In this document: piece after piece, positions 1 to 16,098 of the stretch
How positions within the stretch are numbered: the first letter of the stretch is position 1
Layout: the number at the start of each line of letters is the position of its first letter
Assembly (NCBI GenBank): GCA_044236265.1
Contig: JBIIGV010000065.1
Location: 1-16,098, forward strand
Reading direction: 5' to 3'
DNA: 16,098 nt
Source: Oligoflexales bacterium
GTDB lineage: Bacteria > Bdellovibrionota_B > Oligoflexia > Oligoflexales > RGVZ01
Notes under the pieces: generated by a model
What the model was told of the DNA's origin: nothing
The model's input: the letters and a program-made list of their open reading frames with translations, nothing else
Databases searched by the model: none
Translations under genes and position numbers: made by a program

Positions 1-2
1 TA

Positions 3-95
3 TGGCAGCATTCTCCGGACATGATCTCGATACTGGCGGGTCGACGTGGCACTGCTGAGTTGTACGAATTGGCGAGAGCCGGTACTCCTGAGTGA
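3..95 (+). CDS. Probable 3' end of an upstream gene (partial, product unknown)
   Basis: Frame is open from the window edge (WQHSPDMISILAGRRGTAELYELARAGTPE*) and stops at TGA 93-95, 9 nt before the aat ATG, an operon-like spacing. Too short to assign a product. Confidence 0.4.
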   Translation, partial: WQHSPDMISILAGRRGTAELYELARAGTPE

Positions 96-104
96 TCCTG
101 AACC

Positions 105-722
105 ATGCCTTTCCAGGAGTCTCTAAGTCCTGAATTGATTATAGCCGCCTATCGGGGCGGCTATTTTCCTATGCCTGATCCTGAATCCGGTGAGATTCTT
201 TGGTTCAATCCTGATCCCAGAGCAATCATCCCATTAGAAGGTTTTCATGTGTCGCATTCGTTGCGGCGCCTTGCCAGGAAAAAAAAGTTCGTGGTGACGT
301 TTGATCAGAAGTTTTCTGAGGTCATCGAGTCGTGCGCCGACAGACCTGCTACGTGGATTTCAGAGGAGATTAAAGCCTCTTATAAAGCCCTGCATCGCGC
401 AGGGCTTTGTCATAGCGTTGAGGTTTGGGACTTGCGGCATCAATTGGTCGGAGGGCTCTACGGTGTATCCCAGGGGGGCGTATTTAATGCGGAAAGCATG
501 TTTAGTCGAGAGACGGATGCATCCAAGATTGCGCTTTGGGCTCTGGTGAGTCGACTCAAAGAGCTTGAATTTCACCTGTTGGAGGTTCAGTTTATGACCG
601 ACCATTTGCGTCGGCTCGGTGCCCTAGAGATCCCTCGACAGGACTATTTGCGCCGTCTAAACCATGCGTTACAGCTACCTACCGATTTTAAGGCGCCAGC
701 AGGCCCTTATAACTGGTTGTAA
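105..722 (+). CDS. aat: Leucyl/phenylalanyl-tRNA--protein transferase
   Basis: Family motifs AYRGGYFPM, WFNPDPRAII, TWIS, HSVEVW, LVGGLYGV, FNAESMFS, DASKIAL and TDHLRRLGA; 205 aa. Confidence 0.96.
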   Translation: MPFQESLSPELIIAAYRGGYFPMPDPESGEILWFNPDPRAIIPLEGFHVSHSLRRLARKKKFVVTFDQKFSEVIESCADRPATWISEEIKASYKALHRAGLCHSVEVWDLRHQLVGGLYGVSQGGVFNAESMFSRETDASKIALWALVSRLKELEFHLLEVQFMTDHLRRLGALEIPRQDYLRRLNHALQLPTDFKAPAGPYNWL

Positions 723-748
723 TTAGAAAGATTATTTTTACTAATAAA

Positions 749-794
749 AATCATAAATTTCATGATTGACACAGCTTGTCTGCTTGACTAAGAA
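749..794 (+). promoter_or_regulatory. Candidate sigma70 promoter and operator for the lipoprotein gene
   Basis: Perfect TTGACA at 766-771, a 17-nt spacer and a weak -10 (TAAGAA, 789-794), with an AT-rich upstream tract. An inverted repeat AATCAT-N7-ATGATT (749-767) overlaps the -35. Confidence 0.35.
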
Positions 795-825
795 GGGCCC
801 GTCTTATCGAGTATTGGGCCCTTTT
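791..825 (+). terminator. Stem-loop followed by T-rich tract (aat terminator or 5'-leader structure)
   Basis: AAGGGCCC (793-800) pairs with GGGCCCTT (816-823) around a 15-nt loop, followed by TTATCTATTTTTTT. Confidence 0.45.
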
Positions 826-854
826 ATCTATTTTTTTGATACGGAGATTATTTT

Positions 855-1400
855 ATGCGTTTTTTAGTAACTTTAGCTGCCGTTGTAGCGCTTGCTTCTT
901 GTGGTTCCATGAATGAATCCAACAAGCCAGCTATCAGCGAAGAGGCAGCAATCGCTAAAGCTGCAGAGCTTCCTTCCACGGTTATCGTTCGCGTTCCAGT
1001 TGGAAAAGATGGAAAAGAAATCCACGACATGGCTGACCTTCGCACAGTAAGCAACAACAGCCTCACAACAAGCTCTGTTGCATCTGTTTTCGATGCTGCC
1101 AAGTCACCAGACACGATGATTGACGAGCTTGATAAAACTTCGTCGACTGAGAGCACCTGTGGATGGCGTCGCTGGCGTCGTTGCACATCCTGTGGATACG
1201 TTGCAACCCGCTACACATACAGCTACAACTACAACTGGTCGTTCTATCAACCAACGTACTACAACTATGGTTACTACTATGGTTACAACTACGCGAATAC
1301 CTACAACTACGCAGGTTACAACTACTATCAGTACAACAGCTCGTTCGGCTCTGGCTACAGCGGCTACGGCTACGCGCCTGGTTATGGCTACGCGTACTGA
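855..1400 (+). CDS. Lipoprotein with Tyr/Gly/Asn-rich low-complexity C-terminal domain
   Basis: RBS GGAGA upstream; signal peptide MRFLVTLAAVVALAS-C with lipobox LASC; 26 Tyr in the last 68 aa; strong TAC/AAC codon preference; has its own terminator. Confidence 0.88.
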   Translation: MRFLVTLAAVVALASCGSMNESNKPAISEEAAIAKAAELPSTVIVRVPVGKDGKEIHDMADLRTVSNNSLTTSSVASVFDAAKSPDTMIDELDKTSSTESTCGWRRWRRCTSCGYVATRYTYSYNYNWSFYQPTYYNYGYYYGYNYANTYNYAGYNYYQYNSSFGSGYSGYGYAPGYGYAY

Positions 1401-1476
1401 TTTTTTCGCACAGCGTTTCAGGAGTTGCGCATTAATCTATAAATTAACCGCTTCTTCATGAGATAGCCTCCAATTT

Positions 1477-1511
1477 AAGAGGGTGGTTCGGTTACGAACC
1501 ACCCTCTTTTT
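1477..1511 (+). terminator. Rho-independent terminator
   Basis: Perfect 14-bp stem AAGAGGGTGGTTCG (1477-1490), loop GTTA, CGAACCACCCTCTT (1495-1508), ending in a T run. Confidence 0.9.
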
Positions 1512-1514
1512 ATC

Positions 1515-1522
1515 GTTAAGTC
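1515..1522 (+). repeat. Left copy of 8-bp target-site duplication GTTAAGTC
   Basis: Identical to 2651-2658 and directly abuts the left IR. An 8-bp duplication is typical of IS66. Confidence 0.88.
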
Positions 1523-1571
1523 GTAAACGGTCCATAACGCTATCTGGCGACAGAAAATAATTCAATCCATG

Positions 1572-1600
1572 ATGCCCTCCAAATAAATTTAGGAGGGCAT
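1572..1600 (+). promoter_or_regulatory. Hairpin sequestering the tnpA ribosome-binding site
   Basis: ATGCCCTCC (1572-1580) pairs perfectly with GGAGGGCAT (1592-1600), covering the AGGAGG RBS just before GTG 1602. Confidence 0.65.
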
Positions 1601-1601
1601 T

Positions 1602-1808
1602 GTGATTTACGAAAAGAAAAAATCAGATAAACAAGAGTTCTGGCAAAAACACGTTCGCGCATGGAAGGCGTCAGGTATGACGCAAGCGGAATACTGCCGG
1701 ATTCACGGTTTAAAAGATCACCGACTGACCTACTATAAGCTCCGTTTCGAAACCTTTTTCGAATGTTGCGAAAGGGACGCCCGGAAAAATGGTTTCGAAA
1801 TCCAATAA
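1602..1808 (+). pseudogene. tnpA: IS66 accessory protein TnpA (HTH), truncated or frameshifted
   Basis: FWQKHVRAWKASGMTQAEYCRIHGL..LTYY matches the IS66 TnpA N-terminal pattern (W..H...W..SG.SQ..YC..HGL). A TnpA-like continuation (KLLMPVKF) lies in the +1 frame after about 1745. Confidence 0.8.
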
Positions 1809-1997
1809 ATTGCTGATGCCCGTAAAATTTCCTTCACCGTCTGTTTCTACGATACAGGTAATATGCAGATTCACGTTCAGCAGTGACTTTTACGAAATTA
1901 TCAATTTCACAATGATGGTTGATCTAGGTCAATGCGCAAACCTAATGCTTATTGTATTCCCCCATTCGCACCATTACATTTTTTAGGAGATTCATCT

Positions 1998-2561
1998 ATG
2001 CGCTACATCAAAACAAGTATCATTGCTTTGGCTTCGTTTGCCTCGTTTGTTGGCTGTCGAGCTGAAATTGAAAAATCACAGATAACTGGAGTGGCACCGG
2101 ACTTCAAAAACGTCGACCAAACTCTCGCTAATTTAAGTGATAATGATTCACTCAAAAATCAATCCATGACAACGGTTGCGACACTGATAAACTGCGAAAC
2201 GCGCAAAAAATCTGCGACCTGGTACAAAATTGGAATCGCTCAAGGTCCGACGCCTTTCACTACAAACGACTACCGTGGCTACATTGTTCGTCACGATTCT
2301 AGAAATAATTCAGCGATGCTGGCAGGTCACCCAGGAAAAGTCAGTTCCGAAATCATCTGGTTACAAGGAAGTTCTTATATCACACGTTTTGAAGATGAAT
2401 TTTCAATCTTCAGACTGGATGTTATTCCAAAAACAAACAGTCTATTTACTGGTGAGTTTTCGACTTTTCTCGATGGCGATTTCAATATTGACCGAATGAA
2501 AATGGATTGTTTCCCAGGAACGATTGATCGTCCACAGTCGATTTCTTTTGAAACTCCCTAA
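1998..2561 (+). CDS. Hypothetical lipoprotein (187 aa), passenger gene inside the IS66 derivative
   Basis: RBS AGGAGA (1985-1990) precedes ATG 1998, which is preferred over the ORF-track start at 1932. Signal peptide MRYIKTSIIALASFASFVG-C with a lipobox-like FVGC. No recognisable family. Confidence 0.78.
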   Translation: MRYIKTSIIALASFASFVGCRAEIEKSQITGVAPDFKNVDQTLANLSDNDSLKNQSMTTVATLINCETRKKSATWYKIGIAQGPTPFTTNDYRGYIVRHDSRNNSAMLAGHPGKVSSEIIWLQGSSYITRFEDEFSIFRLDVIPKTNSLFTGEFSTFLDGDFNIDRMKMDCFPGTIDRPQSISFETP

Positions 2562-2650
2562 TCACACATGGGGTTCGCAAAGCGGGCACTGATTTTTGAA
2601 CGCATTGGCGGGTAAAATTTATACGGGGCATGGGATAGTGGATCGCATAC

Positions 2651-2658
2651 GTTAAGTC
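2651..2658 (+). repeat. Right copy of 8-bp target-site duplication GTTAAGTC
   Basis: Immediately follows the right IR (...GGATCGCATAC) and is identical to 1515-1522. Confidence 0.88.
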
Positions 2659-2675
2659 TATAACGAAGTTATGGA

Positions 2676-3299
2676 TTAGCTCTCGACTCTCATATAGCGC
2701 TTTCGCACGAAGTATACGGTAAAGAAAAGAATTATAATCGCAGCAAGACTTGCATAAATACCGGTCTGGGCCTTTTTAATCACGACTTCTAAATGCTCGA
2801 GGTTCGAGCCAAAAAGATAACCAACGTACACCCACAATGGCACAGAAATGAGTGCCGCAAAGCCATCAAGAAGAAAAAACTTCCAGAACGGTACATGGTA
2901 GCTGCCAGTCGCAAAAAACAGCGGCGTTCTCAAGCCTGGCATAAAACGAGCCATAAATATGACTTTGTCGCCATACTTTTGCACGATAGCTTTTACGGCA
3001 GCATCCCGCTTTTCTGGAAGAATCACAGAGAAAAATTTGGTTTTACGAAGCCTGGTTCCGTAGTGGCTTCCGAGCCAGAAAATGATTCCATCTCCCAGCA
3101 AAACGCCGAACATGCAAAGAACCACTGTGATGTTAAAGTCGATAATATTCCGCGATGCAAGAATTCCAGCGGTCACCAGTGTTATATCTTCCGGGAGCGG
3201 CAGACCGAAACCACAGGCAAGTAATACGGCTAAAATCACAAAGTAACTGTGAGTTCCGTACGGCTGAATAAAGTTTAAAAGATCGATCAATAATTTCAT
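2676..3299 (-). CDS. dedA: DedA family membrane protein
   Basis: Motifs GLPLPED, GD...FWLG, F.ARFMPGLR and F...D..AAL.SVP; multiple hydrophobic segments; 207 aa. Confidence 0.93.
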   Translation of the reverse strand: MKLLIDLLNFIQPYGTHSYFVILAVLLACGFGLPLPEDITLVTAGILASRNIIDFNITVVLCMFGVLLGDGIIFWLGSHYGTRLRKTKFFSVILPEKRDAAVKAIVQKYGDKVIFMARFMPGLRTPLFFATGSYHVPFWKFFLLDGFAALISVPLWVYVGYLFGSNLEHLEVVIKKAQTGIYASLAAIIILFFTVYFVRKRYMRVES

Positions 3300-3314
3300 G
3301 TATATCGACCTTGG

Positions 3315-3617
3315 TTACCCTTGTCCCATAAGAGACTTGAAAAAAGATTTGATTGCAGATGGGTGAATTTCGATGATGCCCGCAAGAATCGCCGACGTGA
3401 AAAGAACTCCCGTCAAAAACGATGCAATGAATATAATCAAAATCAATTGGGGTGTCGTCCACTGAGCCCGGAATAGTCCACGACCAAATTTCCGTCCGAG
3501 CTTTTTCTCCATCTCAAGCATGTCGCTATCGAAAGGGGGGAGCGAGGTCGAATCATGACGCAATTCCATAGATAGATCACCTTTGGGATCTGGAGGTAGT
3601 CTCGTGTCCTGCTGCAT
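3315..3617 (-). CDS. Small hypothetical single-pass membrane protein
   Basis: GGAG RBS upstream; 100 aa with the hydrophobic segment LILIIFIASFLTGVLFTSAILAGII; co-oriented with and 15 nt upstream of dedA. Confidence 0.7.
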   Translation of the reverse strand: MQQDTRLPPDPKGDLSMELRHDSTSLPPFDSDMLEMEKKLGRKFGRGLFRAQWTTPQLILIIFIASFLTGVLFTSAILAGIIEIHPSAIKSFFKSLMGQG

Positions 3618-3681
3618 GCGCTAAACTCTCCATGTTACTCGCCAAAGTGATCCTTTTATTTTACTACGGCCCTTCAATAAC

Positions 3682-5838
3682 TCAACCAACGCCTATCCGG
3701 TCGGGCACATGACGCAGGGCTTCAAGTCGTTGCGTCATGGCATCAGGAGTCTCCTGGCGATTGAGGCGACCGCAGGTTAGCTGGGGCGCAACGCCAGACG
3801 CCCTGATGTCTTCAAGAATCTGTTCAACACTCAGGTCCCGGCGCGAAACAAAACCTAATCCAGCGCTTCCAAAAGCAGACAGCGTAGAAATCAATTTTAC
3901 GAGCGATTTCTGGTTCTGGTCGGCGCCAATGCCTTGATTGGGGCTCAGTGCTGGGACGCCATCAGCTGGAGTCCATATTTGAATATGGTTTGGCAAACAG
4001 AGTCTCGTCAGAGCCAGGGCTTTCAGGTACTCGCTCGGCATGATTATCGCGTCGCGGTTAACCCGGAAGCTCACTGCAAAGCTGGTCTGGTCCAACGACA
4101 ATCGGCTCCGTAGATTCGTCACGTCTTCGGCCCAAAGGGACCAGTTCATGGCATTACCAGAGGACTGGAGCACGAGTGTTGGCACTGTTGCCAAGTCTGC
4201 GCTTTTCGCGCTTTGCATAACCTGCCATTTGTCTTCAAGAGCCATCGTTTGATCCGTGTGGCTCTCCTCAAGGATGTCAAGGCCGCTCCCTCTGAGGTTG
4301 GCCAAATGCTCTGTGACCTTCTGACAGCTCTTGTCTGCGGAAAGCTTAGCTGCTGAGATACCGCGGAGGACGATCTGTGACTCTGGGGCCGCCTGATGAC
4401 ACGCAGTTGTGATGGTCGTAAGGTCTTTTGCTTGCGTCATGAAAGTTGTATCGAGCACGATGACTAGCGTTCTCATGTTGGAGTCCGCGCCAGTAGATTC
4501 AAGCAAGAGCTTGCGCACTAAGTGATGAACGCTGTCAGGGGTGCTTTGGTTGTCGAGTTCGATAACATGAGACTCGGTGACCGAGTGCGCGGCAAGTGCA
4601 AGTTTACCAGAGGCATCCAAAGCAGCAGAGACCTTGTGGAAGGGAGCTTCGCTCGCAACCCGCCAAAGTTCTGATGGCGCAAGAGATCCACCGGTTTCAA
4701 GAGCTTCTAGACGTTCCATAATGCTCTCTGAACATGCTTCCTCTGCAACAGGTGACATGTGCTGGCGATCATGGTCGTGGATTGGCTCATAGAGTGTTGT
4801 GCGTTCAACTGGTATACGACCGCTTCGACGAATCAGGCTTTCCAAATTTGAGCGCGTCATGATCATCCCCGCGCGTCCACCAGCTGCTCTGGAAATTTTT
4901 TCTTCAAGCACCGTTCCATCCAAGTCGTTCGCTCCAAATTGTAGCGCAAGTTGAGCAATATCCTGACCTAGCATGACCCAATAGCTTTTAATGTGGCGGA
5001 AATTGTCCAAGTACAGTCGCGCAACGGCGATTGTTCTCAGGTCGTCGGCGCCAAACGTGTATCGATTGATGCCCATTTCGTTCTGAAACGGTTGGAATGC
5101 AAGAGGGATAAAGACATTGAAACCCTTTGTTTCATCTTGGAGCTCCCTGAGGCGACGCATATGATCTACGCGATGCTCAAAGGATTCAATGTGTCCATAG
5201 AGCATGGTGCAGTTACTGCGCATGCCAAGGTTGTGCGCTGTTCTGTGTGTATCGACCCATTGTTCGCCGGATACTTTGGTGTCACAGATTTGGTCACGGA
5301 TCTCCGGGTGGAAAATCTCCGCTCCACCCCCTGGGAATGAGCCCAGTCCGGCAGCGCGTAACTCTGTCATAACCTCTGCGATTGTTTTTCTCGCTTTACG
5401 CGCCATCCAATCCAGCTCAACCGCGGTAAATGCCTTTAGATGAACGTCGGGATACGCTTTGTGCATTGCCGCAATCATGTCGACGTAGCGCTGAAAATTC
5501 CACCGGGGGTGAAGTCCGCCCACCATGTGTAGTTCGGTTGCACCTTGTGCGACGGCCTCTCCGGCCTTGGCAATCATTTCGTCGATTTCGTAAGCGTAGC
5601 TGCCTTCTTCGCCAATTTTTTTACTGTAGGCACAAAACTTACAGGAGAGTGAACAGATGTTTGTCGGGTTAATGTGGCGATTGATGTTGTAGAATACGGC
5701 AAGACCGTTTTTACGCAAGTTGACTCGATTGGCGAGTCGTCCCAATTCTTTTAGAGGAGCGTGCTGAAATAGCCAAAGAGCATCCTGCTCATTAATTCTT
5801 TGACCTTGCTCAATTTTTAAAGAGATGTCCCGCATCAT
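3682..5838 (-). CDS. mqnE: Aminofutalosine synthase MqnE (radical SAM) fused to a degenerate CofH/MqnC-like C-terminal domain
   Basis: The N-terminal ~353 aa carry NRHINPTNICSLSCKFC (CxxxCxxC), KAFTAVE, GGGAEIF, NCTMLYGHIE, HIKSYWVMLG and GANDLDGT..EEKI. GGGAGG RBS; adjacent to mqnD. The remaining ~365 aa lack CxxxCxxC. Confidence 0.9.
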   Translation of the reverse strand: MMRDISLKIEQGQRINEQDALWLFQHAPLKELGRLANRVNLRKNGLAVFYNINRHINPTNICSLSCKFCAYSKKIGEEGSYAYEIDEMIAKAGEAVAQGATELHMVGGLHPRWNFQRYVDMIAAMHKAYPDVHLKAFTAVELDWMARKARKTIAEVMTELRAAGLGSFPGGGAEIFHPEIRDQICDTKVSGEQWVDTHRTAHNLGMRSNCTMLYGHIESFEHRVDHMRRLRELQDETKGFNVFIPLAFQPFQNEMGINRYTFGADDLRTIAVARLYLDNFRHIKSYWVMLGQDIAQLALQFGANDLDGTVLEEKISRAAGGRAGMIMTRSNLESLIRRSGRIPVERTTLYEPIHDHDRQHMSPVAEEACSESIMERLEALETGGSLAPSELWRVASEAPFHKVSAALDASGKLALAAHSVTESHVIELDNQSTPDSVHHLVRKLLLESTGADSNMRTLVIVLDTTFMTQAKDLTTITTACHQAAPESQIVLRGISAAKLSADKSCQKVTEHLANLRGSGLDILEESHTDQTMALEDKWQVMQSAKSADLATVPTLVLQSSGNAMNWSLWAEDVTNLRSRLSLDQTSFAVSFRVNRDAIIMPSEYLKALALTRLCLPNHIQIWTPADGVPALSPNQGIGADQNQKSLVKLISTLSAFGSAGLGFVSRRDLSVEQILEDIRASGVAPQLTCGRLNRQETPDAMTQRLEALRHVPDRIGVG

Positions 5839-5859
5839 CGAGGTTGTCCTCCCATAGAC

Positions 5860-6717
5860 TTAATTTACAAGGTGGCGCTCAAGTTCGATTGGCTCAAATA
5901 AACCACAGCGCGCGCCTTCGCTGAATAACGTTTGAATGCCTGTTAGAACGTCAGATTGAAATTCTAAGCTGCGCTCGTTTACGTACATAGAGATGTAACG
6001 GTCTCCCAGCTCAGGATTGAGTGTGTCTTTAGCTGCTGCAGACGACACCGCAGCGGCAATTGTTTGACTGCGATTCGCTAGGCCTGTTTCTATGCTTTTG
6101 CGGTATATACGGTTGAGCCTGGTTGCGACCTCCGCTTCAATATTTCGACTAACAGCGTTGGCACCCAAAGGGAGGGGAAGGCTAAATTTCTTGTGCCAAA
6201 GTTTGCCTAAATCCGTAATCTTGCGAAGTCCAGCAGATGCAGGGTCAAGCTGCAGCTCATGAATCAGAATCCCGGCATCGACATCACCTCGAAGTACGGC
6301 GTCTCCGATATTCATAAAATACATGGGAACCGGTTCAAACGGACCAAATAGAGACTGAGCAGCAATGTGTGCAGATGTGTTGATCCCTGGTACGGCGACT
6401 CGTCTACCAACGAGATCATCGACTCGCAAATCGCTGCTTGGTGATGTGACGATGGCAGGGCCAAACTCGTCACCCACACTGGCTCCTACTGGCATCATAA
6501 GGTAGCGATCACGCAACGTCGGGTAGGCGCCAACGCTGATTGCTGTGATGTCGTATTTGTTCGTGAGGGCCGCTTCGTTTAACTCCTGAATGTCACCCAC
6601 CGTGAAGGAGAACTCAAAATCCTCCCAGTCCACTCTGCGCTCTTTCAGGGCTAGAATCATGAACGCATCATCCGTATCTGGACTGTAAGCTATAGAAATT
6701 GGTCTTTTAATGCTCAT
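5860..6717 (-). CDS. mqnD: 1,4-dihydroxy-6-naphthoate synthase (MqnA/MqnD family)
   Basis: Motifs AYSPDTDDAFM, DIQELNE, GASVG..FGP, GILIHE, LPLPLG and YISMYVN. Start taken as ATG 6717 (GAGGT RBS, 10 nt after the mvk stop) rather than 6786. Confidence 0.9.
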   Translation of the reverse strand: MSIKRPISIAYSPDTDDAFMILALKERRVDWEDFEFSFTVGDIQELNEAALTNKYDITAISVGAYPTLRDRYLMMPVGASVGDEFGPAIVTSPSSDLRVDDLVGRRVAVPGINTSAHIAAQSLFGPFEPVPMYFMNIGDAVLRGDVDAGILIHELQLDPASAGLRKITDLGKLWHKKFSLPLPLGANAVSRNIEAEVATRLNRIYRKSIETGLANRSQTIAAAVSSAAAKDTLNPELGDRYISMYVNERSLEFQSDVLTGIQTLFSEGARCGLFEPIELERHLVN

Positions 6718-6727
6718 GGCGAAGACC

Positions 6728-7759
6728 TCAGGGTATGAATATGGGGTGTACACGGTCACTGCCCATATCCTGCCGCAAGGCAGCAATGACCTTGTCGCAT
6801 TTGTTTGTTGGTATAAGGGCTAAGACGCAGCCGCCACCACCGGCACCTGTGACTTTTGCCGCTGACGCGCCGTGGCGTAATGCGTTGGCCACAACATCTG
6901 CAACTGGTTCCGTCACAACTCCGGCCTCAGTCAACAAATCGTGACACTTGGCCATTGCGTCCGCCAGTAATTCAGCTTCACCCTCTCGCAGCGCACGTGC
7001 CGCATCAGTTGTAATGTCGTTGAACGTTGAAATGACAGGTGAGCCCTGTTCTTTAAACCACGGTTCCGCCTTGCGAACCATGTTGATAGTTGGCGAACGA
7101 ACTCCTGTGTCCAGAAGAGCAAAGCACCATGGAAGGTTGCTTGATCGTGGGCGGTTTACGATTAAGGCTTCGGCATCGCGCCCGCGTTCAAATAAAATAG
7201 CCTGTTCCAAACTTACAACGGAGGTGTCCAGACCTGACGGATTGCCATGGAATCGCCTTTCGAGTCGGTTGGCCAGTTGAGAGAGTCGCGCTGGTGTCAA
7301 AGTAATTCCACAAATCTGACAAAGTCCGCGCAAGAGGCTGACGCAGAGACTTGCCGACGAGCCAACGCCAGCTCCAAGCATCAGCGTGCTATGTCCATCA
7401 ATGGAAACGTTGAACGGTGCAAGTCCAAGTACTTCAAATGCCTCTTGTACCATCGCAATCAGCTGATCGTTGACAGGTTTGCCACCAATTTGAAATTTTA
7501 TTTTAGGCGTGTTGGTTGCCACACGATCGGTGAAAATCCTTAGGTTCATTGATTTCGATAATAATGGAATGGCAATGGCCCTTGCTCCGTAGACAACAGC
7601 ATGCTCGCCGACGAGAATTATCTTTCCGGCAGCGCGCGAATTGGCATCACTGCGAACCGGACCTATCGTGCGTCCCAATTGCTGCGTAAACGTGAAGTGT
7701 AGAGTTTTCTCATGTCCTAGTGCTCTCTGACTCTCAGGCGTCCAAAGGAATTCAGACAT
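6728..7759 (-). CDS. mvk: Mevalonate kinase
   Basis: GHMP motifs GKIILVGEHAVVYG, GAGVGSSAS, E..FHGNPSGLD and AKVTGAGGGGC. The start overlaps the mvaD stop and has a GGGGAGG RBS. Confidence 0.92.
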   Translation of the reverse strand: MSEFLWTPESQRALGHEKTLHFTFTQQLGRTIGPVRSDANSRAAGKIILVGEHAVVYGARAIAIPLLSKSMNLRIFTDRVATNTPKIKFQIGGKPVNDQLIAMVQEAFEVLGLAPFNVSIDGHSTLMLGAGVGSSASLCVSLLRGLCQICGITLTPARLSQLANRLERRFHGNPSGLDTSVVSLEQAILFERGRDAEALIVNRPRSSNLPWCFALLDTGVRSPTINMVRKAEPWFKEQGSPVISTFNDITTDAARALREGEAELLADAMAKCHDLLTEAGVVTEPVADVVANALRHGASAAKVTGAGGGGCVLALIPTNKCDKVIAALRQDMGSDRVHPIFIP

Positions 7760-8825
7760 TTGTCACCTCCCCGAGCAGATCTTTGGCAGTCCCACGAACT
7801 AATACAGGTCCAGGTCCAATTTGATCCATAATAACTCTGACCTGAGGCCATACTTCGGAAACTCTTTTTGCAATGCTAGCACAGGCGGTTGTTTCGCAAA
7901 TCAGATGGACGTTGGGCCCTGCGTCAATGGTAAACCATGCTGGAAGACCGCCGGTAGAGCGTTCCTGTCTTACCCATGCCAGAAACTTTGCAGTGTCCTC
8001 TTTAATATAATTTGCAGCCGGTGTCCCGGTCATCGCAACAGCGTGCATTTCAAGAGCATCGGATTCTATCTGCTCGCCCAAAGCTTCTATATTGCGCGTT
8101 TTAATCGCTGCCGTGACTCGCTCCATTCGCGAGTCAATACCGGCAAGCCGAGCTGGAAAGAACGGACTTCCCCAAGCGGCTTTGTGTGCATCGGACGAAG
8201 ACGTGTGCTTTGAGTGACCAGAAAATACAATGACCAGATCGGATAAGCCCCAGTGGCTTGATGGACAAATTTCAACAATTTCTTGGGAATTTGCGGTATC
8301 ACCTGCCGCCCAATGAACAAATCCACCAAAGATACTTCTACCGGCACTTCCACTACCCATGCGCGCCAGGTGAGCAAGACGCTGTCGCGGCATTCCCAAC
8401 ACAGCAAGCTTGTCCCATTCCGTTTCGCCCGTCAGCGCAGCTGTCGCTGCCAATGTTAAAGCGGCAAAGCCACTGGCACTGCTCGCAATGCCACATGCAG
8501 TTGGAAATGTGTTCTGAGAAGTAATTTCGATGGCAGACGAAACGCGTAGTTCATCACGAAGACGGCCAAGGTGTTCGAATACCTTGTGGGATGATGACGG
8601 ATTATCTGAGGTTAATTCCCTTCCCTCGAATCGGAAAATGTCTCGAGATCCGGGAATTTTTTTTGCACTAGTGATGGTTCGGCAGCGTGTCAGAGTCATA
8701 GATAATGAATCGTTAGCGGGCCATTGCATAGCCGCATCACGTTTCCCCCAATATTTGACGAAGGCGATATTGCTGGGGGCTGAGGCCGTAAATGTCATGT
8801 TCTCAGGAGCCATTGAATCAATCAC
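7752..8825 (-). CDS. mvaD: Diphosphomevalonate decarboxylase
   Basis: Motifs APSNIAFVKYWGK, NTFPTACGIASSASGFAAL, ARMGSGSAGRS and FTIDAGPNVH. Start uncertain: GTG 8825 (7 nt after GGAG) preferred; 8831 and 8813 are alternatives. Confidence 0.95.
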   Translation of the reverse strand: MIDSMAPENMTFTASAPSNIAFVKYWGKRDAAMQWPANDSLSMTLTRCRTITSAKKIPGSRDIFRFEGRELTSDNPSSSHKVFEHLGRLRDELRVSSAIEITSQNTFPTACGIASSASGFAALTLAATAALTGETEWDKLAVLGMPRQRLAHLARMGSGSAGRSIFGGFVHWAAGDTANSQEIVEICPSSHWGLSDLVIVFSGHSKHTSSSDAHKAAWGSPFFPARLAGIDSRMERVTAAIKTRNIEALGEQIESDALEMHAVAMTGTPAANYIKEDTAKFLAWVRQERSTGGLPAWFTIDAGPNVHLICETTACASIAKRVSEVWPQVRVIMDQIGPGPVLVRGTAKDLLGEVTNV

Positions 8826-9927
8826 GATCAAGCTCCTTCGTCACAGGCTGAACAATACTTCTCGATTTCGAGCCAGATTTTTCAGGAATCACTTTGGAAA
8901 CAATACGCGCACCAGAGTCGGAAAATGGAACATTGAGGCGATGCCAGCCAATCGTCCATAACTTCTGTGTAACGGCGCCTATGTCGGCGGTGCGTCCCAC
9001 AATCAAAATAGCATCTTCTCCACCTGCTCCAGTAGGCTTCCATGTCCAAGTCTGATCACATCCAGGTATTCCCTGTAATTGATCAGCAACTGAGGATGGA
9101 AAGTGTGGGCTGCCTACGAAAAGCTGACGCATCGCACCACATGCTTGAATCAATCGCTTCAAGTTATTTGCCTGGGGCCATTGGATCGAGACATTGAAAG
9201 CGTCAATCAAAGTTTCAGAGACGTCCAAAAGCCGCTCGGTCCGATTGGCGCCTTCGAGCCACGACGAAGTTGTTAAGGTGGTATGTGCGGTGGGAGCTCC
9301 CTGGCCACCAACGAAAACGTGCACAATATCCGCGAGATTATTCAAGTCATGCCTGAACCAATGAGGCTTCCACTTGTTGTCCTGGTATTCGTAGTTGAAT
9401 TCAACAAGGCCACCTGCAAACTGGGTGGCGATGTCATAGCCACTGGCAATGCCTTGGCCCTCAGATTGCAGCGTCCAGGCGGCATGCACAGCATCAATGG
9501 GAAGACCGCCAGGTCGGGAGGCGTCTGGCCCGTTTTTTAGGATGTAAAACGCTGTGCAAACACCCAAGCGTAAGGCGGATGAGGAGCCGATCCCGTGTTT
9601 GATTTCGATATCTGAAGACACCTCGACGGTTCCGCCGTGCATCCCGCATCGTCGTGCAGCAAACTGCACCGCGCGGCAAAGCATATCAACCTGCGGTGTA
9701 TGGTCGTCATAAACGAATTTTGGCTCCGGCCAAAGATTGCTGTGAATCTCCCAGTGGGCAGCGTGAATATCCCACTTCACTTTGACCGTCATTCCGCAAG
9801 AGAGTGTAACCGCAAGAGCATGTCCACCCCGAAGCACGGCGTACTCGCCTGCTAGCATAACTTTTCCGGGAATGAAGACTTCAATGTGTTTCAAGAGTTG
9901 GTCGGTCCTCTGCTTGTTGTTTATCAA
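8818..9927 (-). CDS. Phosphomevalonate kinase (GHMP family)
   Basis: Motifs PGKVMLAGEYAVL, KHGIGSSSA, QG.ASGYDIA and KPTGAGGED. Lies between the HMG-CoA reductase and mvaD; the TTG start overlaps the upstream TGA. Confidence 0.82.
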   Translation of the reverse strand: MINNKQRTDQLLKHIEVFIPGKVMLAGEYAVLRGGHALAVTLSCGMTVKVKWDIHAAHWEIHSNLWPEPKFVYDDHTPQVDMLCRAVQFAARRCGMHGGTVEVSSDIEIKHGIGSSSALRLGVCTAFYILKNGPDASRPGGLPIDAVHAAWTLQSEGQGIASGYDIATQFAGGLVEFNYEYQDNKWKPHWFRHDLNNLADIVHVFVGGQGAPTAHTTLTTSSWLEGANRTERLLDVSETLIDAFNVSIQWPQANNLKRLIQACGAMRQLFVGSPHFPSSVADQLQGIPGCDQTWTWKPTGAGGEDAILIVGRTADIGAVTQKLWTIGWHRLNVPFSDSGARIVSKVIPEKSGSKSRSIVQPVTKELDRD

Positions 9928-11192
9928 TTAGTGGTGTTGACGCGTGCGCCATGGTGCTGCAGTAGGTCCAAATTCTTCTGATGAAGGCTCATGTGTCCTC
10001 GCTGAATTCCCTCGGACGCCAATGCGCGCAGTGCCGATAGATTTTGTGCCAGGCCTGTTGCTACAACAATCTGGGCGAGCATTTTTGCGTTGGGTTGGCC
10101 CATGAGTTTGAGGGCAGATTGCGCTGTGGGGTGAAGCTTAGTCACGCCGCCCACGACTCCAACCGCCATGGGCAGTTCCAACTGGCCATGGAGGTCGCCA
10201 TGTAACGTTTTTTTCCAAATGGCTAGCGGACGGTACTTGCCATCTCGACAAGCCCACGCATGGGCGCCAGCTTCAACTGCGCGCCAGTCGTTACCCGTTG
10301 CAATCAATACTGGATCAACGCCATTCATGATGCCTTTGTTATTTGTCGTGGCGCGATGCACATCGTAGTAGGCAAAAAGATAGGCCTTCTCAATGCGATC
10401 GACCACGTCAGTGCCCTTAAACTCTGGGGAGTCAAAAGCGCTGGCCGGAACAAGACATTCAGCGCGCGCCAGTCTGCGTTCGGTCAGGTTCGTGAGAATA
10501 CGTAACCCAATGTCACAGGGCAAAAGCTCCGGCATTAGTGCAGATACTTTCTCGCACATGGTGTTAACGATATTGGCGCCCATTGCATCGCGAGTGTCGA
10601 TGTGCAGATGGATGACGAGACTTTTCATCTCGGGGATATAGTGCCAATCAAGGTCACAGGCACCCCCGCCCCGGGCTAACAGGCTGTCGTGTCCGCGGTT
10701 GGCAAATGCGATCAGTTCATTTTTTTTCTCAGTTAAAACGGCGTCAAAATCACAGTTTTTCTTCAAAAACAGCTGAATCTGTCCGGTCATGACCGGGTCG
10801 GTGGCGAAGGCTTTAAATCCTCCACCCAATCTCGCGAGTTTTGCGCCGTGGCTCGCAGCTGCCAATACACTGGACTCTTCAACTGCCATCGGCACAAGGA
10901 CATCGTGTCCATTTATAAGGAAGTTTGTTGCTACGCCCAGGGGTATTGAAAATGTACCGATTGCATTTTCGATGAAAACGTCGGCTAATTCGCCGTTGAG
11001 ACTTCCAAACTGACCGAGATGAAAGCGATCTGAATCACTCAAACTTGCCGCTTTGACAACGGTCGAAAGTCTTTCCCCAATAGGTAGTTCGTAAAAGCCA
11101 GGAAGTCGTGACTGGACTTTCGTATCTTGCTTATGTTCAGCCCCAGATTGAGACGAATGGTCCGCTTTGGGTTTTAGTTGAGACGTATCCAT
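9924..11192 (-). CDS. mvaA: Class II hydroxymethylglutaryl-CoA reductase
   Basis: Motifs IENAIG, VPMAVEESSV.AA, DAMGANIVNT, NKGIMNG.D...ATGNDWRA.EAG and GIQRGHMSLH (catalytic His). Confidence 0.96.
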   Translation of the reverse strand: MDTSQLKPKADHSSQSGAEHKQDTKVQSRLPGFYELPIGERLSTVVKAASLSDSDRFHLGQFGSLNGELADVFIENAIGTFSIPLGVATNFLINGHDVLVPMAVEESSVLAAASHGAKLARLGGGFKAFATDPVMTGQIQLFLKKNCDFDAVLTEKKNELIAFANRGHDSLLARGGGACDLDWHYIPEMKSLVIHLHIDTRDAMGANIVNTMCEKVSALMPELLPCDIGLRILTNLTERRLARAECLVPASAFDSPEFKGTDVVDRIEKAYLFAYYDVHRATTNNKGIMNGVDPVLIATGNDWRAVEAGAHAWACRDGKYRPLAIWKKTLHGDLHGQLELPMAVGVVGGVTKLHPTAQSALKLMGQPNAKMLAQIVVATGLAQNLSALRALASEGIQRGHMSLHQKNLDLLQHHGARVNTTN

Positions 11193-11431
11193 AGCTAATT
11201 ACAGAATCCGACTGGAGTTATTACAGAACGAGCCCTTCCTCTTAACAAAAAAAGAAGGTTGGTGTCCAGCCTTGGCGAAGGTTCAAATAAGTCCAATCAT
11301 TTTAGTGGTTTGATATTCAGCAAAATGTGGCTAAACTGATCTTCGAAATGAGCTGACAACGAGTGTCACGCCCCCAAATCTTCGAGGTTTCCCGAATGGC
11401 TGGTGGGCGGTCTTTTAACAGGTTGAAATAA
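11193..11431. promoter_or_regulatory. Divergent intergenic region (mevalonate/menaquinone operon versus rhomboid-rmuC)
   Basis: 239-nt non-coding gap between divergently transcribed genes. The individual promoter elements could not be assigned confidently. Confidence 0.5.
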
Positions 11432-12178
11432 TTGGATAAAGACGATCAAAAGGAAGATAAGCCCGAGGACTCGCCAAAGCTATCAGATACAGCGGACTCT
11501 TTTGAGCCATCGCCAGAAGATTTTCTTCCGACTCCGAAGCCAGAGCCTACAGCATTTGAAATGATGCCCCGGCAGGGTAGTGCGCTGCCGGGTGCTGTTT
11601 TTGTGTCTTTAATGACTGGGTTAAGTATTGCGCGCTGGAGGATCCCGGATCGTTTTGCAGACCTTGATGTGACGCGGCAAAGTGTGATGGATGCTCATGA
11701 GTATTGGCGGATGTTGACGGCCATCTTTGTCCACGGTGACATGGGGCATCTGCTGCACAATGTTCCCGTGTATCTTTTTTTTGCATGGATTCTTCAGGGC
11801 TATTTTGGTTTGCTGGCTTCCGTGGTCTTTCCCCTAGTTATTGGTTTTCTTTCGAATGGACTGACGGTCTACTTCTATGACGATCACGTTCGACTTTTGG
11901 GCGCTTCGGGGATGATTTACGGCATGGTTGCCATGTGGCTTGTGCTTTATGTCCATTTTGACCGTAATGCATGGTGGGTTAAGCGGGTGGCGCGAGCCGT
12001 AGGTTTTTCTTTGCTCGTGATGTTCCCGCAAACCTATGACCCCAAAGTGAGTTACCTGGCTCATATTTCAGGTTTTGCCATTGGGCTCGTGCTTGCGTGG
12101 ATGTCTATTCCGATCATTCGCAGATATGGACCCATCGACTTTGATAATTCCGCCAAATATAGGGACATGGATTTATGA
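11432..12178 (+). CDS. Rhomboid family intramembrane serine protease
   Basis: WR motif (EYWRMLT), H.D..HL.HN, catalytic GASG and AH.SG. Acidic, Pro-rich N-terminal extension; TTG start uncertain. Confidence 0.92.
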   Translation: MDKDDQKEDKPEDSPKLSDTADSFEPSPEDFLPTPKPEPTAFEMMPRQGSALPGAVFVSLMTGLSIARWRIPDRFADLDVTRQSVMDAHEYWRMLTAIFVHGDMGHLLHNVPVYLFFAWILQGYFGLLASVVFPLVIGFLSNGLTVYFYDDHVRLLGASGMIYGMVAMWLVLYVHFDRNAWWVKRVARAVGFSLLVMFPQTYDPKVSYLAHISGFAIGLVLAWMSIPIIRRYGPIDFDNSAKYRDMDL

Positions 12179-13506
12179 ATGAACTCTCCCTCACCACAAT
12201 CCTGACTGCCATCAACCTGTTGCTCCTCGGGTGGTTTTTCTACCGCTGGCAACGGCTATCAGTCGAAACTGATCACGACCTCACAAAAAAGATCATTCAA
12301 GAGTCCAACCAATCCATGACTCAGCAAGTGGCCGATGAGTCTGTGCGGTTACGCGCAGAATTGGCAGCGACTCAAAGAACGCTGCGCGAAGAGGTTTCGA
12401 GCACGATTCGTCAAGGGCACGATTTGATGAGTGGTCATCTGATGAAAATGTCAGAGAATCAACTCCGACAACTGGAGGCCCTGTCGAAACAGTGGTCTTC
12501 AATCGCAGAGGCCAATGACCTCAGGATGCGTGATCTTCAAAAAACAGTCGATGAGCGGCTTTTACATATCGAGAAACAAAGCGGAGAGCGCCTTGAGTCG
12601 ATGCGTAAAACTGTGGAAGAGAAGCTGGAAGGAACACTTGAAAGGCGCTTGGGTGAGTCTTTCAAGCTTGTGGGTGAGCGTTTGGAGCAAGTGCAGCGCG
12701 GTCTTGGAGAGATGCAATCATTGGCCAACGGTGTGGGAGATCTAAAGCGCGTACTCACGAATGTGAAGACGAGGGGGACATGGGGCGAAGTACAGTTGGC
12801 GATGCTGCTTGAGCAAATGCTAACGGTAGACCAGTATGAAAGTAATGTTAAAGTCTCCAAATCTGCCGAAATCGTTGAGTTTGCTGTGAAGTTGCCAGGA
12901 CGCGACGATGATGGCGGAACGGTTTACCTGCCGATAGATAGCAAATTTCCTCAGGAGTCTTATCAGCGACTCTTGGATGCGCTTGATGCCGGTCATGCCG
13001 AGCAAGCTGCGCTCGCCCGCAGGGAGCTTGAACTGGCGGTAAAAAGTGCAGCCCGTGACATACGGGATAAATATGTTCATCCACCAATGACCACAGACTT
13101 TGCGATCATGTTTTTGCCAACTGAAGGTCTTTACGCAGAGGTTTTGCGTATCCCCGGTTTGATGGAGCGTATGCAGGGTGATTTCCGGATCACGATCGTC
13201 GGTCCGACAAATCTTGCAGCTTTATTGAACAGCCTACAGATGGGATTTAAGACTCTCGCTATTCAAAAACGTTCGAGCGAAGTTTGGAAAATCCTTGGCG
13301 CTGTCAAAACTGAGTTTGGAAAATTTGGTGACATTTTAGACGGCGTGCACAAAAAGTTGGGTGAGGCTGCAGTAAAGATTGAGGATGCATCGAGAAAGTC
13401 ACGCACCATTCAAAGTAAACTGCGTCAGGTCGAAGAGCTGCCTGCGGCACAGGCCTCTTTAATGATTGGTGGCGCCGATCCCGTCGCGAGTGTGGATCAA
13501 GATTAG
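12175..13506 (+). CDS. rmuC: DNA recombination protein RmuC
   Basis: N-terminal membrane anchor and coiled coil, then NVKTRGTWGEVQL, LPIDSKFP and TTDFAIMFLPTEGLYAE. ATGA overlap with the rhomboid gene. Confidence 0.96.
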   Translation: MNELSLTTILTAINLLLLGWFFYRWQRLSVETDHDLTKKIIQESNQSMTQQVADESVRLRAELAATQRTLREEVSSTIRQGHDLMSGHLMKMSENQLRQLEALSKQWSSIAEANDLRMRDLQKTVDERLLHIEKQSGERLESMRKTVEEKLEGTLERRLGESFKLVGERLEQVQRGLGEMQSLANGVGDLKRVLTNVKTRGTWGEVQLAMLLEQMLTVDQYESNVKVSKSAEIVEFAVKLPGRDDDGGTVYLPIDSKFPQESYQRLLDALDAGHAEQAALARRELELAVKSAARDIRDKYVHPPMTTDFAIMFLPTEGLYAEVLRIPGLMERMQGDFRITIVGPTNLAALLNSLQMGFKTLAIQKRSSEVWKILGAVKTEFGKFGDILDGVHKKLGEAAVKIEDASRKSRTIQSKLRQVEELPAAQASLMIGGADPVASVDQD

Positions 13507-13554
13507 CACAAACAACCTCCCGGTCAATTCGACGCACTGCCTTAGATTTGATCG

Positions 13555-13583
13555 TTGCTCAAACACGGCAAGTGAACGATAAT
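13555..13583 (+). promoter_or_regulatory. Candidate sigma70 promoter for the diiron oxygenase operon
   Basis: TTGCTC (13555-13560), 17-nt spacer, GATAAT (13578-13583); lies 46 nt upstream of ATG 13630. Confidence 0.35.
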
Positions 13584-13629
13584 ATTGCTGGAGTTTCCTC
13601 TTTTGAATCTAACTCTTAGAGGGCCAGCG

Positions 13630-14628
13630 ATGCGTGCCACGAATCCATTCGATCATGCCGAGCTTGCAAAGCATCTCAATGTTCAGCAAAGAGCTGCCTG
13701 GGATCTGGATACCTGCGTGAACTGGTCGATCGGTGTTGATACCTCGAAGATTTTATTGCCCCTCGACGACGCAAGTATCGCCTTTCCTGGTGCCTCTGCA
13801 GAGCAATCGCTGGCGTTGTCGCAATTGATGGGGCTTATTGTTAATTCGACGATCTCGGAAATGGAAGACTGCTTACCCAGGTTAAAAAAGTTTGCCTGGG
13901 ATCAAGTCCTGCGGGAGTACCCGGTAGGTCCAGAAATGCGTGAGCTCGGAGAGCAGTTCTTTGAAGAAGAGGCAAAACACGCGGCAGCTTTTAAGAAGTA
14001 TCTGAATATTTTTTGCGAAAGCATGGGTCTTTGTGCTGAAGATCTCGACCTGTTGCTGCCCAAGTCTTTTGGTAGTCGCTTTCAATCAGCCGTCATTAAT
14101 AATGCGAAGTCGGGTGGCCGAGCCTTTTGGTGGGTTGTCTCCAATGTCGAGGAAGTTTCCATAAATATTTATCAGGAAATTTTCCGCAGGCGTACTGATG
14201 TTGATCCTCTTTTTTTCCATCTGCATCGTCGCCACCTCGAAGAAGAAAGTCGCCATGCGAACTACGCGTACTTAATGCTGGAGCTGATGGATCGTAGGCA
14301 AAAAGGTTGGCGCGGCTGGTGGCATCGCAAGACGGATTTCACGTGGGCTCAATTGGTGGCGATGCCATGGGTGGTGTCAGAGTTGCATAAATTTTTTAAA
14401 GTTCGCGACCTTAAACACAAACATCCGTTTTTTGATGTTCTGGCAAGTTGTATCCCGCTGTATGAGTCATTGACATTAACGGAGCGAGTGCGGCGAATGT
14501 TTATCGCTGCACCGTACATTAGCTGGATTCTGAATCCCAATCACCGCGACCTACATAGGCATGTGACCGATCGAGACGCGGCGTGGATGCTGCCATTTCC
14601 TCAGGTAAGTGCCGATGCTCAACACTGA
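13630..14628 (+). CDS. Ferritin-like diiron oxygenase (AurF-like)
   Basis: Diiron ligand set SEME ... EEEAKH ... NVEE ... HLEEESRH (H-x3-E-x2-H spacing, as in AurF). ATG 13630 with an AGAGGG RBS is preferred over TTG 13585. Confidence 0.78.
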   Translation: MRATNPFDHAELAKHLNVQQRAAWDLDTCVNWSIGVDTSKILLPLDDASIAFPGASAEQSLALSQLMGLIVNSTISEMEDCLPRLKKFAWDQVLREYPVGPEMRELGEQFFEEEAKHAAAFKKYLNIFCESMGLCAEDLDLLLPKSFGSRFQSAVINNAKSGGRAFWWVVSNVEEVSINIYQEIFRRRTDVDPLFFHLHRRHLEEESRHANYAYLMLELMDRRQKGWRGWWHRKTDFTWAQLVAMPWVVSELHKFFKVRDLKHKHPFFDVLASCIPLYESLTLTERVRRMFIAAPYISWILNPNHRDLHRHVTDRDAAWMLPFPQVSADAQH

Positions 14629-15478
14629 AGTCAGATCAAAGATAATCAGACGTTTGAATACAAGCTGGCGGGAAGCTGGTGTGCGTGGAAAGCCAATTTT
14701 ATTTTTTTGCCATGGCTTTCCGGATTCAGCCGAAACTTGGTCTCAGCAAATGGATTTTTTTGCGAAAGACTTTCATGTGGTGGCTCCATTTGTTCGCGGC
14801 TGTGAGGACTCTGAGCTAGGCAAGGATGTGAAACGCTACGGGCGAGATGCCGTTGTCTTAGATCACTTGGAGATCCTTCGCGAGATTTCTGAAGGTAGTG
14901 AGCCAGTGATTTGTATTGGTCATGACCTCGGGGTGGTGCATGCGATGACACTGGCCAGACGTTTGGGTTCACGGGCTGTCGGTCTTGTGGTCATCAATGG
15001 TTTGGACCTTGAGATGTTTGCAAGACGACTGCGACTGGGGAGCCAAGTTATGAAAAGCTGGTATATGGGGCTGATGCAAGTTCCATTGTTACCTGAAGCA
15101 CTCGCCAGCTTAGCTCCAAATACATCGCAATGGCTTGTTCGAAAATTGGCCGGGGAAGACTTTAAATCGGATGGCAGTTCGGATTTTAGCCGAAGGTCAC
15201 TGGGGCCACTGAACCAATATCGAGCATTCGCTCGTGAAGCGCTGACCACGAACATGGAGTCTTCAAGATTGAAGGCACCGGTGCTTGTGCTTTGGGGGCG
15301 TGACGATGGTGTGCTCCTCGTCCCGACTCAGGCTGAGTGGGATCGGGTGGCCTTTCAATCAACGATCAGAATTATTCCTGGTGGGCACTGGATTCATCGG
15401 GAATGCGCGGCAGACGTGACTAAATTTATAAGTTCTTTCGTCCGCCAGGTCTTAGGGAGTTCTCATGTTGATGCGTGA
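14615..15478 (+). CDS. Alpha/beta hydrolase, epoxide hydrolase/haloalkane dehalogenase-like
   Basis: HGFP oxyanion motif, nucleophile elbow GHDLG (Asp), SWY cap motif, LVLWGRDD and GGHW catalytic His. Overlaps the upstream stop. Confidence 0.88.
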   Translation: MLNTEVRSKIIRRLNTSWREAGVRGKPILFFCHGFPDSAETWSQQMDFFAKDFHVVAPFVRGCEDSELGKDVKRYGRDAVVLDHLEILREISEGSEPVICIGHDLGVVHAMTLARRLGSRAVGLVVINGLDLEMFARRLRLGSQVMKSWYMGLMQVPLLPEALASLAPNTSQWLVRKLAGEDFKSDGSSDFSRRSLGPLNQYRAFAREALTTNMESSRLKAPVLVLWGRDDGVLLVPTQAEWDRVAFQSTIRIIPGGHWIHRECAADVTKFISSFVRQVLGSSHVDA

Positions 15479-16098
15479 TTTGATAAGGCCAGTAAGAAAA
15501 GCTTTGTCGCAGATGGAGTCATTACCATTTATTGAAAAGATCTCTCCGACGGTTGCGCACAACCAGTCCGTTGAGGATCTTGGCGGTTATCTCGCAAGTC
15601 AACGGATATCGTTTCAATGTGCTTCGGAAGTGGCGACTATGTTGCAGCCAGGCTGGACTGAAAAAGATACGGCTCGTCTGATGGAAACGTGGTTGCGCGA
15701 TCATGGCATCAAGCATTTTTTTCACAAACCTTTTGTTTGGTGGGGATCACGTACGAGATTCGACGGCGTCAAAAATTACAGGGACTACCAACCTACGTCC
15801 CGTCGTTTACTCGAAGGAGAGTTGTTTATTCTAGACGTCGCGCCAATCGTCAATGGTTACATATCAGACATAGGTTACTCAGGAGTTATTGGTGACTCTA
15901 AGAGTTTTACGACAGGTAGAGATTTTTTACGCTCGCTACGCGAGGATATCCCTGCATTGGTTTCGGAGCTTTGCAGCGGGGCGGCTGTTTGGAAAGCCAT
16001 CGATGAAAAGATAAAGGCAGCAGGATATGACAATATTCACGCCAAATACCCCTTTGGCGTGTTAGGACATCGCGTTCATAAGGCGAAAAATAATGGGG
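15465..16098 (+). CDS. M24 family metallopeptidase (partial; runs off the window end and is absent from the ORF track)
   Basis: GGGAG RBS and ATG 15465, with the frame open to the window end. Hand translation gives ...LQPGWTEKD...FFHKPFVWWG...FILDVAPIVNGYISDIGYS...YPFGVLGHRVH..., containing the M24 metal ligands D, D and H. Confidence 0.87.
   Translation, partial: MLMRDLIRPVRKALSQMESLPFIEKISPTVAHNQSVEDLGGYLASQRISFQCASEVATMLQPGWTEKDTARLMETWLRDHGIKHFFHKPFVWWGSRTRFDGVKNYRDYQPTSRRLLEGELFILDVAPIVNGYISDIGYSGVIGDSKSFTTGRDFLRSLREDIPALVSELCSGAAVWKAIDEKIKAAGYDNIHAKYPFGVLGHRVHKAKNNG

Follow-up and report, generated by a model that had tools for sequence, protein, structure and literature searches.

Relic of an IS66 insertion with an intact predicted lipoprotein gene in an Oligoflexales bacterium

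The locus and its neighbouring features

The window analysed here is a stretch of 16,098 bp, contig C102 (JBIIGV010000065.1) of the Oligoflexales genome G000, an assembly of 3.25 Mb in 234 contigs that is 88.7% complete; it was studied together with lake and freshwater metagenomes, namely those runs that contain DNA of the window (20 runs). Between a predicted lipoprotein gene on the forward strand (855-1400) and a dedA-like gene on the reverse strand (2751-3267), the 8-nt sequence GTTAAGTC can be read directly twice, at 1515-1522 and at 2651-2658, enclosing 1,128 bp that hold a remnant of an IS66 tnpA gene and an intact reading frame, which we refer to as the cargo. Further along, the reverse strand at 3682-11192 carries ORFs that we take to be like mqnE and mqnD of the menaquinone futalosine pathway, followed within the same stretch by what is presumably a mevalonate cluster (kinases, a decarboxylase and HMG-CoA reductase).

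The product of the gene at 855-1400 has a cysteine/arginine motif and a Tyr/Asn/Gly-rich tail and is conserved in the genus; a paralog lies on contig C46 of the same genome (G000:C46:2605-3198; 31%, E 9e-24), and searches returned no family at cut-off. To this gene belongs a 3' untranslated motif of about 100 nt (1409-1512, forward strand), conserved in 9/9 genomes aligned (the window and loci L002, L004-L009 and L019), which consists, in order, of a first hairpin, a near-invariant unpaired stretch with CCTCC in it, which resembles an anti-Shine-Dalgarno sequence, and a terminator. Both sides have changed in 11 of the 28 predicted pairs, 10 of them in the terminator. A search of Rfam with 1409-1512 returned only sbrA, at E 0.074 and thus below cut-off, and no long complementary target stood out. 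The motif is a candidate 3'-derived small RNA, and it is arguably more interesting than the IS relic beside it. The intrinsic terminator-like hairpin itself (14 pairs and a T-run; 1477-1512, forward strand), the stem of which covaries across 9 genomes, is a host feature outside the element, which sits directly behind it.

Borders of the element and a full-length relative

The left end of the element begins at 1523 with GTAAACGGTCCA, and its right end, read on the reverse strand from 2650, begins with GTATGCGATCCA. A pattern built from three right-end copies in G000 (those of the window, C108 and C39) matched a single contig, L062, among the metagenome contigs, and this contig holds a classical full IS: a complete element of 2,546 bp (L062:1215-3760) with the order tnpA-tnpB-tnpC, the three genes of which exceed the NCBIfam cut-offs for IS66 TnpA, TnpB and transposase. 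Base 1 of this IS corresponds to window position 1523 and base 2546 to position 2650; its left end aligns with 1523-1738 at 72% over some 215-216 nt and its last 61 nt align with 2590-2650 at 82%, in both cases down to the terminal base. As the termini are set independently in this way, through homology to a full IS66, the duplication goes beyond chance, two random 8-mers of G000 being equal with a probability of 2e-5. Its left copy (1515-1522) is given by direct reading and by the alignment with L062, and its right copy (2651-2658) by direct reading and by the strain runs. The flanks of L062 form no direct repeat, and hence the length of the duplication is not confirmed by that relative; two Paracoccus IS66 elements are listed with 8-bp duplications (PMC3281130) and those of ISPa75 are also 8 bp long (PMC12888890). 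A scan of the whole of G000 for 8-bp repeats beside GTA[AT]...[AT]TAC ends, in which the two ends had to be similar at 10/20 positions or more, yielded two candidates, of which this element was the better (12/20 against 10/20).

The inverted repeats are eroded. The left terminal inverted repeat (1523-1546, forward strand) is identical to the left end of L062 at 19/24 positions and the right one (2627-2650), within the 61-nt right end at 2590-2650 (forward strand), at 18/24, and the two repeats agree with each other at 13/24 positions in the window element versus 20/24 in L062. At position 4 of the terminus, A is found in all 9 other ends compared and T in the right end of the window. About 341 nt of the IS remain on the left and 61 nt on the right, and the roughly 726 nt in between are cargo. 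The segment 1523-2650 is the relic of an IS66 insertion enclosing an intact gene for a predicted lipoprotein. A sequence-only reading of this DNA had seen an 8-bp direct repeat around 1,128 bp, had attributed the segment to IS66 and had proposed a search for a full IS66 with the same ends. The repeat proves to be real and to lie exactly at both homology-defined termini; the attribution is upheld by the homology of the ends to L062, a TnpA profile match and a true target-site duplication; and L062 is the full element that was sought.

The tnpA remnant

Preceded by a ribosome-binding site at 1591-1597, the tnpA remnant occupies 1602-1863 on the forward strand, as judged by profile and by comparison with L062. 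Its first 48 codons are in frame (1602-1745) and the uninterrupted ORF extends to 68 aa (1602-1808), scoring 57 bits against NF047593, for which the cut-off is 28, in a match to positions 1-42 of the 79 in the profile; the TnpA N-terminus is 72% identical to that of L062 over 51 residues. That the differences from L062 are mainly synonymous (pS 0.95, pN 0.16) indicates that the parent diverged while functional, and on these coding comparisons the true parent IS is a diverged relative of L062.

Downstream, a TnpA-like KLLMPVK in the +1 frame aligns with KLFIPLK of L062, 61 nt standing where L062 has 60. The match in the shifted frame is weak on score (9/500 shuffles against L062; HMM E 0.01-0.06). 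A closer IS is represented in run X19 by one contig of 151 nt, with 10 differences in 67 nt, and by eye this contig runs on in frame with sequence like the shifted-frame TnpA. On the exact register and the in-frame contig, and despite the weak score, we take the frame to have probably shifted by +1 within 1746-1806, with truncation following near 1863. An inverted repeat of 15 nt at 1745-1800 (14/15 complementary, with a 26-nt gap) spans the probable frameshift site. Profiles for TnpB (PF05717) and TnpC (PF03050) matched neither in the element nor in G000 (88.7% complete), in agreement with the earlier description of a segment that has a broken tnpA and neither tnpB nor tnpC.

Two further ideas about the stub were rejected. 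Purifying selection appeared to be indicated by 3/3 synonymous variants, one of which, at 1712, derives from another IS contig, leaving two, which are too few. Shared ancestry with a G011 tnpA cut near the same codon was set aside after inspection by eye, the sequence downstream of that cut recurring elsewhere in G011.

The cargo gene and its family

The cargo gene (1998-2561, forward strand; ribosome-binding site AGGAGA at 1985-1990) encodes 187 aa in an intact frame, with a basic-hydrophobic leader that by eye ends in FVGC at residues 17-20; the product is a predicted lipoprotein, with Cys20 as the putative lipidation site. An aligned Cys motif is present in 4/5 members of the cargo family. 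Among the strains the gene shows one synonymous and one non-synonymous variant and no break in the frame, and its GC content is 0.41 (genome, 0.48).

A search with the single sequence found its own cluster only. A homolog exists in G014 (E 1.2e-5, 28%), and G000 itself has a paralog at C13:57998-58513, 26% identical, with a tblastn E of 0.033 alone; the three proteins have in common C-E, W, G, V-x-H-D and K-x-D-C motifs. A profile of these three retrieved 6 proteins, 4 of which are the same genes or a fragment and 2 of which are new, and the family was found in 2/130 genomes of the class. The cargo belongs to a small family that has no name and in which two cysteines are invariant. Its earlier description as an orphan is therefore too strong, given the paralog, which has the same upstream motif, and the G014 homolog, while the statement that the gene is intact stands. 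In both C13 and G014 the relative of the cargo has a related lipoprotein gene as its neighbour (seen by eye), to which nothing in the element corresponds. These two-gene pairs of unnamed lipoprotein-type genes (G000:C13:57267-58513 and, in G014, L020:3318-4497) have their order swapped, and the C13 pair has no clear match in the 5 congeners searched (one 30-nt match), which suggests that it is itself accessory.

The 55 nt at 1919-1973 (forward strand), which begin with an imperfect palindrome, resemble the upstream region of the C13 paralog (0/2,000 shuffles). That this motif is kept between genes whose proteins are so far apart suggests that it has a regulatory function and moved together with the gene, and from this comparison 1919-1973 is likely the native regulatory region of the cargo. 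A sigma-70-like site was not found in the motif. We also considered the palindrome at 1919 as an FNR-like site, applying what we take to be the FNR consensus, and rejected it for want of enrichment (42 sites with the 4-nt spacer versus 27-70 for other spacers). On the 3' side of the gene, a weak terminator-like hairpin at 2573-2587 (feature 2573-2597, forward strand) has its T-run within the IS end; 3 terminator-like sites of the kind that follows the cargo were found against 1.2 +/- 1.2 in shuffles, a weak signal.

Searches for function gave little. The cargo matched no Pfam or NCBIfam family at cut-off, and HMMER against 1.84 billion representatives gave 4 matches at E <= 0.001, one of them a fragment of the cargo gene itself; the other three are long or repetitive proteins and were treated as spurious (one was inspected). 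Atlas matches, at 0.85, are to unnamed clusters and serve as leads only. Both AlphaFold models are poor (pLDDT 43 and 41) and suggest, unreliably, an all-beta domain from about residue 66; fold searches covered the first model, for which Foldseek returned nothing at E <= 0.001 and the best VIA-align Z, 5.3, is uninformative. Most plausibly, and this is a guess, the cargo would be an accessory surface or periplasmic binding protein in the envelope.

The insertion site in relatives

The flanking region was matched in all 12 congeners, and in 8 of these the slot is empty (in 7 by spacing, and in G010 by adjacent flanking genes as seen by eye). In G012 it holds a different gene of 630 aa, and G003, G007 and G009 are without synteny in the stretch compared; the cargo was found in 0/12. 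Measured from a conserved upstream motif, the dedA anchor lies 201-322 nt away in the 7 congeners, versus 1,369 in the window, and subtracting the element and one repeat from the latter gives 233, compared with 232 in G008, the closest congener. An empty site without the cargo, as foreseen by the sequence-only reading, is thus what these 8 relatives have. The junction that had been foreseen for such a site is confirmed in its spacing only, as the GTTAAGTC 8-mer is not conserved in G008. Together, the low identity to the paralog and the absence from all congeners searched make an outside origin of the cargo probable.

The gene in the G012 slot (L019:1481-3577 on G012:C334) bears a lipobox, has weak matches to beta-propeller repeats (PF00058) and lies, without IS66 ends, between 8-nt repeats TTGTGACG at 1481 and 3570, a third copy of which occurs within the gene. 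It is an independent fill of the slot, which can therefore accept envelope genes without IS66.

Strain runs and the age of the insertion

Eight of the 20 runs were compared, X9 and X10 among them being apparently the same data set. The element is present across the left junction in 5/8 runs (X9, X10, X11, X19 and X20) and the right junction is bridged with the element in 3/8 (X9, X10 and X11); a joint that skips the element occurs in 0/8 runs, at depths of 2-9 and in contigs, which drop rare variants. Over the roughly 1,074 element bases covered, X9/X10 show 8 differences from G000 (0.7%), one of them at position 2649, the second base of the right repeat. X11 has a variant at 2657, in the right copy of the duplication, on one contig at depth 3.5, which may be an error.

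Since the same site is occupied in strain types some 0.7% apart, with variants in the repeat and the duplication, the element looks fixed in the species and not recent, and the earlier suggestion of a fairly recent event, which rested on the unmutated duplication, is not supported. The insertion predates these strain types, and the empty slot in G008 probably places it after the split from that genome. For 8 sites the chance of remaining unchanged is 0.43 at 10% difference and 0.20 at 18%; the intact 8-mer is accordingly weak evidence of recency, and leans slightly towards a later move. In the neighbouring dedA-like gene, the runs show 21 variant positions, all synonymous and mostly common to X9, X10, X11 and X19, next to an element that is ~0.7% divergent, and this gene would seem to be a recombined allele, bounded near 2750.

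Sibling copies, helpers and loose ends

The collections searched for further copies have gaps and exclude very near genomes. In G000 a single two-ended copy was found. A query with the full IS against 21 family genomes detected no second two-ended copy of the mini-element, and turned up loose ends in both G011 and G002 and, in G010, a full IS66 that is more distant; a left-end query of 94 order genomes gave no matching left end with cargo, its one genuine match being to a broken tnpA end in G011. The window right end recurs in the 21 family genomes only at the 3 places in G000, and its pattern occurs in 0 stretches of the genome contigs. None of 147 pattern matches to the cargo protein in metagenome contigs was confirmed, nor any of 84 to the tnpA stub in genome contigs, and nothing was found with the left-end pattern in viral contigs or with the element in plasmids.

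What was found of this IS type consists mostly of fragments. The other right ends of G000, C108:5027-5179 and C39:1521-1581, are single ends for which neither a matching left end nor a duplication is present further upstream on the contig, and the left flank in G011 pairs with neither G011 right flank. Loose ends of the same type lie on G011 C33, C46, C30 and C6 and on G002 C287 and C148, several beside other broken mobile elements; as such ends are common in the genus, decay after insertion is the usual fate here. All four long right ends (L062, G000 C108, G011 C46 and G002 C287) are without a passenger. Matches at G000 C63 and C13:32249 were discarded as apparent chance, and a tnpA-like stub in G009 has no IS66 ends in the stretch viewed.

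Full IS66 transposases are present in 5/12 congeners, so a helper could once have existed. The prediction of sibling elements with the same ends and another cargo or site found no counterpart in the collections searched and, with neither sibling copy nor helper transposase detected, the proposal that the element was mobilised in trans is not supported.

Comparison with known systems

Classical IS66, as exemplified by L062, is like the element in its GTAA-type ends, 8-bp duplication and TnpA N-terminus. In contrast, the element has neither tnpB nor tnpC, measures 1,128 rather than 2,546 bp, has a broken tnpA and a right end that begins GTAT, and carries a cargo gene. The mobile insertion cassettes (MICs) of Bacillus cereus derive from IS231, of the IS4 family. 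They too have IS-type ends round a non-transposase gene and are without a transposase of their own, whereas our element belongs to another IS family, is seen at one site with one cargo and no movement found, and keeps a tnpA stub; these MICs are described as non-autonomous elements in PMC3281130. MITEs, according to PMC3189936, are generally < 300 bp and are internal-deletion derivatives moved in trans. Like the element, they have lost the transposase internally and retained the ends, but the element has 1,128 bp, a protein-coding cargo and a single two-ended copy.

The tIS category of TnCentral covers IS1595 and IS66 (10.1101/2021.05.26.445724). The passenger-carrying IS66 elements (tIS66), for instance ISPa75 with fosZ, share with the element IS66 ends, 8-bp duplications and a passenger by the right end with what, in the element, is likely its own upstream region; in PMC12888890, fosZ lies downstream of the DDE transposase and has its native promoter. 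The same report gives ISPa75 as keeping its three transposition genes and as having ten different duplications, neither of which holds for the element, the passenger of which moreover is a predicted lipoprotein. Lacking both the transposition genes of tIS66 and the repeated occurrence of MICs, the element is filed here as an IS66 relic with cargo; in its workings it resembles a decayed tIS66 and in its appearance a mobile insertion cassette. No transposase-less IS66 cassette was found in the literature searched, which comprised listings and partial texts; Table S5 of PMC12888890, on IS66 members with passengers, may include transposase-less cases.

Order of events

The sequence-only reading had offered mobilisation in trans or later capture of the cargo; a third order, autonomous arrival followed by deletion, fits at least as well. 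Our preferred reading, to which we assign a probability of roughly 45%, is that a passenger-carrying IS66 inserted here and then lost tnpB, tnpC and the end of tnpA by internal deletion. In an IS66 of the L062 type, the gene would first have been picked up together with its own upstream region, at a point in the non-coding stretch ~61 nt short of the right end of the IS, and the transposase of that IS would have inserted the whole element behind the host terminator, between two convergent genes, disrupting nothing. Some 2.1 kb of IS sequence would then have been lost, while tnpA and the inverted repeats decayed. The cargo may be expressed from its own upstream region, lipidated at Cys20 and exposed in the envelope, where it would form a small beta-rich domain held by disulfide bonds. 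Under all three orders of events the element now appears immobile.

This reading is slightly favoured by the orientation and position of the cargo, which lies in transposase orientation immediately before the final 61 nt of the IS and brings what is likely its own upstream region, by the foreign-seeming character of the gene, and by the failure to find a sibling or helper. It would lead one to expect a leftover of IS 3' non-coding DNA before the cargo, and the unassigned 55 nt across the left junction (1864-1918, forward strand) bear a faint resemblance to the IS66 3' non-coding region; such likeness left of the cargo reaches 33/2000 shuffles with 1 of 4 IS copies, and with the four copies together 462/2000 (475/3000 in matched genomic windows). 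Against the arrival of an intact passenger-carrying IS66 count the lack of any autonomous IS66 with this gene among those found and the long right ends without a passenger, and a later move of an element already degenerate would account somewhat better for a duplication that is intact next to repeats that are not.

That later move would be the transfer to this site, in trans by an IS66 transposase, of a ready-made cassette already without transposase, which was later stranded. We regard this as somewhat less probable than the preferred reading. Both ends and an exact duplication are retained, the duplication being unaltered whereas the repeats have 5 and 6 mismatches to L062 in 24 positions, and a helper is conceivable, given the transposases of the congeners and the closer IS of the freshwater run. 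However, no second two-ended copy was found in G000, in the family or order genomes, or in genome or metagenome contigs, G000 gave no match to TnpB or TnpC, and the other remnants are single ends with unpaired flanks. That the element is an IS66-family mobile insertion cassette, which would ferry an envelope lipoprotein gene and its regulatory region between lake bacteria in trans, is of similar probability.

Least probable of the three orders, by a small margin, is that a classical IS66 landed first and that a foreign fragment with the lipoprotein gene replaced its interior by illegitimate recombination, which would agree with the IS66-free fill of the G012 slot, the passenger-free long right ends and the lack of nearby IS66 ends at both of the remaining genomic members of the cargo family, but would require a foreign gene to hit a 2.5-kb target in transposase orientation while sparing both ends, in a layout that matches described tIS66 passengers and at a site where none of the 8 runs has a full IS.

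Implications

IS66 elements with passengers, mostly resistance genes, are already known, and the mechanism is consequently not new. What the locus illustrates is a small, rare envelope gene that likely entered a genome by way of an IS, in a harmless slot behind a terminator, and that has outlasted its decayed vehicle. Were the transposase-less form to be demonstrated at another site, mobile insertion cassettes would extend to IS66, and this would constitute a route for the swapping of surface proteins.
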